Assembly: GCA_902634185.1 (NCBI GenBank)
Contig: CACPJC010000003.1
Coordinates: 32,369-96,368, forward strand
Reading direction: 5' to 3'
Length of the DNA stretch: 64,000 nt
Source: an uncultured Candidatus Actinomarina sp.
Lineage (GTDB): Bacteria; Actinomycetota; Acidimicrobiia; Actinomarinales; Actinomarinaceae
Shown: positions 1-64,000 of the stretch, piece after piece
How positions within the stretch are numbered: the first letter of the stretch is position 1
Layout: each line of letters opens with the position of its first letter
The notes under the pieces: generated by a model
Database searches by the model: none
The model's input: only the letters and a program-made list of their open reading frames with translations
What the model was told of the DNA's origin: nothing
Translations under genes and position numbers: made by a program

Positions 1-76
1 CATGTGTCCTTGGGATACCTCTTGATGCAATAAAACCTACACCACAAGAATCTTTTTCTTCGAAATGAAATGTCAT
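1..76 (-). CDS. gltB: Glutamate synthase large subunit, N-terminal fragment; the gene runs off the window start
   Basis: Reverse strand from the ATG at 76..74 translates as MTFHFEEKDSCGVGFIASRGIPRTH. The CGVGFIA Ntn-amidotransferase N-terminus is typical of GltB. It lies directly downstream of amt on the same strand. Confidence 0.5.
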   Translation of the reverse strand, partial: MTFHFEEKDSCGVGFIASRGIPRTH

Positions 77-181
77 TAGTATGATAATTTTACTATGAAT
101 AAAGGGTTATTTAAATAAGAAAACCAGCCTTAAAAATCTTTAGGGGGGGACCTAAATTTAGCTGGTTTTCTTAATTATTTG

Positions 182-1381
182 TTACTTTTTAGTGATGAAA
201 TCTCCATATGCTGATGTTCCGTGCTCTGTAGCATCCAACCCAGCAATTTCTTCTTCAGCTGTAACTCTAAGTCCAACTGTTGAATCAATAGCTTTAAACA
301 CAAGGAAAGATGTTCCATATGCCCAAGCACCAATTGCTAAAATACCGATTAATTGTGGCAGAAACAATGTGGCTCCTCCGCCATAGACTAAACCATCTGT
401 AGTATCAAAAATTGCCACAGCTAGTACACCCCAGATACCACATATTCCATGAACTGAGACAGCACCTACAGCATCATCAAATCCTTTTTTCTCTAAGAAG
501 TTGATGGAGTACACAACTAACACACCTGAAACCAAACCGATTAGAACTGCACCTAAGTTGTTTACATTTGCACAACCAGCAGTTATTCCAACTAAACCAG
601 CTAGAGCACCATTTAAGGTCATACCAACATTTGGTTTACCCGAAATCATTGATGTATACATCGCAGTTATAGAACCTGCAGAAGCTGATAAAGTAGTTGT
701 TACTGCAATTGCTGCAAGGTCAACATCTACTGCTGCTAAAGCAGATCCAACGTTAAATCCATACCATCCAAACCAGAGGATAAATACACCAAGTGCTCCA
801 GCTACCATTGAGCTTCCAGGTATTACTTGAGGGTTTCCATTATCGTCGTATTTTCCAATTCTTGGACCCACAATTTGAACACCAGCTAGGGCTGCAAAGC
901 CACCAACCATGTGTACAACACCAGAACCTGCAAAGTCAATGAAACCTAAGTCACCGAGCCAACCTTGACCACTCCAGACCCAGTGGGTAACTATTGGATA
1001 AATTACACCACATATAAATGGTTGAAATAATAAGTATGCGCTAAATTTTGTTCTTTCTGCGACTGCACCAGAAACAATTGTTGCTGCAGTTGCCGCAAAG
1101 ACTACTTGGAAGAAGTAGGTAATTGAGTCACCTTCCAAAAAGAAACTACCATAGGCTAAAAATCCACCAAGAGTAGTTCCACCGTATGCCAATGCAAATC
1201 CAAATGCCCAATAGGTAATTGCACCGACTGAAAAGTCCATAAAGTTTTTCATAACTATATTGACTGAGTTTTTAGATCTTGTAAATCCGGTCTCCACAAG
1301 CATAAAGCCAGGTTGCATGAACATGACTAATATACCTGCAACAACGATCCACAAGCTATCTACATAAGTTGCTAGTTCCAT
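182..1381 (-). CDS. amt: Ammonium transporter, Amt family
   Basis: 399-aa polytopic membrane protein with Amt/MEP signature blocks (DFAGSGVVH, twin-His region GALAGL...GCANVNNLGA). Confidence 0.9.
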   Translation of the reverse strand: MELATYVDSLWIVVAGILVMFMQPGFMLVETGFTRSKNSVNIVMKNFMDFSVGAITYWAFGFALAYGGTTLGGFLAYGSFFLEGDSITYFFQVVFAATAATIVSGAVAERTKFSAYLLFQPFICGVIYPIVTHWVWSGQGWLGDLGFIDFAGSGVVHMVGGFAALAGVQIVGPRIGKYDDNGNPQVIPGSSMVAGALGVFILWFGWYGFNVGSALAAVDVDLAAIAVTTTLSASAGSITAMYTSMISGKPNVGMTLNGALAGLVGITAGCANVNNLGAVLIGLVSGVLVVYSINFLEKKGFDDAVGAVSVHGICGIWGVLAVAIFDTTDGLVYGGGATLFLPQLIGILAIGAWAYGTSFLVFKAIDSTVGLRVTAEEEIAGLDATEHGTSAYGDFITKK

Positions 1382-1461
1382 TTTTTAAATCTCCTTTTGT
1401 AACAACCTAATTAAATATAGATGTTAAGAGACCTCTTAAAAGTTAAATGATTATTACCGGA

Positions 1462-1482
1462 ATGTTTCATAAATGTTTCACA
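1462..1482. promoter_or_regulatory. Direct repeat ATGTTTCA-n3-ATGTTTCAC (GAAAC-n6-GAAAC on the other strand) in the amt/metG divergent intergenic region; candidate GlnR-type box
   Basis: Two copies of ATGTTTCA 11 bp apart, about 80-100 bp upstream of the amt start. It resembles actinobacterial GlnR b-site repeats (GaAAc-n6-GaAAc). Confidence 0.25.
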
Positions 1483-1525
1483 AAAATGTAGTCTTTGTGA
1501 TTTAAAAGTCTATTCTTAAAGTGTT

Positions 1526-3145
1526 ATGTCAAAAAATGTATTAGTTTGTGTGGCTTGGCCATATGCAAGCGGGTCAAGACATCTAGGCCATATTGGTGGA
1601 GCATATCTGCCTGCTGATATTTTTGCAAGGTACCACAGAGCTGTTGGTAACAATGTTTTAATGGTGTCAGGAAGCGACGTTCACGGTACCCCAATAACTG
1701 TAAGAGCTGATGCAGAAGGTGTTCAACCAATAGATATAGTCAATAAATATCACAATGAATTTTTGGGGTATTGGGAAAAACTTCGTATTTCTTGGGATAA
1801 CTATACAACAACAATGACTGATAATCATAAAGAAGTTACTCAGGAAATGTTCTTAAAAATAAAAGAGAATGGCTTTATTGAAAAAAATAAAAGTATCCAG
1901 GCTTTTGATCCACAAGAAAAAAAGTTTTTACCTGATAGATATGTAGAGGGTACTTGTCCTTGTCCTGTTGCTTATAGTGAAGCAAGAGGTGACCAATGTG
2001 ATAGCTGTGGTAAAACTCTTGATCCAGAAGAGTTAATAAATCCTATAAGTAAAATATCTGGAAACAAAGCAGAATTTAAAGAGACTGAACATTATTTTTT
2101 AAAGTTAAGTGCTCTAAATGACAGACTTTCTGATTGGTTAAATAGCAAAGAAGGTTGGAGACCTCACGTTATAAACTTTTCTAAATCATTTGTTGAAGAA
2201 GGTCTACAAGATAGAGCTATAACGAGAGATTTAGACTGGGGAATCGACATTCCAGAAAATGAATTAGGTGATGGAAAAAAAATATACGTATGGTTTGAAG
2301 CTGTAATTGGTTATTTATCTGCAGCTAAAGAATGGGCAATAACCAATGGCACACCTGATGCATGGAAAGATTTTTGGATGAATGAGGATGCAGAGTCTTA
2401 TTATTTTGTTGGAAAAGATAATGTTCCTTTTCATGCAATAATATGGCCTGCCATGTTACTTGCATATGGTGATTTGAACCTACCAACAAATGTTCCGGCA
2501 AACCAGTACATATTGATTAAAGGTGAAAAGGCATCTGCAAGTAGGGGTGTTGGAAAAACTTTGAACGATTATCTTGATGAATGGAATCCAGATTCATTAA
2601 GATACGCACTAGCCAGTATCCTGCCAGAGCAAAATGATTCTGAAATCTCTGAAGATGAAATGATTAGACGAAATAACGAAGAACTTGTGGCGGCATGGGG
2701 AAATTTAGTTCAAAGAGTTTTTTCACAATATATAAATAATTTTGAAAAATTAGACTTTGATTTTGAGTTAAATGAAATTGATAAAAAAATAATTGATGAA
2801 GCTAGTGTTTGTTTTGAAAAGACAAGTGAATTAATCGAAAAGGTCGAACTCAAATCATCACTTCAGTCAGTTATGGGATATGTAAATAAAATAAATGCTT
2901 ATCTTAATGAAACAGAACCATGGAAGATAATAAAAGAGGACAACGCCAGAGCAACAGCAATACTACACACATCACTTACAGCAATAGATGCATGTGCATC
3001 ATTATTTACTCCTTTTATGCCGACAACATCTGAGGTTGTAAAAAATGCAATTGAAAAAAATACAAATAATAATTGGTCAGTAAACGACATAAAAAAAGGT
3101 GCCCCTTTAGAAAATATTGGACACCTTTTTAAAAAATTTGATTAG
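1526..3145 (+). CDS. metG: Methionyl-tRNA synthetase
   Basis: PYASGSRHLGH (HIGH-type) motif, CPCP...CDSC zinc knuckle, and a KMSKS-region variant KASASRG, followed by DSLRYALAS as in MetRS. Confidence 0.85.
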   Translation: MSKNVLVCVAWPYASGSRHLGHIGGAYLPADIFARYHRAVGNNVLMVSGSDVHGTPITVRADAEGVQPIDIVNKYHNEFLGYWEKLRISWDNYTTTMTDNHKEVTQEMFLKIKENGFIEKNKSIQAFDPQEKKFLPDRYVEGTCPCPVAYSEARGDQCDSCGKTLDPEELINPISKISGNKAEFKETEHYFLKLSALNDRLSDWLNSKEGWRPHVINFSKSFVEEGLQDRAITRDLDWGIDIPENELGDGKKIYVWFEAVIGYLSAAKEWAITNGTPDAWKDFWMNEDAESYYFVGKDNVPFHAIIWPAMLLAYGDLNLPTNVPANQYILIKGEKASASRGVGKTLNDYLDEWNPDSLRYALASILPEQNDSEISEDEMIRRNNEELVAAWGNLVQRVFSQYINNFEKLDFDFELNEIDKKIIDEASVCFEKTSELIEKVELKSSLQSVMGYVNKINAYLNETEPWKIIKEDNARATAILHTSLTAIDACASLFTPFMPTTSEVVKNAIEKNTNNNWSVNDIKKGAPLENIGHLFKKFD

Positions 3146-3528
3146 CTCTTTGTAGCTTGAAATACCTCATCTATTTCATTAATCAAACCTAGAAGTTCCT
3201 CGCCTACAGCAGGATCTTCTGTTTTCTTTGCTTCTCCAGCTTTCTTTGTTGCATTCCAAAAAAGATCATGAACATTTGGAAATTTTTCAAGGTGTTCTGG
3301 CTTGAAATAATCTGTCCACAATACCCATAGATCTTTCTTAACCTCTTCAGCCATATCTTCTTTAATGGTGATGCATCGTTGTTTGAATGCAGCATCATCA
3401 GATTCTTGATATTTTTTGGAGGCATTTACAACTGACTCTGCATTGATTCTTGCTTGTGCAGGATCATAGACACCGCATGGCAAATCACAATGAGCATGAG
3501 CTACTCTTGTTGGTTTAAATAACTTCAT
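3142..3528 (-). CDS. sodN: Nickel superoxide dismutase precursor
   Basis: Ni-hook HCDLPCGVYDP directly after a short MKLFKPTRVAHA propeptide. 128 aa. Confidence 0.9.
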   Translation of the reverse strand: MKLFKPTRVAHAHCDLPCGVYDPAQARINAESVVNASKKYQESDDAAFKQRCITIKEDMAEEVKKDLWVLWTDYFKPEHLEKFPNVHDLFWNATKKAGEAKKTEDPAVGEELLGLINEIDEVFQATKS

Positions 3529-3576
3529 AAATCTCCTTTAATAATCTACTATTAATTTTAATAACAAAAAAACTAT

Positions 3577-4080
3577 ATGATTAAAAGCATTACACGGATA
3601 TTAAATATTAGAAACCTTCTTATCATCGCTGTCTATTTATTTCTAAAAAATAATAAAGATGGAACATATAGAACATATGAAATCAAAGAAGAAAGTATGG
3701 AGCCATCATTACATGAAGGCGATTACGTATTAGCTATAAAAGTTGCAGAACCATTAAATCGAGGTGATATTGTTATTTATGAATATGCTCCAAAAAATAT
3801 TGAAATAATTAAACGAGTCATCGGACTTCCAGGTGAGACTATTTCAAATGAAGATGGGGAGATAAAAGTTGATGGAAAATCAATTAGCGATAGTTGGGGT
3901 AATGGTAAGTCAGCTTCTTTTGAAACTATTACATTGCAGGAAGATGAATTATTTGTATTAGGAGATAATAGAGAAAAATCTTCTAGTGATTCGTCATCTA
4001 TTGGTCCAATTAAAAATGAGGATTGTTGGAAATTAAGATATCTCTATTGGCCCTATCATAAGTTTAAGAGTTATGAATAA
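3577..4080 (+). CDS. sodX: S26-family signal-peptidase-like protease, probable Ni-SOD maturation peptidase
   Basis: N-terminal TM helix, SMEPSL (S26 catalytic Ser box), IKRVIGLPGE and GDNREKSSDS boxes. It is divergent from sodN across a 48-bp spacer. Confidence 0.7.
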   Translation: MIKSITRILNIRNLLIIAVYLFLKNNKDGTYRTYEIKEESMEPSLHEGDYVLAIKVAEPLNRGDIVIYEYAPKNIEIIKRVIGLPGETISNEDGEIKVDGKSISDSWGNGKSASFETITLQEDELFVLGDNREKSSSDSSSIGPIKNEDCWKLRYLYWPYHKFKSYE

Positions 4081-4261
4081 TTTAGTTTGTACCTGGTGTA
4101 AAAGAGAAATGACCTATCTTCATGGTCATGGAGCTTGTATCAACAATCAATGTCCTATGTTTGGTTTGAACCAAGCTGAATGTTGTGATGGTGAAACTGT
4201 TTCAAACTGTGTTTCACCACAGAAAAATGAAATAACATTATCCCCGCGTGCATTAAACTAG
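4073..4261 (+). CDS. Small Cys-rich (8 Cys) hypothetical protein, possible zinc-binding
   Basis: 62-aa ORF that overlaps the sodX stop (ATGAATAA). It has paired Cys motifs CTWC...C...C...CC...C. No recognisable family. Confidence 0.3.
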   Translation: MNNLVCTWCKREMTYLHGHGACINNQCPMFGLNQAECCDGETVSNCVSPQKNEITLSPRALN

Positions 4262-4278
4262 GCAGGTAAAGTTAAATT

Positions 4279-6969
4279 ATGAGTGAAGAAAAACCTTTAA
4301 ACGTACCTGAATATCTATTGATTAGGTCTGCTGAGGCAAGAGCTAAACATTTAGGTATTTCTGTTGAACAAGCTTTAGCTGAAATCAAGGGAGAAGCTCA
4401 ACCAGTAGTTGAGGAACCTGTAGCTGAAGTTGAAGAACCTGTAGTTGAAGTTGAAGAGCCAGTTGAAGAGGAACCTGTAGCTGAAGTTGAAGAACCTATA
4501 GTTGAAGTTGAAGAGCCAGTTGAAGAACCTGTAGTTGAAGTTGAAGAGCCAGTTGAAGAACCTGTAGTTGAACAAGAACCTTTAGAGGAAGTAAGCATAG
4601 AAAATAAAACTGTTGAGTCTATACCAGCCGTTACCATTCGTTTTGCTGGTGATTCAGGTGATGGTATGCAATTAGTTGGTACTAGATTCACAGACACTTC
4701 TGCTTTATTTGGAAACGACCTTGCTACTTTGCCAGCGTTTCCTGCTGAAATTAGGGCTCCTCAAGGAACAGTTGCAGGTGTATCTTCCTTCCAAGTTCAA
4801 ATTGCTGACTTTGATATTTTGACACCAGGAGATGCCCCTGATGTTTTAGTTGCTATGAACCCTGCTGCTTTGAAAGCTCACCTACAAGATTTAACACCAA
4901 ACGGAATGTTGATATTAAACGAAGATGCTTTTGATGAAAAAAATATTAAAAAAGCAGGTTATGGGATAGATCCTAGAGAATCTGAGGAACTTGATGGATA
5001 TAGAATTTTTCAAGTCCCAATGGAAAAACTAACAAAGGAAGCTTTGGAGGAATTTGATTTACCTGGAAGAGCAGTTTTACGTTCTAAAAATATGATAGCT
5101 CTTGGTTTAATTTCATGGACTTTTAACAGAGATCTAAAAGATACTGAAAATTGGATAAACGAGAAATTCAAAAATCTACCAGAAGTCGCAAAAGCAAACA
5201 TAAAAGCACTCAAGACTGGATACAACTTTGGTATTACAGTTGAGGCATTTCACCATACTTATAAAGTAGATAAGGCCTCATTACCAGCTGGAGAGTATAC
5301 AAATATAAATGGAAATATCGGTTTAAGTTGGGGTCTTATTGCGGGTGCTAAAAAAGCTAATCTCGATCTGTTTTACGGAAGTTATCCTATTACTCCTGCA
5401 TCAGATATATTGCATGAGTTATCAAAACACAAAAATTTCAATGTGTTGACTTTCCAAGCTGAAGATGAAATTGCAGCTGCTGCAGCAGCAGTAGGTGCTT
5501 CCTTTACAGGAAAGCTTGCAGTTACAGGAACCAGTGGACCAGGTCTTGCTCTAAAAAGTGAAACCATATCTTTAGCCCTTTCTGCAGAATTGCCTTTAGT
5601 AGTAGTTAATGTTCAAAGGGGTGGGCCATCAACGGGACTACCTACAAAACCAGAACAGTCTGATCTAATGTTTGCAATGTATGGACGCCATGGAGAGGCT
5701 CCTTTACCAGTAGTTGCAGCTAAATCCCCATCTCATGCTTTCTATGCAGCGTTTGAGGCAACACGTATTGCTCTTAAATATATGACACCCGTTATTTTAT
5801 TGTCAGACAACTATGTTGCTACAGGTTCTGAGCCATGGAAACTACCTGAGATTGAAAACCTTGATGAATTGGGAACAAATTTAACCACGACTTACAACAC
5901 TGAAGATGGGTTTTTACCATTTTTTAGAGATTACGAAACTAATGCTCGACCATGGGCTATTCCTGGAGTACCAGGATTAGAGCATCGTGTAGGTGGATTA
6001 GAAAAAGAAGATGGAACTGGAAATGTTTCTTATGACACTGATAATCACCAATACATGACAGATATGAGAGCATGGAAAATTGAAAATATAGCAAATGATA
6101 TTGACCCACTTGAAATAAATGGAGACATATCATCAGATACTCTCATTTTGGGTTGGGGATCAACTTTTGGTGGTATCACACAAGCTGTAAACAGACTCAA
6201 TTCAAAAGGTGTAAAGGTAGCAAGTGCACACTTCACACACATCAATCCTTTCCCAGACAACACGGCTGAAGTTTTGAGTCAATTTAAAAACATCATTGTC
6301 CCTGAATTAAACACTGGCCAATTGTCAAAACTTTTACGTGCACGTTATCTTGTCGATACTGTCGGAATCAATAAAGTTGAAGGTTTACCTTTTACAGCTC
6401 AAGAATTAGAAGAAAAAATCGAATCTCTCATAAACTCTTTTGGTACAAAACTCGAGCCTATCGTAGAAGAAGTTGTAGCTGAGGAAGAACCTGTAGTTGA
6501 AGAGGTTGTAGAAGAAGTTGTAGCTGAGGAAGAACCTGTAGTTGAAGAGGTTGTAGCTGAGGAAGAACCTGTAGTTGAAGAGGTTGGAATACCAGAACAC
6601 CTCATAATGAGATCTGCTGAAGCACGTGCAAAAGCATTAGGTATACCTGTTGAGCAAGTTTTAGAAGAAATGAGTGCAGATAAACCAGCAGCAGAAACCC
6701 AAGAACCAGTTGTTGAACAAGAACCAGTTCTTGAAGAAGAGCCAGTTGTTGAAGAAGTAAAATCAGATACATCTGAAGAACCAGCAGCAGAAGCTCAAGA
6801 ACCTGTAGTAGAGAGAGTTGTCGAAAGGGTCACTGAAAGAGTGACTGAGAGAATTATTGAAAAAGTTGATGAGAATATGCCTGAGAATAAAGAACTTGTT
6901 CAAGACATTGATGAAGAAAGAAACAAGGTAGAGGAAGAGAAAAAAGAGGAAGTAAAGACTGATGAGTAA
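4279..6969 (+). CDS. korA: 2-oxoglutarate/2-oxoacid:ferredoxin oxidoreductase alpha subunit with atypical N- and C-terminal extensions
   Basis: The core (about aa 115-720) matches KorA/PorA-type 2-oxoacid oxidoreductase alpha subunits. At 896 aa it is about 250 aa longer than usual. The extra length is acidic EEPVVEV repeats plus a duplicated RSAEARAK(H/A)LGI(S/P)VEQ motif at both ends. Confidence 0.85.
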   Translation: MSEEKPLNVPEYLLIRSAEARAKHLGISVEQALAEIKGEAQPVVEEPVAEVEEPVVEVEEPVEEEPVAEVEEPIVEVEEPVEEPVVEVEEPVEEPVVEQEPLEEVSIENKTVESIPAVTIRFAGDSGDGMQLVGTRFTDTSALFGNDLATLPAFPAEIRAPQGTVAGVSSFQVQIADFDILTPGDAPDVLVAMNPAALKAHLQDLTPNGMLILNEDAFDEKNIKKAGYGIDPRESEELDGYRIFQVPMEKLTKEALEEFDLPGRAVLRSKNMIALGLISWTFNRDLKDTENWINEKFKNLPEVAKANIKALKTGYNFGITVEAFHHTYKVDKASLPAGEYTNINGNIGLSWGLIAGAKKANLDLFYGSYPITPASDILHELSKHKNFNVLTFQAEDEIAAAAAAVGASFTGKLAVTGTSGPGLALKSETISLALSAELPLVVVNVQRGGPSTGLPTKPEQSDLMFAMYGRHGEAPLPVVAAKSPSHAFYAAFEATRIALKYMTPVILLSDNYVATGSEPWKLPEIENLDELGTNLTTTYNTEDGFLPFFRDYETNARPWAIPGVPGLEHRVGGLEKEDGTGNVSYDTDNHQYMTDMRAWKIENIANDIDPLEINGDISSDTLILGWGSTFGGITQAVNRLNSKGVKVASAHFTHINPFPDNTAEVLSQFKNIIVPELNTGQLSKLLRARYLVDTVGINKVEGLPFTAQELEEKIESLINSFGTKLEPIVEEVVAEEEPVVEEVVEEVVAEEEPVVEEVVAEEEPVVEEVGIPEHLIMRSAEARAKALGIPVEQVLEEMSADKPAAETQEPVVEQEPVLEEEPVVEEVKSDTSEEPAAEAQEPVVERVVERVTERVTERIIEKVDENMPENKELVQDIDEERNKVEEEKKEEVKTDE
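4380..4600 (+). repeat. Imperfect tandem nucleotide repeats (about 45-50 nt units) encoding (EEPVVEV)n in the korA 5' extension
   Basis: Repeated gaagaacctgtagttgaagttgaagagccagttgaag units are visible in the sequence. Confidence 0.8.
6470..6600 (+). repeat. Three tandem roughly 42-nt repeats (gaagttgtagctgaggaagaacctgtagttgaagaggttgta) in the korA 3' extension
   Basis: Near-identical units encode VVAEEEPVVEEV three times. Confidence 0.8.
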
Positions 6970-7978
6970 AATTCCTCTCTCATATAAAAGAGCTGACTTT
7001 GCTAGTGACCAAGAGGTTAAATGGTGCCCTGGATGTGGTGATTATACAATTCTTGCTTCAGTGCAAAACTTTATGACTGAATTAGGTATCAGAAAAGAAA
7101 ATATTGTGTTTGTATCTGGCATTGGTTGTGCAGCAAGATTTCCTTACTACATGAACACATACGGTTTACATTCTATCCATGGTCGTGCTCCTGCAGTAGC
7201 TACTGGAGTAAGTGCATCTAACCCAGATCTTTCAGTTTGGGTAGTATCTGGAGATGGTGACGCACTATCTATTGGAGGAAACCACTTAATTCATGCACTA
7301 AGAAGAAATGTAAATATGAAGATTTTAATGTTCAATAATCAAATATATGGACTTACCAAAGGACAGTATTCCCCTACCAGTGAAGAAGGAAAGAAAACAA
7401 AATCTTCTCCCTTTGGTTCTGTAGAGCTTCCACTAAACCCAATGAGTTTAGCCTTAGGAGCTGAGGCATCATTTGTTGCAAGGTCAATTGATATGGATAG
7501 AGATCTTACAGCAGAGGTACTTCGAGCAGCATCTGAACATGAGGGCTCAGCTTATGTTGAGATTTATCAAAACTGTAACGTTTTTAATGACAAAGCCTTT
7601 GAGCAGTTAACTTCAAAGGAAGGAAAAATAGCAAATCGTATAAATCTAAAACATGGTGAGAAAGTTATCTTTGGAGCAGAAGATGAAAATGCTGTAACAA
7701 TTCGTGATGGAGAAGCGGTCATAGTCAAAAGATCTGAAATAGATGATAGTGAGATTTATGTTCATGACATTACAAAAGATAACCCTTCAATTGCTTTTTC
7801 ATTATCAAGATTATCTCATGGGCCTTATGGGCCAACGCCAGTAGGTATCTTTAGACAAGTTGAAAGAGATACTTACAATGATGAAGTCAGAGAACAAATT
7901 GACTCATCTATTGAGCAAAAAGGTGAAGGAGAACTTGATAAGCTTATTCGTTCTTTAGGAACTTGGGAAGTTAACTAA
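6962..7978 (+). CDS. korB: 2-oxoglutarate/2-oxoacid:ferredoxin oxidoreductase beta subunit (TPP-binding)
   Basis: CPGCGDY... TPP-binding beta subunit. 8-bp overlap with korA. Confidence 0.85.
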   Translation: MSKIPLSYKRADFASDQEVKWCPGCGDYTILASVQNFMTELGIRKENIVFVSGIGCAARFPYYMNTYGLHSIHGRAPAVATGVSASNPDLSVWVVSGDGDALSIGGNHLIHALRRNVNMKILMFNNQIYGLTKGQYSPTSEEGKKTKSSPFGSVELPLNPMSLALGAEASFVARSIDMDRDLTAEVLRAASEHEGSAYVEIYQNCNVFNDKAFEQLTSKEGKIANRINLKHGEKVIFGAEDENAVTIRDGEAVIVKRSEIDDSEIYVHDITKDNPSIAFSLSRLSHGPYGPTPVGIFRQVERDTYNDEVREQIDSSIEQKGEGELDKLIRSLGTWEVN

Positions 7979-9365
7979 GGGCAGCGTTTAATCTTATCTC
8001 ATCTAAGAATATTTCATTAAACAATTTGCCGTTTTCATATCTTTTTTTTAACAAATTATTTTGAATTTCTTTATCTTCTGAAATAATCTTAATTTTTTGA
8101 TTCTTCATTATTGCAAAACGCCCTCCTCTAGAATTTTTTGATTTGTCTGTTATCGGTTTTTTGTAAACATCTCTCCACGCCACACCGTCATGTAATGCAG
8201 AAACTTTCATGGCAAATGAAAAAGTATCTCTATCGACTTTTTGCAACAATGAACCTCCCATACCGAAAGTAATGTTATTTGCTGAATACTTGTTCTTCTG
8301 CATTGATAAAAGAATTTCATTAATAACATCTTTGTCTACTCCATCACCTTGAATGACTCTTATGTAATCAGGTAGCTCTTTATACCCTTTATCATTCCAT
8401 AAAAATCCAAAGTTTTTTTCATTTGATAATATATCTAATAACTTAATAATCGTTTCAGGTAAATCTCCTGAGTCTGGCCTAACTACAAGCCTTCCACCAG
8501 AGTTAATAATTTTTGATTTGAGTTCATTAGAGATAATATTTGTTGCTGTATCAAAAGTATTGTATGAATCAATAACCGAAGCAGCAACTTTACCATCTTC
8601 TTTCAAGAAAATATCAATAACATTTTCATGAGCTTCTAATTCATTTTCTTCTCCCCAGGAAGTAATTGTTGAATGTTCCGAGGCAGGAATTGAGTAAGAT
8701 ATGTCTTCTCCCGAATAATAATCTCTTAAAAATATTGCTCCCTCAACAGTATCAGAGCCAAGAAAATTTATAAGGTGTGCTGCTCCTCCAATTTGTGATG
8801 ATTCTAAACTAGATACTCCTCTTGCGCCAAAATCATGAAGCTTAAATGGTAAATCTTCTTCATACTTAGTTGAAGTTATAGATAAATAATGATTTATTAT
8901 TTTTTTTATTTCTCTCGAAATTGTCGATACAGTAGTTGGATACCAAATAGACCTTAAAAGAGCTGTTTCAATATATGAAACAAGCCATGGAACTTTAATA
9001 TCAGTATTCACTATCTGAACTAGTGGAATAGGGTTATCAACTATACTTCCTTCATCAATTGATTGAATTTCTAGCGGAAGAAATCCATTATGCTGATTTA
9101 AAATGTACTCCCAGTCTTGACGATTAAATATCCCTATATGATCCATATAAAATTTTTCTGCTTCATTAATATCTTCCATGGTTATAGGATTTAACAGATA
9201 CTTCTTAATAAAGGCTTGGAGGCCAAAAAATACAAGTTCTTGATTATTTAAATCCCTTGCTTCAATATATGCTGATAATTTCTGAGTACTTTTTGGGTAT
9301 TGTTTAAAATGTGAAACTTTATAAGAATCTACATCAAGTATAAAATTATATTTTTTTGTGTTCAT
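7971..9365 (-). CDS. nadV: Nicotinamide phosphoribosyltransferase (NAMPT family)
   Basis: N-terminal LDVDSYKVSHFKQYP matches the NAMPT DSYKVTHYKQYP signature. 464 aa. Confidence 0.8.
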   Translation of the reverse strand: MNTKKYNFILDVDSYKVSHFKQYPKSTQKLSAYIEARDLNNQELVFFGLQAFIKKYLLNPITMEDINEAEKFYMDHIGIFNRQDWEYILNQHNGFLPLEIQSIDEGSIVDNPIPLVQIVNTDIKVPWLVSYIETALLRSIWYPTTVSTISREIKKIINHYLSITSTKYEEDLPFKLHDFGARGVSSLESSQIGGAAHLINFLGSDTVEGAIFLRDYYSGEDISYSIPASEHSTITSWGEENELEAHENVIDIFLKEDGKVAASVIDSYNTFDTATNIISNELKSKIINSGGRLVVRPDSGDLPETIIKLLDILSNEKNFGFLWNDKGYKELPDYIRVIQGDGVDKDVINEILLSMQKNKYSANNITFGMGGSLLQKVDRDTFSFAMKVSALHDGVAWRDVYKKPITDKSKNSRGGRFAIMKNQKIKIISEDKEIQNNLLKKRYENGKLFNEIFLDEIRLNAALS

Positions 9366-9437
9366 GCATAAGCTACTTTTTGATTTTTACCGTATGTTTA
9401 ATTATATTTTTTTAGAATAACAATATGGCATATACTA

Positions 9438-10097
9438 ATGGAATCTAATATTTATAAAATCCGGTATGCTTTGATTGCAGAATTTTTAGGTACATTTGTT
9501 TTAGTTTTTATTGGGTGTGGTTCTATTATCCTTTCAGAAATAATGGAATTCAATAAAATATTTATTCCTATATCTTTTGGAGGATCAATTGCATTTATGG
9601 TTTATATATTAGGTAAATATTCGGGGGCACATTTTAATCCAGGTGTAACAATAGGATTTTTGATTGATAAAAAAATTAAATTAACTGACGCTTTTTTATA
9701 TATTTCAATACAGTTGTTTGGAGCCTTAATTGCATCATACATTCACTTATTAATGTTTGGCTATAACAACTCATTGGGTTTAACTGTTAAAAATACTTCT
9801 GATTTAAATGCTTACTTGTTAGAAATCTTCTTTACATTCTTACTGATGACCGTAATATTTCTTGTTACAAAAAAACAAAACTATTATGATGGAATAGCAA
9901 TTGGTGGGATTGTTGCAATAAGTGCATTCTTGATTGGAGATCTTACTGGTGGTTCATTAAATCCAGCACGTAGTCTTGGACCAATGATTGTAAAAGGAAA
10001 TTTTTTAAGTTTAGATTTATATATACTTGGACCAATAGTTGGAGCATCCTTAGCTTCCCTTATTAAAAAATTTATTGAGCAACTAATCAAAAACTAA
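9438..10097 (+). CDS. MIP-family channel (aquaporin/glycerol facilitator)
   Basis: Six-TM protein with SGAHFNPGVT (NPG variant of the first NPA box) and SLNPARSLGP (second NPA box with ar/R arginine). Confidence 0.85.
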   Translation: MESNIYKIRYALIAEFLGTFVLVFIGCGSIILSEIMEFNKIFIPISFGGSIAFMVYILGKYSGAHFNPGVTIGFLIDKKIKLTDAFLYISIQLFGALIASYIHLLMFGYNNSLGLTVKNTSDLNAYLLEIFFTFLLMTVIFLVTKKQNYYDGIAIGGIVAISAFLIGDLTGGSLNPARSLGPMIVKGNFLSLDLYILGPIVGASLASLIKKFIEQLIKN

Positions 10098-10099
10098 TA

Positions 10100-10894
10100 T
10101 TAGGTAGTTAATCTATCTTTGATTTCTTCCTTTTGAAAATTTTGATTTTTTAATATGATTCTTTTTACTTCTTCAGATTTTGTTGCCAGACAAACTACAT
10201 CTTCTTTAATTAAATCAATTTCATTGCCTTCTAAGTCACTTATTGTTCCTCCAATCTCTTTAAGGATTGGTTCATAAGGTAACCTATCATGAGGAAATGG
10301 TGCATAGAAAACTATTGCATCAAAATCTGAAAATCCAAGGGAAATGATATCTTTACAAAATTGTTGTTTAGTAATGTGGGTATGTAATTTAGAAAAATCA
10401 AAATTAGAAATTGATTTTTCAACATTTATATTTTTTTCTATCATTACTGAAATTTTCTTTGATGAAGAAATATCTAAAGTATGATCAAACGTCGCTCTAA
10501 TTAATTTATTTTTCATTACGGCAACATAGATATCTTGAATTGGACAGATTACAATTCCTGTGTCCAAAATAGTATTTTCGTATGAGGCAATTAAAGTCCC
10601 CCATTCTGGCCTTCTCTGAGAAAAAGCGGTTGTTCCATCAATTGGGTCTATAATCCAAACTCTTGAACTATTTCCTTTTGTAAAACCCAACTCTTCACCA
10701 AATATTGAGTCCTCTGGAAAATAATTGCTTAAAATTTCTCTTATATTCTTTTCAACTAATATATCTACATCTGTAACAATAGAACCATCATCTTTAATGC
10801 GAATATTATATGGTTTGTAAAAGCCATTGAGTGAGGTTTCATTTACCTTTTTTACTAATTCATCAACAAAATTATCAAATTTAAAACTGTACAT
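10100..10894 (-). CDS. Inositol-monophosphatase family phosphatase (SuhB/ImpA/HisN-like)
   Basis: WIIDPIDGTTAF metal-binding motif and overall IMPase-fold length. Confidence 0.75.
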   Translation of the reverse strand: MYSFKFDNFVDELVKKVNETSLNGFYKPYNIRIKDDGSIVTDVDILVEKNIREILSNYFPEDSIFGEELGFTKGNSSRVWIIDPIDGTTAFSQRRPEWGTLIASYENTILDTGIVICPIQDIYVAVMKNKLIRATFDHTLDISSSKKISVMIEKNINVEKSISNFDFSKLHTHITKQQFCKDIISLGFSDFDAIVFYAPFPHDRLPYEPILKEIGGTISDLEGNEIDLIKEDVVCLATKSEEVKRIILKNQNFQKEEIKDRLTT

Positions 10895-10954
10895 AAATTA
10901 ATTCTAAAGTCAAAACCAAGTGAAAAAGTAAAATAAAGAATGCAAAAAGTAAAT

Positions 10955-11836
10955 TTATCTTAAACTTAGTATAAATCCATCCCTAATTCCTAATGGTGAG
11001 ATCTTAATTCTTTCTAAACTTAAAATCTCCAAGATAACATAAATAACATATATTCCTGAATATAAAACTTCTGCTCTATATTTATTAATGTACCCCAGAT
11101 TAATTAATTCATCTAAAGACATCATTTCAATTTTGTTTAAAGAATGAATAATATTTTCACGATTTAATTCATAAAGATATTCTCTATCTAGATTATTTCC
11201 ATTTGTAAAAACCTGGTATAAATTTCTTGCAGAACCTCCACAAAAAATAACATTATTTTTAAAGTACGTACTTTCTAAATTGGCAAATTGTTTTTCTATA
11301 AATTTTTTTGTACTCTTTTTTTCATCTTCAAAGTAAGGAGGGCCTCCAATTATATTTCTAATATCTGACGTACCAAATTTAAAACTTTTCACATTGTAAG
11401 CATTATTATTTCTTACGGTAAATTCAGTACTTCCACCACCAATATCGATAACAAGTTTTTCAGAATCATCGATTAATCTGTGAACAGCTTTATACGAAAA
11501 GGTACCTTCTTGTTCAGGTGTTAAAATTTTGCCATAAAGATTCAATTCAGATTTTAAATCATTAAAGGCATTTAATCCATTTTCAGCTCTTCTAAAAGGA
11601 CTTGTACCTAATATATTCCACTCGATAGACTGGTTAAATTTCTTATTTAAAAGATCAAGAACAGCTTTTAACTCTCTTGATAATTTTGTTATCTTCTTTT
11701 CTCTTAACAATCCATGCTTTGTAATTTCACGTCCAAGCAAAGGCCATAATTTGTCAGAAAATATTAATTCCTCATTCTCATAAATAGCAAACCTTGCTGA
11801 GTTCCCACCAATATCAATTACTCCATCAATAATAAT
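10955..11836 (-). CDS. ppx: Exopolyphosphatase / ppGpp phosphohydrolase (Ppx/GppA family, N-terminal ASKHA domains)
   Basis: The tracked ORF (10955..11740, TTG start) is preceded in frame by IIIDGVIDIGGNSARFAIYENEELIFSDKLWP. That stretch is the conserved Ppx/GppA N-terminal DxGsNS box, so the true start must be upstream. Only ATT codons (11836/11833/11830) follow the in-frame TAA. Confidence 0.7.
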   Translation of the reverse strand: MIIDGVIDIGGNSARFAIYENEELIFSDKLWPLLGREITKHGLLREKKITKLSRELKAVLDLLNKKFNQSIEWNILGTSPFRRAENGLNAFNDLKSELNLYGKILTPEQEGTFSYKAVHRLIDDSEKLVIDIGGGSTEFTVRNNNAYNVKSFKFGTSDIRNIIGGPPYFEDEKKSTKKFIEKQFANLESTYFKNNVIFCGGSARNLYQVFTNGNNLDREYLYELNRENIIHSLNKIEMMSLDELINLGYINKYRAEVLYSGIYVIYVILEILSLERIKISPLGIRDGFILSLR

Positions 11837-11844
11837 TTATCCTT

Positions 11845-12315
11845 TTAAATTTTAAATAGCTTTGCAGATTTTAATTTTCCTTTTTTTATTTTTATCCACC
11901 AATACCCAGCTTTTGGAACCTCAAAATTTTTAACTTCTTTTTTGCTTAATTTATTTTTATTTAAATATTTTGACAAATCGTACATTGTATCTCCATGAGT
12001 TGAAAGGATTACAGTTTTTATCTTCTGCTCAAGTGCAAACTTTAGGGAGGATTCAAACGAACCGTTTTCATTGAGTGAATCTAAAATGTTAATTGGTTGA
12101 GAAGAGTTTTGACTTAATACTCCTACTGTTTCAGTGCATCTAGTTTTAGGAGAAGAAAAAATTAATAATGGAGCAACATCTTTAAATTTTTGTCCAATTT
12201 TATTTGCTTGAAGATTTCCCTTAGCACTTAGCGGTCTTAGAGAATCGTCACCAAACCATCTTTCCCTTTTCCCGGCATGTGCGTGTCTTATAAATATTAT
12301 ATTTTCTAATTCCAT
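11845..12315 (-). CDS. Histidine-phosphatase superfamily protein (SixA-like phosphohistidine phosphatase)
   Basis: IIFIRHAHAG...R... RHG catalytic motif. 156 aa. Sits between ppk and ppx. Confidence 0.7.
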   Translation of the reverse strand: MELENIIFIRHAHAGKRERWFGDDSLRPLSAKGNLQANKIGQKFKDVAPLLIFSSPKTRCTETVGVLSQNSSQPINILDSLNENGSFESSLKFALEQKIKTVILSTHGDTMYDLSKYLNKNKLSKKEVKNFEVPKAGYWWIKIKKGKLKSAKLFKI

Positions 12316-12316
12316 A

Positions 12317-14293
12317 TTATTTGTTTAACTTCTCTTGGATATTGTAGTTTCCATCTAATTTTTTCCATGTTCCATCATTTTTTAACGTCCATGAATACTT
12401 GTCAGACTTTATATATTTTTCTAAGAGACTACTGAGTTTCTTTTTTATTATCGGGCTTTTTATAGGTACTAATACTTCAATTCTATGTCTTAAGTTTCTT
12501 TGCATTAAATCTGCAGACCCTATATATATTTTTTCTATATCTGATTTTCCAAATTTATATATTCTTGAGTGTTCTAAAAAAGGACCAAGTATAGAAATAA
12601 CATTTATATTTTTAATTGGTATGAGACAACAAATTCCCCTTACTATAATATTTATCTGATTACCTGCATTAGCCGCATCATATAATTTTTGTATGATTAA
12701 TGGATCAGTAAGATTATTCAATTTTAAAACAATTTTTCCTTCTTCTCCTAAATCTATTTGTTCTTCAATTAATGAGTTAATATTTTTCTCTAAAGACTCA
12801 GGGGCTACTAGCAACTCATCAAGATTTTCTCTATCAGCATAAGCAGTTAACGAATTAAAAACTATTCCACAATCATTACCAATACTTTTATCAGATGTGA
12901 AAATGCCAATATCCTCATATCCCTTTGATGTTAAAACATTGTAATTACCTGTTCCAAAGTGCATATATGGTACTAATTCATTATTTTCTTCACGAACAAC
13001 TAAAATCATTTTGGTATGAGCTTTATATCTTGGATCTCCATACGTAACATGAACACCTGATTCTTCTAAGTATTCAGCATTCGAGATGTTTTGCTCTTCA
13101 TCGAACCGTGCTCTCAATTCAACTAAAACAGCAACTTGTTTACCTCCTCTCGCTGCACTTGCTAATAGGGATGTTATCTTATCGTTTTCAGCAGTTAAAC
13201 CAGTTCTATATTGTGTCATTTTTATGGCACGTACATATGGATCAAAACATGCTTTTTCTAAAAATCGCAAAACTGTTTTCTCAAATGAATCATAAGGATG
13301 ATGTACCATCACATCATTATTTTTAATAATTTCAAACATATCATTGCTAAATTCAAATTCAGTCTCATGTAATTTCCAACTTGTAGAAAATTCGATATGG
13401 TCTATCAAAGAATTAATTTGAAATCTAGTAAGTGGGTCCTTTAATTCTACTTGAAGGTCATAATCTATTTCTAAATTATTTTTTAAGTATTTTTGAGTTG
13501 TTACTGAAACTCCCTCTTGGATTTCTAATCTTACAATTTTTCCTAATTTTCTATTTTCTAATCCCTCTTTTACAACTTCCAGAAAATTTCGCTTTAAACT
13601 TGCTCTAAATTCTAAATCTGCATCACGAGTTGTTCTAAACCAAAACTTTTCAATAACTGTGTGTGGAAAAAACAGTTTATCAATATAGTGAAGAACCAAT
13701 TCATGTATCCATACAAGTTGTTCCTTATTTAAATTTAAAAATGAACCTAAACTTGCTGGGATTTTTATACGTATAAATTGATTATCTTCAAATTCGTTTT
13801 TGATGACTACGCCGATAGACAATGATAAATCAGAAATGTATGGAAATGGATGTGTAGGGTCTGCAGCCAAGGGAGTAAGGAGGGGTTTTATATTGTTATC
13901 AAAATAATCTTCTAAGATATCAAGCTCAGATTCAGTGAGGTCTTTCATCCTCTTAAAATTTACACCATGCTTTTCTAGATCTTTTACAAAATATTCTTTC
14001 CAAACTGTGTTTCTATTTATCATCTCCTTTTTAGCTTCTTCAAGAATATCTTTAAAATATACAAATGTTTCTTTCGAAATTGAAACATCCAGCTTTTGAT
14101 TAATAGTCTCGTAAACTTTTTCAAGCAATCCAGAAATTCGAATCTGAAAAAACTCATCTAAATTAGAATGTGTTATACCGAATAAAAATAAACGATCCTT
14201 GAAAGGAACACTGCTATCTTTTGATAAAGTTAATACTCTTTTGTTGAACTCTAACCAGGATGATTCACGATCAAGAAGATCTATATCTGTCAT
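12317..14293 (-). CDS. ppk: Polyphosphate kinase 1
   Basis: 658 aa. PPK1 N-terminal, head and two PLD-like C-terminal domains are recognisable (e.g. FRLENRKL-type and HTK... boxes). 4-bp overlap with the upstream kinase gene. Confidence 0.9.
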   Translation of the reverse strand: MTDIDLLDRESSWLEFNKRVLTLSKDSSVPFKDRLFLFGITHSNLDEFFQIRISGLLEKVYETINQKLDVSISKETFVYFKDILEEAKKEMINRNTVWKEYFVKDLEKHGVNFKRMKDLTESELDILEDYFDNNIKPLLTPLAADPTHPFPYISDLSLSIGVVIKNEFEDNQFIRIKIPASLGSFLNLNKEQLVWIHELVLHYIDKLFFPHTVIEKFWFRTTRDADLEFRASLKRNFLEVVKEGLENRKLGKIVRLEIQEGVSVTTQKYLKNNLEIDYDLQVELKDPLTRFQINSLIDHIEFSTSWKLHETEFEFSNDMFEIIKNNDVMVHHPYDSFEKTVLRFLEKACFDPYVRAIKMTQYRTGLTAENDKITSLLASAARGGKQVAVLVELRARFDEEQNISNAEYLEESGVHVTYGDPRYKAHTKMILVVREENNELVPYMHFGTGNYNVLTSKGYEDIGIFTSDKSIGNDCGIVFNSLTAYADRENLDELLVAPESLEKNINSLIEEQIDLGEEGKIVLKLNNLTDPLIIQKLYDAANAGNQINIIVRGICCLIPIKNINVISILGPFLEHSRIYKFGKSDIEKIYIGSADLMQRNLRHRIEVLVPIKSPIIKKKLSSLLEKYIKSDKYSWTLKNDGTWKKLDGNYNIQEKLNK

Positions 14294-14985
14294 ACATTTT
14301 GTTTAAATTTAATTGAAAAAGTAGTGCCCTCACCTAGCAAACTGTCTAGTTCAATTGTCCCGTTATTCCTATCAACTGCATGTTTTACTATTGAAAGACC
14401 GATTCCTGTTCCACCTAAGTTTCTAGACCTGCCTTTATCAATTCTATAGAATCGTTCAAAGATTCTTTCTTGATCTTGTTGAGAGATTCCCTTACCTTTA
14501 TCTATTACTTTGAATAAAACATCTTCATCATCCTTCTTCAAATGAACTTCAATAGGAGTGTCTGGGTCAGAATAAGTAACTGCGTTACGTAATATATTTC
14601 GAACGATTAATGCAAAATCTTCTTGGTCAACATTTATATGAATATTTTCAATGTTTGCATTAAGTCTGGCTTGATCGTTTTCTTTTAAGTATGAAATTTC
14701 CATATTTACTATATTTTCAAGATCAGCAATTTCTAAATTTGGTTCATTTTGCTCAATTTTAGATAAATCAAGTAAATCACTGATAAGGAGTGACATTCGT
14801 TCACTGTTTCTAAGAATTTGTTTAATAAACTTTAATCCATCCTCTGTATTTCCATCATTTATAGCATTTAATGCTGTCTCTGCTGCTAGTTGGATAGACG
14901 TTATCGGAGTTTTCAACTCATGAGATGCATTTGCAACAAAATCTTCTCTTATTTTTTCAATATTTTGTTCTTGATTTTCATTCAT
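14290..14985 (-). CDS. Two-component sensor histidine kinase, core only (HisKA + HATPase_c, no TM or sensor domain)
   Basis: ANASHELKTPITSIQ H-box right at the N-terminus; N, G1 (DKGKGIS) and G2 (GGTGIGLSIV) boxes. Only 231 aa. Confidence 0.8.
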   Translation of the reverse strand: MNENQEQNIEKIREDFVANASHELKTPITSIQLAAETALNAINDGNTEDGLKFIKQILRNSERMSLLISDLLDLSKIEQNEPNLEIADLENIVNMEISYLKENDQARLNANIENIHINVDQEDFALIVRNILRNAVTYSDPDTPIEVHLKKDDEDVLFKVIDKGKGISQQDQERIFERFYRIDKGRSRNLGGTGIGLSIVKHAVDRNNGTIELDSLLGEGTTFSIKFKQNV

Positions 14986-15670
14986 CTTCTACAAGTTTAT
15001 ATCCTACTCCTCTAACAGTTATTAATTTTTTAGGATCTTTTGGATTTTTCTCAATTTTTTCGCGAATTCTTTGTATATGTACATCAAGTGTTTTTGAATT
15101 ACCTATAAACGTATATCCCCATATTTCATCAAATATTTGTTCTCTAGACATTAAATTACCTTTATTCTCACAGAGAGCATAAAGAAGTTCAAATTCTCGA
15201 GGTCTCAAATTAATTTGTTTATCATTAACTTTTGCTTCATATTTACCAATGTCTATCTCAATATTTCCAACTTTTATTGCCTGTGATGATTTTTCATTCT
15301 TAGACATATCTGTCCTTCGTAGCACTGCCCTGACTCTGCTTAATAATTCTCTTACAGAAAATGGCTTTATAACATAATCGTCAGCACCGATTTCAAGTCC
15401 AGCAACTCTATCAGCTTCACTATCTTTAGCAGTAACCATAATTATTGGTATATCTGATGTTTTACGAATCGATCTACATATATCTAAACCAGAAATTTCT
15501 GGAAGCATCAAATCAAGAATAATTAAACTAAACTCTTCTTCCTGGAATAGCTCTAACGCAATAGGTCCTTCATCAACATGAGTTACAGAAAAACCCTCTT
15601 GTTTTAAGTTGTATGATATTGAGTCAGCAATACTATGCTCATCCTCTACTAAAAGGACTTTTTGCTTCAT
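14978..15670 (-). CDS. OmpR/PhoB-family response regulator (RegX3/PhoP-like)
   Basis: Receiver domain (LLVEDE...D...LMLP...K) plus a winged-helix trans_reg_C domain (VHIQRIREKIE...ITVRGVGYKL). Confidence 0.85.
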   Translation of the reverse strand: MKQKVLLVEDEHSIADSISYNLKQEGFSVTHVDEGPIALELFQEEEFSLIILDLMLPEISGLDICRSIRKTSDIPIIMVTAKDSEADRVAGLEIGADDYVIKPFSVRELLSRVRAVLRRTDMSKNEKSSQAIKVGNIEIDIGKYEAKVNDKQINLRPREFELLYALCENKGNLMSREQIFDEIWGYTFIGNSKTLDVHIQRIREKIEKNPKDPKKLITVRGVGYKLVEDE

Positions 15671-16311
15671 TAAAATTCTTTAAACTCTCCGGTAACCAAA
15701 AAGTGTGTGAGCTCACAAATATCAACTGCATGATCTCCACCCCTTTCTAGTGTTCGCATACAGGTAACAAGTCTAAATAATCCATTATACAAATCTTCAT
15801 TGCCAGCAATTTTTGGGGCTTCTTCTAGCATTGAGTTGTATAATCTATTTACTTGACTATCTTTTTCTGACGTTACTAGAGCTAAGTCTTTATCTCTGGT
15901 TTTTAAGCTTTCCATAGCTGATGATGCCATGTCAATTACTATATCTCCCATTTCAACAACTGTTGCATGGATAGACTCTGGTACAGGTGAATCAAAAATC
16001 TCTTTCGTCGTTTTTCCAAGATAGACAGCTAAATCACCAAGACGCTCTAAATGTAAACTGGCTTGTAAAATAGATGTAGAAAGTCTTAAGTCAGTGGCAA
16101 CAAGTTGCTCAGTGGCCATAAGTTCAATCCAGTCCTCATCAATCTTTAGGTAAGATTTATCAATTTCATCATCTTTTTCTATTGTTTCTATAGCTCTATT
16201 GACATCTTTATCCTCTAAAGCTCTTACGCCATCTACTAAAGAATCTAGTACAAGTCTTGCCATTAAATGTAAATCTGTCTCAAGATTGTCAATCTTGTCT
16301 TGTAAACTCAT
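15670..16311 (-). CDS. phoU: Phosphate transport system regulator PhoU
   Basis: 213 aa, two PhoU repeats, adjacent to pstB. Confidence 0.85.
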
Positions 16312-17123
16312 CCAAACCTTCCAGATATATATTGTTCAGTTAATTCCTCATCAGGATTTGTAAACATGGTATTCGTTTCATTGAACTCAACTAATTCTCC
16401 AGTTCTTCTTTTGCCATCATCGGAGGTTTTAGTTGTAAAAAATGCACAATAATCAGAGGCTCTTGAGGCTTGCTGCATATTGTGCGTAACAATAAGAATT
16501 GAAAACTCTTTCACTAACTCTTGCATAAGGTCTTCTATTTTTTTTGTTGCTACAGGGTCTAATGCAGAGCAAGGCTCGTCCATTAAAATTGTATCTGGCT
16601 CAACTGCAATTGTTCTAGCAATACACAATCTTTGTTGCTGACCACCTGATAGCTCTAATGCATTTTTGTTTAAATCATCTTTTACTTCATCCCATAACGC
16701 TGCTTGAGTTAATGCCCTCTCTACTCTTTCATCCATATTGTCAGTCATGTTGTTGACTTTAAGCCCAAAGGTAATATTTTCTTTGATAGTTTTTGGGAAA
16801 GGATTTGGTTTTTGAAAAACCATTCCGATTCTTCTTCTCACTTGCACTGGATCAACCATTTTGTCGTATAAATCAACACCTTGATAATTTATTGTTCCAT
16901 TAACTTTTGCACCCAATATAAGATCATTCATTCTATTAAATGTTCTTATCAAAGTACTCTTTCCACAACCAGATGGGCCAATAAAAGCTGTAATTTTATT
17001 TTTAGAGATATCCATATTTACATTTTTGATAGCTACGAATTCTCCGTAGCTTACGGAGACATCTTTTACATTGAATACATTTTCATTGTTTACTTGAACT
17101 GTTTCTTTAGTTTCCATTCTCAT
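16308..17123 (-). CDS. pstB: Phosphate ABC transporter ATP-binding protein
   Basis: Walker [23 protein letters not shown] signature, and PstB-type length. Confidence 0.9.
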
Positions 17124-17141
17124 TCTCCTTTATGATTTTCA

Positions 17142-18089
17142 CTAAAAATCTTTCTCATATCTGTTTCTTATAAATATTGCTATTGAATTCATTAATAATA
17201 ATAAACCTAGAAGTAAAATGATTCCAGCGGAAGCTGTCTCCTTCCACTCAGCTTGAGGATAACCAACCCAGTTATAAACTTGAATTGGAATAGCGGTAAA
17301 CCCACTTAAAGGAGTGTCTGGAAAATAATTAACATAAGTCAATGCACCCATAAAAATTAATGGTGCGGTCTCTCCAATTGCTCTTGAGAGCCCAAGGACC
17401 ATTCCAGTAACCATTCCTGGTATTGCAGAGGGAACAACCTGCCTAAAAACTGCTTGAAATTTAGTGGAACCTAGCGCCAATGCACCCTGGCGTATTGTAT
17501 CTGGAACAGCTTTAAGAGCCTCCCTAGATGCTACGATTACAACTGGAAGAATTAATAACGTTAATGTTAAACCTCCTGAAAGTACTGACCTTCCAAATCC
17601 AGCTAAACGAACAAAAACAGCTAATCCTAGTAAACCATAAATAACTGATGGAACTCCAGCCAAGTTTGTTAGATTTAATTCAATAAATCTTGTAAGCCTA
17701 TTTTTTGGAGCAAATTCTTGAAGATATATTGCTGCTCCTGCACCAAAAGGAAATGTTGCAGAAATAACTATTATCATTAACCATAATGTTCCAGCAAAAG
17801 CAGGTCCAATACCAGCTCTATCTGGATATCTTGAGTCTAAAGTTGTTAAAAAATCTCTCGGGTTATCAATTTGTATTTTTGTAATGAGGCCAACCTCGTA
17901 GTCTGATGTCAATCTTGTAGTCCCAGTAGAAAGAACATCATAGATTAAGGTCATCAAAGTTAAAATAGCAATCGTTACACAAATATAAAGAGTGAACAGA
18001 AACAAACTCTCCTTTATTGCATTTTCAGCTTTCTTGCCGGTTATAATTGTTTCGTTACTCATATTCTTTTCTGTACTTTCTAGCGACAT
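17142..18089 (-). CDS. pstA: Phosphate ABC transporter permease PstA
   Basis: Polytopic permease with the EAA-like loop. Its position in the pst operon supports the call. Confidence 0.85.
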   Translation of the reverse strand: MSLESTEKNMSNETIITGKKAENAIKESLFLFTLYICVTIAILTLMTLIYDVLSTGTTRLTSDYEVGLITKIQIDNPRDFLTTLDSRYPDRAGIGPAFAGTLWLMIIVISATFPFGAGAAIYLQEFAPKNRLTRFIELNLTNLAGVPSVIYGLLGLAVFVRLAGFGRSVLSGGLTLTLLILPVVIVASREALKAVPDTIRQGALALGSTKFQAVFRQVVPSAIPGMVTGMVLGLSRAIGETAPLIFMGALTYVNYFPDTPLSGFTAIPIQVYNWVGYPQAEWKETASAGIILLLGLLLLMNSIAIFIRNRYEKDF

Positions 18090-18972
18090 AATCAGAAGCT
18101 ATATTCAAAATAAAAGTCATAATAAATAAAGTTATTCCAAGTGCGAATAAAGCATTATAAGCAGTGGTGCCATGAGGTGTATCACCAAGGGATACGTTTA
18201 CTATTGAGGAAGTGATCGTATACATTGCACTCCTAGGATCTAAATTTAATTCAGGATACTGCCCACCTGCAATAGTCACAATCATTGTTTCACCTATGGC
18301 TCTTGAAAAACCTAATATAAATGAAGCAATAATTCCAGATATTGCTGCAGGGAACATAATTTTAAGTGCTGTGATCCTCCTGGTAGAGCCAAGAGCTAAG
18401 GATCCATTCCTTAGAGAGTTTGGTACTGCATTAAGGGCATCATCAGAGATTGATGCAATTGTAGGTATTATCATTATTCCTACTGCAATACCTGCGGACA
18501 GAGCATTGAATACACCGGTACCTGGAATAAATCTTTGAATTATATTTGGCGTAATCCAGTTAAGTGCAAAATAACCAAATACCACTGTAGGAACTCCAGC
18601 CAAAACTTCTAAAACTGGTTTGATAACTTTTCTTGTTCTTTTTGTGGCAAACTCAGATAGGTAAATTGCAGAAAACAAACCTAATGGAAAAGAAATAAGA
18701 CACGCAATAACCGCAATATAAAGAGTTGAAGAGATTAAAACAATAACACCGTACTCAGGATTTTGAAACGTAGGTGTCCACCTAGTTGCAGTAAAATAGC
18801 CCTTTAAAGTTACAGCTGGATCTTGAAAAAAGTTAATGGCTTCAGTTAGTAAGGTAAAAACAATTGAAATTGATATTAGTATTGCTGCAAAAGCAGAGAC
18901 AGTTATAAAAAATTTTACTACTTTTTCAAAAGGTTTTATTGAGGTTTGAGATAATTCAGATAGTAGACTCAT
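18055..18972 (-). CDS. pstC: Phosphate ABC transporter permease PstC
   Basis: Polytopic permease. Position in the operon supports the call. Confidence 0.85.
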   Translation of the reverse strand: MSLLSELSQTSIKPFEKVVKFFITVSAFAAILISISIVFTLLTEAINFFQDPAVTLKGYFTATRWTPTFQNPEYGVIVLISSTLYIAVIACLISFPLGLFSAIYLSEFATKRTRKVIKPVLEVLAGVPTVVFGYFALNWITPNIIQRFIPGTGVFNALSAGIAVGIMIIPTIASISDDALNAVPNSLRNGSLALGSTRRITALKIMFPAAISGIIASFILGFSRAIGETMIVTIAGGQYPELNLDPRSAMYTITSSIVNVSLGDTPHGTTAYNALFALGITLFIMTFILNIASDYVARKYRKEYE

Positions 18973-19015
18973 ATTTTGCTTTTTATTCTTTCTTTAACTT
19001 CTTCTTTAATTGTAG

Positions 19016-19044
19016 TTTGTGAGGGCCAATTAGGCCCTCACAAA
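19016..19044 (-). other. Perfect 12-bp GC-rich inverted repeat (TTTGTGAGGGCC-AATTA-GGCCCTCACAAA) between pstS and pstC; candidate intra-operon attenuator or mRNA-stabilising hairpin
   Basis: Seen directly in the sequence. There is no U-tract on the transcribed side, so it is not a canonical intrinsic terminator. Confidence 0.5.
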
Positions 19045-19065
19045 TTTACAAATAATTGAGGAGTT

Positions 19066-20922
19066 TTATCCTCGACTGAATGCGGACCAGCCCATCAATG
19101 ATGCCATCTTTTGTTCTGGAAGCATTGGAACATATCCCACTGCTGGGACAATTGCATCCATTGCTACGAAATAAAAGTCAACAAATTGACGAACTTGAGA
19201 CATTCCTTTTGCAGCTTCAGCTACATAAATGAATAGCGGACGTGCTAGGAAGTAATTTCCTTCAAAAGCTGCTTCTGGTGGTTGACAACCATCACCTGCA
19301 TCAACTTCAACAGCAGTTAGTTTATCTTTGTTCTCTTCATAATATGCGAGTCCAAAGTATCCTAATCCACCAGCTGATCCTGCGACACCGTTTACGAGAA
19401 CGTTGTCATCTTCAGATGCTGTATAGTCTGATCGACTTCCACCTGCGTCTTCTGTAAGCTCTTCATTGAAGAAGTCAAATGTACCTGAGTCTGTACCTGG
19501 ACCATATAGGTCTAGTGCAACATCAGGGAAACCTGCTCTAACATCTTTCCAGTTTGTTATTGTGCTATCTGCACCCCAGATTGATGTTAATTCAGCAGTT
19601 GTTAAACATGTTGCCCAGTCATTTGATGTTGGAACAACAACAGAAAGTGCATCGATACCTACTTGAATTTCAAGGTATCCAACACCATTTTCTTCACAAA
19701 GTGCTTTTTCTTTATCTTTAATTGGACGTGACGCGTCTGAAATCATTGTCTCACCTGGACAGAATTTCTTGAATCCTCCACCAGTTCCTGAAACACCGAC
19801 TGATATAGCTACATCTGAATGAATAGCTGTAAACTCTTCAGCAACGGCTTGTGTTACAGGGAACACTGTCGATGAACCATCAATAAGAATTTCTCCACTG
19901 AGGGTTGAATCGCCAGATATAACCTGCCAGTATTCTAATTGTCTATCAGCTGCATCTGGCAACATTGGTATGTAGCCAACAGCTTCAACAATTGGATCAA
20001 GTGAGTCAAAGTAAAAGTCAACGAAAGCTTTGATTACAGGATCTTTTGCTTTAGCATCATTTACATATATAAATAATGGTCTTGCTAATCCATAAGTTCC
20101 TGAGAAAGCTCCTTCAGGACCTATACATCCTTTTCCTGCATCAACTTCAACAGCAGTTAGTTTATCTTTGTTCTCTTCATAATATGCGAGTCCAAAGTAT
20201 CCTAATCCACCAGCTGATCCAGAGACACCGTTTACGAGAACGTTGTCATCTTCAGATGCTGTATAGTCTGATCGACTTCCACCCAAATCTTCAGTTATTT
20301 CTTCATTGAAGAAGTCAAATGTACCTGAGTCTGTACCTGGACCATATAGGTCTAGTGCAACATCAGGGAAACCTGCTCTAACATCTTTCCAGTTTGTTAT
20401 TGTGCTATCTGCACCCCAGATTTTTCCTAATTCTTCAACTGTTAAACATGTTGCCCAGTCATTTGATGTTGGAACAACAACAGAAAGTGCATCTACACCG
20501 ACTTGTAGTTCAGTGAACTCTGTGCCACCTTCATAACAGAGATTTCTTTCTTTATCTTTGATTGGTCTTGAAGCATCAGATATATCTGTTTCTCCAGGAC
20601 AAAATTTCTTGAATCCTCCACCGGTTCCTGACACACCTACAGATATTTCTACACCTGGGTTAACTGCAGTAAATTCTTCTGCTACAGCTTGTGTAATAGG
20701 GAAAACAGTTGAAGATCCGTCGATAAGTATTGATCCAGTTAAGCCTGCATCACTACTACCACTATCAGAAGCTACAGTTGTTTGACTACTGGCTGTTTCC
20801 TCCGATGTTGTTGGTTCTTCACTTTCTTCTGAAGAGGTATCATCATCTCCACCACCACAGGCAGCAAGAACGAGAACCATCACAAGAAGTAAAGACCAAA
20901 ACTTAGATCTTGATCTAATCAT
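19066..20922 (-). CDS. pstS: Phosphate-binding lipoprotein PstS with two tandem complete PstS domains
   Basis: Lipoprotein signal (LVLAACGG), an acidic S/T/E-rich linker, then two about 280-aa PBP domains with the [15 protein letters not shown]...DASRP phosphate-binding boxes. The domains are >80% identical to each other. Confidence 0.85.
19100..20790. repeat. Intragenic tandem duplication (about 840 bp each) forming the two PstS domains, with stretches of >100 nt nearly identical
   Basis: For example, 19300..19440 is nearly identical to 20140..20280. The antisense ORFs 19242..19457 and 20076..20309 are near-identical echoes of this duplication. Confidence 0.85.
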
Positions 20923-20974
20923 GGATTTCCTTTCTTTAATTTAATTAAATTAACAATGGTAAGAGTATTTTGTA

Positions 20975-20996
20975 AAAGTAAACGCAAAGTAAACGT
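20975..20996 (-). promoter_or_regulatory. Candidate Pho box: two 11-bp direct repeats (C/A)GTTTACTTT(G/T) upstream of pstS
   Basis: On the pstS coding strand the sequence reads CGTTTACTTTGCGTTTACTTTTAC, about 55-75 nt upstream of the pstS start. The 11-bp periodicity is typical of PhoB/PhoP/RegX3-family direct-repeat sites. Confidence 0.3.
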
Positions 20997-21018
20997 TAAG
21001 CTTAAATATGTTTAAGTT

Positions 21019-21849
21019 TCAAATTAACTCAGTAGGTGAAAACCAATTTCCTCTATTAAATGCTAGGATATAACTTTCGTATCCAAGAAAGTCTTTTTGA
21101 TATTCTTCAGGGATATTGAATCCCCACCAATCTGTTTTAAATTGTGATCGATGAGCCTTCATAGAATTGATTTTATTTTCAATATACTTTGTTCCATCTA
21201 TTTCGACATCAATATCCTCATTATCACTTCCGATAGGATTAAATGCATTAAACTCATCTTCAGTTAATATTCCAGCCTCATACATTTGAGTTCGTCTTGC
21301 TTGAATTCTCGATTTTGACCACGCATTAAAATAAAGTCTTTCTGGAATCCATATGTCTTCTTCATCTTTTAATGGAAACTTATCTATATCACCAGCTGCA
21401 AAAAACGCAGCTGTTCCAACTCTATGTGTTTGAATATGATCAGGATGCCCATATCCCCCAAATGGATCATAGGTTATTAAAACATCAGGTTTATATTTTC
21501 TTATTTCTGTCACAAGCTTGCCCACAGGTCCAAAATAGTCTTGTCTCCAAAAACAATCAGGATCATTGTTCTCCTCTGTGCCCATCATTCCAGAGTCTTT
21601 ATATCCAAGCCATTCATATTCTTTTACACCTAGAGCATCTAAACTTTTTTCAAGTTCCTCTTTTCGCATTTCAGCCAATTTTGGAAATAACTCTTCTGGG
21701 TTTTCATAGTTATGAATTTCTCCAGCTGAACCATCAGTTGCTGTAACAACAACAACTCGATGACCTTCATCTGCATATTTAGCTAAGGTAACACCTGTTG
21801 ATACGCTTTCATCGTCAGGATGTGCGTGAAAAGCAAGAATTGTTGCCAT
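21019..21849 (-). CDS. PIG-L/LmbE-family N-acetylglucosaminyl deacetylase (MshB/Mca-like)
   Basis: AFHAHPDDES...TDG...HPDH zinc-binding motifs of the LmbE family. 276 aa. Confidence 0.7.
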   Translation of the reverse strand: MATILAFHAHPDDESVSTGVTLAKYADEGHRVVVVTATDGSAGEIHNYENPEELFPKLAEMRKEELEKSLDALGVKEYEWLGYKDSGMMGTEENNDPDCFWRQDYFGPVGKLVTEIRKYKPDVLITYDPFGGYGHPDHIQTHRVGTAAFFAAGDIDKFPLKDEEDIWIPERLYFNAWSKSRIQARRTQMYEAGILTEDEFNAFNPIGSDNEDIDVEIDGTKYIENKINSMKAHRSQFKTDWWGFNIPEEYQKDFLGYESYILAFNRGNWFSPTELI

Positions 21850-22166
21850 TATTCGTCTGAGGTAAATGTCTTCTTTGCTAACTCTTGCCCGAGTTCGATG
21901 GCTTTATCATGATCACCGTCAATTTTTTCAACTAACTCACCAAGAACAATTACTTTTTCACCAGTAATTTGAAGTATTCCGCCAGAAATTGCAAAAGATG
22001 TTCTCTGATTATCATGCTCTATGGTTAACCCACCTGGAACTAATGTAGCTACGGTTGGTTCATGGCCTTCTAATATACCAATCTCTCCGTTTGGAGTTCT
22101 TGATATGACCATTGTTGCATCCCCTGTAAAGCAACTCTCCTCAGGAGAAACGACCTCTACATACAT
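21849..22166 (-). CDS. atpC: F1Fo ATP synthase epsilon subunit
   Basis: 105 aa, position after atpD, epsilon-like N-terminal beta-sandwich sequence. Confidence 0.8.
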   Translation of the reverse strand: MYVEVVSPEESCFTGDATMVISRTPNGEIGILEGHEPTVATLVPGGLTIEHDNQRTSFAISGGILQITGEKVIVLGELVEKIDGDHDKAIELGQELAKKTFTSDE

Positions 22167-23585
<1,419 letters not shown>

Positions 23586-23596
23586 TTAGTTTCTCC

Positions 23597-24466
23597 TTAC
23601 CCGGCTAAAGCTTCCGCTCCACCAACAATTTCTGAAATCTCTGTTGTAATCTCAGCTTGTCTAGCTTGATTACTTTGTCTTGATAAAATCTTGATTAACT
23701 CTTCTGCGTTCTCGGTAGCAGCTTTCATTGCTCTCATTCGTGACGCATGCTCTGATGTTGAAGCATTCAGTAATGAAGAGAAGATTGTCGCATTTGTATA
23801 TTTTGGAATGATGTTGCTGAGAACCTGACTTGCTGAAGGTTCAAATGTATACCCACCAACTGACTCTATTTCTTTCGCTATCTGTTCTACTTCGAAAGGA
23901 AGTACTGTCTTATACAACGCCGTTTGAGTCATTGCAGATTTATATTCTGTGTAAACAATTTCAATTTGATTTGTTTTTCCATCATAGAATTCTTGTACAA
24001 GAGGTGTCATAATCTCTAGTGCATTCTCGAAATTTGGCTCATCAGTAATGCCCTCATAGTTTTGTTTAGGTTCAATATTTCTGTACTTAAAGTAACCATT
24101 TGCTTTTTTTCCAACGGTCACAATCTCAACTTTATTATTCAAGTTTTCATATTCAGCTTTTCTTACCTCAGCAAGTTTTAAAATATTGGTGTTATATGCA
24201 CCAGCAAGTCCTCGATCTGAAGTAATAACAACTAATGTTATTTTTTTTGTTCCTTCAACCGGTGGTGAACTTGGCATCTCTCCACTTCCTGTTAATTCCT
24301 CAACAATTTGTGAGAGTAGATTTGTGTAATTATTTGATGATGTAAGTCTTTGTTGTGCTTTTACGATTCTTGAAGATGCAATAAGTTCCATTGCACGTGT
24401 TATTTTCTTAGTGGATTTAACACTCTTTATTCTTCTATTTATGATTCGTAATTCAGCACTTGCCAT
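23597..24466 (-). CDS. atpG: F1Fo ATP synthase gamma subunit
   Basis: 289 aa, gamma-like termini (RIKSVKSTKKITRAMELIASSR...). Confidence 0.9.
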   Translation of the reverse strand: MASAELRIINRRIKSVKSTKKITRAMELIASSRIVKAQQRLTSSNNYTNLLSQIVEELTGSGEMPSSPPVEGTKKITLVVITSDRGLAGAYNTNILKLAEVRKAEYENLNNKVEIVTVGKKANGYFKYRNIEPKQNYEGITDEPNFENALEIMTPLVQEFYDGKTNQIEIVYTEYKSAMTQTALYKTVLPFEVEQIAKEIESVGGYTFEPSASQVLSNIIPKYTNATIFSSLLNASTSEHASRMRAMKAATENAEELIKILSRQSNQARQAEITTEISEIVGGAEALAG

Positions 24467-24469
24467 GGT

Positions 24470-25987
24470 TTATTCTTCTTTTTTCTCCAATGTACTTACA
24501 AAGGCTTCAACAGCTGTTTTTAATTCCTCTTCAGGTAATTCACCTGTTGTTTTTATTGAATTAATAACATCTGAATGTCTTGTTTTAACAAAATCAATCA
24601 AATCTAATTCGGTTTGAGGGATGTCAGCAGGATCAACTACATCTAAAAATCCCTCTGTTACTGCATAGAGTGAGATGACTTGCTCTTCCATTGGCACTGG
24701 TTGATATTGTGGCTGCTTTAATAATTCGACAACTCTTCTTCCTCTATCAAGCTGTGCTTGTGATGCAGCATCCAAGTCTGATCCAAACTCTGCAAAGGCC
24801 TCTAACTCTCTGAACTGTGCAAGGTTAATTCTTAAAGGTCCTGAAACTTTCTTCATAGCTTTAGTTTGTGCAGCACCACCCACTCTTGATACTGATGTAC
24901 CTGGGTTTACAGCAGGTCTAACACCAGAATAAAAGAGTTCTGATTCCAAATAAATCTGTCCATCTGTAATGGAAATAACATTTGTTGGGATGAATGCCGA
25001 TACGTCTCCAGCTTTTGTTTCTATGATTGGTAGCCCTGTAAGTGAACCGCCACCTAACTCTTCACTAACTTTTGCACAACGCTCTAATAGCCTCGAGTGA
25101 AGATAGAAAACGTCACCAGGATAAGCCTCTCTTCCAGGAGGTCTTCTTAGTAGAAGTGATATCTGACGATATGCGATGGCTTGTTTTGATAGATCGTCAA
25201 AAACAATTAATCCATGCTCACCGTTATACATCCAATGTTGGCCAATTGCTGACCCAGCATAAGGAGCATACATCTGCAATGCAGCTGCAGCTGAGGCGGG
25301 TGCGTTTACAATTACTACTTTATCTAGAACACCCTCTTGCTCAAATCTCTCTACTACTTCTGCAACAGTTGATGATTTTTGACCAATAGCAACATAGATA
25401 CATTTAACATCTGTGTCTTTTTGATTGATTATTGTATCAACTGCAACAGCAGTTTTTCCAATCTGTCTATCACCAATAATTAATTCTCTTTGTCCACGAC
25501 CAATTGGAATCATTGAGTCAATAGCTTTAATACCAGTTTGTAGTGGCTCCCCAACGGGTTGTCTTTCAACAACAGATGGGGCTTGAAGTTCTAATCGTCT
25601 TCGTTCAGTAAATTCAATAGGTCCTTTGCCATCAATTGGATTTCCTAGGGGATCAATAACTCTTCCCAAAAAGCCATCACCAACACCAATTGACAACACC
25701 TCTCCAGTTTGTTTTACAGGCATGCCCTCTTCTATGTGATTTGAGTCACCCATCAAAACAACACCGATAGAATCCTCTTCAAGGTTAAGTGCTACTCCAA
25801 CAAGTCCCCCTGGGAATTCAAGAAGCTCTGATGCCATAACATTTTCTAAGCCTTTAACTCTTGCTACTCCATCAGCTACCGCAGAAACGTAACCAACAAG
25901 ATCGTCTTTTACAGAATCCTGCCAATCACCTAGAGTCTCTTTTAATGAATCTGATATTTGTTTTGCATCAATATTAAATTCGCTCAA
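24470..25987 (-). CDS. atpA: F1Fo ATP synthase alpha subunit
   Basis: [10 protein letters not shown]-loop. 505 aa. Confidence 0.95.
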
Positions 25988-25988
25988 T

Positions 25989-26516
25989 TTACCTACTTTC
26001 TAAAACTGTTTTTATCTCTGAGATTTTTGAGGAAATCAATCCATCAAATGTTCTCTCACCAATACTTACGCTAAGTCCACCCAATACATCTGGATTAACT
26101 TCAACTTTTATTTCCACATCGGTGCCTAATTTTTTCTTGAGGGCACTTATTAAACTTTTTTCAGTTTTTGCATCTAATTCAACAGCTGAAACAACTTTTG
26201 CAACTGATGCCCCTCTTTTTTCAGCAATATAATTTGCGACCGAACTCTCGATATCAGAGAGGTTATCTCCAAAACCTTGAGATATTGTCAAGGTTATTAG
26301 ATCAAGAGTGAGTGGTAACACTCTTTTGTCGAGTAATGAATTAACTACCTCTATCTTCTTTTCAACAGGAATACCAAAATTTCTAAACACATCTAATGCT
26401 TCAGAGCTTTTTGAAAATGCATTGAAAACTTGGAGGATTTCATTTTCAACTCTTTCAGCATCTTTAGATGAAGAAATAATTTCAACAATTCCTTTTGAGA
26501 AAGAATCAACAGACAT
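25989..26516 (-). CDS. atpH: F1Fo ATP synthase delta subunit
   Basis: 175 aa (OSCP-like), position in operon. Confidence 0.8.
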
Positions 26517-26520
26517 TTAC

Positions 26521-27057
26521 TTAATTCAACTCCTTAATAAACTTTTCAATTAATTTTTTTTGATCAGCTTTTGACATTGAAGAAGCTACTTTTTGAGAAA
26601 TCTCAAGAGATAGATCAGCTACCTCACTTTTTAACTCAGTTGAGACTCTTTCTTTTTCAGCGTCTGAGTCTGACTTTGCTTTTTCAATTATTGCTTCTGC
26701 TTCAGCTCTTGCTTCAGTTAAAACATCTTCTTTAAGTTTTTCTGCAGCTTGCTTACCTTCATCAATAATTTTTTGAACTTCTGCGTCAGCGTTTGAAACT
26801 AAAGCATCATATTCTTGCTTTGATTTCTCAGCTTCTGATTTAGTATCTTCAGCTTCCTTTATCTGTCCTTCTATTTCAGCAGATCTTTTATCAAGTGTTT
26901 CGTTCATGGCAGGTAAAGCCCACTTCCAAACAAAGAAAAATACTACTGCAAAAGCTACTACTCCAGCTACTAATTCTGAAGTTGCAGGCAGCAATAAGTC
27001 AACACCTGAGCTTGACTCTTCTGCTTCCGCTAAAAATGTATCCAAATAAAACATCAT
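26521..27057 (-). CDS. atpF: F1Fo ATP synthase subunit b
   Basis: N-terminal TM helix followed by a long charged coiled-coil. Confidence 0.8.
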   Translation of the reverse strand: MMFYLDTFLAEAEESSSGVDLLLPATSELVAGVVAFAVVFFFVWKWALPAMNETLDKRSAEIEGQIKEAEDTKSEAEKSKQEYDALVSNADAEVQKIIDEGKQAAEKLKEDVLTEARAEAEAIIEKAKSDSDAEKERVSTELKSEVADLSLEISQKVASSMSKADQKKLIEKFIKELN

Positions 27058-27059
27058 TT

Positions 27060-27275
<216 letters not shown>

Positions 27276-27279
27276 TTAA

Positions 27280-28086
27280 TTAATGCTCTGGATGCAGAGA
27301 CGTCTGTATATAAACTGCTGACAACAAAGTAAATATGTATGCCTGCAGAATAGAAACTATTAATTCAAAACCATATATTGCAAGACCTAATGTAAACCAT
27401 GCAAGACCAACAGGTGCTTTTGATACGATATACTCGCCTACTCCAGGTTGTACAACAAAGAAATATGCTGAAGCCAAGAGAAGACTTAACATTACGTGAC
27501 CCGCTACAAGGTTAGCAAATAATCGAACAGCTAAACTAAATGGTCTTACAAGTAGAACTGAAACTAACTCGATTGCGCCAACAAGAGGTTTTAAGGCTAC
27601 AGGAACTCCTGGTGGCCATAGTAAGTTTGTAAAATATTTTATTCCCTCTGTTTTGATTCCGACAAAAAGAAATATTACGTAGGTGATAAGGCTTAAGAAT
27701 AGAGGAAGTGCCATGCGAGATGTTACTGGGAAATTGATAAGTGGAGTGACCTCAAATAAGTTACCAACCAAGATAAACATAAATACTGAAATTAGATATG
27801 GTGTAAATTTCTCTCCACCTCGGCCAATTACACCTAGGGCTATTTCATCTTTCACGAAAGTAAAGATGCTTTCAACTACAGATTGAAGTCTTCCAGGAAC
27901 AACTGATTTTTTTCTAAGCCCAAAAAACATTAAAACTACTGGGATAATCGCAGCTAAAAGTATAAGAATTTCTGTTCGGGAGATATCAGAAGAACCAAAG
28001 TTCCCAAATTCGAACAAAGAGTTTACATTTTCAGGTTTGCAAACAACGTTGTTTATAAAATCACAAGTCTCAGCTGCTGTTATCAT
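27280..28086 (-). CDS. atpB: F1Fo ATP synthase subunit a
   Basis: Polytopic protein with a conserved Arg in the penultimate helix (LAVRLFANL). Confidence 0.9.
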   Translation of the reverse strand: MITAAETCDFINNVVCKPENVNSLFEFGNFGSSDISRTEILILLAAIIPVVLMFFGLRKKSVVPGRLQSVVESIFTFVKDEIALGVIGRGGEKFTPYLISVFMFILVGNLFEVTPLINFPVTSRMALPLFLSLITYVIFLFVGIKTEGIKYFTNLLWPPGVPVALKPLVGAIELVSVLLVRPFSLAVRLFANLVAGHVMLSLLLASAYFFVVQPGVGEYIVSKAPVGLAWFTLGLAIYGFELIVSILQAYIFTLLSAVYIQTSLHPEH

Positions 28087-28474
28087 TTGCCCAATCTAAG
28101 TCAGTGTCTTTTCTTTTAATTACCATAGCCATTTCTAAGAATAACATACTTAAAAACACGATTGGCACTGTCAAAGACATTGCCAATTCATCAATAGAAT
28201 ATAAGCTTCTCAGTAATAAGAGAAGTCCAAAAATGAAAATTAATCTGAATAAATATCCAAAAATTGCGGCGAAGTAATAGAAATTTAATGAGACTTTTGC
28301 TGCATATGACATGATGACTGCACCCAAATAAAATCCAATTGCAACAATTATTGATGACGCAAGAGATGTAACAAATGCATTTTGTGATCTAATTAAAAAA
28401 AGAAGTGGGCAAAGAATATAAATTATTGACGCCCTTTTAAGCATTCTTGTAGCTAGTACTAATTCAACATTCAT
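28070..28474 (-). CDS. Hydrophobic membrane protein upstream of atpB (AtpI-like, uncertain)
   Basis: 134-aa four-TM protein in the position occupied by atpI in actinobacterial atp operons. Confidence 0.4.
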   Translation of the reverse strand: MNVELVLATRMLKRASIIYILCPLLFLIRSQNAFVTSLASSIIVAIGFYLGAVIMSYAAKVSLNFYYFAAIFGYLFRLIFIFGLLLLLRSLYSIDELAMSLTVPIVFLSMLFLEMAMVIKRKDTDLDWANDNSS

Positions 28475-28683
28475 TGATCTTGTTCAAGCTTTTTTGAAAT
28501 TTTCCACATTCTTCTGAAACCATCATAAATTCCAACAAACAAAAAGATGATAACTGTGTACGGCTCAAACCCGATAAAATTTTGGACAAGTAAACCCACT
28601 AACAGACCGCTAATTATTGAAGTTGAAAACGAACTTACTGGACCGTAGTCTTCTAAATTTAATTTTCTTCGATTGTTAGACAT
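28471..28683 (-). CDS. Small AtpZ/AtpI-family membrane protein (putative)
   Basis: 70 aa, two TM segments, basic N-terminus, at the head of the atp operon. Confidence 0.4.
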
Positions 28684-29938
28684 ATGGCTTGTATTGTGAA
28701 GCTAACTCTTTTACTTCATCTTTTAATTCATCAAGCTTGTTTGAATCTGATCTATTTTTTAGAATTTCTGAAATTAAATATCCTACTTTTGTTAATTCAC
28801 TTTCCTTCATTCCACATGTTGTTGCAGCTGGCGTACCCATTCTTATGCCTGATGTAACAAATGGTGATCTCTCATCAAATGGAATGGCATTTCGATTTAG
28901 CGTAATTCCCATTTCATTGAGTAAAATACCTGCATCTTTACCAGTTAGCTCTTCGTCAACACTGTTTGTATCAACTAATACAATGTGATTAGTTGTTCCC
29001 CCGCTTACAACTCTTAGACCTTCATTTATGAAAGAGTCAGAGAGTGCTGAAGCATTCTTTAAAATTTGAGCGGTATAATCTTGAAAATCTTTTGATAGTG
29101 CTTCTTTAAAGCAAACGGCCTTTGCTGCAATCTGGTTATTTAATGCTCCACCTTGTGCTCCTGGGAAAATATTTTTATCTACACCTTTTGCAAATTCCTC
29201 AGTTGATAAAATCATTCCACCTCTTGGACCTCTCAGTGCTTTGTGAGTTGTTGCAGTGACAACATCAGCATATTTCATTGGATTCTCAACAACCTTACCG
29301 GCAACAAGGCCAATAAAATGTGCGGCATCAACCATAAAATAAGCTCCAACTGAATCAGCAATCTCTCTAAAAGCCTTGTAATCAAGCTCCTGAGAATAAG
29401 ATGAGTATCCTGCAATTAGTAATTTTGGTTTTGTTTCCTCTGCTAATTTTGCAACATCATCCATATTGATCAATTCAGTTTCTTTATCTAATCCATAACC
29501 AACAAAGTTATACATTCTTCCAGAAAAGTTAACAGGAGAACCGTGTGTTAAATGCCCACCTTGGTCAAGAGACATACCCATAACGGTGTCACCAGCTTCT
29601 AGGAGGTTTAAGTAGACTGCCATGTTTGCTGATGATCCTGAATGAGGCTGGACGTTTGCATGATCTGCCTCAAATAATTCACATGCTCTGTCAATTGCGA
29701 GTTGTTCTATCTCATCAACAGTCTCACAACCCTCGTAATATCTTCTTCCTGGAAAACCTTCTGAATACTTGTTTGTAAGAATAGAACCTGACGCCTGCAT
29801 CACTGCCTTTGATGCAAAGTTCTCCGAAGCAATTAAATGTATATGTGAGTTTTGACGTGCTAAATCATTATCAATTAATGATGCTATCTCATTATCTGTT
29901 TCAAATAATTCAGTGTTTAATGCGCCAGTATTTTCCAT
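28676..29938 (-). CDS. glyA: Serine hydroxymethyltransferase
   Basis: PLP-Lys box [12 protein letters not shown]. 420 aa. Confidence 0.95.
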
Positions 29939-29947
29939 ATTTACACT

Positions 29948-30535
29948 TTAACAGTAACTTGGAGGCCATTTAAGTGGCCCTTGCCTTAAAATTTCCCCAC
30001 CTGTAACTCTAAAATCGACAACTGTAGATCCATCTCCATGGATTGATGATCCCTCTAAATAATATCCAATATTGTCTTTAAACATTTCATATGCCTCACT
30101 GTCGTTCTTTGCTTCTTCGTCGCCAGAGGTATTTGCACTTGTAACTGCCAGTGGACCAATTTCATTTAATAGTTGTATAGTTAGTTCATTATCAGGAACT
30201 CTTAATCCAATTGTGTTTGGATTTTTTGTACCGACACCATCAACATATTCTTCATTGGTTTCAACAACTGCAGTCAGAGGTCCTGGCCAGTAGAGATCTA
30301 CAATTTCAGGTACTTGTGTAACAAGATCAAGTTGTTGCAAATATGTGTATGAGGGAATAAGTAATGAGATAGGTTTTGAATCATCTCTTTCTTTTAATTC
30401 GAATAATTTTTCTACAGCTTCTTTAGAGTTTGGATTGACGCCTATACCGTAAACGGTTTCTGTGGGAATACCAACAACTTCATTTTTATTAATTGCATCT
30501 ATTGCTTGTGAGATATTATCGCCTTGCATAAACAT
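29948..30535 (-). CDS. tsaC: L-threonylcarbamoyladenylate synthase (YrdC/Sua5 family)
   Basis: YrdC-domain motifs (GIPTETVYGIG, K..ELK.R...PISLL). 195 aa. Confidence 0.8.
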   Translation of the reverse strand: MFMQGDNISQAIDAINKNEVVGIPTETVYGIGVNPNSKEAVEKLFELKERDDSKPISLLIPSYTYLQQLDLVTQVPEIVDLYWPGPLTAVVETNEEYVDGVGTKNPNTIGLRVPDNELTIQLLNEIGPLAVTSANTSGDEEAKNDSEAYEMFKDNIGYYLEGSSIHGDGSTVVDFRVTGGEILRQGPLKWPPSYC

Positions 30536-31268
30536 ACCTATCTTTGTCTGCCAAGTCTTTAATTAATTCTACATCGTCATAGTTATTCAATAATTCAATT
30601 ACTTTCTGCCCAAATCTCTCATCAATCTCAAGAAATATTTCAAAGTCTTTGTATTCTTTATGATCAATTTGATTTATAAGGTTTTGAATAATGTTAATCC
30701 CGTCATTATCTCCACCATCAAGGGCATTTAAAGGTTCGTAATTAAGGACTTCCAAATCAAGAGTTTCAATTTCACTACTTGGTATATATGGTAAGTTTGC
30801 AATTATTAAGTCAAAATTATTACTACTTACTTCATTAAGGAGATCTGATTGGATGAATTCAATATTCATTCCATTGAGGGTTGCGTTTTCAGTAGCTAAT
30901 TGAATAGCAAAAGGTGAGATATCGATCCCTTTTACTTCAGCTTCTGGATATAAATGTTTCATCATCAGACTTATACAACCAGAACCAGTACCAACATCTA
31001 ATATGCTTTTTGGTTTTACAACCTTGTTTTTAATTATCTCGATCAAATACTCTGTTTCAGGTCTTGGAATTAATGCACGTTCATCTACTTTTAACTGGAC
31101 CGTATAAAAGGGCATGAATTCTTCAATATATTGAATTGGTTCGTGATTTAACCTGCGTGTAAGTAATGTTGAATATTCATTTTGATATTCTGTTTTACTA
31201 CCAGAGATTTCTTGAGCTTTTTGTTTTAACCTCTCAAGTTCATGATTTGGGATAGATTTTATATCCAA
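30516..31268 (-). CDS. prmC: Release-factor glutamine N5-methyltransferase (PrmC/HemK)
   Basis: SAM motif LDVGTGSGCI and an NLPY variant of the NPPY substrate box. Adjacent to prfA. Confidence 0.8.
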   Translation of the reverse strand: MDIKSIPNHELERLKQKAQEISGSKTEYQNEYSTLLTRRLNHEPIQYIEEFMPFYTVQLKVDERALIPRPETEYLIEIIKNKVVKPKSILDVGTGSGCISLMMKHLYPEAEVKGIDISPFAIQLATENATLNGMNIEFIQSDLLNEVSSNNFDLIIANLPYIPSSEIETLDLEVLNYEPLNALDGGDNDGINIIQNLINQIDHKEYKDFEIFLEIDERFGQKVIELLNNYDDVELIKDLADKDRYVYARR

Positions 31269-32351
31269 TTATTCCTCTAGAGTTGCGAGTCTTGTTGTTT
31301 CATTATCTGCTATTAGAGCGTCAATAAAATCACCTAAATCACCATCTAAGACCTGATCTAGTTTCTTGAGGGTTAAGTTGATTCTGTGATCAGACACCCT
31401 GTTGTCTTTATAATTGTAAGTTCTAATTTTGTCAGATCGCTCACCAGAACCTACTTGTTCCTTTCTATTCTTTGCTCGTTCAGCTTCAGCTTCGTCTTGA
31501 CGTGCTTTTAATAATCTTGCTCTTAAAATTCTCATAGCTTTTTCTTTATTTTGTAACTGTGACTTTTCATCTTGGCAGGAGACAACAAGCCCAGTAGGTA
31601 CATGAGTAATTCTTACAGCTGAGTCTGTCGTGTTCACACTTTGGCCACCTGGTCCACTTGATCTGTAGACATCGACTTTTAAATCATTTTGATCAATATC
31701 TATATCTACTTCCTCTGCTTCAGGTAAGACAGCTACCGTTGCAATAGAAGTATGGACTCTTCCTTGTGACTCTGTTTTGGGAATTCTCTGTACTCTGTGT
31801 GCACCAGCTTCAAATTTAAGTTTCGAATAAACACCTTTAGATTTTATAGCAAAGATAACCTTGCTATATCCACCCATATCAGAATCAGTCATCTCTATCT
31901 TTTCAACATTCCATGAATTACGTTCTGCAAAACGGGAATACATTTTAAATAAATCCCCAACCCAAATAGATGCTTCCTCACCACCTGCTCCTGGACGAAT
32001 CTCTACAAGAACATCTTTCTCATCAGATGGATCTTTTGGTAGTAGGCCAACTTTTATTTTTGTAACAATGTTTTCAATTTCAGCAGTTGAGTTTTTAATG
32101 ATGTCCTCATATTCACTCTTCATCTCTTCGTCGGTTTCCTCATTAAGCAACTCTTCAGCATCTGATATATCTGAAGTTAGTGTTTCCCATTGTCTGAAAA
32201 GCTCAACAATTGAAGACATATCACTGTGTTTTTTTGCCATTTCTGCATATTTATTTGGATCACTTGAAATATCAACTTTTGATAAATCATCTTCTAATTG
32301 TTTTTGTGACTCAACTATTGCAGTAAGTTTTTTAATTAATGTTTCATCCAT
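31269..32351 (-). CDS. prfA: Peptide chain release factor 1
   Basis: GGQSVNTTDSAVRITH (GGQ motif) and RF1-type length. Confidence 0.95.
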   Translation of the reverse strand: MDETLIKKLTAIVESQKQLEDDLSKVDISSDPNKYAEMAKKHSDMSSIVELFRQWETLTSDISDAEELLNEETDEEMKSEYEDIIKNSTAEIENIVTKIKVGLLPKDPSDEKDVLVEIRPGAGGEEASIWVGDLFKMYSRFAERNSWNVEKIEMTDSDMGGYSKVIFAIKSKGVYSKLKFEAGAHRVQRIPKTESQGRVHTSIATVAVLPEAEEVDIDIDQNDLKVDVYRSSGPGGQSVNTTDSAVRITHVPTGLVVSCQDEKSQLQNKEKAMRILRARLLKARQDEAEAERAKNRKEQVGSGERSDKIRTYNYKDNRVSDHRINLTLKKLDQVLDGDLGDFIDALIADNETTRLATLEE

Positions 32352-33255
32352 GAGTTACCTCTTTTGTATTTTCAAGAAAAGTATCAAGTTCATCAGTATT
32401 TTCACTATGTTTTATGCAATTTGCCATAGCAACTCTTGCGACCTCAATCTGGTCATCAGATGGAGGTTTTGTTGTCATTTTCTGCATCCATATTCCAGGA
32501 GTGCTAAAAAATCTTGAAAAAAGTGAGCCTGAGTATTGAAAATTTAATTTAAGTATCTCATATGAAAGCATGGCAACGACAAACACATGAACAATACGTG
32601 TTACAAGTGTCATGAAAATACTCAATGTTGGAATAAATGGAAGAGTTAACAAACTAACAAAAACTATCAAAAATATGAATGCGGTTCCACATCGAATGTG
32701 TTCTTTAGGGAAAGTCTTTATATGATCAAGATTAAGATCTCTGTTATTTTCAAAAGCTGCAATGGTCATGTGCTCTGCGCCGTGAAATTCGAATAGCTCT
32801 TGTGCATCTTTTGTTTTTCCAATAAGGAAAATGTATAGAACAACGATTACTCCACGTAAAAGTCCCTCATATAACCCTTTCGATGTCTGATCTGTTTCAA
32901 TCAAATCGATCAGTAATCTTGGTCCTGCAATAAGGAGCGAGAGAAACACAACAATAAAAACATAGTTAAATATTTTATTAATAAGTGTTGGTTCTGGCTC
33001 ATCCTCATAATATATTTCATCAGACATTGTTAAACCTTGATATCCAACATATAAAGAATCAATGAGTGCTCCAATACCACGCATTAATGGAAGTTTAAAA
33101 ATACCAGGCCTTCTAACCAAAGGCGTTCTCTCTTTAAAGAACTTTACAATTTCATTATTTTGATTTCTTACAGCAACTGACCAACCCTTTGGGCTTTGAA
33201 TTAGGACACCACTAATTACAGCTTGTCCACCATAAGAAATATCATTTTCAGACAT
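32344..33255 (-). CDS. Polytopic membrane protein, DUF1385/YqhQ-like (tentative)
   Basis: 303 aa, multiple TM segments, N-terminal SYGGQAVISGVL motif. It is inserted between rpmE and prfA. Confidence 0.4.
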   Translation of the reverse strand: MSENDISYGGQAVISGVLIQSPKGWSVAVRNQNNEIVKFFKERTPLVRRPGIFKLPLMRGIGALIDSLYVGYQGLTMSDEIYYEDEPEPTLINKIFNYVFIVVFLSLLIAGPRLLIDLIETDQTSKGLYEGLLRGVIVVLYIFLIGKTKDAQELFEFHGAEHMTIAAFENNRDLNLDHIKTFPKEHIRCGTAFIFLIVFVSLLTLPFIPTLSIFMTLVTRIVHVFVVAMLSYEILKLNFQYSGSLFSRFFSTPGIWMQKMTTKPPSDDQIEVARVAMANCIKHSENTDELDTFLENTKEVTHG

Positions 33256-33276
33256 GAGAAAAAGGGATTAAAGAAG

Positions 33277-33570
33277 TTATTCTTCTTCTTGAGAAGAAAC
33301 TTCTTGCTTAGGTGCTTGTCTTGTACTTGTTGATCCGTATCGTTGTTTGAATCTTTCAACTCGACCTGTAGAGTCAACTAGTTTTTGTTTTCCAGTAAAA
33401 AAAGGATGGCTTGCACTAGAGATTTCTAGTTTTACAAGCGGATATTCTTTTCCATCTTCCCAAGTAATTGTTTCAGATGTTTTAATGGTTGATCTTGTTA
33501 GAAATGCAAAATCAGCATCTTCATCTCTGAAAACGACTTCTTTATATTCGGGATGTATATCTTTTTTCAC
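33277..33570 (-). CDS. rpmE: 50S ribosomal protein L31 (type B, no Cys4 ribbon) with an acidic C-terminal tail
   Basis: MKKDIHPEY... L31 N-terminus, no CxxC pairs, extra [13 protein letters not shown] tail. Confidence 0.85.
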
Positions 33571-33585
33571 AGTGTCTACTTTACT

Positions 33586-34935
33586 TTATTTATTGGTTTT
33601 TGCGACATCCTTTAAGAATGCGTCATTGCTTTTGAGAGTTTTAAGCCTATCAATTAATAATTCTGTTGCTGCACCACCTTCAAGGCCAACAAGAACTCTT
33701 CTTAGAGTCCATAATGACTCCAGTTCTTTTGGAGAAACTAGTCGTTGTTCTTCACGAGTTCCAGATGGAGTAACATCTATCGCCGGGAATACTCTTTTAT
33801 CTGCAAGCTGTCTATCTAATCTAAGCTCCATGTTTCCAGTTCCTTTAAACTCTTCAAAGATAACTTCATCCATTTTTGAGCCCGTCTCAACAAGTGCAGT
33901 ACCAAGAATTGTTAAACTTCCTCCACCTTCTATGTTTCTAGCTGCACCAAAGAATTGTTTTGGAGGTGTTAAAGCAGTTGAATCAACACCACCTGATAAA
34001 ATTCTTCCACTAGCTGGAGTAGCTAAGTTGTGAGCTCTCGCAAGTCTTGTAATTGAATCCAATAAAATTACTACGTCCTTACCTTCTTCAACAAGTCTTT
34101 TTGCTCTTTCGATAGCTAATTTAGAAACTTGAGTGTGCTCATCTGGTGGTCTATCAAAGGTTGAAAATACAACTTCTCCGTCAACCGAACGTTGCATATC
34201 GGTAACCTCTTCTGGTCTTTCATCAACTAAGACAACCATTAAATAAACTTCTGGATTGTTAGCAGTAATAGAGTTTGCAATTTCTTTAAGAATTGTAGTT
34301 TTACCTGCTTTCGGTGGGGAAACAATCAATCCTCTCTGACCTTTTCCAATAGGTGCAATAAGGTCTACGATTCTTCCAACAAGTCGCTCTGGTTCACCAT
34401 CAATCTCAAGTTTTAGTCTCTCATCAGGAAAAAGAGGTGTCAGTTTATCAAAGTCTACTCTACGAGCCAAAAGTTCTGGATCAGCTCCATTTACAGTCTT
34501 AGGTTCAACTAATGCAGGATACTTTTCTTTTGCACGTGGTGCACGAATTGGTCCTGTTACGAGATCTCCTTTTCTCATTCTAAATTTTTTGATTGCTCCC
34601 GCTGGTACATATACATCCATCTCACTTGGTTTATAACCACTACATCTTAAAAATCCATAACCCTCTGGCAAGATATCAAGAATACCCTCTCTTGTTTCAC
34701 CCTCTTTAATTTGGCTATCACCAGAATTTACAACAGATGGCATATCTTTGTCTGAAGCTACAACTGCTACTTCTTCTTCTGCACCATCTGCAATATCACC
34801 AATTGCGTCACCTTGTTCTAATAAAAGATCTATTAACTTTGCCTTTTGAAGGCCTTTGTGTTCAAGACCTAAACCATCAGCTATTTCACGAAGATCTGCT
34901 ACTGGTTTTGATTGTAATTGTGACCTTGCGGACAT
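33586..34935 (-). CDS. rho: Transcription termination factor Rho
   Basis: Rho_N domain at the N-terminus, CSD-like RNA-binding domain, Walker A PPKAGKTT. 449 aa. Confidence 0.95.
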   Translation of the reverse strand: MSARSQLQSKPVADLREIADGLGLEHKGLQKAKLIDLLLEQGDAIGDIADGAEEEVAVVASDKDMPSVVNSGDSQIKEGETREGILDILPEGYGFLRCSGYKPSEMDVYVPAGAIKKFRMRKGDLVTGPIRAPRAKEKYPALVEPKTVNGADPELLARRVDFDKLTPLFPDERLKLEIDGEPERLVGRIVDLIAPIGKGQRGLIVSPPKAGKTTILKEIANSITANNPEVYLMVVLVDERPEEVTDMQRSVDGEVVFSTFDRPPDEHTQVSKLAIERAKRLVEEGKDVVILLDSITRLARAHNLATPASGRILSGGVDSTALTPPKQFFGAARNIEGGGSLTILGTALVETGSKMDEVIFEEFKGTGNMELRLDRQLADKRVFPAIDVTPSGTREEQRLVSPKELESLWTLRRVLVGLEGGAATELLIDRLKTLKSNDAFLKDVAKTNK

Positions 34936-35050
34936 ATTTCTCCTAATTTCAAAACATTCATGGTTTGGAATGGTTTGTGAATTGTGTTTGTCTGAAAGAC
35001 ATTCTTATTATATACACAGCAATTTTAAATTAACAACATTTAAATTTTTT

Positions 35051-35845
35051 TTAAGCTGAACAAATATTGATGTAATCGGTTAAATACTCTTGTTCACTTG
35101 AATCTAATTCACCTGCTGTTCTGTAGTGATTGTATGCACCACCGTAATAACGCACAAGTGCATCAACTAAATATTCTTCCCCTCCAAAAAAGTCTCGTGC
35201 ATCTTGACGATATAACGTTGTTGAATTTTTTGGACAGTTCCTAGTTAAATATGTAAATGCATGAAGTGATTCATGAAGTAAAACATCATAAGAAACTGCA
35301 GCTGAAAAAGCTCTATCCGATATCCAAATAGAAAGTTTCCATTCTGCATTTTTGGTTCCATCTGAGCTTGTTCCGCTTGGATCCCATACTCCATAAGGAC
35401 ACCTCCCAACAAGTGAAGCCCCATATTGATGACAACCATTAATAACACTTATATTGTTTGTTTCGATTATTTGTAACAGTAATGGAGGTAATTGTTTGAC
35501 TAGTTCACCCAAAGTAGTTTGATTTGTGCCTTCGAATCCTGCGTATTCTGCAAATGGACCTGTGTAAACCGTTGTGGTTGTGGTTGAAGTGGTTGTTGTT
35601 GAAGTTGTAGATGTTGTGGTTGAAGTGGTTGTTGTTGAAGGTGGAACAGTTGTTGTTGAAGGTGGAACAGTGGTTGTAGTTGAAGATGTAGTAGTCGTTG
35701 GCTCAAGAGTTGTTGTAGTAGTATCAATGACTTGAATTTCTTCTTGTTCAAGTACAATTGTCTCTTCTTCTTGATTAAAGTTTATTACAACTAAAGAAAC
35801 AATTAATAACAGAAAAATAAATGAGTTTATATATCTGTTGTTCAT
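35051..35845 (-). CDS. Secreted protein: signal/anchor, a Thr/Pro-rich linker of about 60 aa, and a C-terminal domain with an HExxH motif (putative zinc metallopeptidase)
   Basis: N-terminal hydrophobic helix, TTTTSSTTTTVPPSTTTVPPSTTTTSTTTSTT linker, then LLHESLHAF in a Cys-containing domain. Confidence 0.6.
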   Translation of the reverse strand: MNNRYINSFIFLLLIVSLVVINFNQEEETIVLEQEEIQVIDTTTTTLEPTTTTSSTTTTVPPSTTTVPPSTTTTSTTTSTTSTTTTSTTTTTVYTGPFAEYAGFEGTNQTTLGELVKQLPPLLLQIIETNNISVINGCHQYGASLVGRCPYGVWDPSGTSSDGTKNAEWKLSIWISDRAFSAAVSYDVLLHESLHAFTYLTRNCPKNSTTLYRQDARDFFGGEEYLVDALVRYYGGAYNHYRTAGELDSSEQEYLTDYINICSA

Positions 35846-37287
35846 CTTCTGGCCTTTACTTTTATAAATAAACCTAGAATCAAAATTGTTAAAATGTATC
35901 CAATTAGGCCAATTGCAAAGGTTAAAGAAAATGAACCCATACTTAATAAATCTTGTTGCATGTTGGCAAATTCACTATCTGGAGGAACAATAAGAATTCT
36001 TATAAACAACCACAAACCCAATATAAAACTTAAAAGTGGAAAGATTTTAAAAACACCTTGAGAGTCGGTAAGAGATTCAAATAACTCATTTCCACCACCC
36101 GGCAGTGACTTAAACAAAACTCCTTCTAAACACATCAAATAGCTAAGGGCTGCAGCTGCCGTCAGTACCGTTGAGTCTTTAATAAGAGGTATAGATGTTA
36201 GATAGAAGAAACCAAACCCTGCAAGACTCAAAGCAATTGTTGAGTAAAATTTTGGTGAAAGTTTTGCTATATTTCTTCTTCCAGTGATGTACGCAGATGC
36301 AAAAAATCCAAATATAAATCCAATTGGCATTTCAAAATAGATGAAAGCAAGAGTAGAAATCCCCGCAAAAAATATTGCTTGAGGAGCCCATTTAATTCTT
36401 ACTTTTTGCTTAAAAACTTTACTCTCAATTAATCCCTCTGTCCCCTCGTAAAACAAAGTAACAGCAATTAACCCAACGAGTGCAGCAATAAATATTGCTA
36501 AATTTTCAAGATCTAAAGTTAGATCAGCTCCTTCCTCAACAAAGCCTATTAAAAATGCAGTTGAAAAAAGAACGAAAAGAACTTTAACTAAAGTAATAAG
36601 CTTCTTTGAGCCACGAATGTTTCTATCTTTGGCAAACCATCGAATATTATTCGTTGAAATAATTTTGTTAAACCATTCTTGTAAGAGCAACACTACATAA
36701 AACAAAAAGATGATTCCCGTTGAAACAATTACAGCGATGCTGTTTTTTTCTTGATCTGTCAGATCAACATCCTCAAATAAGGGAATAGACGTAATCAACT
36801 CATTTGTTATTTCAATATTTAAAAAATCAGTTTCCTCGATGACGGGTGGTGGAAGAGTTGTTGTAGTTGTTGAAGTGGTAGTTGTTGTTGAAGTTGTTGT
36901 TGGTGGTGGAATTATTTTTAATAATTTTTGATTTATGTATTCCATCTCAACTATTTTTTTACATTCCTCTGCAGGACAATCAGGCCCAGTAACATTCTCA
37001 AATTCAGTAATAAAAACGCGTATTGTGACCCTTACATAATCTGGATAGCAACATAGCTCAAGTTCGCCATCTGGGCTTTCAAGTTGAATTGTTTCAATAT
37101 TGTTGTCGTGTGAAATTTGGAGGACGATGTCATCATAGTCCTCAAAATTTATAGACCATTCAACTAATATCTTTTCATTTTCTAATCGTTTTATATCAAG
37201 CTTTATATTTTCGGTATCTAAAGTTGGAGTAAAAAATGAACCATTGAAAAAGAGGAGGAATAATAAAAATATTAGACTTTTTTTCAT
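35842..37287 (-). CDS. Polytopic membrane protein with an N-terminal extracytoplasmic domain and a Thr-rich linker (unknown function)
   Basis: Signal peptide, about 110-aa domain with a Cys pair, PPPTTTSTTTTTSTTTTTLPPP linker, then about 8 predicted TM helices. 4-bp overlap with the downstream gene. Confidence 0.6.
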   Translation of the reverse strand: MKKSLIFLLFLLFFNGSFFTPTLDTENIKLDIKRLENEKILVEWSINFEDYDDIVLQISHDNNIETIQLESPDGELELCCYPDYVRVTIRVFITEFENVTGPDCPAEECKKIVEMEYINQKLLKIIPPPTTTSTTTTTSTTTTTLPPPVIEETDFLNIEITNELITSIPLFEDVDLTDQEKNSIAVIVSTGIIFLFYVVLLLQEWFNKIISTNNIRWFAKDRNIRGSKKLITLVKVLFVLFSTAFLIGFVEEGADLTLDLENLAIFIAALVGLIAVTLFYEGTEGLIESKVFKQKVRIKWAPQAIFFAGISTLAFIYFEMPIGFIFGFFASAYITGRRNIAKLSPKFYSTIALSLAGFGFFYLTSIPLIKDSTVLTAAAALSYLMCLEGVLFKSLPGGGNELFESLTDSQGVFKIFPLLSFILGLWLFIRILIVPPDSEFANMQQDLLSMGSFSLTFAIGLIGYILTILILGLFIKVKARR

Positions 37288-37290
37288 TGA

Positions 37291-37920
37291 CTACTTTTGG
37301 ATTTTAGTTGCCTTTTCAAAAATTTCATTTACATTTTCTACATACCATTCATCTGTATATTTAGACCAGACGGGATAACTTGGATCATAACGTAGCCATA
37401 GAAATGTGGATCCATTGAATAATTGAAAAATATCATCAGCAAGTTCATCAGCAGAATCAGCATCATAATTTTTGCAGAGAGATTTGAGAACATCATAGGG
37501 TTCGCGCTGTATCCATTTTCCCGATGCTTGAATATCTCTAACTTCAAACCAAGCAAATCTAATTGCATTACCAAGTTCAACAACTTTATTTGCGATTGTG
37601 TCCAAAAACATGGTTATAGCGGCACCAGGCTCTGGGGAGGTTTGTAAAAATGCATTCAACTCATCAGCAACATCTTTAAATCCTAATTGAAATAGTGATC
37701 CATAAACATCTAATTTATTCTCAGGAAAATGATTGTAAGCAGTTGCAACAGACACTCCAGCATGCTTTGCAATTTGTGAGACAGTGACTTTTTCATGAGA
37801 AACGAGTGGATTATTAAATAGCTCGACTGCACTATTTATAAGTTTTTTATGCGCCTCATCATATGTTTTTTGTGCACGTAATGATCTTCCATCCTGTTTT
37901 TTTAATGGTTCAATGCTCAT
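37291..37920 (-). CDS. TetR-family transcriptional regulator
   Basis: HTH VSQIAKHAGVSVATAYNHFPEN. 209 aa. Its ATG directly abuts the TAA of the giant ORF (TAAATG). Confidence 0.85.
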   Translation of the reverse strand: MSIEPLKKQDGRSLRAQKTYDEAHKKLINSAVELFNNPLVSHEKVTVSQIAKHAGVSVATAYNHFPENKLDVYGSLFQLGFKDVADELNAFLQTSPEPGAAITMFLDTIANKVVELGNAIRFAWFEVRDIQASGKWIQREPYDVLKSLCKNYDADSADELADDIFQLFNGSTFLWLRYDPSYPVWSKYTDEWYVENVNEIFEKATKIQK

Positions 37921-39003
37921 TTAATTACCACTTTCTATCCTAGTAAGAATCCCTGAAACAACGAGTCTTTGCCTAGCAGAGTACCTAGGGTGACAAGTTG
38001 TCAATGTCAGCCTGTCATCACCTCGATTAAAAAGAACATAATCTCCTGTGTTAGCATCAACCACTTCTATATCATCCACAATGTAATGGTATTTATTTGA
38101 CCCATATGTTAAATAAATCTCATCTCCAATTTCGACCAAATCTAATCTACTGAAAGGGGCACCATATGTTGTCCTATGGCCTGCAATTCCAACATTTCCA
38201 CCTGAACCCGGTAGTTTTGTCCCAAGATAGTGTCCTGGACCAAATTGCAAATTAAGTTCATCAGTACCTGAAACAACATATTGATTTACGTTTATACCTG
38301 GAATTTCAAGAAGACCGAATATTTCAGGTTGAAATTCATCAATCTTTGCACTTTGGTCAATGATGGTAAAATCTTGCAAAGTTTCAAAAACAGGAATGTC
38401 ACTTTGGAATAAGCGAAGAGGATTTGAAAAAATTGTAGGAGGATCTACGTCCTTTATTTCCTCACCTAGATAGATTTGTTCAAGATAAGCTTGAGCATTG
38501 TCTTGTTGAACATTTGATAAAAACATTTGTTGTGTTGCATAAATACCAAAACCCATACCTGTAATTATCGATAAAACAGCAAATCCAAGAGCAGGTCGTT
38601 TTAATTTTTTTCTATCAAAAAATTTTCTGTTAATTTTTTTTGTGTCTTTTTTTCGAGAAAATACCTTTTTCTCCGCGATTTTTGCATCGAGCTCATTACC
38701 AGAATATATAATTTGAAAGTTATTTGAAATTAGACCCAAACGCTCTTCAAGAATTTCTTTTGTAAGTTCTGTATTTTCTTCCTCGCAAATAGATTTTATG
38801 TTTTCAATTGCGACTAGAGTATATTGAAGCTCACTATCAAGTGCTTGTATCTCTGATTGATAAGTTGTAAAACTCTTTGCATATGGAGCAAATTTATTTA
38901 TATCAATACTAATTTCTACTTTTTCTTGTATTAGTTTCTCAATTTTTGTTTTTAATTTGAAGGCATGCTTATAAATATCCTCTAGCGAAATTTCACTTTC
39001 CAT
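37921..39003 (-). CDS. Class E sortase module (possible independent gene starting at the ATG at 39003..39001)
   Basis: About 130-aa cytoplasmic charged region, a TM helix (ALGFAVLSIITGMGFGIYA), then a catalytic domain with GHRTTYGAPF (His), LTLTTCHP (TLxTC Cys) and a downstream Arg. These are sortase hallmarks. A long N-terminal extension before the TM is typical of class E enzymes. Confidence 0.7.
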   Translation of the reverse strand: MESEISLEDIYKHAFKLKTKIEKLIQEKVEISIDINKFAPYAKSFTTYQSEIQALDSELQYTLVAIENIKSICEEENTELTKEILEERLGLISNNFQIIYSGNELDAKIAEKKVFSRKKDTKKINRKFFDRKKLKRPALGFAVLSIITGMGFGIYATQQMFLSNVQQDNAQAYLEQIYLGEEIKDVDPPTIFSNPLRLFQSDIPVFETLQDFTIIDQSAKIDEFQPEIFGLLEIPGINVNQYVVSGTDELNLQFGPGHYLGTKLPGSGGNVGIAGHRTTYGAPFSRLDLVEIGDEIYLTYGSNKYHYIVDDIEVVDANTGDYVLFNRGDDRLTLTTCHPRYSARQRLVVSGILTRIESGN

Positions 39004-46986: not shown

Positions 46987-48315
46987 TCAGGAAAACCTTG
47001 CTTTTATAGATTCAATGATTTGATCTTTTTGAGGCTCTAGAGTCTCAAAATCCTCATCCTGATCAATCTCAGAACCAGGAAAATCTTTAATAAGTGGAGA
47101 TATCACATTGCTGAACTTTTCAGGTGATGCAGTAGCTACAGCGACTGTTGGAACACTTGAGTTTATATCTATAGCCATTCTTAAAGAGGTGACTGTATGA
47201 GGATCAAAAACAATATTAAAAAGATCATTGAATGTTTTTATTTCCTCTTTTATCTTTTCATCATCAAAGGTCTGTGAGCTAAATATATGTTGTAATTTAT
47301 CTCTGCTACCTTCACTTAACATTCCTTTTTTATTTTCATTAAGATCTTGATAGAAAGATGATGCATCTGATTCAAAGTCATATATTAATCTCTCTAAACT
47401 AGATGGGATCTGAATATCCATACTTGGGGCAACACTGGGTTTTGTTGTTTGTGGTTCTAGGATTCCAGAATCAATAAAACGCTTCAAGACATCATTAACA
47501 TTTGTTGTACACATGATCTGATTTATTTTCAGTCCATGTGATCTACCAAACCATGCTGAGTAAGCATTACCAAAATTTCCAGACGGTATTGCAACATTTA
47601 TTGGTGAAGTAAACTGTTTGGTCAACCAGACATAATAAGTGACCTGTCCCATAACTCGAAGCCAGTTGATTGAGTTCAAAGAGATAATTCTTCTCTCAAA
47701 TGGATTGTCAGATAATATCTCTTTTGCAATTCTTTGACAGTCATCATATGACCCTTCAACTGCAATATTGAAAACATTATCTTTGATAACACTTGTCATT
47801 TGTTTTCTTTGATATTCACTAATTTTGTTTGCGGGATGAAGAACGACAATATCAATATTGTCTGAATCTTTTACAGCTTGGATAGCAGCACTCCCTGTAT
47901 CACCGCTGGTTGCTACAAGAACGAGCCCTCTCTCTCCTAATTCACTCAGTCTTTTACCAGCAATTGCTCCTAGAGGTTGTAGAGCATAATCTTTAAATGA
48001 TTTTGTAGGTCCATGAAAAAGCTCCATGACGACGGTTGTATCATTTAAATCTTTAAGTACTGGTTCTGGAGAGTTTTCAAATCCAGAATATAGTGATAAG
48101 CCATCAACATATTTAGCTGAGTTTTTATCTAGTGCAATAAAGATTGTTTTTACAAAATCCTCATAACTTAAGTCCTCTTCAGTTAAATGATTAAGGTTAT
48201 CAATTGTTAATGAATCAGGTAAATAAAGGCCTTTATCAGGTGCTAGCCCTGAAAGAATGACATCTTCAAAAGAGATGGTCTCTTTATGTCCCCTGGTTGA
48301 TTGATACTGTACCAC
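46987..48315 (-). CDS. thrC: Threonine synthase
   Basis: 442 aa, PLP-Lys region (FHGPTKSFKDYALQ), GTG start. Confidence 0.85.
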   Translation of the reverse strand: MVQYQSTRGHKETISFEDVILSGLAPDKGLYLPDSLTIDNLNHLTEEDLSYEDFVKTIFIALDKNSAKYVDGLSLYSGFENSPEPVLKDLNDTTVVMELFHGPTKSFKDYALQPLGAIAGKRLSELGERGLVLVATSGDTGSAAIQAVKDSDNIDIVVLHPANKISEYQRKQMTSVIKDNVFNIAVEGSYDDCQRIAKEILSDNPFERRIISLNSINWLRVMGQVTYYVWLTKQFTSPINVAIPSGNFGNAYSAWFGRSHGLKINQIMCTTNVNDVLKRFIDSGILEPQTTKPSVAPSMDIQIPSSLERLIYDFESDASSFYQDLNENKKGMLSEGSRDKLQHIFSSQTFDDEKIKEEIKTFNDLFNIVFDPHTVTSLRMAIDINSSVPTVAVATASPEKFSNVISPLIKDFPGSEIDQDEDFETLEPQKDQIIESIKARFS

Positions 48316-49572
48316 TTAGACGTAGACGCGAAGTGTTGAGGTCACTGTTGTGACGGAATCTAGTGCTGATATTTGATCAATAGAATTCTTGATATCTTTC
48401 TCTGGTGCCTCGTGGGTAACTAAAACAAGTTCTGCTTTATCTCCCCTGCCTTCTTGGATAACACTCTCAATACTTACGTTATTTTCACCAAAAGTTCCAG
48501 AGATTTTTGCCAAAACACCAGGTTCATCATTGACGGAAAGCCTTATAAACATGCTTGATACCACATCCTCAAAACTTTTCATTTCGCCTTTAAATTCTCT
48601 TAGTGGATACCAGTTTGTTTGATCACTGCTTAGTTGATGGCAAGCACTTAACACGTCTCCAATAATTGCACTTGCTGTTGGTTCAGCACCTGCGCCTGGT
48701 CCTGAAAACACCAACTGATTTATATTATCTCCTTCAACGACAACAGCATTTAAAGCTCCTCTTATTGCAGCAAGAGGATGTTTCGTATCAATTAAGACAG
48801 GATGAACCCTTGCATTAAAGCCATTCTTATTTTCAATCTGTGCAACTAATTTAATTGTCTTTCCGAGCCTTGCTGCCCATTCAAAATCTTCTTTTGTAAT
48901 GCCAGAAATTCCATCGGTAAAGAGTTCGTCTGCACTTGGTGATACTCCAAAACAAAGAAGCGATAAAATTACTGCTTTGTATTTTGCATCTATTCCTTCA
49001 ACATCATTTGTTGGATCAGGTTCTGCATATCCTAGTTCCTGTGCAGTCGATAGTGCATCTTCGTAGGAACTTCCCTCTTCCATAGCAGTCAGCATATAGT
49101 TGGTTGTTCCGTTTATGATCCCGAGTACCTTTGACAACTCTTCGCCTCTAAGACTTTCTATGAGTGGTTTAAGTACAGGTATACCTGCAGCGACTGCTGC
49201 CTCAAAATATAAACAAGCATTATTTTCTTTTGCAGTATTAATTAGATCAGATCCAGAATCGGCAATGATATCTTTATTTGCTGTTATTACTGCTTTACCA
49301 TTTTGCAAGATTGCCTTTATGTACTCTTTACCGGGATCAATACCTCCAAGAACTTCTATAACAAGATCAATTGAATCATCATTTAAAATGTCATCAAAAT
49401 TGTCAGTGAGAATATCGTCTGGTATTTCTCTTTTTTTACTTTTATCTTTTACTAAAACTCTTTTTACATTTAATCCAACTATTCCTTTATCTAAGTTCAT
49501 GAGGCGTGAGATAACAGCTGAACCAATATTGCCAGCACCCATAACAGCTACATTAAATGTTTTATTTTCCAT
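48316..49572 (-). CDS. hom: Homoserine dehydrogenase (with C-terminal ACT domain)
   Basis: NAD-binding VAVMGAGNIGSAV and the Hom catalytic domain. 418 aa. Confidence 0.85.
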   Translation of the reverse strand: MENKTFNVAVMGAGNIGSAVISRLMNLDKGIVGLNVKRVLVKDKSKKREIPDDILTDNFDDILNDDSIDLVIEVLGGIDPGKEYIKAILQNGKAVITANKDIIADSGSDLINTAKENNACLYFEAAVAAGIPVLKPLIESLRGEELSKVLGIINGTTNYMLTAMEEGSSYEDALSTAQELGYAEPDPTNDVEGIDAKYKAVILSLLCFGVSPSADELFTDGISGITKEDFEWAARLGKTIKLVAQIENKNGFNARVHPVLIDTKHPLAAIRGALNAVVVEGDNINQLVFSGPGAGAEPTASAIIGDVLSACHQLSSDQTNWYPLREFKGEMKSFEDVVSSMFIRLSVNDEPGVLAKISGTFGENNVSIESVIQEGRGDKAELVLVTHEAPEKDIKNSIDQISALDSVTTVTSTLRVYV

Positions 49573-49615
49573 ATTTAGTAAGGATAAATGTTATTCAGAT
49601 TGAAACAACAGTTTT

Positions 49616-52180
49616 TTATTCATCACCATCAGCGATTCCATCTGTGTCAGCATCTGAGCTTGCATTTGGGTCTAAAGGAAATGCATCTAAAGAGTCTAAT
49701 ACCCCATCACCATCATCATCTGTGTCTGATGAATTATCGATACCGTCTCCATCTGTATCAACAGCAGTTAGTTTCCATCTTCTCATAAATTCATCTTCAA
49801 ACATTACTATTCCTACTTCAGGGTTCACCCAAAAATTTAGTATCTGTAAAGACCGGTGAAATGAACTTGATGCACCAATACTAACTTGTGAATGAGTAAT
49901 TTTGTATGCATCGTATGCACCGTGAGGTGTAACAACTAACTCTTGATTTACATAATTTGTAAAATTCCAAGTATCGTAATAAGTAGTGCCAAAAGTGGAT
50001 GTATTTTCATATCTTGAAGAACAATCTGATTCATTATATTCACCTGTCTTCATGTAATGGTCAATGAATAGACAAGGATTTTGAAATTCTCTTTCAATAG
50101 AGCCGTCACTTGGTGTTGAACCGGCAAATATCTTTTCCCAACCAACAGTCTTTATAAAGTAATTACCATTGTTTATATAAAATAATATTCCAAATTTATG
50201 GTTAACATCGCCTGTATTAAATGGATTCACATAATTCATGTCACAATTTTGTGTATCACACCAGTAAAAAGTTTCGTATGTAGTTCCACCATCCTCAATA
50301 TCTGAGCCTTTTTCGACATACATTGTTTTTGTTGCAGAAGTAGTTTCAGAAATTGATTCTGTAAAGCTATATGACGATGAACCACCATCAATTAATGGAA
50401 AATATGCTTTTGATTTTATTGAATAACTTCCGATGTCAACGCCATAATTTGTAGATGGCCCAAATCTGTCATATTCATGTGCATATTCTTGCATTACTCT
50501 CGAAGCATCAGATTGATCATTTACTCCAGCACTTTGTGTGCCTTGTGTTCCATCATTTTGATAGTGGAAAGGAATGCCAAGATCATTTACTTCTGGAAAT
50601 CCAGCACATGTTAAATCTGGATTTGAATAAATTCCACAAAAAGCCATTCCATACCCTACGAGAGTTGAGAAAGGTTGGTCGCCTGTCTGATTATAAGCAT
50701 GTGCATAATCGGTAATTCCATCTCCTGTTGATCCAGGATTTGAACTTTGCTCTCTTGAATGTGCTATCCCCAAAGCATGTCCTAACTCATGTGGAAAGAG
50801 CTTGTTATTATATCTGTAATCCAAGCTTGTAACTTTGAAAACATTTCTCCTGTCTTTTGTTGTATCTCTATATAAATATGAAGAACTTCCCTCTCCAGGA
50901 AGGAGTGCACCTACAATATCAGCACCTTTTTTAACTTTAGTTTTGTGGACTTCTTGATCATATTGTAAAAAGTTTAAAATATTGCTACTTACGTCTGAGT
51001 AAGTCACATTCCAAGAATGGATATCCAAAACATTCATTTCCAAGTTAGTAATCTGACTATTCGCAAAAATCTCATTTTGATTTGTCTCTAACTGACCCTG
51101 AGCAAAAGAAAGCAATTCACTGGTAGTATCGTAATCGCTTGGTGCAGATCCAATTGTGTCATTGTGGTAAACAAGTAAAAGATCTATGGAAAATTTTTCT
51201 GATATATCTGTCACGTTAACTGTAAAATTTTTGCAAGATATTCCCAAACTGTCAGTCACATTTGCAGTTGCTGAATAACTTGTCTTTTGCTCATAGTCAG
51301 CATTTGTATTTAAAGTTATTACTCCGTTTGAATCAACCGACATAAGTCTTGAATCACTTCCAGTAATTGAGTAAGACAATGTGCCTGATCCCGTTGCTGA
51401 AATGGTATCAATAGATTTTTGATTTTCATTTATTGTTATTGGAGTAGTTAAATTAGTAATTGTTGGACCATTGCTACAGCTATCCTCAGAAGAATTTCCT
51501 GATCCAGTTCCACCAGTTCCACCAGTTCCAGGTGTTATTCCTGGGATGGGTTTTTCTATAAAATCAAAACCACTATTTTTTAATTGTTTATGTTCATCGC
51601 AGTCTCTATATGTAGTCCATTCACCTGCTGCATTCCATAAAGTTCCAACTTCTCCATGCCACATCTTTCCACCATCATCACAATCAATTTTCTCACTTAC
51701 TGTTTCCGTGATAATTTCATCAACCTCTGTGATAACTTCATCGACCTCTAAGAGATTTTGTTTTATTGGTCTATTTTCAAAAAAAGTACATTCTTTGTAA
51801 GCTAAATAGTCACCGCAATCTATAAATATAGCTTTGACCTCCATCTCACAATTGTTATAAGTTGTCATAGCTTTATGTGTTGAAGGTCCAATAATGCCAT
51901 CAACTCTAATCCCAATAAATCTTTGAAAATTTTTGATTGCTAGCCTAAGACTTTTTGTCATATAAGCTTCAATTTTTCCAGTGAAAAAACCTTCTTCATT
52001 CAGAAAATCATATAAATTACTAACTTCAAGAAAATTTACGTTACCGTAATTATTTTCAACACATTCCTGAGTAGTTTCATTAAAGACTGATTCAGTTACT
52101 TCGATTTGGGTTGGAAACATTAGAGTTGTAAAAATAATCAAAAATACAAAAATAAAACAAGTAAAAATTCTCCAACCCAT
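49616..52180 (-). CDS. Secreted/anchored multidomain metzincin with a peptidoglycan-binding domain, a cadherin-like domain and TSP3-like Ca-binding repeats
   Basis: N-terminal TM/signal, PG_binding_1-like LRLAIKNFQRFIGIRVDGIIGPSTHKAM, HELGHALGIAHS (HExxHxxGxxH), and C-terminal DTDGDGIDNSSDTDDDGDGVLDSLDAFPLDPNASSDADTDGIADGDE. Confidence 0.75.
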   Translation of the reverse strand: MGWRIFTCFIFVFLIIFTTLMFPTQIEVTESVFNETTQECVENNYGNVNFLEVSNLYDFLNEEGFFTGKIEAYMTKSLRLAIKNFQRFIGIRVDGIIGPSTHKAMTTYNNCEMEVKAIFIDCGDYLAYKECTFFENRPIKQNLLEVDEVITEVDEIITETVSEKIDCDDGGKMWHGEVGTLWNAAGEWTTYRDCDEHKQLKNSGFDFIEKPIPGITPGTGGTGGTGSGNSSEDSCSNGPTITNLTTPITINENQKSIDTISATGSGTLSYSITGSDSRLMSVDSNGVITLNTNADYEQKTSYSATANVTDSLGISCKNFTVNVTDISEKFSIDLLLVYHNDTIGSAPSDYDTTSELLSFAQGQLETNQNEIFANSQITNLEMNVLDIHSWNVTYSDVSSNILNFLQYDQEVHKTKVKKGADIVGALLPGEGSSSYLYRDTTKDRRNVFKVTSLDYRYNNKLFPHELGHALGIAHSREQSSNPGSTGDGITDYAHAYNQTGDQPFSTLVGYGMAFCGIYSNPDLTCAGFPEVNDLGIPFHYQNDGTQGTQSAGVNDQSDASRVMQEYAHEYDRFGPSTNYGVDIGSYSIKSKAYFPLIDGGSSSYSFTESISETTSATKTMYVEKGSDIEDGGTTYETFYWCDTQNCDMNYVNPFNTGDVNHKFGILFYINNGNYFIKTVGWEKIFAGSTPSDGSIEREFQNPCLFIDHYMKTGEYNESDCSSRYENTSTFGTTYYDTWNFTNYVNQELVVTPHGAYDAYKITHSQVSIGASSSFHRSLQILNFWVNPEVGIVMFEDEFMRRWKLTAVDTDGDGIDNSSDTDDDGDGVLDSLDAFPLDPNASSDADTDGIADGDE

Positions 52181-52222
52181 AGAGAAAAATTCTAAGTTAT
52201 AAAATTTTCTATTTCAAATAAT

Positions 52223-52669
52223 TTAAGTCAGTTTTTGTTTGACTATTTTACTTACGACCGAACCATCTATGCCGTCACCTTTTGCCATAACTGCACCAAT
52301 TACTCTTCCCATTTGAGAAATATCAACGTCACCTAATTCAGAAAGGACCTCATCAACAATTTTTTCAACTTCCTCTTCACCAAGTTGTTCTGGTAAATAG
52401 GTACTTAGAAAATCAATCTCAAATTGTATTTTGTCCGCCATCTCTTGACCCCTTTCGCCCAAAGATTGATATTCTTCAACAGCTTTTATCATTTTTTTAA
52501 CATATGAAGAGATCACTCCAAGTACAAGGTCGTCATTTACTTCTTCGCCTTTTTCAGCTTTCTTTTTTGCAATCTCTGTTTGGATTTGTCTAATAGCATC
52601 AAGTTTGGGTTTATCTTTTGCCTTCATTGCATCTTTTAATGCTGAGCTTAAGTCATCTGCTAGTGCCAT
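52223..52669 (-). CDS. GatB/YqeY-domain protein
   Basis: 148 aa with the YqeY family pattern (LSSALKDAMKAKDK...). Confidence 0.7.
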   Translation of the reverse strand: MALADDLSSALKDAMKAKDKPKLDAIRQIQTEIAKKKAEKGEEVNDDLVLGVISSYVKKMIKAVEEYQSLGERGQEMADKIQFEIDFLSTYLPEQLGEEEVEKIVDEVLSELGDVDISQMGRVIGAVMAKGDGIDGSVVSKIVKQKLT

Positions 52670-52688
52670 AATTTTCTATCCTATCTAG

Positions 52689-53327
52689 TTAAAGTTTATC
52701 ACCAATATCAGTGACCACACCATAAACTCCTGTATTTAAAATATTATCTATTTCATCTTTATCATTAACTGTCCACACAACACATTTATCTTTTGGTAGG
52801 TCAAACTTTCTAGAATGAAAAATATCTTTCTGGATCATAAACATTAAATTATCATCTAAATTCGAAATAGATTTGCTTTCGAATAATTGATTTTCTTCAT
52901 CAATCAAAATACCATATCTTGAATTAAATTTTTCTCTGTTGCTTAAAATTGTTCCCCAATCAAATGAAGAAACAATATCATCAGGATTTGTTAACTCAAT
53001 AATTTTTTCTACAAAGATGGTGTTTAGAGTTTCTTGTTTATTGTTTACTTTTAATTCAAAATTTACATCTCCCAATATTTGATCTCTAGATGTTAAATGA
53101 TTATCACTTAGGTCAGTACTTTTAATGTCTGATATCTCTTGTAATGACAAATCTTCAATTTCTTGATTATTAATTGTCGAATCATGAAAAAGAATTAACT
53201 CTTCATCTTTTGTTATCCGTACATCTGTTTCAACGAAATCACATATTTCAAGGGCTTTATTGAGACTCAAAAAGGTGTTTTCAGGGTATAAATTGGGTAA
53301 ACCTCTATGACCAAAAATTTTTTTCAA
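52689..53327 (-). CDS. Glycerophosphodiester phosphodiesterase family protein
   Basis: IFGHRGLPNLYPENT...ETDVRITKDEELILFHD GDPD motifs. Confidence 0.75.
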   Translation of the reverse strand: MKKIFGHRGLPNLYPENTFLSLNKALEICDFVETDVRITKDEELILFHDSTINNQEIEDLSLQEISDIKSTDLSDNHLTSRDQILGDVNFELKVNNKQETLNTIFVEKIIELTNPDDIVSSFDWGTILSNREKFNSRYGILIDEENQLFESKSISNLDDNLMFMIQKDIFHSRKFDLPKDKCVVWTVNDKDEIDNILNTGVYGVVTDIGDKL

Positions 53328-53404
53328 AAATACTTCCTTATATTTCCAATTTTAGTACAATTAATTCACTAGATTGTGAAACATTTCACAAAGTAAGGAA
53401 TAAA

Positions 53405-53689
53405 GTGCAAATAGTAAATTTTGACTTAGAACAAGAACTTTGGATGCAGGAGGGTGCATGCGTTTTTGCTGATCCTGACCTGTTTTTTCCAGTAGGTTCT
53501 TCTATGAAAGCATTAAAACAAGCTGCTGAGGCTAAGGCAATTTGTAATGAGTGTGACGTAAAAATTGAATGTTTAGAATATGCTATTAGAACAAATCAAG
53601 ACTCTGGTGTTTGGGGTGGAACAACAGAGGACGAGAGAAAATCAATTAGAAGAGAGTATAAAAAAACAGGTACTCTTGTAACTTCCTAA
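53405..53689 (+). CDS. whiB: WhiB-family [4Fe-4S] transcription factor
   Basis: Four Cys (C..C..C...C), a GVWGG turn, and a basic C-terminus. Confidence 0.85.
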   Translation: MQIVNFDLEQELWMQEGACVFADPDLFFPVGSSMKALKQAAEAKAICNECDVKIECLEYAIRTNQDSGVWGGTTEDERKSIRREYKKTGTLVTS

Positions 53690-53910
53690 ACTAAGCCAGC
53701 TTCCCTTTTATCGGTATCATCAACAAATTCAATGGAATGTATTTGTTTAGCGTTGATTCCAATCTCACCGTCTTCATCTTTAATCCAATACATTCCACCA
53801 TTTTGGATTAATTCTTCAATTTCTTTTGTAAATTTCTTCTTATCATCAACTTCGGTTTGAAATTCCTTCATTGAACCAAGTAGTGCGATTTTTACTTTTT
53901 GCTTAGCCAC
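53686..53910 (-). CDS. Small actinobacterial protein, DUF3107-like (tentative)
   Basis: 74 aa with the VKI..G....E.....D......EEL.......W..DE.G......I..IEF pattern. Confidence 0.45.
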   Translation of the reverse strand: MAKQKVKIALLGSMKEFQTEVDDKKKFTKEIEELIQNGGMYWIKDEDGEIGINAKQIHSIEFVDDTDKREAGLV

Positions 53911-53919
53911 TATATCTCC

Positions 53920-54897
53920 TTATAAAACGTTTTCACCCATAAAAATTGCGGAGACAGAATCGTCCGCAAAAATAGATGTTAGTGCCGTTGCAATAATAGA
54001 GGAAACGGAGAGAATGTTTACATTTCCGATTTTTTCGATATTCCCATTTTGTTTAAGTGTGTCTGTTACGACGATTTCTTCTATAGGGGTATCTTGAAGT
54101 TTCTCGACACTTTCATCAGAAAAAATTCCGTGAGTTGCTGCTACGCTCACAGACTTTGCACCTCTCTCAATTAGAGCTCTTGATGCAGCAGCAATTGTGC
54201 CTCCTGTATCAATTATGTCATCAAATAATATTGCGTGTCGATCCTCAACTTCACCGATGACAGTAAATGCCTTTACTTCGTTATGTATCTTTGGATCTCT
54301 CTTCTTGTGTACAAAACCAACATAAGCCTCCATATTTTTAGCAAAAGTTGTAGCTCTTCTCACTCCTCCAGCGTCTGGGGAAATTATTGTTATAGGCTCT
54401 TGAAATTTTTCTTTAAAGTAATTTACAAATAATGGCATAGCTGTCAAATGATCGAATGGCTGATCAACAAATCCTTGAATCTGTTGTGTGTGTAAATCAA
54501 TTGAGACTATCCTGTCTGCTCCTGCTGCAATAAATAGGTCGGCAACTAATCGAGCAGATATTGGCTCTCTAGGTAATGCTTTTTTATCCTGTCTTGAATA
54601 TGGGTAAAACGGAAGTACAGCAGTGATTCTTTTTGCAGATGCTCTTTTTAAGGCATCTACAAGTAAAAGCTGCTCCATTATTGTAAAGTTAACTTGGCCC
54701 GAATGGCTTTGCATTACAAAACAATCAGCACCTCTTACACTTTCTTGTAAACGTATATAAATTTCTCCATTTGCAAATTGAGTCTTATCTACTTCAGCAA
54801 GTTCAGTTCCTAGTTCTTTTGCAACTTTATCGGCTAATTCAGGATTTGATGAACCTGAAAATATGAGCATTTTCTTTTTACCAGCTCTCTCAATCAT
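53920..54897 (-). CDS. prs: Ribose-phosphate pyrophosphokinase
   Basis: PRPP synthetase N-terminus and PRPP-binding loop (DDIIDTGGT). Confidence 0.9.
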   Translation of the reverse strand: MIERAGKKKMLIFSGSSNPELADKVAKELGTELAEVDKTQFANGEIYIRLQESVRGADCFVMQSHSGQVNFTIMEQLLLVDALKRASAKRITAVLPFYPYSRQDKKALPREPISARLVADLFIAAGADRIVSIDLHTQQIQGFVDQPFDHLTAMPLFVNYFKEKFQEPITIISPDAGGVRRATTFAKNMEAYVGFVHKKRDPKIHNEVKAFTVIGEVEDRHAILFDDIIDTGGTIAAASRALIERGAKSVSVAATHGIFSDESVEKLQDTPIEEIVVTDTLKQNGNIEKIGNVNILSVSSIIATALTSIFADDSVSAIFMGENVL

Positions 54898-56267
54898 TTC
54901 TTTCCTTTTTTATTTTTTCGATCCATATAGCCCTCAATATTTTTCTGATCATTTCTTTCAATACCAAGAGCTCCTGGAGGAATATCTTTTGTAATTACAG
55001 ATCCAGCACCCACCATAGCTCCCTCACCAATGGTCACGGGAGCAACAAGCATTGTATCTGAACCTACAAATGCATTTTTCTTTATCTCAGTTTTATGTTT
55101 TTCTTTACCGTCATAATTAACAGTTATTGCTCCGGCTGAAAAATTTACATTTTCTTCTAATTCTGCATCTCCAACATAAGCAAGATGGGGTACTTTACTG
55201 CCTTTTCCAATTTTTGAATTTTTTGTTTCTGCAAAAGCTCCAACTTTCACATTTTCATCAAGAATAGATCCCTTTCTTAAATGAGCATAAGGACCAATTG
55301 TTGCCTTGCCTTTTATTTCTGCTTCATCGATCACTGAAAATTGAACGACAGAACCCTCGCCTATTTTTGAATCATTAATTATGGAGTTTGGTCCTATGAC
55401 ACAATCCTTTTCAATACTTGTTTTTCCCGTTAAATGACAATTAGCTAAAATTCTCGATCCGGAGGCTATCTCCACAGACTTATCTATATATGTTGAATTT
55501 GGATCTTGAAAATATACACCATTTTCCATGTGGGATTCAATTAGTTCTTTCCGAAGCGTGTTCTCAACATCATTCAGCTGACTCATGGAATTTATACCTT
55601 GTATTGAATCTTCATTTACTTGTACTATAACCCTTTCAAGATTGTTTTGAAAAGCTATATTTATTAAATCTGTAAGATAAAATTCTTTTTGATTATTTGA
55701 ACTTTCTAAACTCCCGATATTTGAATTTAGGAAACTTATATCTATGCAATATATTCCAGAATTAATTTCATTGATTTGTTTCTCAGTTTCATTTGCATCG
55801 GATTCTTCAATTATCTTTTCAAACTCTTTATTATTTTTTACAATTCTTCCATACCCAAACGGGTTTTTAACTTTTGCCGAAATTAATCCGATTGCAGCTT
55901 TATTTTCTATGACATCATTTACTAATTTATCTAGCTCGTTCTTTCTTATCAGAGGAACATCGCCTGGAATTACTACTAAGTATTGACTGTTATCACTTTC
56001 AAACTCGCTGCTCTCTAATAATGTAGAAATTGCGTGACCTGTACCAAGTTGTTCTTTTTGTACTACCGGAATAAAATTCTCAAATATGGTTGAGGATACT
56101 TTTTCTGATTGATGTCCAACAACTACATATTTGCTATCAAAATGACTAATTGCTTCTTGAGCATAATCAATCATTGGAATGCCAAGTACGTTATGAAGAA
56201 CTTTTGGAAGGGAGGACTTCATTCTTGTTCCCTGACCAGCAGCTAAAATTACACCTGAAATACTCAT
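54894..56267 (-). CDS. glmU: Bifunctional UDP-N-acetylglucosamine pyrophosphorylase / glucosamine-1-phosphate N-acetyltransferase
   Basis: LAAGQGTRMKSSLPKVLH nucleotidyltransferase N-terminus and a C-terminal left-handed beta-helix with hexapeptide repeats. Confidence 0.9.
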   Translation of the reverse strand: MSISGVILAAGQGTRMKSSLPKVLHNVLGIPMIDYAQEAISHFDSKYVVVGHQSEKVSSTIFENFIPVVQKEQLGTGHAISTLLESSEFESDNSQYLVVIPGDVPLIRKNELDKLVNDVIENKAAIGLISAKVKNPFGYGRIVKNNKEFEKIIEESDANETEKQINEINSGIYCIDISFLNSNIGSLESSNNQKEFYLTDLINIAFQNNLERVIVQVNEDSIQGINSMSQLNDVENTLRKELIESHMENGVYFQDPNSTYIDKSVEIASGSRILANCHLTGKTSIEKDCVIGPNSIINDSKIGEGSVVQFSVIDEAEIKGKATIGPYAHLRKGSILDENVKVGAFAETKNSKIGKGSKVPHLAYVGDAELEENVNFSAGAITVNYDGKEKHKTEIKKNAFVGSDTMLVAPVTIGEGAMVGAGSVITKDIPPGALGIERNDQKNIEGYMDRKNKKGKK

Positions 56268-56275
56268 TTAATTTT

Positions 56276-56350
56276 TGGCTGGGGGAGAAGGACTCGAACC
56301 CTCAACGTTGGGACCAAAACCCAATGTGTTGCCAATTACACCATCCCCCA
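56276..56350 (-). tRNA. tRNA-Gln (anticodon UUG)
   Basis: Hand-folded. A 7-bp acceptor stem (UGGGGGA/UCCCCCA), a GTGT/ACAC D stem, the anticodon loop UUUUGGU, the T arm GGTTCGAGTCC, and an encoded CCA. Confidence 0.8.
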
Positions 56351-56365
56351 ATACTTGTCTTAATT

Positions 56366-57190
56366 CTAATCTGAAATTGTTTCCAAACTAAAATCAATTT
56401 TTTTTACTATTTTTACAATTCTAAATTGGTTCTCATCTATAAGGTCAAACTTTTTTTGTAAGTTATCCAAAGTGCCAAGACAAAACATCGAGCTACCACT
56501 CCCCGACAAAAAGAATTCTTCATCTGTTGATGATTCTAAGTAATCTTTAATTTTTATTAAATTGGGTTCAATTATTGTTGATGGATTCCAGAAGTCGTTA
56601 AATATTTTTATATCTTTATACGTATTTACTAAAGTTGAAGTATTTTTTAATCGATCAAACTCTAAAAATGCTTTTGCAGTTGAAACAATTTCATTAGGTA
56701 CCACAAGCAACATATTCAATTCAATATCAATTTTTTTTGGCTCGATAATATCACCGATTCCTGTTACAAACGCTGGTTGTCCATTAATAAAGAAAGGTAC
56801 ATCGCTACCAATTTTTTGAACAACATCTTCATTGGATGGAATAGATAGGTTATATACTTCTGACAACTTCGACAATAACGCTCCTGCATTGGAACTACCG
56901 CCTCCAAGGCCCGATTCTGTTGGAATATTCTTAGTTATATTTATTTCAAAAAATTTAGAAAAATCATTTATTTCGCGTAATAAGTTTAAAGATTTAGATA
57001 CAGTATTATTTTCTGGGATATTCATTGAGTCGAAAGTAATAATATCTTTATCATTCTTAATCTCTTTTATTTCAATAACATCATAAAGATCTATTGGAAC
57101 GATTAAAGACTCAATTTTGTGAAGTCCATTAACTAATTCGTCTAACACTCTCAGGTTTAGATTTATTTTTCCAAAGGATTTAATTTTCAT
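56366..57190 (-). CDS. ispE: 4-diphosphocytidyl-2-C-methyl-D-erythritol kinase
   Basis: GHMP kinase with the KINLNLRVL N-terminus and a GLGGGSSNA ATP loop. Confidence 0.85.
   Translation of the reverse strand: MKIKSFGKINLNLRVLDELVNGLHKIESLIVPIDLYDVIEIKEIKNDKDIITFDSMNIPENNTVSKSLNLLREINDFSKFFEINITKNIPTESGLGGGSSNAGALLSKLSEVYNLSIPSNEDVVQKIGSDVPFFINGQPAFVTGIGDIIEPKKIDIELNMLLVVPNEIVSTAKAFLEFDRLKNTSTLVNTYKDIKIFNDFWNPSTIIEPNLIKIKDYLESSTDEEFFLSGSGSSMFCLGTLDNLQKKFDLIDENQFRIVKIVKKIDFSLETISD

Positions 57191-64000: not shown

What the first reader, a model, noticed from the sequence alone, without database searches (positions are those of the whole stretch)
4279..6969. KorA carries duplicated Rho_N/SAP-like helix-hairpin motifs and acidic (EEPVVEV)n repeats at both termini
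The N-terminus reads PEYLLIRSAEARAKHLGISVEQALAEIKG and the C-terminal extension reads PEHLIMRSAEARAKALGIPVEQVLEEMSA. These are clearly paralogous about 27-aa modules, each flanked by long E/P/V acidic repeats, plus a final KVEEEKKEEVKTDE tail. The module resembles the Rho N-terminal (helix-hairpin) motif found on the adjacent-region Rho (VADLREIADGLGLEHKGLQKAKLIDLL).

Such appendages on a central-metabolism oxidoreductase are unusual. They could mediate RNA or nucleoid binding, or assembly into a supercomplex, or act as an acidic, ferredoxin-mimicking docking arm.
Basis: partly seen in the sequence, partly recalled or inferred. Interest (0 to 1): 0.55.

Follow-up and report, generated by a model that had tools for sequence, protein, structure and literature searches.

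The report
KorA carries borrowed respiratory-chain docking modules
In one subgroup of the abundant marine bacterium Actinomarina, a TCA-cycle enzyme subunit (KorA) carries two copies of a small, undescribed helical module on floppy acidic tethers; the same module sits on the cytoplasmic ends of respiratory-chain membrane proteins, which suggests the enzyme is tethered to the respiratory machinery.

Summary
ORF 4279-6969 is one 896-aa KorA with a normal 613-aa catalytic core (TIGR03710, above cut-off). It adds a 105-aa N-terminal and a 178-aa C-terminal extension.

- **Modules:** each extension holds a ~33-aa module (BLASTP E 1e-13 between them), predicted as a helix-turn-helix hairpin. Both are under strong purifying selection.
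- **Linkers:** they are flanked by E/P/V-rich linkers encoded by near-perfect DNA tandem repeats, and copy number varies between strains.
- **Not Rho_N/SAP-like:** there is no Pfam hit, and hhalign probability against this genome's own Rho N-terminus is 0.14%.
- **True family:** the module belongs to an undescribed family, absent from Pfam, NCBIfam and the PDB, with 185 clusters among 1.84 billion representatives. In Acidimicrobiia it normally sits, in 1-7 copies separated by disordered linkers, at the cytoplasmic N-terminus of respiratory membrane subunits. These are the subunit-IV-like partner of cytochrome b and TM-anchored cytochromes c.
- **Distribution:** only one monophyletic Actinomarina subclade has it on KorA. 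Sister lineages have a 616-aa KorA in the same synteny.
- **Co-occurring gene:** a clade-restricted 62-aa Cys-rich ORF lies just upstream of every extended korA.

Best reading (inferred): a docking cassette co-opted from respiratory subunits tethers KorAB to the respiratory assembly or to a shared partner.

The parts
4279..6969 (+). korA: 896-aa 2-oxoacid:acceptor (2-oxoglutarate:ferredoxin) oxidoreductase alpha subunit with N- and C-terminal extensions
   Evidence: Single ORF. Pfam POR 127-315, POR_N 356-578 and PFOR_II 620-684. NCBIfam TIGR03710 scores 647.8 bits against a cut-off of 482.75, residues 118-714. PDB 6N2N matches at E 3e-70, residues 119-715.
4297..4395 (+). N-terminal module (residues 7-39, LNVPEYLLIRSAEARAKHLGISVEQALAEIKGE): helix-turn-helix hairpin
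   Evidence: AF2 with the family alignment predicts helix 11-25, a turn and helix 29-37, with block-mean pLDDT 94-97 over residues 11-30 and 86 over 31-40. Purifying selection. It is 70-82% identical to the SU4 modules of Actinomarina.
4396..4593 (+). N-terminal acidic linker (residues 40-105; (EEPVxEV)n, net charge -28), predicted disordered
   Evidence: DNA tandem repeats at 4407-4572; the long-period arrays (33 and 57 nt) match at 93-98%. pLDDT 26-30 in the full-length model. Length varies among relatives that are 94-96% identical. The ancestral start position is V105, encoded by GTA.
4594..6432 (+). Catalytic core (residues 106-718), collinear with the 616-aa KorA of sister Actinomarina lineages
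   Evidence: 86-88% identity to 616-aa proteins that start MSIENKTVESIP. dN/dS about 0.025.
6433..6582 (+). C-terminal acidic linker 1 (residues 719-768; (EEVVAEEEPVV)n, net charge -19)
   Evidence: Tandem repeats at 6463-6586 with periods 33 and 45 nt at 97-100% match. Copy number varies between relatives.
6583..6681 (+). C-terminal module (residues 769-801, VGIPEHLIMRSAEARAKALGIPVEQVLEEMSAD)
   Evidence: BLASTP E 1e-13 against the N-terminal module. Helices 773-787 and 791-800 in the full-length model. pS 0.71 and pN 0.09 against L003.
6682..6798 (+). C-terminal acidic linker 2 (residues 802-840; (QEPVVE)n, net charge -11)
   Evidence: Tandem repeat at 6700-6757, period 18 nt, 90% match. Composition.
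6799..6966 (+). C-terminal tail (residues 841-896): (ERVx)n four-residue repeat followed by a charged E/K-rich end; helical at low confidence; function unknown
   Evidence: Among all fetched loci the (ERVx)n motif occurs only in extended KorA proteins. It is also present in P0016, which lacks the C-module. Helices 844-864 and 869-889 have pLDDT 33-50.
6962..7978 (+). korB: beta subunit (TPP_enzyme_C). Its start overlaps the korA stop by 8 nt.
   Evidence: Pfam. NCBIfam TIGR02177 scores 255 bits, just under its 261.9 cut-off. Sequence at the junction.
4073..4261 (+). 62-aa Cys-rich ORF (7 conserved Cys; CxxC-x11-Cx4C...CC...C) between sodX and korA. It is present only where KorA is extended and is a candidate functional partner.
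   Evidence: Present in all 12 extended-korA loci, including the divergent P0016 locus L089. Absent from 616-aa korA loci with the same synteny. Only 15 clusters in 5.8 billion proteins. pN/pS 0.12-0.25. No Pfam family.

Best explanation
Shown:
- The KorA of this Actinomarina subclade has acquired two copies of a ~33-aa helix-turn-helix 'sticker' module, each on disordered acidic 'spacer' repeats. One lies in front of the catalytic core and one behind it.
- The module is not Rho_N/SAP. It belongs to an undescribed family confined to Acidimicrobiia.
- Its usual home is the N-terminus of respiratory membrane subunits, where it occurs in 1-7 copies. These hosts are the subunit-IV-like partner of cytochrome b in a conserved [membrane protein]-[2x4Fe-4S protein]-[cyt b]-[module-SU4]-[Rieske]-[cyt c] operon, and two TM-anchored cytochrome c subunits of the neighbouring haem-copper oxidase-like cluster.
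- The KorA modules are translated and under purifying selection. The linkers evolve by repeat expansion and contraction.

Inferred from topology:
- In every host the module faces the cytoplasm.

Inferred mechanism:
- The module is a protein-protein docking element. It binds either other copies of itself or a common cytoplasmic partner of the respiratory complexes.
- By copying the cassette from the SU4 gene onto both ends of KorA, this lineage tethers KorAB to the cytoplasmic face of its bc-type complex and oxidase. KorAB is its only route from 2-oxoglutarate to succinyl-CoA.
- The long flexible arms keep the 2-oxoglutarate-oxidising, ferredoxin-reducing enzyme next to the machinery that ultimately takes its electrons.
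- The co-acquired 62-aa Cys-rich protein may be part of the same adaptation.
For: **Family and context**
- A full HMMER search with the module profile finds only 185 clusters in 1.84 billion representatives.
- The complete hits carry 1-7 modules followed by TM helices. The downstream domain is either Cytochrom_B_C (P0306, P0243, P0347) or cytochrome c (P0292, P0312).
- 70+ genomic loci from Actinomarina and other Acidimicrobiia (GC 0.33-0.69) all show the order Fer4-CytB-[module-SU4]-Rieske-CytC.
- In Actinomarina, the FixO-like 266-aa and the 317-aa cytochrome c proteins upstream each start with a module variant followed by (EEPAPV)n and a TM helix.
- Genomes with extended KorA also carry the SU4-type module: L006/L050, L007/L051, L011/L047 and L012/L043.

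**Conservation**
- The SU4 module is about 79% identical between low-GC Actinomarina and high-GC Acidimicrobiia. That compares with 64-66% for the SU4 membrane core and 74-81% for cytochrome b. Such conservation implies a specific conserved interaction.
- Both KorA modules are under strong purifying selection.

**Origin**
- The KorA N-module is closer to SU4 modules (70-82%) than to KorA's own C-module (58%).
- Extended KorAs form one clade in an NJ tree of the core alignment (no bootstrap), sister to the 616-aa forms, with identical synteny.

**Topology** (established knowledge of b6f subunit IV, and the need for cytochrome c domains to be extracytoplasmic)
- The module precedes the first TM helix, which is followed by the PEWY-like APWY loop.
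- In the cytochromes c it precedes a single N-in anchor.
- All modules are therefore in the same compartment as KorAB.

**Metabolic setting**
- Actinomarina lacks the 2-oxoglutarate dehydrogenase E1 component (bioRxiv 10.64898/2026.04.03.716425).
Against: - No binding partner is identified, and nothing here tests binding.
- The full-length model is poor (mean pLDDT 47) and gives no information on docking.
- In another lineage, a module-bearing SU4 gene sits beside cytochrome b without an adjacent Fer4 or Rieske gene (L085). A Fer4-specific partner is therefore not universal.
- The sister clade does well with a 616-aa KorA, so the tether is not essential for KorAB function.
- The (ERVx)n tail and the Cys-rich ORF are not explained by this model.
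- Clustering at 50% identity may hide other soluble enzymes that carry the module. That would weaken the specific link to respiration.
Confidence: 0.5

Rival explanations
1. Electron-acceptor capture. The modules do not localise KorAB. Instead they bind a small soluble redox protein and hold it close to the KorAB [4Fe-4S] exit site on fly-casting arms. Candidates are the NuoI-like 2x[4Fe-4S] protein encoded at the head of the bc-type operon and the clade-specific 62-aa Cys-rich protein. On SU4 the same module would anchor that soluble Fe-S subunit to the membrane complex.
For: - The ~150-aa Fer4 protein has no TM helix and sits immediately upstream of cyt b in all 70+ Acidimicrobiia loci. It would need a docking site.
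- KorAB of the OAFO type has no ferredoxin subunit of its own.
- The Cys-rich ORF co-occurs perfectly with the extension.
Against: - The module is also on two cytochrome c subunits of the oxidase cluster, where holding a ferredoxin makes little sense.
- L085 has a module-SU4 gene with no neighbouring Fer4.
- The Cys-rich ORF is absent from all other module-bearing lineages, so it cannot be the ancestral partner.
Confidence: 0.2
2. Generic physicochemical appendage. The acidic repeats act as entropic bristles, solubility enhancers or cation buffers, or keep the enzyme away from nucleic acids and anionic membranes. The helical modules are passengers of a duplicated DNA segment with no specific binding role in KorA.
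For: - The linkers are hypervariable tandem repeats.
- Net charge is -99.
- A sister clade functions without them.
Against: - The modules, unlike the linkers, are under strong purifying selection in KorA. One comparison has 0 nonsynonymous against 8 synonymous changes, and pN/pS is about 0.12 at saturation.
- Both copies have been retained across the clade. P0015 also has both, and P0016 keeps the N-copy.
- Linker composition is not conserved across the family: it is Pro/Ala-rich in high-GC hosts.
Confidence: 0.1
3. Nucleic-acid or nucleoid binding through a Rho_N/SAP/HeH-like helix-extended-loop-helix motif.
For: Only a superficial likeness: about 30 aa, two helices and a Gly in the turn.
Against: - No Rho_N, SAP or HeH hit at E<=10.
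- hhalign probability of 0.14% against this genome's Rho N-terminus, which itself hits Rho_N and SAP.
- The turn is 3 residues long, not the extended SAP loop.
- The modules have net charge -1 and -3 and are embedded in segments that are about 40% acidic.
- All other hosts are membrane respiratory subunits.
Confidence: 0.03
4. Artefact: mis-assembly or mis-called start, with the extensions not being part of the mature protein.
For: The repeats do break or frameshift assemblies elsewhere. L003 has a frameshift, and contigs L008 and L010-L012 end inside the repeats.
Against: - The same architecture is found in many independent assemblies and single-cell genomes.
- The ancestral ATG is lost (GTA).
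- The substitution pattern is that of coding sequence in both modules.
- korB is translationally coupled to the end of the extended frame.
Confidence: 0.02

Closest known systems
KorA / OGOR alpha subunit (2-oxoacid:acceptor oxidoreductase, TIGR03710), e.g. Magnetococcus marinus OGOR (PDB 6N2N) and Mycobacterium tuberculosis KorAB (PMC2773412)
   Same: The core (residues 106-718) has the full domain set and an adjacent, translationally coupled KorB. It probably plays the same TCA-cycle role as in M. tuberculosis, since Actinomarina lacks OGDH E1.
   Different: It adds 283 residues that are absent from 6N2N, from the family models and from the 616-aa sister proteins: two docking-type modules, three acidic repeat linkers and an (ERVx)n tail.
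N-terminal module repeats of the Acidimicrobiia subunit-IV-like cytochrome b partner (Cytochrom_B_C / PetD-like) and of TM-anchored cytochromes c. This family is unnamed and absent from Pfam, NCBIfam and the PDB.
   Same: Same sequence family. The profile matches with E down to 1e-65, and the KorA N-module is 70-82% identical to Actinomarina SU4 modules. The layout is also the same: a module followed by a low-complexity linker.
   Different: The usual hosts are integral membrane respiratory subunits with the module at the N-terminus. Here the host is a soluble TPP enzyme with one module at each end.
Peripheral-subunit-binding domain (PSBD, Pfam E3_binding) with Pro/Ala/Glu-rich linkers in the E2 chains of 2-oxoacid dehydrogenase complexes (own knowledge)
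   Same: Works-like analogy: a helical mini-domain of about 35 aa flanked by long flexible linkers that docks partner enzymes, also in 2-oxoacid oxidation.
Rho_N / SAP / HeH helix-extended-loop-helix motifs
   Same: About 30-35 aa with two helices.
   Different: Tested and not met; see the membership test.
Sticker-and-spacer multivalent linker proteins such as EPYC1 or CsoS2 (own knowledge)
   Same: Short repeated helical binding motifs are separated by disordered spacers. Copy number is variable, with up to 7 modules in P0241.
   Different: There is no sequence relationship, the modules are attached to enzymes or membrane subunits rather than to a dedicated scaffold, and clustering behaviour is untested.

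Membership tests
2-oxoacid:acceptor oxidoreductase alpha subunit (KorA; NCBIfam TIGR03710 OAFO_sf) | Family HMM score above the curated cut-off | tested here: met
   647.8 bits against a cut-off of 482.75, residues 118-714.
2-oxoacid:acceptor oxidoreductase alpha subunit (KorA; NCBIfam TIGR03710 OAFO_sf) | Domain set POR (gamma-like) + POR_N (TPP domain I) + PFOR_II, with an adjacent beta subunit carrying TPP_enzyme_C | tested here: met
   Pfam hits for POR and POR_N are strong. PFOR_II scores 25.9 bits, just under its cut-off of 27. KorB at 6962-7978 overlaps the korA stop.
2-oxoacid:acceptor oxidoreductase alpha subunit (KorA; NCBIfam TIGR03710 OAFO_sf) | 2-oxoglutarate specificity and ferredoxin as acceptor | not testable with these tools
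   Inferred only, from family annotation and the absence of OGDH E1 in Actinomarina.
Rho_N (PF07498) / SAP (PF02037) / HeH | Match to the family HMM | tested here: not met
   No such hit at E<=10 for either module or either whole extension. As a positive control, this genome's Rho N-terminus hits Rho_N at E 1.8e-4 and SAP at 1.3e-3.
Rho_N (PF07498) / SAP (PF02037) / HeH | Profile similarity to a bona fide Rho N-terminal motif | tested here: not met
   hhalign of A3 against the Rho N-terminus (window 33586-35004, minus strand): probability 0.14%, 1 aligned column.
Rho_N (PF07498) / SAP (PF02037) / HeH | Nucleic-acid binding | not testable with these tools
   The charge and context argue against it.
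Peripheral-subunit-binding domain (E3_binding, PF02817) | Match to the family HMM, or a structural match to PSBD | tested here: not met
Acidimicrobiia respiratory-subunit N-terminal module (undescribed; defined here by profile A3) | Significant match to the module profile (consensus IPEhLLxRSAEAxAKALGhxVEQhLAEM) | tested here: met
   Both KorA modules are seed members of A3. The profile retrieves SU4 and cytochrome c proteins at E 1e-10 to 1e-65. tblastn with the KorA N-module hits SU4 modules at 64-82% identity in 70+ loci.
Acidimicrobiia respiratory-subunit N-terminal module (undescribed; defined here by profile A3) | Helix-turn-helix hairpin flanked by a low-complexity disordered linker | tested here: met
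   AF2 predicts helices 11-25 and 29-37 with block-mean pLDDT 94-97 over residues 11-30. Linkers have pLDDT below 30 and consist of repeats.
Acidimicrobiia respiratory-subunit N-terminal module (undescribed; defined here by profile A3) | Host is a membrane respiratory subunit, with the module N-terminal to the first TM helix | tested here: not met
   KorA is a soluble enzyme and carries one copy at the C-terminal side. This is the novelty: same module, new kind of host.

The most novel reading that the evidence does not exclude
The module is the 'sticker' of a previously unrecognised cytoplasmic assembly system of Acidimicrobiia. In that system the bc-type complex, the haem-copper oxidase cytochromes c and, in this Actinomarina clade, the TCA enzyme KorAB are held together by multivalent hairpin modules on disordered tethers. 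The result would be a membrane-attached 2-oxoglutarate-to-oxygen metabolon. Electrons might pass from KorAB through the operon-encoded 2x[4Fe-4S] protein into the bc-type complex. The clade-specific 62-aa Cys-rich protein would be an added component.
Probability: 0.25. Interest if true: 0.8.

Novelty: new variant of a known kind. Interest (0 to 1): 0.55.

Why it matters
Actinomarina is among the smallest and most abundant photoheterotrophs in the surface ocean. Its genomes are extremely streamlined, so keeping about 850 extra nucleotides on an essential TCA-cycle gene argues for function.

The finding does three things:
- **A new domain family.** It exposes a conserved ~33-aa domain family, not described in Pfam, NCBIfam, the PDB or the literature searches made here. 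The family decorates three different respiratory subunits across a whole bacterial class.
- **A testable physical link.** Recruitment of the module onto a soluble enzyme gives a natural experiment. It points to a physical link between central carbon oxidation and the respiratory chain, and the idea can be tested directly with recombinant modules.
- **Two annotation corrections.** Actinomarina does encode a bc-type complex, although an earlier survey reported complex III as missing (PMC7771536). Extended korA genes are often broken or frameshifted in assemblies because of their repeats.

Tried and rejected
- **Pfam and NCBIfam on the modules and extensions:** nothing relevant at E<=10.
- **PDB sequence search with the module profile:** only designed helical-repeat proteins sharing 'LGISVEQ/ELL'. 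I regard this as a convergent idealised helix-loop-helix, not homology.
- **Full-length AF2 with a 20-sequence alignment:** mean pLDDT 47 because the alignment is shallow and nearly identical. It was useful only for secondary structure and disorder of the extensions.
- **First word-index search with a 33-aa alignment:** The 44-aa version returned only proteins under 78 aa, mostly fragments. Their contexts were still the key lead.
- **Alternative start at the ancestral Met:** rejected, because the codon is GTA.
- **Recent gene conversion between the SU4 and KorA modules:** rejected, because nucleotide identity is only 0.72-0.75.
- **Other soluble hosts among the HMMER hits:** P0346, P0289 and P0356 look like chimeric or frameshifted assemblies. 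P0371 is a weak hit in an unknown protein. I did not count them.
- **Fer4 as universal partner:** weakened by L085.
- **Promoter and terminator scan around korA:** no more hits than in shuffled sequence.
- **Literature searches:** nothing on this module or on an extended KorA.
- **One error of my own:** the L005 core coordinates were out of register, so those rows are meaningless and should be ignored.
Full report
**1. What is there**

The window is low-GC DNA (about 35%). Neighbouring genes and exact protein matches place it in Candidatus Actinomarina (class Acidimicrobiia).

ORF 4279-6969 (+) is one open frame of 896 codons.
- Residues 106-718 are a complete KorA/OAFO alpha subunit.
  - Pfam finds POR, POR_N and PFOR_II.
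  - NCBIfam TIGR03710 scores 647.8 bits against a cut-off of 482.75.
  - PDB 6N2N matches at E 3e-70 over residues 119-715.
- KorB follows at 6962-7978 and overlaps the korA stop by 8 nt.
- The gene order is amt, metG, sodN, sodX, a 62-aa ORF, korA, korB.

**2.

- The two ~33-aa modules (residues 7-39 and 769-801) align at BLASTP E 1e-13.
- The intervening segments are about 40% Asp+Glu with abundant Pro and Val. The protein has net charge -99.
- At the DNA level the linkers are tandem repeats with periods of 12-57 nt, most at 90-100% match.
- Relatives 94-96% identical in the core range from 838 to 902 aa. One 90%-identity cluster spans 699-940 aa. So the linkers expand and contract rapidly.

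**3. The extensions are part of the protein**

- The 616-aa relatives start MSIENKTVESIP. In the window that Met is V105, encoded by GTA, which is not a start codon.
- No other extended form keeps a Met there.
- Substitutions in the modules are overwhelmingly synonymous:
  - N-module, window vs L007: 8 synonymous and 0 nonsynonymous differences.
  - N-module vs L003/L009: pS 0.72-0.76, pN 0.087.
  - C-module vs L003: pS 0.71, pN 0.09.
  - Core: dN/dS about 0.025.
- The minus-strand ORF 4398-4697 lies over the repeats and is a mirror artefact.

**4. The extension is lineage-specific**

- Proteins with about 87% core identity are 616 aa and have no extension.
- On an NJ tree of the core (no bootstrap), all extended forms make one clade, sister to the 616-aa group. 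This includes the more divergent P0015 (both modules) and P0016 (N-module plus the (ERVx)n tail, no C-module).
- The 616-aa genes lie in the same amt-metG-sodN-sodX-korA-korB synteny (L087/L088). The extension therefore arose in place.
- About 8 of roughly 40 low-GC species representatives recovered in the genome scan carry the KorA-type module.

**5. What the module is not**

- Pfam at E<=10 gives no Rho_N, SAP, HeH or E3_binding hit. NCBIfam gives nothing.
- The window's own Rho (33586-35004, minus strand) hits Rho_N (E 1.8e-4) and SAP with its N-terminus.
- hhalign of the module profile against that segment gives probability 0.14%.
- AF2 on the family alignment gives helix 11-25, a three-residue turn and helix 29-37, with block-mean pLDDT 94-97 over residues 11-30.
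- A PDB sequence search finds only designed helical repeats.

**6. What the module is**

- A profile search limited to short proteins gave many N-terminal fragments. Their contigs placed the module between a cytochrome b gene and a Cytochrom_B_C gene.
- Translating L001 in three frames shows a single gene broken by assembly frameshifts. It reads module, acidic/Pro-rich linker, then subunit-IV-like membrane domain.
- An exhaustive HMMER search of 1.84 billion representatives found only 185 clusters at E<=1e-3.
- Complete hits have 1-7 modules, separated by Pro/Ala/Glu-rich linkers and followed by TM helices. The downstream domain is one of:
  - a PetD-like domain with a PEWY-like APWY loop (P0250, P0252, P0306, P0313, P0319, P0243, P0347);
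  - a cytochrome c domain (P0292, P0312);
  - an unassigned membrane domain (P0241, P0247).
- A scan of GTDB species genomes returned Actinomarina and other Acidimicrobiia, apart from a few bins labelled with other phyla.
- tblastn classification of 80+ loci shows an invariant operon across GC 0.33-0.69. The order is membrane protein (~197 aa), NuoI-like 2x[4Fe-4S] protein (~150 aa), cyt b, module-SU4, Rieske, cyt c.
- In Actinomarina the divergent upstream cluster encodes three proteins:
  - a COX1-like protein;
  - a FixO-like 266-aa cytochrome c;
  - a 317-aa cytochrome c.
- Both cytochromes begin with a module variant, followed by (EEPAPV)n and one TM helix. This cluster is also present in the extended-KorA clade.
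- Several single genomes contain both the KorA-type and the SU4-type loci.

**7. Inferences from anatomy**

- By the established topology of b6f subunit IV, the region before its first helix faces the n-side. The region before an N-in anchor of a cytochrome c must be cytoplasmic.
- So every module is in the cytoplasm, as is KorAB.
- The SU4 module is about 79% identical between Actinomarina and high-GC Acidimicrobiia. It is more conserved than the SU4 membrane core (64-66%) and comparable to cytochrome b (74-81%).
- Linker composition simply tracks genome GC: Pro/Ala-rich in high-GC hosts and Glu/Pro/Val-rich in low-GC hosts.
- That is the signature of a specific binding 'sticker' on a non-specific flexible 'spacer'.
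- The KorA N-module resembles SU4 modules (70-82%) more than the KorA C-module (58%). Nucleotide identity of 0.72-0.75 shows no recent gene conversion.
- The simplest history is that the module-linker cassette was copied from the SU4 gene onto korA in the ancestor of this clade.

**8. Best explanation and its limits**

I conclude that KorA has co-opted the docking cassette of the respiratory subunits. Its most likely effect is to tether KorAB to the cytoplasmic face of the bc-type complex and oxidase, or to whatever common partner those modules bind.
- KorAB is probably the only route from 2-oxoglutarate to succinyl-CoA, because OGDH E1 is absent from Actinomarina.
- The family relationship, translation, selection, distribution and topology are shown or follow from established knowledge.
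- Binding itself and the identity of the partner are inferred.
- A close rival is capture of a soluble redox partner, either the operon's Fer4 protein or the Cys-rich protein.
- Bristle-only, nucleic-acid-binding and artefact readings are disfavoured for the reasons given under each rival.

**9. A co-occurring novelty**

- The 62-aa ORF at 4073-4261 has seven conserved Cys. It is present in all 12 extended-korA loci examined, including the divergent P0016 locus.
- It is absent from the 616-aa loci, where sodX and korA are only 76 nt apart.
- It has only 15 clusters in 5.8 billion proteins, all close relatives.
- It is under purifying selection, with pN/pS 0.12-0.25, and has no Pfam family.
- One variant was seen on 463 contigs, so the clade is common in ocean metagenomes.
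- Its last codons overlap a DNA motif, ACATTRTCCCCGC, that is conserved upstream of korA in both extended and 616-aa genomes. This is probably a cis-regulatory element.

**10. Novelty and score**

- KorA itself is known.
- The module family is undescribed in the libraries and literature searched.
- Its transfer to a soluble TCA enzyme is a new architectural variant.
- I rate it 'new variant of a known kind' with interest 0.55. The anatomy and evolutionary story are solid and suggest a testable enzyme-to-respiratory-chain tether. The mechanism is unproven.

Noticed in passing
window 4073-4261 (+): A 62-aa Cys-rich ORF (MNNLVCTWCKREMTYLHGHGACINNQCPMFGLNQAECCDGETVSNC...) overlaps the sodX stop by 8 nt and ends 17 nt before korA. 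It occurs only in the extended-KorA clade, is under purifying selection and has no known family.
   Followed up: yes
window 4235-4247 (+); also L087/L088 about 4957-4969 and L089 about 748-760: The DNA motif ACATTRTCCCCGC lies about 30-45 nt upstream of the korA ATG. It is conserved in extended and 616-aa genomes alike, although it is coding (NEITLSPR) in one and intergenic in the other. It may be a cis-regulatory element.
   Followed up: partly
L040 855-9055 (and L013-L053): All Actinomarina loci examined encode a split cyt b / SU4 / Rieske / cyt c complex with a NuoI-like Fer4 protein, next to a COX1-like/FixO-like cluster. An earlier genome survey reported complex III as missing in Actinomarinales (PMC7771536). 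The divergent, module-decorated subunits probably escaped KEGG-based detection.
   Followed up: partly
L003 4001-7054; L008, L010, L011, L012 contig ends; L001 4001-5163: The acidic and Pro-rich repeat linkers frequently cause frameshifts or contig breaks in assemblies. As a result, extended korA and module-SU4 genes are often called as fragments. Spurious ORFs are also called on the opposite strand, e.g. window 4398-4697 (-) and L003 4133-4732 (-).
   Followed up: partly
window 6799-6966 (+): The (ERVV/ERVT)n four-residue repeat and the E/K-rich end of KorA are conserved in the clade, including P0016, which lacks the C-module. Among all fetched loci they occur only in extended KorA proteins. 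Their function is unknown; they may form an amphipathic or coiled helix.
   Followed up: partly
L040 1801-2601 (-) and 855-1808 (-): The oxidase-cluster cytochromes c carry a three-helix variant of the module, with an extra leading helix (MSELLSKVAEILNAPESLVQRSAEARAEASGKSVDEVLQSWAGGE). Their first ~75 residues are nearly identical to each other, which suggests a tandem duplication or gene conversion.
   Followed up: no
window 3142-4080: A Ni-superoxide dismutase gene (sodN, minus strand) lies beside its maturation peptidase gene (sodX-like, Peptidase_S26), immediately upstream of the korA region. This could be relevant if KorAB is oxygen-sensitive.
   Followed up: no

Follow-up and report, generated by a model that had tools for sequence, protein, structure and literature searches.

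Two complete phosphate-binding domains on one PstS lipoprotein of Candidatus Actinomarina, with ongoing gene conversion between them

The pstS gene of an uncultured Candidatus Actinomarina sp., situated in a 64,000-nt stretch of contig CACPJC010000003.1 (hereafter the window, to which all coordinates refer), encodes a genuine PstS lipoprotein with two complete binding domains. It is likely that this conserved two-domain protein stems from an old in-frame duplication, that the centre of the repeat continues to be homogenized by gene conversion, and that both heads have been kept and would serve PstC/PstA. The gene heads a pstSCAB-phoU operon in which pstC, pstA, pstB and phoU lie directly downstream on the same strand. 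The features of the locus are listed below in the direction of transcription, with residue numbers referring to the PstS protein.

20975..20994 (−): Pho-box-like direct repeat, GTTTACTTTGC-GTTTACTTT, 11-nt period, 53 nt 5′ of the ATG
20928..20934 (−): ribosome-binding site GAAAGGA, 5 nt before the ATG (read from the sequence; kept in L002 and L003)
19066..20922 (−): pstS, 618-aa lipoprotein with two complete PstS domains (ORF, TIGR02136, PF12849, AlphaFold2)
20857..20922 (−): signal peptide and lipobox, aa 1-22 (...LVLAAC), lipidation site Cys22 (read from the sequence)
20743..20856 (−): disordered acidic tether, Ser/Thr/Glu-rich, aa 23-60 (38 aa; composition, pLDDT)
19903..20742 (−): anchor-proximal PstS domain A, aa 61-340 (domain HMM covers 61-338)
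20143..20502 (−): domain A copy of the gene-conversion tract, covering about aa 141-260 and thereby approximately the second lobe (dS, quartets)
19069..19902 (−): PstS domain B, aa 341-618, distal (domain HMM covers 341-618)
19303..19662 (−): gene-conversion tract, copy in domain B (dS, quartets, L081 variants)
19016..19044 (−): 12-bp G+C-rich hairpin between pstS and pstC, without a U-tract (MFE −33.1 kcal/mol, z −6.2)
18055..18972 (−): pstC (ORF; Pfam BPD_transp_1)
17142..18089 (−): pstA (ORF; Pfam BPD_transp_1)
16308..17123 (−): pstB (ORF; Pfam ABC_tran)
15670..16311 (−): phoU (ORF; Pfam PhoU)
14978..15670 (−): OmpR-type response regulator (Pfam Response_reg and Trans_reg_C)
14290..14985 (−): histidine kinase, 231 aa, without a sensor or membrane segment (Pfam HisKA and HATPase_c only)

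An earlier note on this DNA had read the gene as a single 618-aa lipoprotein with two full PstS domains, and self-alignment together with paired matches to both family profiles bears this out. The ORF spans 1857 nt (stop codon at 19066-19068), and its product is matched in two stretches by the TIGR02136 (PstS family) profile (514.7 bits, cut-off 206.6) and likewise by the PF12849 (PBP_like_2) profile (222.8 bits, cut-off 27). The AlphaFold2 model (mean pLDDT 83.5) comprises a signal-peptide helix at residues 8-19, a disordered tether (pLDDT <50 at residues 19-58) and two PBP folds, with both domains mostly at 80-96; each domain is confidently modelled, although the pTM of 0.55 precludes any claim about the orientation of A relative to B. 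The top Foldseek matches of the model were all phosphate-binding proteins, from which a class-II periplasmic-binding-protein fold is predicted, and the best PDB match was 4jwo (target-normalized TM 0.89, rmsd 2.1 Å, 47% identity). In the lipobox, C22 is invariant and A21 nearly invariant across 66 homologues. The linker between the domains is very short (...VISGDST/LSGE...), the junction is in frame and contains no signal-peptide remnant, and no second pstS was found elsewhere in the 64-kb window. Both phosphate-binding modules, each of them complete, would hang from a single lipid anchor through one flexible acidic tether.

The two domains align with each other at an offset of exactly 280 aa (840 nt) and are 77% identical, at both the amino acid and the nucleotide level, over 280 codons. 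They had been described as nearly identical at the nucleotide level, which holds for the central ~360 nt (20143..20502 in A, 19303..19662 in B; 94% overall and 93% at third positions) but not for the repeat as a whole, the N-terminal 240 nt being 72% and the C-terminal 234 nt 57% identical. The pair of stretches singled out as virtually identical, 20140..20280 and 19300..19440, does match at 139 of 141 positions. Exact runs of 123 nt (20300..20422 = 19460..19582), 86 nt (20135..20220 = 19295..19380), 60 nt and 54 nt are shared by A and B; when codon columns were shuffled 10,000 times, the longest stretch of identity was 28 nt on average and 81 nt at most, against the 123 observed. Third-position identity in the flanks is near 0.5, which indicates saturation in a gene with a GC3 of around 0.2.

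Phosphate-binding boxes had been claimed for each domain, and both halves indeed contain the 15-residue phosphate-binding motif (aa 98-112 and 378-392) and the DASRP motif (aa 116-120 and 396-400). With the phosphate-coordinating residues of the SAR11 PstS 9jwy as the reference list (Ser-Ser-Thr, the Thr of GTGGG, the Ser of ASR and the Gly-Thr of SGT; PMC12421899), the ligand residues are S70 S71 T72, T100, S118 R119 and S199 G200 T201 in domain A and S350 S351 T352, T380, S398 R399 and S479 G480 T481 in domain B. The SST, T, SR, SGT and DDN sets are present in both A and B and are invariant or nearly so across the 66 homologues. Domains A and B are both under strong purifying selection, with a dN/dS between orthologues of 0.03-0.13 in every segment of either domain, and this conservation suggests that both heads are functional. 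Each head would bind one phosphate and the two would most likely alternate in docking on a single PstC/PstA, so that each lipidated molecule secreted by this very small, walled cell would offer twice as many capture sites. We infer that both heads feed one PstCA; one docking site is assumed because a single PstS is docked in the E. coli PstSCAB cryo-EM structure, with its N-lobe on PstA and its C-lobe on PstC (PMC12976172).

The heads may nevertheless not be equivalent, as their C-terminal 78 residues are strongly diverged from each other (dN 0.53, 38% of non-synonymous sites differing), each version being conserved among orthologues (dN/dS 0.03-0.06). Docking and delivery could fall to one head, with the second serving as an antenna or reservoir, differing in affinity or taking another phosphorus compound. 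Consistent with such a division of labour, the last ~18 residues are position-specific in other multi-domain PstS proteins too (e.g., L082), the two tandem domains of GlnPQ differ in specificity (PMC8025302), and the SAR11 PstS, in which Pro likewise replaces E. coli Arg135, shows weak binding of organophosphates (PMC12421899). We regard it as possible but rather unlikely, given that the ligand-contacting residues are all identical in A and B, that the homogenized lobe is the one that would sit on PstC, and that the divergent tail of A simply connects to B, so that its divergence may be structural.

Outside the centre, dS between A and B is 1.14-1.88, and in flank trees A groups with A orthologues and B with B orthologues from species about 12% diverged. 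With saturated synonymous sites in the flanks and separate orthologues for A and for B, the duplication is old, and the suggestion in the earlier note that it was recent does not hold. The second module would have arisen by in-frame duplication of the whole mature domain before the split of the sampled Actinomarina species, whereupon the N-terminal ~80 and C-terminal ~78 residues would have diverged into position-specific versions. There is a hint, too weak to claim, that the duplication predates the single-domain lineages: in neighbour-joining trees of 80-120 columns the domain B flanks cluster with the single-domain proteins of L004 and L087-L090, and in the C-terminal part four derived sites are shared by B and these proteins as opposed to none by A and B. 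The origin could therefore be older, or lie in the fusion of two paralogous genes. Flanking-gene identities conflict on the relationships, the PIG-L gene disagreeing with pstC and pstA. It was also considered whether the single-domain PstS of L004 is a collapsed A/B chimera produced by unequal crossing-over, but its diagnostic residues (11 A-like, 24 B-like and 19 neither) are scattered without block structure and this was rejected.

An origin by fusion would have joined two adjacent pstS paralogues, the stop codon being lost along with the second gene's signal peptide and linker. Separate adjacent pstS genes do occur in the Methylophilaceae loci L013 and L037, and the 4:0 site count places A outside B and its single-domain relatives in the C-terminal part, although faster evolution of A fits the tree equally well. 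No second signal peptide or tether remnant is present, the period is exactly 280 codons, and the single-domain relative L004 has no second pstS within 6 kb, all of which make fusion a distinctly improbable origin. A duplication too young to have diverged, without any gene conversion, would explain the exact runs of 123 and 86 nt, yet it predicts uniform divergence where the repeat is strongly mosaic; the saturated flanks, the A and B orthologues in other species, the closer relationship of the central paralogues than of orthologues and the variation of the tract between 99%-identical strains leave it very little credibility.

In the central tract, dS between A and B is 0.11 in the window and 0.33 in L002, compared with 0.65-0.70 between orthologues, and third-position identity is 0.93 for paralogues of one genome and 0.63-0.67 for orthologues. 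Quartet site patterns are predominantly concerted in the centre (31 concerted to 7 orthology) and predominantly orthologous in the flanks (10 to 77; Fisher p = 3e-14). The 99%-identical Tara strain L081 has ten clustered differences at gene positions 1464-1542 (window 19381..19459), 10 out of 10 of which switch the B to the A state, and L001 carries the same G-to-A change at the homologous site in both copies. On the basis of the low dS between paralogues, the concerted site patterns, this fresh A-to-B tract and the shared L001 change, and as the earlier note had offered as one explanation, the central identity is ascribed to ongoing intragenic gene conversion that is still active among present-day strains. 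The central ~120 residues, roughly the second lobe, would be repeatedly overwritten between the copies by intragenic homologous recombination. GC bias in the conversion was also considered and gave no clear signal, GC3 being 0.21-0.27 in the tract and barely higher than the 0.14-0.24 of the flanks. Constraint at the nucleotide level, through codon usage or mRNA structure, might be thought to keep the centre identical without recombination, since the centre is also the best-conserved segment of the protein (dN 0.05-0.08). However, the central synonymous sites vary freely between orthologues and not within a genome, and the L081 change is a block replacement, making this explanation highly implausible.

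Concerted evolution by gene conversion is well known in duplicated bacterial genes such as tufA/tufB, in rRNA operons and in the repeat domains of surface proteins. As in such cases, the copies within one Actinomarina genome are more similar to each other than to their orthologues, the identity forms a mosaic with abrupt boundaries, and the tracts vary between strains; the difference is that the partners are halves of one ORF for a transport receptor.

A pstS of identical length is present in the single-amplified genome (SAG) AG-920-J05, the Tara scaffold L081 and the GOS Sanger contig AACY020548835 (7, 17 and 4 nt differences, respectively), and four further assemblies of Actinomarina (L002, L003, L084 and L086) contain two-domain orthologues at 87-88% identity, which disposes of the worry that the gene length is an assembly artefact. 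The repeat had further been called a source of assembly collapse. It does trouble assemblers: in three other public copies, the identical tract is precisely where gaps or frame breaks fall (P0007, P0019 and L091, the last a frame break between two ORFs). Halves sharing no more than 77% identity, however, would not be collapsed by an assembler. Despite such breakage, the idea that assembly erroneously lengthened a one-domain pstS, or strung two strain variants together, is effectively refuted by one structure in four independent assemblies from three technologies (SAG, Illumina metagenome and Sanger GOS), by the same architecture in diverged orthologues with position-specific ends conserved across species, and by a junction that is in frame and free of signal-peptide remnants between halves of this divergence.

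Close Actinomarinales-like relatives, identified by sequence identity and in the case of L004 only also by synteny, have a one-domain PstS. Of 78 loci from GTDB species representatives that match a full domain, only three have the fusion, all Actinomarina (L001-L003), and about 7 of the 150 best matches to one domain (50%-identity cluster representatives) are multi-domain; the architecture is thus recurrent, yet a minority. A link between a two-headed PstS and an oligotrophic lifestyle is plausible but not specific, because close relatives are one-domain and multi-domain PstS proteins are common in Chloroflexota-type lineages.

The Pho-box-like repeat upstream of pstS is the sole match in the window (0.03 expected by chance) and forms a conserved core within the otherwise variable spacer of L002, L003 and L004. 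The adjacent OmpR-type regulator may bind this repeat (GTTTACTTTGCGTTTACTTT), and pstS expression is probably induced by phosphate starvation through the two. A hairpin is found at the site matching that between pstS and pstC in L002 and L084, and also in L004 with a different sequence. It could act as an mRNA stabilizer or attenuator giving an excess of PstS over PstCAB, and its position 3′ of pstS would probably favour PstS in this way.

Each half of the protein is a full member of the PstS family (TIGR02136/PF12849 branch) by sequence, predicted fold and ligand residues, and the gene is first in a pstSCAB-phoU operon as in other members; the comparison included 4jwo (Planctomyces limnophilus), 9jwy (SAR11 PstS) and 4q8r (C. 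perfringens PBP-1). To our knowledge, all characterized and crystallized members have one binding domain per polypeptide, whereas the Actinomarina protein has two on one lipid anchor. Tandem class-II binding domains on one chain serving one translocator have been described in GlnPQ of Lactococcus lactis and other Gram-positive bacteria (PMC8025302), which likewise has two complete domains in series, tethered to the membrane of a single-membrane cell. The GlnPQ domains are fused to the transmembrane subunit, while the Actinomarina PstS is a separate lipoprotein anchored by its lipobox cysteine, with its own stop codon, a 93-nt spacer containing the hairpin and a pstC with its own start. The GlnPQ domains differ in specificity; A and B have identical ligand residues and strongly different C-terminal thirds.

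Two- and three-domain PstS proteins with near-identical domains are recurrent in other phyla in sequence databases. They are only about 50% identical to the Actinomarina protein and likewise consist of a lipobox, a tether and two to three PstS domains; L082 and L083 also share its operon position. Their domains are about 92-94% identical (median 92% aa within a protein) and, as in Actinomarina, tend to be closer within one protein than between orthologues, identity within proteins exceeding that between proteins in 3,556 protein pairs. Homogenization usually extends over nearly the whole domain in these proteins but over only the central third in Actinomarina. A literature search for multi-domain or tandem PstS and for Actinomarina pstS found no description of a two- or multi-domain architecture; phosphate transporters receive no more than a brief mention in the Actinomarinales genome paper, which describes an extremely streamlined genome of ~1.1 Mb with very few paralogues (PMC7771536).

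The retention of 840 extra bases implies that receptor valency is under selection. More speculatively, and with low confidence on our part, multi-headed PstS may be a general strategy in which the number of heads (one, two or three) behaves as an accordion, changing through recombination between repeats and tracking phosphate scarcity; the 92-94% identical domains, the one-domain close relatives and the identity pattern of the 3,556 pairs are consistent with this. If so, gene conversion would maintain sufficient similarity between the repeats for expansion and contraction to continue, and tethered heads would raise uptake through a local concentration of receptor at the translocator or through handover of phosphate from head to head.

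Textbooks present PstS as the high-affinity phosphate receptor, ocean surveys use it as a standard marker for phosphorus stress, and all structural and kinetic work on it that we know of assumes one binding site per molecule. The presence of two domains per gene bears on the interpretation of pstS read counts and protein abundances, and short-read assemblies can break in the identical tract. The Actinomarina pstS offers a clean natural case of ongoing intragenic gene conversion in an uncultured bacterium with a tiny genome, and matching cases from many other phyla suggest that multivalent binding proteins form a class that is still unstudied.

The pstS product of the source organism, Candidatus Actinomarina (OCS155 marine Actinobacteria), is a bivalent PstS lipoprotein that is kept partly homogeneous through ongoing intragenic conversion. 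The gene is a single open reading frame:

19066..20922, minus strand: pstS, single ORF of 618 codons

The protein begins with a signal peptide ending in the lipobox LVLAAC (Cys22), followed by a 38-residue acidic segment rich in Ser, Thr and Glu and by two 280-residue units that self-align in register when displaced by exactly 840 nt. These are referred to here as A (membrane-proximal, aa 61-340) and B (distal, aa 341-618). Pfam PBP_like_2 matches the protein twice, and the NCBIfam PstS-family model TIGR02136 matches in two stretches with 514.7 bits (cut-off 206.6). An AlphaFold2 model based on 66 homologues (mean pLDDT 83.5) contains two well-folded binding-protein domains after disordered residues 1-58, with a pTM of only 0.55 that leaves their mutual orientation undefined. 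All top Foldseek matches of the model in the PDB are phosphate-binding proteins, the best being 4jwo (target-normalised TM 0.89, 47% identity). One reading frame, two profile matches and two modelled folds thus bear out the tandem PstS with two full domains described in the earlier note. In the crystal structure of SAR11 PstS, phosphate is held by Ser-Ser-Thr, the Thr of GTGGG, the Ser of ASR and the Gly-Thr of SGT (PMC12421899). Both A and B have the full set of these residues, which vary little or not at all across the family.

The concern that the two-domain gene might be an assembly artefact can be set aside, as the same 1857-nt pstS is found in three other independent assemblies: the single-cell genome AG-920-J05 (7 nt differences from the window), a Tara Oceans scaffold (17) and a Sanger-sequenced GOS contig (4). 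The Tara locus also has the neighbours seen in the window (ATP synthase beta and epsilon, a PIG-L family gene, pstS and pstC). Among relatives, the two-domain form recurs in four diverged orthologues (87-88% identical), two of them in additional single-cell genomes and two on metagenome contigs. The repeat is nevertheless hazardous to assemble, although not in the window copy. Three other public Actinomarina pstS copies (P0007, P0019 and L091, the last at 1482-2899) carry 25-28-residue gaps, a 3-residue insertion or a frame break located exactly inside the 100%-identical A/B tract; the gaps and frame break would wreck the fold, and all three kinds of defect are most likely repeat-induced assembly errors.

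Near-identity of the two halves holds only for part of the repeat, so that the title of the earlier note is too general. The pair cited there as an example, 20140..20280 and 19300..19440, is identical at 139 of 141 positions, and the longest exact A/B runs measure 123, 86, 60 and 54 nt, whereas in 10,000 codon-column shuffles the longest identical run never exceeded 81 nt. Over the whole repeat, however, A and B are only 77% identical in both DNA and protein, and identity along it is a mosaic:

first 240 nt of the repeat: nucleotide identity 72%, third-position identity about 0.5
central 360 nt (A 20143..20502, B 19303..19662): nucleotide identity 94%, third-position identity 0.93
last 234 nt: nucleotide identity 57%, third-position identity about 0.5

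Since GC3 of the gene is about 0.2, third-position identity near 0.5 in the flanks represents saturation.

Codon alignments of A and B from the window, two diverged two-domain orthologues (L002 and L003) and the Tara strain, together with the single domain of the syntenic relative L004, separate the histories of these segments. In the flanks each domain clusters with its counterpart in the other species, and dS between A and B is 1.14-1.88. The grouping in the centre is the opposite, paralogues of one genome being closer (dS 0.11 in the window, 0.33 in L002) than orthologues (0.65-0.70). Quartet site patterns for the window and L002 likewise favour concerted evolution over orthology in the centre (31 versus 7) and orthology in the N flank (6 versus 22) and C flank (4 versus 55; Fisher p = 3e-14 for centre against flanks). 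Constraint at the DNA or RNA level cannot account for the central identity, because synonymous sites there vary freely between species. Conversion is visible between strains as well. Ten of the 17 Tara differences lie close together in domain B, at gene positions 1464-1542, and every one of them switches B to the A state, which identifies one A-to-B conversion tract of at least 79 nt, and the single-cell genome L001 carries an identical G-to-A change at the homologous site in both A and B; conversion is therefore still active. Of the two origins offered in the earlier note, recent duplication is refuted by the flank orthology and divergence, and ongoing gene conversion is supported by the central pattern and the strain tracts. 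The duplication is older than the divergence of the sampled two-domain species.

One-domain PstS proteins are encoded by an Actinomycetota MAG with synteny as in the window (L004) and by metagenome loci L087-L090, all 77-80% identical to the query over the best segment, and by a further locus (L092) at only 63%. In flank trees the single domains cluster with B, and in the C-terminal part four sites have a state common to B and the single domains where A has the outgroup state, with no sites showing the opposite. On thin data, this hints at one of three histories: the duplication may predate the one-domain lineages, which then lost A; A may have evolved faster; or A may derive from a fused paralogue. 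The L004 domain was also considered as an A/B chimera, which was rejected.

Both domains are under purifying selection, orthologous dN/dS being 0.03-0.13 in every segment for A as for B. Over their C-terminal 78 residues A and B are strongly diverged (dN 0.53) and each version is conserved across species, so that the tails are position-specific; that of A closes with a helix and a short linker into B and that of B is the free C-terminus. Judging from model topology, the homogenised segment would match approximately the second lobe of the fold, the lobe that sits on PstC in E. coli PstSCAB (PMC12976172).

The gene is accompanied by the following elements:

20975..20994, upstream of pstS: direct repeat GTTTACTTTGC-GTTTACTTT
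19016..19044, minus strand, between pstS and pstC: 12-bp G+C-rich hairpin without a U-tract (z = -6.2)
downstream of pstS, minus strand: pstC, pstA, pstB and phoU, then two-component genes and ppk
14290..15670, minus strand, directly after phoU: OmpR-type response regulator and 231-residue histidine kinase
11845..14293, minus strand, after the two-component genes: polyphosphate kinase (ppk1, 658 aa) and small histidine-phosphatase-family protein

With ppk1 and the phosphatase following the two-component genes, 11.8-20.9 kb constitutes one phosphate-management cluster on one strand. The kinase consists only of HisKA and HATPase_c, lacking a membrane or sensor part, which suggests signalling via PhoU/PstB. 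The direct repeat is the sole match in the window (0.03 expected by chance), and in L002-L004 it is the core of the spacer that stays conserved; its 11-nt period would fit a site for an OmpR-family Pho regulator. Hairpins occupy the equivalent place in L002 (about 7878-7905) and L004 (about 7000-7050), the latter keeping position and strength with a different sequence. By analogy with other pst operons, the hairpin probably makes the pstS message longer-lived or more abundant than that of pstCAB; its likely role is to set the PstS:PstCAB ratio as an mRNA stabiliser or attenuator. L004 has a second Pho-box-like direct repeat (ATTTACTTTCTATTTACTTTT, about 7070-7092) between hairpin and pstC, absent from the window spacer. 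The PIG-L family gene beside pstS (21019..21849, minus strand) is only 80% identical to its counterparts in L002 and L003 (5068-5898) and L004 (5084-5914), which are mutually 95-99% identical, whereas for pstC and pstA it is L004 that stands apart, the window and L002 being 93-95% identical. These incongruent histories on either side of pstS suggest a recombination boundary.

Two other reading frames in the window contain repeats:

37921..46932, minus strand: 3003-aa ORF with several internal tandem DNA repeat families (periods about 320-340 nt, 78-92% identical) and a Sortase domain at the extreme C-terminus (aa 2875-2994, E 1.6e-29)
4279..6969, plus strand: 896-aa 2-oxoacid:ferredoxin oxidoreductase-like ORF (POR, POR_N) with short tandem repeats at 4402-4592 and 6454-6586

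The former represents either a giant surface protein, repetitive and carrying a fused sortase, or two genes that share a frame.

At the head of the pst operon stand two intact PstS modules with identical ligand residues on one lipoprotein. Each head would bind one phosphate and, as PstCA accommodates one PstS at a time (PMC12976172), the heads would dock alternately. The likely benefit would be that every molecule translated, exported and lipidated brings twice as many capture sites, kept close to the translocator on a cell whose membrane area is very small. The closest working analogy is GlnPQ with its tandem binding domains (PMC8025302), but the Actinomarina domains are not fused to a membrane subunit and the protein is consequently not a member of that class. 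The main functional rival is that the heads are not equivalent and might differ in affinity, ligand or docking competence, a reading to which the position-specific tails may point.

Multi-domain PstS proteins are also found elsewhere. Among the best 120 database homologues, 103 contain two full PstS domains and 15 contain three, with a median within-protein domain identity of 92% (100% in about 20 proteins), while they are only about 50% identical to the Actinomarina protein. In one large cluster of 85 two-domain proteins, comparison of different proteins gives equal identity for same-position and cross-position domains, lower in both cases than within a protein, as is characteristic of concerted evolution; divergence falls mainly in the last ~18 residues of each unit. 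Such two- and three-domain proteins (P0002-P0120 and loci L082 and L083) recur in other phyla in Chloroflexota-type operons, and the domains of P0002-P0120 are usually 90-100% identical within a protein though the proteins are far apart, indicating widespread concerted evolution. L082 (5001-7868) encodes a three-domain version, two units of which are 100% identical over about 480 nt, and L083 (5001-6842) a two-domain version on a 3.9-Mb contig, both in the order RR-HK-BacA-pstS-pstCAB-phoU; domain identity in two- and three-domain versions reaches 92-94%. The architecture is a minority form, seen in about 7 of the 150 best cluster representatives, and of the 78 loci from GTDB species representatives that have a full domain hit only three, all Actinomarina (L001-L003), show the fusion. 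Databases name the multi-domain proteins merely "PstS family", and phrase searches across 8 million papers gave no description of them. Actinomarina PstS is one case of a recurrent, unstudied multivalent-PstS architecture.

What the first reader, a model, noticed from the sequence alone, without database searches (positions are those of the whole stretch)
37921..46932. Sortase substrate and its sortase encoded as one uninterrupted 9-kb ORF
The giant repeat protein ends in a canonical sorting signal: LAATG, a hydrophobic helix, then RKRK. The reading frame does not stop there. It runs straight into a full class E sortase, with about 130 aa of cytoplasmic charged region, a TM helix, and a catalytic domain carrying GHRTTYGAPF and LTLTTCHP.

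The topology is self-consistent. The substrate is outside, the TM passes in, a cytoplasmic loop follows, a second TM passes out, and the sortase catalytic domain is outside. A single polypeptide could therefore cleave its own LAAT|G and transfer its N-terminal 2600 aa to the wall, behaving as an 'auto-sorting' adhesin.

I am not aware of described sortase-substrate fusions of this kind. The operon continues, tightly coupled, into a TetR regulator, a polytopic membrane protein and a secreted HExxH protein.
Basis: partly seen in the sequence, partly recalled or inferred. Interest (0 to 1): 0.85.

Follow-up and report, generated by a model that had tools for sequence, protein, structure and literature searches.

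The report
Surface protein fused to its sortase
In tiny marine Actinomarina bacteria, a giant cell-surface protein and the sortase enzyme expected to cut it and fix it to the cell wall are made as one 3003-residue chain, and this fusion is conserved across many related genomes, so it is not a sequencing error.

Summary
Window 37921..46932 (-) is one uninterrupted 3003-aa frame. It reads: signal peptide, about 2550 aa of variable repeat passenger, LAATG, TM1, RKRK, a 137-aa cytoplasmic domain, TM2, then a sortase domain (Pfam E 1.6e-29; His2919, Cys2980 and Arg2989 invariant).

The homopolymer-error explanation is refuted. Eight independent Ca. Actinomarina single-cell or metagenome genomes keep the frame open. 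Two of them lack the off-frame TAA, and one breaks the A-run. Of the 120 best database homologs (97% down to about 34% identity), 69 carry [L/M]A[A/E/N/D]TG plus TM plus basic tail in the same chain. dN/dS across the junction is 0.09-0.19.

Two basal sister clades have separate genes: a substrate with a genuine C-terminal sorting signal and stop, then a sortase with its own N-terminal TM. The fusion therefore looks derived, probably through an in-frame deletion between the two TM segments.

Cleavage at LAAT|G would leave a 390-aa two-TM sortase, the same size as the free enzyme in the unfused relatives.

Self-processing and wall anchoring are inferred, not shown. Whether cleavage is in cis or in trans is unresolved. 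Class E is the best-matching class but falls below NCBI's cutoff. I found no prior description. This is a new variant of a known kind.

The parts
37921..46932 (-). Single 3003-aa ORF encoding passenger, sorting signal and sortase
   Evidence: The start codon lies somewhere in 46831..46932.
46762..46932 (-). N-terminal signal peptide region (aa 1-57), with a likely cleavage site at AFA|SS
   Evidence: Hydrophobic segment aa 29-51. The ETVDxEPAFA motif is conserved in the orthologues of L002, L003, L006, L008, L011 and L016.
45799..46761 (-). Variable N-terminal passenger domain (aa 58-378), no Pfam match
   Evidence: Only 23-73% identical between SAGs whose sortase module is 94-98% identical.
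39499..45798 (-). About 20 tandem two-Cys repeat domains of 104-119 aa with Asp-box-like S.DGG..W motifs (aa 379-2478). Includes a 29-residue poly-Thr run at 40528..40614.
39106..39498 (-). Thr/Pro/Asp linker (aa 2479-2559) and the conserved acidic pre-motif module EGNDFxxWDxxxEDxYxTDGxYxVxYxYxED (aa 2560-2609)
   Evidence: Consensus of alignments A1 and A2. The same module precedes the sorting motif in the unfused substrate of L016.
39091..39105 (-). LAATG sorting motif (aa 2610-2614). The predicted cleavage is between T2613 and G2614.
   Evidence: [L/M]A[A/E/N/D]TG is present in 69 of the 120 best homologs at a constant distance of 308-321 aa from GHRTTYGAPF.
39019..39090 (-). TM1 (aa 2615-2638), the stop-transfer helix of the sorting signal. 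It is similar both to the substrate's sorting-signal TM and to the sortase's N-terminal TM of unfused relatives.
39007..39018 (-). RKRK positive tail (aa 2639-2642), encoded by the A-rich tract cgaaaaagaaaa
   Evidence: The tract varies in relatives with no change of frame.
38593..39006 (-). Cytoplasmic domain (aa 2643-2780), a predicted alpha/beta fold with no known relative. Contains the in-frame Met2644 (39001..39003).
   Evidence: AF2 pLDDT 74.8. No PDB fold match. dN/dS 0.05-0.06.
38533..38592 (-). TM2 (aa 2781-2800), a signal-anchor helix preceded by a Lys/Arg-rich stretch
37924..38532 (-). Extracellular linker (aa 2801-2874) and sortase catalytic domain (aa 2875-3003), with Tyr2902, His2919, Cys2980 and Arg2989
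37291..37920 (-). TetR-family regulator, with its start codon directly abutting the sortase stop codon. A protein of about 212 aa sits at this position in most related loci.
35842..37287 (-). 481-aa protein: signal peptide, ecto domain, poly-Thr linker and about 8 TM segments. A protein of 476-540 aa follows the sortase (or the sortase plus the TetR-like gene) in both fused and unfused loci.
   Evidence: Weak match to NF041501, 49 bits against a cutoff of 150.
35051..35845 (-). 264-aa signal-anchored protein with a poly-Thr linker and an HESLH motif
   Evidence: No Pfam or NCBIfam match.

Best explanation
The ORF is a genuine, evolutionarily maintained fusion of a giant, variable cell-surface protein with its own dedicated class-E-like sortase.

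Proposed mechanism, with each step marked as shown or inferred:
1. The N-terminal signal peptide takes about 2550 aa of repeat passenger through Sec. The sequence features are shown; export is inferred.
2. TM1 and the RKRK tail stop transfer, exactly as a normal cell-wall sorting signal does. The sequence is shown; the topology is inferred from hydropathy and the positive-inside rule.
3. A 137-aa folded domain stays in the cytoplasm (inferred from the AF2 model).
4. TM2 re-inserts and places the sortase domain outside (inferred).
5. Cys2980 attacks the T2613-G2614 bond of LAATG, either in its own chain or in a neighbouring precursor. This forms a thioester with the passenger, which is then transferred to a peptidoglycan precursor amine (inferred from established sortase chemistry).
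6. What remains is a 390-aa two-TM sortase (G2614-N3003). It has the same size and layout as the free sortases encoded separately in the unfused sister clade (P0109-type, 390 aa; layout and size are shown).

The fusion probably arose once, by an in-frame deletion. That deletion joined the substrate's sorting-signal TM to the sortase's own N-terminal TM and removed the charged tail, the stop codon(s) and the sortase start.
For: The fusion is real:
- One open frame with no internal stop.
- Eight independent Ca. Actinomarina SAG/MAG loci are open through the junction. L001 and L005 lack the off-frame TAA, and L008 breaks the A-run. Where contigs allow, the open frames are 2351-2874 aa.
- 69 of the 120 best homologs are fused: LAATG 36, LAETG 11, LANTG 10, MADTG 7, LADTG 5.
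- Apparently 'short' sortase calls trace to scaffold gaps or frame breaks further upstream. The junction itself stays in frame in L011, L012, L013, L018 and L024.
- dN/dS is 0.09-0.19 across LAATG-TM1-RKRK at dS 0.7-1.0, and 0.02-0.06 in the flanking cytoplasmic and catalytic parts.

The enzyme looks active:
- Pfam Sortase E 1.6e-29 and TIGR01076 85.7 bits against a cutoff of 39.
- His, Cys and Arg are invariant in 55 sequences.
- The fold matches solved sortases at E 1e-12 to 1e-13.
- Class E is the best class. The top PDB sequence hits are S. avermitilis SrtE and C. diphtheriae SrtF.
- All 69 fused forms have Ala at P3, the class E signature (PMC5148588).

The orthologous unfused state exists:
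- L016/L017: a 1686-aa orthologous substrate (E 2e-137) ends ...IAATG-TM-RRRRD-TAA-TAA. It is followed by a 390-aa sortase that starts with its own TM and a KKK stretch.
- L022/L023: a 3747-aa substrate ends LPVTG-TM-RKAYRF, with TGA overlapping the ATG of a 553-aa two-TM sortase.
- In an outgroup-rooted tree the whole family groups in 60/60 bootstraps. Clade A is basal, fused plus clade B group in 53/60, and the fused forms are monophyletic in 37/60.
- The substrate TM and the sortase TM of L016 resemble each other (z 4.8) but not TM2. TM1 of the fused P0182 looks chimeric between them (z 13 and 7.8).
Against: - No biochemical, proteomic or expression data exist. Cleavage at LAAT|G and wall attachment are inferred only.
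- AF2 does not dock LAATG into the active site; that segment has pLDDT below 50.
- NF033747 (class E) scores below NCBI's curated cutoff, 110 against 160.
- The excised sorting segment falls just short of the TIGR01167 cutoff, 15.3 against 15.9, and has no Pfam Gram_pos_anchor hit.
- Monophyly of the fused forms has only moderate support (37/60). The direction of change, fusion or fission, is therefore not settled.
- In the window's own clade an in-frame ATG directly follows the tail. Shine-Dalgarno sequences are rare in this genome, so a separately initiated sortase cannot be excluded there.
- The cell-wall chemistry of Actinomarinales is unknown (PMC7771536).
Confidence: 0.72

Rival explanations
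1. Sequencing or assembly artefact: one extra A in the cgaaaaagaaaa tract merged two ordinary overlapping genes, a substrate ending ...YRKRN-TAA and a sortase starting at ATG 39003.
For: The +1 frame has a TAA overlapping the ATG (cTAATGg), a typical stop-start overlap. The unfused clade A really does use such an overlap, TGATG.
Against: - Eight independent assemblies keep the frame. Two of them lack the off-frame TAA, and one interrupts the A-run.
- The fusion is conserved down to about 34% identity, in clades whose junction DNA is unrelated.
- There is purifying selection across the junction.
- If the genes were split at the ATG, the sortase would lack the N-terminal TM that both unfused clades have.
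Confidence: 0.02
2. One ORF but two proteins. Ribosomes either start internally (ATG 39003, or elsewhere before TM2) or shift frame in the A-rich tract. The cell would then make an ordinary free substrate and an ordinary free type-II sortase, and the fusion would have no functional consequence.
For: - Met2644 is conserved in the window's clade and in the P0013/P0014 clade.
- Most genes in this window lack a recognisable Shine-Dalgarno sequence, so the absence of one is uninformative.
- Both alternative frames terminate within 4-8 codons after the tract, leaving a plausible charged tail.
Against: - The Met is replaced by Leu, with non-start codons (TTA TTA; CTT ATA TTA), in the LAETG and second LAATG clades, and is absent in the LADTG clade.
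- The off-frame stop is not conserved even among close relatives.
- The A5 run is too short for efficient transcriptional slippage (general knowledge).
- The zero frame is under purifying selection straight through the junction.
- Internal initiation would not prevent full-length translation in any case.
Confidence: 0.1
3. The internal LAxTG is not cleaved. The passenger stays tethered to the membrane through TM1, and the sortase domain serves other substrates or has a non-catalytic role.
For: - A sorting signal followed by 360 residues is not the canonical C-terminal context.
- TIGR01167 scores just below threshold on the excised segment and there is no Pfam anchor hit.
- AF2 shows no docking of the motif.
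Against: - The pentapeptide is conserved in all 69 fused homologs with T-G invariant, Ala at P3 and constant spacing, while the flanks diverge.
- The catalytic His, Cys and Arg are invariant.
- The motif is orthologous to the genuine C-terminal signals of the unfused substrates.
- No other sorting-signal protein or sortase lies in the 64-kb window.
- Engineered sortase-LPXTG fusions do self-cleave (for example PMC2901362, listed). A free C-terminus is therefore not required.
Confidence: 0.13

Closest known systems
Class E sortases and their LAxTG substrates (S. coelicolor SrtE1/SrtE2, S. avermitilis SrtE, T. fusca SrtE, C. diphtheriae SrtF)
   Same: - Actinobacterial housekeeping-type sortase fold with a His-Cys-Arg triad.
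- Best HMM class and best PDB sequence hits.
- Ala at P3 of the motif.
- A GPGHY Tyr before the catalytic His, shared with SrtE and SrtF in the HMMER alignments.
- A cytoplasmic N-terminal extension of 100-200 aa, as in SrtE1, where it is needed in vivo (PMC5148588).
   Different: - Known class E enzymes are separate proteins with one N-terminal TM, and they serve many substrates.
- Here the enzyme scores below the class E cutoff (110 against 160 bits).
- It has two TM segments, and the first of them doubles as the substrate's sorting-signal helix.
- It is translated as the C-terminus of its substrate.
- The cytoplasmic domain has no detectable relative.
Dedicated sorting systems: a sorting enzyme with a single adjacent target, for example the class GN 'marine' sortase TIGR03784 with its neighbouring LPXTG protein (Haft; PMC3237569)
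   Same: A one-enzyme, one-neighbouring-target logic at a conserved locus. The unfused sister clades are exactly this, with a stop-start overlap.
   Different: In dedicated systems the two are separate genes and proteins. Here the intergenic boundary, the stop codon and one TM have been lost. Whether the passenger is the only sortase target in the genome could not be tested.
Engineered self-cleaving sortase fusions (SrtA-LPXTG-target purification tags, for example BISOP, PMC2901362)
   Same: Enzyme and recognition motif sit in one polypeptide, and cleavage at T|G separates the two halves.
   Different: - Those fusions are artificial, soluble and ordered enzyme-motif-cargo.
- They release cargo by hydrolysis or glycine attack.
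- The natural protein is ordered cargo-motif-TM-loop-TM-enzyme, spans the membrane twice, and is expected to transfer the cargo to peptidoglycan.
Self-processing secreted polyproteins (type Va autotransporters; Hedgehog C-terminal autoprocessing domain). Functional analogy only, from general knowledge.
   Same: A C-terminal module in the same chain mediates the final placement of an N-terminal passenger and is separated from it by cleavage. Hedgehog also uses a thioester intermediate, resolved by a lipid nucleophile.
   Different: There is no homology. The folds, membranes and chemistry of attachment all differ.

Membership tests
Sortase family (Pfam PF04203 / TIGR01076) | Domain HMM above the curated threshold | tested here: met
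   PF04203 scores 102.6 bits against 26.6. TIGR01076 scores 85.7 bits against 39.35.
Sortase family (Pfam PF04203 / TIGR01076) | Catalytic His, the Cys of the TLxTC motif, and Arg | tested here: met
   His2919, Cys2980 (LTLTTCHP) and Arg2989 are invariant in 55 aligned homologs.
Sortase family (Pfam PF04203 / TIGR01076) | Eight-stranded sortase beta-barrel fold | tested here: met
   The AF2 catalytic part has pLDDT 80-92. Foldseek against PDB returns only sortases, at E 2e-13 and weaker, with TM-score to target 0.6-0.83.
Class E sortase (NCBIfam NF033747) | Subfamily HMM above the curated cutoff | tested here: not met
   110.1 bits against a cutoff of 160. It is nevertheless the best-scoring class: D 91, C 87, GN 64, F 17. 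NCBI names the homolog P0032 'class E sortase'.
Class E sortase (NCBIfam NF033747) | Cognate substrates carry LAxTG (Ala at P3) | tested here: met
   The window has LAATG. All 69 fused homologs have Ala at P3. The basal unfused clade A substrate has LPVTG instead.
Class E sortase (NCBIfam NF033747) | Conserved Tyr in the beta3/beta4 loop that reads the P3 Ala (SrtE1 Tyr229; PMC5148588) | tested here: inconclusive
   Tyr2902 in GPGHY is at least 90% conserved. It aligns with the Tyr of GLGHY (5go5, SrtE) and GPGHY (5uus, SrtF). Residue equivalence to SrtE1 Tyr229 was not established, and the pairwise alignment to SaSrtA is ambiguous in this loop.
LPXTG-type cell-wall sorting signal (TIGR01167 / Pfam PF00746) | Pentapeptide, then about 20 hydrophobic residues, then a positively charged tail | tested here: met
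   LAATG, a 24-residue hydrophobic stretch, then RKRK.
LPXTG-type cell-wall sorting signal (TIGR01167 / Pfam PF00746) | HMM above the curated cutoff | tested here: inconclusive
   On the excised segment TIGR01167 gives 15.3 bits against 15.9, matching model positions 2-34 of 34. The genuine C-terminal signal of clade A scores 19.8, while the equally genuine L016 signal scores nothing. PF00746 gives no hit for the window.
LPXTG-type cell-wall sorting signal (TIGR01167 / Pfam PF00746) | Located at the extreme C-terminus of the protein | tested here: not met
   361 residues follow the RKRK tail in the same frame. This is the point of the finding.
Dedicated sortase system (single target next to its enzyme; Haft, PMC3237569) | Target and enzyme encoded next to each other | tested here: met
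   They are adjacent in the unfused clades and fused here. The locus is syntenic (hom-thrC ... rho-rpmE-prfA) in the loci long enough to show both flanks.
Dedicated sortase system (single target next to its enzyme; Haft, PMC3237569) | Only one sorting-signal protein and one such sortase in the genome | not testable with these tools
   There is no other sorting signal or sortase in the 64-kb window. Whole genomes could not be scanned.

The most novel reading that the evidence does not exclude
The fusion is an obligate self-anchoring surface protein. Each precursor carries its own sortase, which acts in cis as an essentially single-turnover enzyme. It cuts its own LAAT|G and hands its own 2600-aa passenger to the cell wall. 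This would be a Gram-positive counterpart of autotransporter or Hedgehog-style autoprocessing, evolved in one of the smallest free-living cells. The conserved cytoplasmic domain would couple the step to wall synthesis or to the translocon.
Probability: 0.3. Interest if true: 0.85.

Novelty: new variant of a known kind. Interest (0 to 1): 0.72.

Why it matters
Sortases are textbook trans-acting enzymes: one membrane enzyme anchors many separately made substrates. A natural, conserved substrate-sortase fusion changes that picture in several ways.

- It would be the first case, as far as I could find, in which enzyme and substrate are made at 1:1 stoichiometry as one chain.
- It shows that a sorting signal can work, or at least be maintained by selection, as an internal element.
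- It comes with fused and unfused orthologues side by side. That makes long-standing questions directly testable: cis versus trans recognition, how sortases find substrates at the translocon, and what the cytoplasmic extensions of class E enzymes do.
- It assigns a likely role to the largest gene of Ca. Actinomarina, an abundant and uncultured ocean lineage whose envelope is unknown. That role is a hypervariable, probably wall-anchored fibre, a plausible interface with phages and grazers.
- The compact C-terminal module, about 390-450 aa, could be useful as a self-contained surface-display cassette.

Tried and rejected
- **Exact-sequence look-up of the 3003-aa protein:** not on record.
- **AF2 of the C-terminal 414 aa, to see whether LAATG docks in the active site:** the motif region has pLDDT below 50, so the model is uninformative on this.
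- **Foldseek against PDB, to assign the sortase class:** the fold does not discriminate between classes.
- **AF2 plus Foldseek of the cytoplasmic domain alone:** confident alpha/beta core, but no PDB match with E below 1.
- **Pfam on the N-terminal passenger domain and on the unfused 1686-aa substrate:** nothing.
- **Literature searches, all ten used**. No paper holds both 'sortase' and Actinomarina or Actinomarinales. The Actinomarinales genome paper never mentions sortase, LPXTG or a giant protein. Only engineered self-cleaving fusions turned up. One search was wasted on the chemistry term 'self-sorting'.
- **Scan of the 143 further cluster representatives listed in the 1.84-billion-protein search for independent sortase-plus-upstream-sorting-signal fusions:** none found outside this family. 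The regex is crude.
- **Midpoint-rooted tree:** it suggested that unfused clades were nested among fused ones. The outgroup-rooted, bootstrapped tree replaced it.
- **Apparent 'standalone' sortase calls** (P0022, P0028, P0038, P0056, P0063 and P0100): all are explained by scaffold gaps, upstream frame breaks or an in-frame stop in error-prone assemblies. None is an unfused junction.
- **The dN/dS comparison with L018** was invalid, because stop codons broke the codon alignment. I ignored it.
Full report
**1. The observation**

The ORF listing returns a single ORF, 37921..46932 on the minus strand, 3003 aa. Its translation has no internal stop.
- LAATG at aa 2610-2614 (window 39091..39105)
- a 24-residue hydrophobic segment at aa 2615-2638
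- RKRK at aa 2639-2642 (window 39007..39018)
- an in-frame Met at aa 2644 (ATG 39003..39001)
- a second hydrophobic segment at aa 2781-2800
- GHRTTYGAPF from aa 2918 and LTLTTCHP from aa 2975

Pfam places a Sortase domain at aa 2875-2994 (E 1.6e-29). In the +1 frame the tract reads ...EKEN-TAA, with the TAA overlapping the ATG (cTAATGg). One fewer A would therefore produce a normal pair of overlapping genes. The question is whether the fusion is real.

**2. The fusion is real**

A search with the 453 residues spanning the junction returned dozens of proteins, from 97% down to about 34% identity, that cover both sides of the junction in one chain.

Census of the 120 best hits:
- 69 carry [L/M]A[A/E/N/D]TG plus a hydrophobic helix plus a Lys/Arg tail, 308-321 residues upstream of GHRTTYGAPF: LAATG 36, LAETG 11, LANTG 10, MADTG 7, LADTG 5.
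- 23 are N-terminally truncated and cannot be assessed.
- 26 belong to two unfused clades (section 3).

A scan of one genome per GTDB species gave eight Ca. Actinomarina single-cell or metagenome assemblies (L001-L008, sortase part 83-98% identical). In all eight the frame is open through the junction. Where the contig allows, the open frame is 2351-2874 aa. L001 (AAAACTTATGG) and L005 (AAAACTCATGG) do not even have the off-frame TAA, and L008 interrupts the A-run (AAGAAGAC).

Homologs that gene callers reported as 'short' sortases turned out to be calls truncated by scaffold gaps (L011, L012, L024), by frame breaks further upstream in the repeats (L013, L018), or by an in-frame stop in a pilon-polished contig with frame breaks (L014). 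In L011, L012, L013, L018 and L024 the sorting motif is in frame with the sortase; L014 belongs to unfused clade A (section 3).

Between the window and L005, L006 and L007, synonymous divergence across LAATG-TM1-RKRK is 0.7-1.0 while dN/dS is 0.09-0.19. The flanking cytoplasmic and catalytic parts have dN/dS 0.02-0.06. The frame has been kept by selection for a long time. The artefact hypothesis is refuted.

**3. Unfused relatives and how the fusion arose**

The locus is syntenic in the loci long enough to show both flanks (L013, L015 and L016 upstream; L011-L014, L022 and L023 downstream): hom, thrC, giant gene, sortase, a TetR-like gene of about 212 aa, a membrane protein of about 480 aa, then SBF, rho, rpmE, DUF1385, prfA and prmC. 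The TARA loci of the LADTG clade (L019-L021) have a different downstream context. Two clades have separate genes.

*Clade B (L015-L017).* The 1686-aa protein is orthologous to the window's passenger from the signal peptide onward (E 2e-137). It ends ...YVYTEDELPIAATG-IFQDLYVFFFVVFSSAGIVLINWLP-RRRRD-TAA-TAA. The next gene encodes a 390-aa sortase that begins with its own TM and KKK stretch (IGQEFTNDLLTLIGVVLSISGVILFDAKKK), followed by the same cytoplasmic domain, TM2 and catalytic domain.

*Clade A (L022/L023, on contigs of 481 kb and over 1 Mb).* The 3747-aa protein ends ...KLPVTG-SNIGGLIISFGLLLIAGGAFLL-RKAYRF. Its TGA overlaps the ATG (TTCTGATGG) of a 553-aa sortase that again starts with a TM helix.

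A two-TM sortase with a cytoplasmic loop is therefore a trait of the whole family.

An outgroup-rooted NJ tree of the TM2-to-C-terminus part groups the family in 60/60 bootstraps. Clade A is basal, fused plus clade B group in 53/60, and the fused forms are monophyletic in 37/60. The most economical reading is that separate, translationally coupled genes are ancestral and the fusion is derived, probably once.

In L016 the substrate's sorting-signal TM and the sortase's N-terminal TM resemble each other (Smith-Waterman 34 against 17.4 +/- 3.4 for shuffles, z 4.8). Neither resembles TM2 (z 0-0.9). The single TM1 of the fused P0182 matches the substrate TM in its N-terminal half (DLYVF) and the sortase TM in its C-terminal half (VLSITGVLLF), with z 13 and 7.8. 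This chimeric pattern is what an in-frame deletion between the two TM-coding segments would leave. Such a deletion removes the charged tail, the stop codon(s), the sortase start and one helix, and so preserves topology. The reverse route, fission by duplication of the TM unit, is not excluded.

**4. What the parts are**

*Passenger.* After a signal peptide with a conserved ...ETVDPEPAFA|SS site come a 320-aa domain with no family match and about 20 tandem two-Cys repeats of 104-119 aa. The repeats carry Asp-box-like motifs, and Ser plus Thr make up 31% of the passenger. Then follow poly-Thr and Thr/Pro/Asp linkers and a conserved acidic module just before the motif. Between genomes whose sortase module is 94-98% identical, the passenger is mosaic. 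The N-terminal domain is 23-73% identical, with large repeat insertions and deletions. That is the pattern expected of an exposed, diversifying surface fibre.

*Sortase.*
- TIGR01076 is above its cutoff. Class E (NF033747) is the best class at 110 bits but below the curated 160.
- The best PDB sequence hits are S. avermitilis SrtE and C. diphtheriae SrtF.
- His2919, Cys2980 and Arg2989 are invariant, and Tyr2902 in GPGHY is nearly so.
- The modelled fold matches solved sortases of every class equally well.
- Ala at P3 in every fused motif fits class E specificity (PMC5148588).

*Cytoplasmic segment.* AF2 predicts a folded alpha/beta domain (pLDDT 74.8, core 80-90) with no PDB fold match. It parallels the cytoplasmic extension that SrtE1 needs in vivo, but homology between the two was not examined.

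*Sorting signal as an excised segment.* It matches the whole TIGR01167 LPXTG-anchor model at 15.3 bits, just under the 15.9 cutoff.

**5. Most likely mechanism**

Export of the passenger, stop-transfer at TM1, and re-insertion at TM2 put the sortase domain on the same side of the membrane as LAATG, which lies five residues from the membrane. A 74-residue linker tethers the catalytic domain. Cys2980 should attack T2613-G2614, in its own chain or in a neighbour, and pass the passenger to a peptidoglycan precursor.

The remaining fragment, G2614-N3003, is 390 aa. That is the same length and layout as the free clade B sortase, so it could go on working in trans.

The architecture, its conservation and the intact catalytic residues are shown. 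Topology, cleavage and wall transfer are inferred from established sortase biology.

Two lesser rivals remain:
- Internal initiation or frameshifting could give separate proteins. The Met is not conserved and is replaced by non-start Leu codons in other clades. However, Shine-Dalgarno sequences are rare here, so initiation at ATG 39003 cannot be excluded in this clade.
- The motif could be uncleaved. This is hard to reconcile with its strict conservation.

**6. Comparison and novelty**

The unfused clades are classic 'dedicated' sorting systems in Haft's sense, an enzyme next to its single target (PMC3237569). The fusion is the limiting case of such a system.

Engineered SrtA-LPXTG fusions self-cleave (PMC2901362). 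They are soluble and ordered the other way round.

I found no paper that mentions sortase together with Actinomarina or Actinomarinales, and none that describes a natural substrate-sortase fusion. NCBI labels a homolog simply 'class E sortase, partial'. A profile search of 1.84 billion cluster representatives found 19,322 sortase-like proteins. Among the 150 best hits, only about 10-17 clusters match the profile upstream of TM2 (pre-motif module, TM1 or cytoplasmic domain); the rest match only the TM2-linker-catalytic part. I saw no independent fusion among the 143 further representatives listed.

I rate it a new variant of a known kind: a sortase system with a new, conserved architecture. Interest is high but capped by the lack of any experimental evidence for processing.

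Noticed in passing
window 35842..37287 (-), 37291..37920 (-) and 35051..35845 (-); also L011, L013, L014, L016, L018, L019, L022, L023: A membrane protein of 476-540 aa (signal peptide, ecto domain, poly-Thr linker, about 8 TM segments) follows the sortase in both fused and unfused clades. Its only family hit is a weak match to NF041501 'FGLLP motif-containing membrane protein', 49 bits against a cutoff of 150. A TetR-like protein of about 212 aa usually sits between it and the sortase. It may be a further component of the anchoring system. The 264-aa HESLH protein downstream has no family match.
   Followed up: partly
P0097, P0122 (sortases of unfused clade A; L022 10001..11662): The cytoplasmic part of these two-TM sortases carries a RecA C-terminal domain (PF21096, E 4.7e-19). 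This is an unexpected domain to find inside a sortase.
   Followed up: no
window 39499..46761 (-) compared with L002, L003, L006, L008: The passenger is mosaic and hypervariable between genomes whose sortase module is 94-98% identical. The N-terminal domain is 23-73% identical. Repeat blocks are gained and lost, giving open frames of 2351-3003 aa.
   Followed up: partly
window 40528..40614 (-); also inside 35842..37287 and 35051..35845: There is a run of 29 consecutive Thr codons in the giant protein. Similar poly-Thr linkers occur in the two downstream secreted or membrane proteins. This suggests a shared, probably glycosylated, stalk design.
   Followed up: no
window 49616..52180 (-): An 854-aa protein with a peptidoglycan-binding domain (PG_binding_1, E 3e-9) and a borderline reprolysin-like metalloprotease domain lies three genes upstream of the giant gene. 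An 849-aa protein with PG_binding_1 occupies the same place in L013.
   Followed up: no
L013 (frame breaks at about 7065-7071 and 9980-10001), L014 (in-frame stop at 9986-9988), L018 (2399-2505): In some metagenome contigs the giant gene or the sortase is split by frame breaks or an in-frame stop. I did not resolve whether these are assembly errors or real pseudogenes. They explain several misleading 'standalone sortase' database entries.
   Followed up: partly
P0045 (527 aa): One fused homolog reads LAATC instead of LAATG at the motif. It is either an error or a natural variant that should block cleavage.
   Followed up: no
P0072: A fused homolog is annotated 'sortase, partial [Nitrosopumilaceae archaeon]'. 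This is almost certainly a mis-binned Actinomarinales contig.
   Followed up: no
window, gene starts listed: Most genes in the window lack a recognisable Shine-Dalgarno sequence, and many abut or overlap their neighbours. That fits a highly streamlined genome and may make gene fusion a small evolutionary step.
   Followed up: no

Follow-up and report, generated by a model that had tools for sequence, protein, structure and literature searches.

A predicted wall-docked, reprolysin-like zinc protease encoded at a gene-replacement locus of Candidatus Actinomarina

Results

Locus and N-terminal region

The window, as we call the whole 64,000-nucleotide stretch of DNA that was analysed, contains a reading frame for a multidomain protein (Table 1), referred to here as the protease. 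There are 133 homologues in the database, mostly full length (~840-880 residues) and nearly all from Candidatus Actinomarina/OCS155. His464, Glu465, His468 and His474 are invariant in 121/121 family sequences. The open reading frame reported in an earlier note on this DNA is real and far beyond what chance would give. The motifs listed in that note (PG_binding_1, the zinc motif HELGHALGIAHS and DxDxDG loops) were all found, and the cadherin-like domain that it proposed finds some support in the fold. Three plus-strand reading frames antisense to the gene (49557-49859, 50455-50715 and 51471-51800) were set aside as low-complexity shadows of the coding strand. An Rfam scan returned only a tRNA at 56279-56350 and no match inside the gene, and PADLOC matched neither the protease nor the accessory HExxH proteins to a defence system.

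Table 1. Position of the protease gene, its upstream element and the domains and motifs of the encoded protein.
Feature	Residues	Coordinates	Strand	Description and basis
Promoter-like element TTGAAA-17-TAGAAT		52189..52217	minus	Consensus scan; within the 42-nt yqeY-protease spacer
Protease ORF		49616..52180	minus	Uninterrupted, ATG start, 854 aa + stop (ORF list)
Sole hydrophobic segment MGWRIFTCFIFVFLIIFTTLMFPT	1-24	52109..52180	minus	Kyte-Doolittle; AlphaFold2 helix 2-21
PG_binding_1 three-helix module	40-131	51788..52063	minus	Pfam PF01471, core at 52-105
Small beta-beta-beta-alpha module	165-207	51560..51688	minus	C167/C194; alignment; AlphaFold2 pLDDT ~75
Pro/Gly/Thr/Ser low-complexity linker	208-235	51476..51559	minus	Sequence; pLDDT <50
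Cadherin-like Ig domain	236-328	51197..51475	minus	Fold
Catalytic domain	329-572	50465..51196	minus	Divergent bacterial reprolysin-like, adamalysin-fold, Mep72/CpaA-type metzincin
Zinc motif HELGHALGIAHS	464-475	50756..50791	minus	Ligands H464, H468, H474; general base E465; family residue S475
Met-turn position T-L-V-G-Y	506-510	50651..50665	minus	Aligns with GTIM(S/A)Y of Mep72-type relatives
All-beta C-terminal domain	573-805	49766..50464	minus	YmcC/DUF3108-like open beta-barrel; invariant C641, C646, C703, C720
Acidic tail	806-854	49619..49765	minus	Three DxDxDGxxDxxD loops + DAFPLDP

With 9 nt between the end of the promoter-like element and the ATG, and a Shine-Dalgarno sequence absent, a leaderless transcript is possible; the element is weak evidence, because such sites are no more numerous in the region than in shuffled sequence. 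Hydrophobic windows in a Kyte-Doolittle scan of the protein begin at residues 1-11 only. The N-terminus contains neither an AxA-type cleavage site nor a lipobox, and the homologues have N-termini of the same hydrophobicity, again lacking small residues at -3 and -1. We therefore read residues 1-24 as an uncleaved signal-anchor (N-terminus inside, the rest outside) or an atypical signal peptide. This lone helix would export the protease and probably retain it in the membrane.

The N-terminal match to PG_binding_1, one of the points raised by the earlier note, passes the Pfam threshold comfortably (37.3 bits against a gathering score of 23, E = 3e-9, profile positions 4-57 of 57), as it does in 29/29 family members, and the module is modelled by AlphaFold2 with a pLDDT of 71-85. 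Its nearest sequences are the peptidoglycan-binding domains of SleB and L,D-transpeptidases (E = 2e-7 against the NCBIfam SleB N-terminal region, 8e-4 against the SleB structure, PDB 6tci), and the module thus resembles the anchors of bacterial wall enzymes. Four invariant cysteines, Cys40, Cys111, Cys122 and Cys131, flank and extend it; the even number of invariant cysteines in each of the extracellular modules suggests disulphide bonds. A wall-associated location, as proposed earlier, is plausible for a predicted secreted or surface multidomain zinc peptidase of metzincin type that has a genuine PG_binding_1 module, and the disulphide-braced module would dock the protease into the cell's own peptidoglycan.

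The small module that follows has no Pfam family and is allele-dependent, other alleles having an unrelated cysteine-containing segment in its place (alignment columns 185-240). The cadherin-like domain passes directly, at D325-I-S-E328, into the catalytic domain's first strand. The flexible linker and the cadherin-like spacer would keep the catalytic module level with the wall surface or further out.

Catalytic domain

The catalytic domain has the fold of the metzincin clan, MA(M). Among the Pfam models, Reprolysin_3 is barely passed (22.9 against 22.4), Reprolysin_4 is narrowly missed (21.9 against 22) and Reprolysin_5 scores 18 against 27; across the family these three models reach E<=0.01 in 13-15 of 29 members. 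The NCBIfam model for Mep72 (NF052434) matches with an E-value of 1.6e-14 and 53.4 bits, over profile positions 2-202 only. When only the catalytic domain was used in a word-indexed profile search, the matches were all fragments of the same family, and remote relatives surfaced only in an exhaustive HMMER search and once the search had been seeded with those relatives. The family profile retrieves 5177 proteins, with 420 relatives at E<=1e-10. All ten remote relatives that we sampled are clear Reprolysin_3/4/5 proteins according to Pfam, and the remote relatives include a bona fide Mep72 equivalog (P0153; 668 bits), which the family profile finds with an E-value of ~1e-15. The relatives are named 'M12 family metallo-peptidase', 'peptidyl-Asp metalloendopeptidase' or 'zinc-dependent metalloprotease' in their source records. 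The second name stands for an activity, EC 3.4.24.33, that cuts on the N-terminal side of Asp or cysteic acid, and it is these source names of remote relatives that point to it. The family and the Mep72-type relatives have in common the signature HExGHxxGxxH(S/D)R..Q / YxYGY / GTIM(S/A)Y / FSNPD..C..CG. By profile homology, then, the catalytic domain is a divergent metzincin of the bacterial reprolysin-like group that includes Mep72, CpaA and the 'peptidyl-Asp metalloendopeptidases'.

The earlier note had described the protease as matrixin-like and as mirroring the architecture of matrix metalloproteases (MMPs). The metzincin assignment around the zinc motif stands, on the reprolysin-like profile homology; the matrixin part falls, as Peptidase_M10 scores 15.5 bits against a gathering score of 24 and covers residues 461-480 only. 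When the family profile is compared with the PDB, snake-venom adamalysins align over ~140 positions and MMP structures over 20-28, and MMPs were not ranked by structural searches with the protease. The catalytic type thus resembles the snake-venom/ADAM proteases more closely than the human MMPs.

We considered whether the protein could nonetheless be a matrixin-type zymogen, in which the PG-binding-like module acts as a prodomain and latches onto the catalytic zinc. Matrixins and the protease do share an N-terminal PG_binding_1-family domain and a zinc motif that closes with His-Ser, and 5/29 family members have weak matches to Peptidase_M10. These matches, however, span no more than the 20-28 residues around the zinc motif, and His-Ser is also the commonest ending in the Mep72-type relatives (121/204). 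The cysteine switch PRCGxPD is absent from the sequence, and the four invariant cysteines of the PG-binding module form an even set, consistent with disulphides. The module is not adjacent to the catalytic domain as in MMPs: PG_binding_1 extends to residue 105 and the catalytic domain begins at residue 329, leaving 224 residues with the small module, the low-complexity linker and the cadherin-like domain in between. Its closest sequences are the SleB and L,D-transpeptidase domains described above. Finally, there is no hemopexin domain, and the Met-turn has the form T-x-Phi-x-Y rather than ALMYP. We regard a matrixin zymogen as extremely improbable.

Zinc site and Met-turn

The extended motif HExxHxxGxxH reads HELGHALGIAH (residues 464-474). 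Of 121 family sequences, 87 have its glycine at position 471 and 34 have Asn instead; at position 475, 48 carry Ser and 73 carry Ala. At the Met-turn, which the earlier note asked to be checked, the canonical methionine is replaced by Val508, and the surrounding T-x-Phi-x-Y turn is conserved: Thr506 and Tyr510 are invariant in the family (Tyr510 in 120-121 sequences), in which the central residue is Met in 66, Leu in 48 and Val in 6 sequences. In the remote relatives, 189/204 have Met at this position. Because the full-length AlphaFold2 model has a pLDDT of only 30-50 for residues 440-546, from the active-site helix through the Met-turn, the zinc-site geometry and the assignment of Thr506-Val508-Tyr510 as the Met-turn rest on the alignment. 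By homology, the zinc ion would be bound by His464, His468 and His474, with Glu465 activating the water molecule, and the turn would underlie the active site with Val in place of the canonical Met.

Val508 might be taken as the mark of a pseudoenzyme. We rejected this reading because the four catalytic residues and Tyr510 are invariant across 121 sequences, despite a catalytic-domain identity of ~21% between allele classes, and we infer that catalytic activity has been retained in the family. Val508 and the class-specific Asn in place of the motif glycine could lower stability or activity. Both deviate from residues usually held to define metzincins.

C-terminal domains

The putative C-terminal barrel has no match in Pfam; it matches barrels of the lipoprotein or lipid-carrier type (YmcC, LolA, VioE) and not lectins. 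No other part of the protein is as strongly conserved as the acidic tail (24/49 positions invariant), whose DxDxDG loops lie at residues 808-819, 819-832 and 843-854. It had been annotated as a thrombospondin-type-3 tail. The three acidic calcium-loop motifs are in line with this, but the Pfam family TSP_3 (PF02412) does not: its E-value is 4.7 for the whole protein, the isolated tail scores 19.5 bits against a gathering score of 25, none of the 29 family members reaches E<=0.01, and the tail lacks the cysteines typical of TSP3 repeats. The tail is thrombospondin-type-3-like in its motifs and would presumably bind Ca2+. Barrel and tail would most likely bind a substrate or ligand and stabilise the protein in seawater in a Ca-dependent manner. 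The unit of cadherin-like domain, catalytic domain, barrel and tail also occurs in two marine lipoproteins, P0135 and P0137, which carry the same acidic tail and have a lipobox instead of the transmembrane segment and PG-binding module.

Barrel and tail could alternatively recognise glycans, making the protein a glycoprotein-specific protease (of the O-glycoprotease or mucinase type, cf. CpaA and StcE) that degrades glycosylated proteins of algae or particles. Weak matches to Pfam Peptidase_M66, the StcE family, in 9/29 members and the habitual fusion of the relatives to carbohydrate-binding modules would fit such an activity. The M66 matches are short and near threshold, however, the likeness is that of the generic catalytic fold, the glycan-binding repeats of CpaA have no counterpart here, and the non-lectin character of the barrel argues against glycan recognition. 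We consider this specificity unlikely.

Comparison with known proteases

The Reprolysin_3-4-5 group includes Mep72 (PA2783) of Pseudomonas aeruginosa, whose catalytic domain is homologous to that of the protease and shares the extended signature; we take the Mep72/peptidyl-Asp metalloendopeptidase group to be MEROPS family M72. Both are secreted proteases with a matrix-binding module. The protease is not an orthologue of Mep72, given a score of 53 bits against the equivalog cut-off of 645 bits. Mep72 carries two carbohydrate-binding domains (PMC4334185); in the protease, which has no such domains according to Pfam, the anchor consists of the transmembrane segment and PG_binding_1. The protease differs further in its cadherin-like, YmcC-like and acidic-tail domains, in the relaxed Met-turn methionine and motif glycine, and in that no neighbouring BamI-like inhibitor was recognised. 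Export by a type II secretion system, as for Mep72, does not apply because the host is Gram-positive.

The glycan-specific, adamalysin-like CpaA of Acinetobacter (PDB 6o38) is ~15% identical to the protease; neither its four glycan-binding repeats nor a counterpart of its dedicated chaperone, CpaB, was detected here. Compared with the adamalysins and ADAMs (M12B: snake-venom metalloproteinases, ADAM17, ADAMTS), the protease lacks disintegrin and Cys-rich domains, the CIM Met-turn and the HD family residue; no prodomain was recognised and Pfam Reprolysin (PF01421) is unmatched.

Allele classes and gene replacement

Between the window and a second locus (L001), the flanking proteins are 90-98% identical, but the proteases only 42.6% and their catalytic domains ~21%. 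Conserved nucleotide blocks stop at 52180 and resume at 49778. Three protease allele classes are all found among genomes in which hom is at least 90% and thrC at least 95% identical to the window at the amino acid level, and the same three recur in genomes with flanks of ~70% identity. Conversely, L006 and L007 carry the protease allele of the window at 99.4-99.5% nucleotide identity, with hom at 88% and thrC at 95.6% or 80.1%. At the protease locus a single gene is replaced: at least three deep, ancient allele classes are exchanged by homologous recombination that is anchored at the start codon and in the conserved tail.

Several Actinomarinales genomes keep the gene order yqeY - protease - hom - thrC - giant ORF. 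The earlier note placed the protease right next to an adhesin island, which is approximately true, as hom and thrC (2.6 kb) separate it from a 3003-aa ORF with a C-terminal sortase domain, and suggested that it may act on this giant protein. A dedicated processing or shedding protease would be in keeping with the conserved order and with two genes that are both surface-related and both variable. However, two housekeeping genes lie in between, and the conserved order carries little information because synteny is high throughout the genomes of the order (PMC7771536). Moreover, the alleles of the two genes assort independently, so that the proposed action is not supported: in L021 the 5' kilobase of the giant ORF is 97% identical, yet the protease is of another class; L006 shares the protease allele, but its giant-ORF match is limited to the first 223 nt; and L004 has, as called, no giant ORF downstream of thrC. 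One family member, P0091, is located at an unrelated locus. We conclude that a dedicated role in processing the giant protein is improbable.

A third function to be weighed is that of an autolysin, a peptidoglycan-remodelling endopeptidase that reaches the peptide cross-links of its own wall through PG_binding_1. Wall hydrolases such as SleB and L,D-transpeptidases typically carry this module, and the gene has housekeeping neighbours and is found throughout the order. We know of no metzincin or reprolysin-like enzyme that hydrolyses peptidoglycan, however, and so conserved a substrate would not predict catalytic domains of 21% identity in near-identical strains. The homologous module of P0135 and P0137 is lipid-anchored and has no PG-binding domain. 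An autolysin is therefore very unlikely.

Discussion

We have described what is probably an active, divergent bacterial reprolysin-like endopeptidase, extracellular, docked in the wall and anchored in the membrane by its N-terminus. The attractive analogy of a bacterial 'MMP with a PG-binding prodomain' is corrected: the protein belongs to the bacterial reprolysin-like/Mep72 group, which is large and has been little studied. The Mep72-type relatives usually bear carbohydrate-binding modules (CBM2, CBM6, CBM_4_9 or ricin), so that a matrix-binding anchor is the norm for this type of catalytic domain. Literature searches on M72/peptidyl-Asp metalloendopeptidases and on Actinomarina proteases gave nothing usable, and the paper on the Actinomarinales genomes is silent on both the protease and the giant protein (PMC7771536).

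The replacement locus is comparable to the replacement-type flexible islands of marine bacteria, such as the glycotype island fGI1 of the Ca. Actinomarinales; for this order only one preserved island is reported, and the protease locus is not described there (PMC7771536). Both fGI1 and the protease locus have the same location in all genomes and a content that diverges strongly between close relatives, and both loci are exchanged through homologous recombination of conserved flanks (PMC7771536). Unlike fGI1, a 43-79 kb cluster of glycosylation enzymes, the protease locus consists of one protease gene, in some cases accompanied by a small accessory gene, and has one of its recombination anchors inside the gene, in the conserved tail. 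The allele pattern is as expected for an exposed surface protein under frequency-dependent selection, through phage or grazer recognition or substrate specialisation; it could also reflect recombination with neutral deep lineages. We put forward, as a tentative but serious possibility, that the yqeY-hom slot is a single-gene island in which recombining ancient protease classes are kept across genera as a trans-specific balanced polymorphism, and that the family consists of presumably active metzincins that can lack the Met: Leu or Val occupies the Met-turn in 45% of the family, and the motif glycine is lost in one allele class. The drivers of a balanced polymorphism would be phage or grazer recognition, or the partitioning of substrate niches.

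What chiefly sets the protease apart is that its versions differ so strongly among closely related cells. The locus offers an unusually clean natural experiment, in which very different versions of an enzyme are swapped between genomes that are near-identical elsewhere. The breakpoints lie at the start codon and within the conserved tail, and selection on surface proteins of streamlined plankton becomes directly testable with SAG and metagenome data that already exist. The Met to Leu/Val and Gly to Asn variants that occur in nature should also be useful for the long-running question of what purpose the Met-turn serves in metzincins.

What the protease does for the cell can be approached from the lifestyle of the Ca. 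Actinomarinales, which depend as auxotrophs on external Arg, His and Trp, favour exogenous amino acids and have many amino-acid transporters (PMC7771536). The protease may cleave dissolved or particle-bound proteins near the cell, the resulting peptides and amino acids being captured by these transporters. Such a nutritional role, suggested by the lifestyle and feeding an amino-acid-dependent cell, is possible but somewhat doubtful; an 854-residue gene at a core position of a streamlined genome could have a more specific, essential function. As a wall-tethered protease, it would be a concrete candidate for peptide acquisition by an amino-acid auxotroph that is among the smallest free-living bacteria of the sea.

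Domain organisation of the protease

The protease is encoded by a single unbroken ORF with an ATG start in a window of ~35% G+C (see table). It contains 15 cysteine residues and one hydrophobic stretch, at the N-terminus. A database search yielded 133 homologues, most of them full-length proteins of ~840-880 aa, and the handful with a name are annotated only as 'peptidoglycan-binding protein'. Because the N-termini of all aligned homologues lack a lipobox and small residues at -3 and -1, residues 1-24 are probably an uncleaved signal-anchor. All of the sequence features reported in the earlier note were found, among them the zinc motif, the DxDxDG loops and a PG_binding_1 domain; the interpretation given there was only partly borne out. 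The isolated acidic tail scored 19.5 bits against Pfam TSP_3 (threshold, 25), and residues 165-207 matched no known Pfam family.

Features of the protease locus in the window, with amino acid identity to the related locus L001 from another genome
Feature	Position	Strand	Identity to L001	Remark
glmU			92.8%	
prs			98.2%	
yqeY			90.5%	
GDPD-family gene	52689-53327	minus	69.8%	two genes upstream of protease
sigma-70-like site	52189-52217	minus		ends 9 nt before protease ATG
protease	49616-52180	minus	42.6%	854 aa
hydrophobic helix	residues 1-24			sole such helix in protease
PG_binding_1	residues 40-131		60%	Pfam 37.3 bits (gathering, 23), in 29/29 members; includes β-hairpin extension with four invariant cysteines
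small module	residues 165-207			allele-specific; two cysteines
linker	residues 208-235			Pro/Gly/Thr/Ser-rich
cadherin-like domain			55%	
catalytic domain	residues 329-572		21%	
zinc motif	residues 464-475			HELGHALGIAHS
C-terminal barrel			33%	
acidic tail	residues 806-854		84%	24 invariant positions in alignment
DxDxDG loops	residues 808-819, 819-832, 843-854			
sigma-70-like site	49733-49761	minus		inside the conserved coding sequence of the acidic tail; hom lies just downstream
hom			94.0%	
thrC			98.0%	
giant ORF	37921-46932	minus		3003 aa; BNR-like, Reelin_subrepeat-B and CHB_HEX_C (chitobiase-type) repeats
accessory HExxH paralogue	35051-35845	minus		39% identical to accessory HExxH protein
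accessory HExxH protein	L017 5576-6367; L001 9086-9901; L002 12310-13218			

Identity of the catalytic domain

Similarity to matrixins is limited to the zinc motif: Pfam Peptidase_M10 spans only residues 461-480 (15.5 bits; threshold, 24), and MMP structures align to the family profile only over 20-28 residues. A matrixin is thus not supported. The NCBIfam Mep72 model matches residues 332-527 (E = 1.6e-14), and Pfam Reprolysin_3 is narrowly over threshold. When 1.84 billion representatives were searched exhaustively with the profile, 5177 relatives emerged (420 at E ≤ 1e-10), with similarity confined to the catalytic half. The ten relatives sampled all belong unambiguously to Reprolysin_3/4/5, and their accessory modules vary (Ig, CBM_4_9, TSP_3, Por_Secre_tail, I36); one of them, P0153 from Agarilytica, is a true Mep72 equivalog (668 bits). 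Names given at source include 'M12 family metallo-peptidase', 'peptidyl-Asp metalloendopeptidase' and 'zinc-dependent metalloprotease [P. aeruginosa]'. In a profile search of the PDB, snake-venom adamalysins lead, over ~140 positions. The family and its relatives share an extended signature in the alignment (HExGHxxGxxH(S/D)R..Q, YxYGY, GTIM(S/A)Y and FSNPD..C..CG). The His-Ser ending of the motif, which had pointed to an MMP, is actually the state seen most often among Mep72-type relatives (121/204). These comparisons support a reprolysin-like catalytic domain.

His464, Glu465, His468 and His474 are invariant in 121/121 family sequences. A Met-turn was only partly recovered: Thr506 and Tyr510 are invariant, but the residue aligned with the methionine of GTIMSY is Val508. 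We assign residues 506-510 as the putative Met-turn by alignment, because the structural model cannot be trusted between residues 440 and 546. Position 508 is Met in 66, Leu in 48 and Val in six family sequences, compared with Met in 189/204 remote relatives; the glycine of HExxHxxG (position 471) is Gly in 87 and Asn in 34, compared with Gly in 202/204. The family thus keeps the catalytic machinery while relaxing two usual metzincin hallmarks. When the Met-turn has been mutated in MMPs, serralysins and ulilysin, the usual cost is lower stability rather than loss of activity. Given this and the retained machinery, we read the family proteins as probably active.

The earlier note also held that the protein mirrors MMP architecture. 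Against this, 224 residues and two folded modules separate PG_binding_1 from the catalytic domain, there is no cysteine switch in the protease, and the PG-binding module is closest in sequence to the PG-binding domains of SleB and L,D-transpeptidases, not to MMP prodomains. An MMP-like zymogen is the last of the four rival explanations that we considered. A better analogy is provided by the relatives, in which this catalytic domain regularly comes with a matrix-binding module (CBM2, CBM6, CBM_4_9, ricin-B or jacalin). Mep72 has two carbohydrate-binding domains, which modulate its stability (PMC4334185). In the protease, the matrix-binding module is predicted to be peptidoglycan-specific, fitting a monoderm; it occurs in 0/277 of the non-family relatives examined. 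The cadherin-like domain, catalytic domain, barrel and acidic tail form a conserved block that recurs, with the whole profile covered, in the marine proteins P0135 (E = 1e-41) and P0137 (E = 1e-34), but at the N-terminus these carry a lipoprotein signal (LFSCGGG) and different domains in place of the transmembrane helix and PG_binding_1. The protease is a new architectural variant of the bacterial reprolysin-like/Mep72-type metzincins and no analogue of the matrixins.

Allele replacement at the protease locus

Besides whiB, the window contains the core genes glmU, prs, yqeY, hom and thrC, and other Actinomarinales contigs keep the gene order glmU-prs-whiB-GDPD-yqeY-protease-hom-thrC-(giant ORF). 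Single-cell genomes labelled 'uncultured Candidatus Actinomarina sp.' contain nearly identical copies of the locus. Among GTDB species representatives, the family is restricted to Ca. Actinomarina, OCS155, Acidimicrobiia or 'Actinomycetota' genomes, apart from three short contigs from Bacteroidetes or Flavobacteriaceae bins, which have an Actinomarina-like yqeY (74-80% identity) and were probably mis-binned. The short contigs of L011, L014, L016 and P0122, binned as 'Bacteroidetes', 'Flavobacteriaceae' or 'Chloroflexi', have the gene beside such a yqeY (74-80%) and probably represent Actinomarinales sequence placed in the wrong bins of public MAGs. P0091, a class B-like member without the small CDDGG module, lies elsewhere (L005 6001-8586, GCA_902588755.1), where its neighbours are an inositol-phosphatase gene and an ABC transporter; in some genomes the gene may thus occupy another site or be present as a second copy.

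Compared with L001, the protease is far less conserved than its neighbours (see table). At the DNA level, an 86% block stops exactly at the start codon (52180) and a 91% block restarts at 49778, where the acidic tail begins; these are the breakpoints of single-gene replacement (the second at ~49778). Three allele classes are distinguished by their zinc motifs: A (HELGHALG or HEWGHS), B (HELGHSLGL.HA) and C (HELGHNLNGNHS). All three are represented among genomes whose hom and thrC match those of the window at ≥90% and ≥95% amino acid identity, respectively (A, L006; B, L017 and L021; C, L001 and L020), and all three are found again in genomes with ~70-80% flanks. Conversely, the window allele is present in L006 and L007 at 99.4-99.5% nucleotide identity, next to hom at 88% and thrC at 95.6% or 80.1%. 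Unexpectedly, the protease is a hypervariable single-gene replacement locus, with a variable stretch of 49766-52180 relative to L001, L006, L007, L017, L020 and L021. The recurrence of classes across backgrounds, and of one allele on flanks of 80-88% nucleotide identity, points to old allele lineages moved by homologous recombination. Such a pattern is typical of exposed surface structures. Only one flexible island, the glycotype island, has been described as preserved across Actinomarinales, in a genome paper that mentions neither the protease gene nor the giant protein (PMC7771536).

The low conservation of the GDPD-family gene, whose neighbours are 90-98% identical, indicates that the variable zone may extend past the protease. 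Between L002 and L003, identity is 90-95% for prs, GDPD and yqeY, upstream of the protease, but only 68-75% for hom and thrC on its downstream side; either one whole flank was replaced by recombination, or the protease marks a chimeric join in the L003 metagenome scaffold.

The protease is flanked on both sides by spacers of 42-43 nt. The two best sigma-70-like matches of the region are listed in the table; the region is no richer in such sites than shuffled sequence. No Shine-Dalgarno sequence precedes the protease ATG, and the mRNA is possibly leaderless. The promoter-like site at 49733-49761 may be one reason why the nucleotide sequence of the tail is conserved.

Neighbouring surface proteins

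The giant ORF ends in an in-frame Pfam Sortase domain (residues 2875-2994, E = 1.6e-29), an unusual fusion to a repeat-rich surface protein. Between close relatives it is a mosaic of shuffled 65-85% nucleotide blocks. No LPxTG-like sorting motif is visible in the protease sequence. Processing of the giant protein by the protease, on which the earlier note suggested that it may act, ranks second among the rival explanations. L021 has a different protease class yet a 97% identical giant-ORF 5' kilobase, and L006 has the same protease allele yet its giant-ORF match is limited to the first 223 nt; the alleles are unlinked. Synteny is conserved genome-wide across Actinomarinales (PMC7771536). A dedicated protease-substrate pair is therefore unsupported.

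An accessory HExxH protein of 263-302 aa, which looks secreted or like a lipoprotein, combines a linker rich in Thr and Ser with the conserved motif ILLHE(A/S)AHAY. Its gene directly adjoins the protease, upstream or downstream, in 9/22 related loci (L001-L022), and is absent beside the protease in the window, which has a paralogue elsewhere. It has no matches in Pfam, NCBIfam or PADLOC.

Proposed function

The protease is most likely a membrane-anchored, wall-docked, Ca-stabilised reprolysin-like endopeptidase exposed at the cell surface. A CpaA-like glycoprotease is the foremost rival explanation, and a PG hydrolase ranks third. Ca. Actinomarinales are auxotrophs for Arg, His and Trp and have abundant amino-acid transporters (PMC7771536), from which we infer a nutritional role: the surface endopeptidase would probably break down dissolved or particulate protein locally. 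The protease is of moderate interest, for its population-genetic behaviour and its relaxed metzincin hallmarks.
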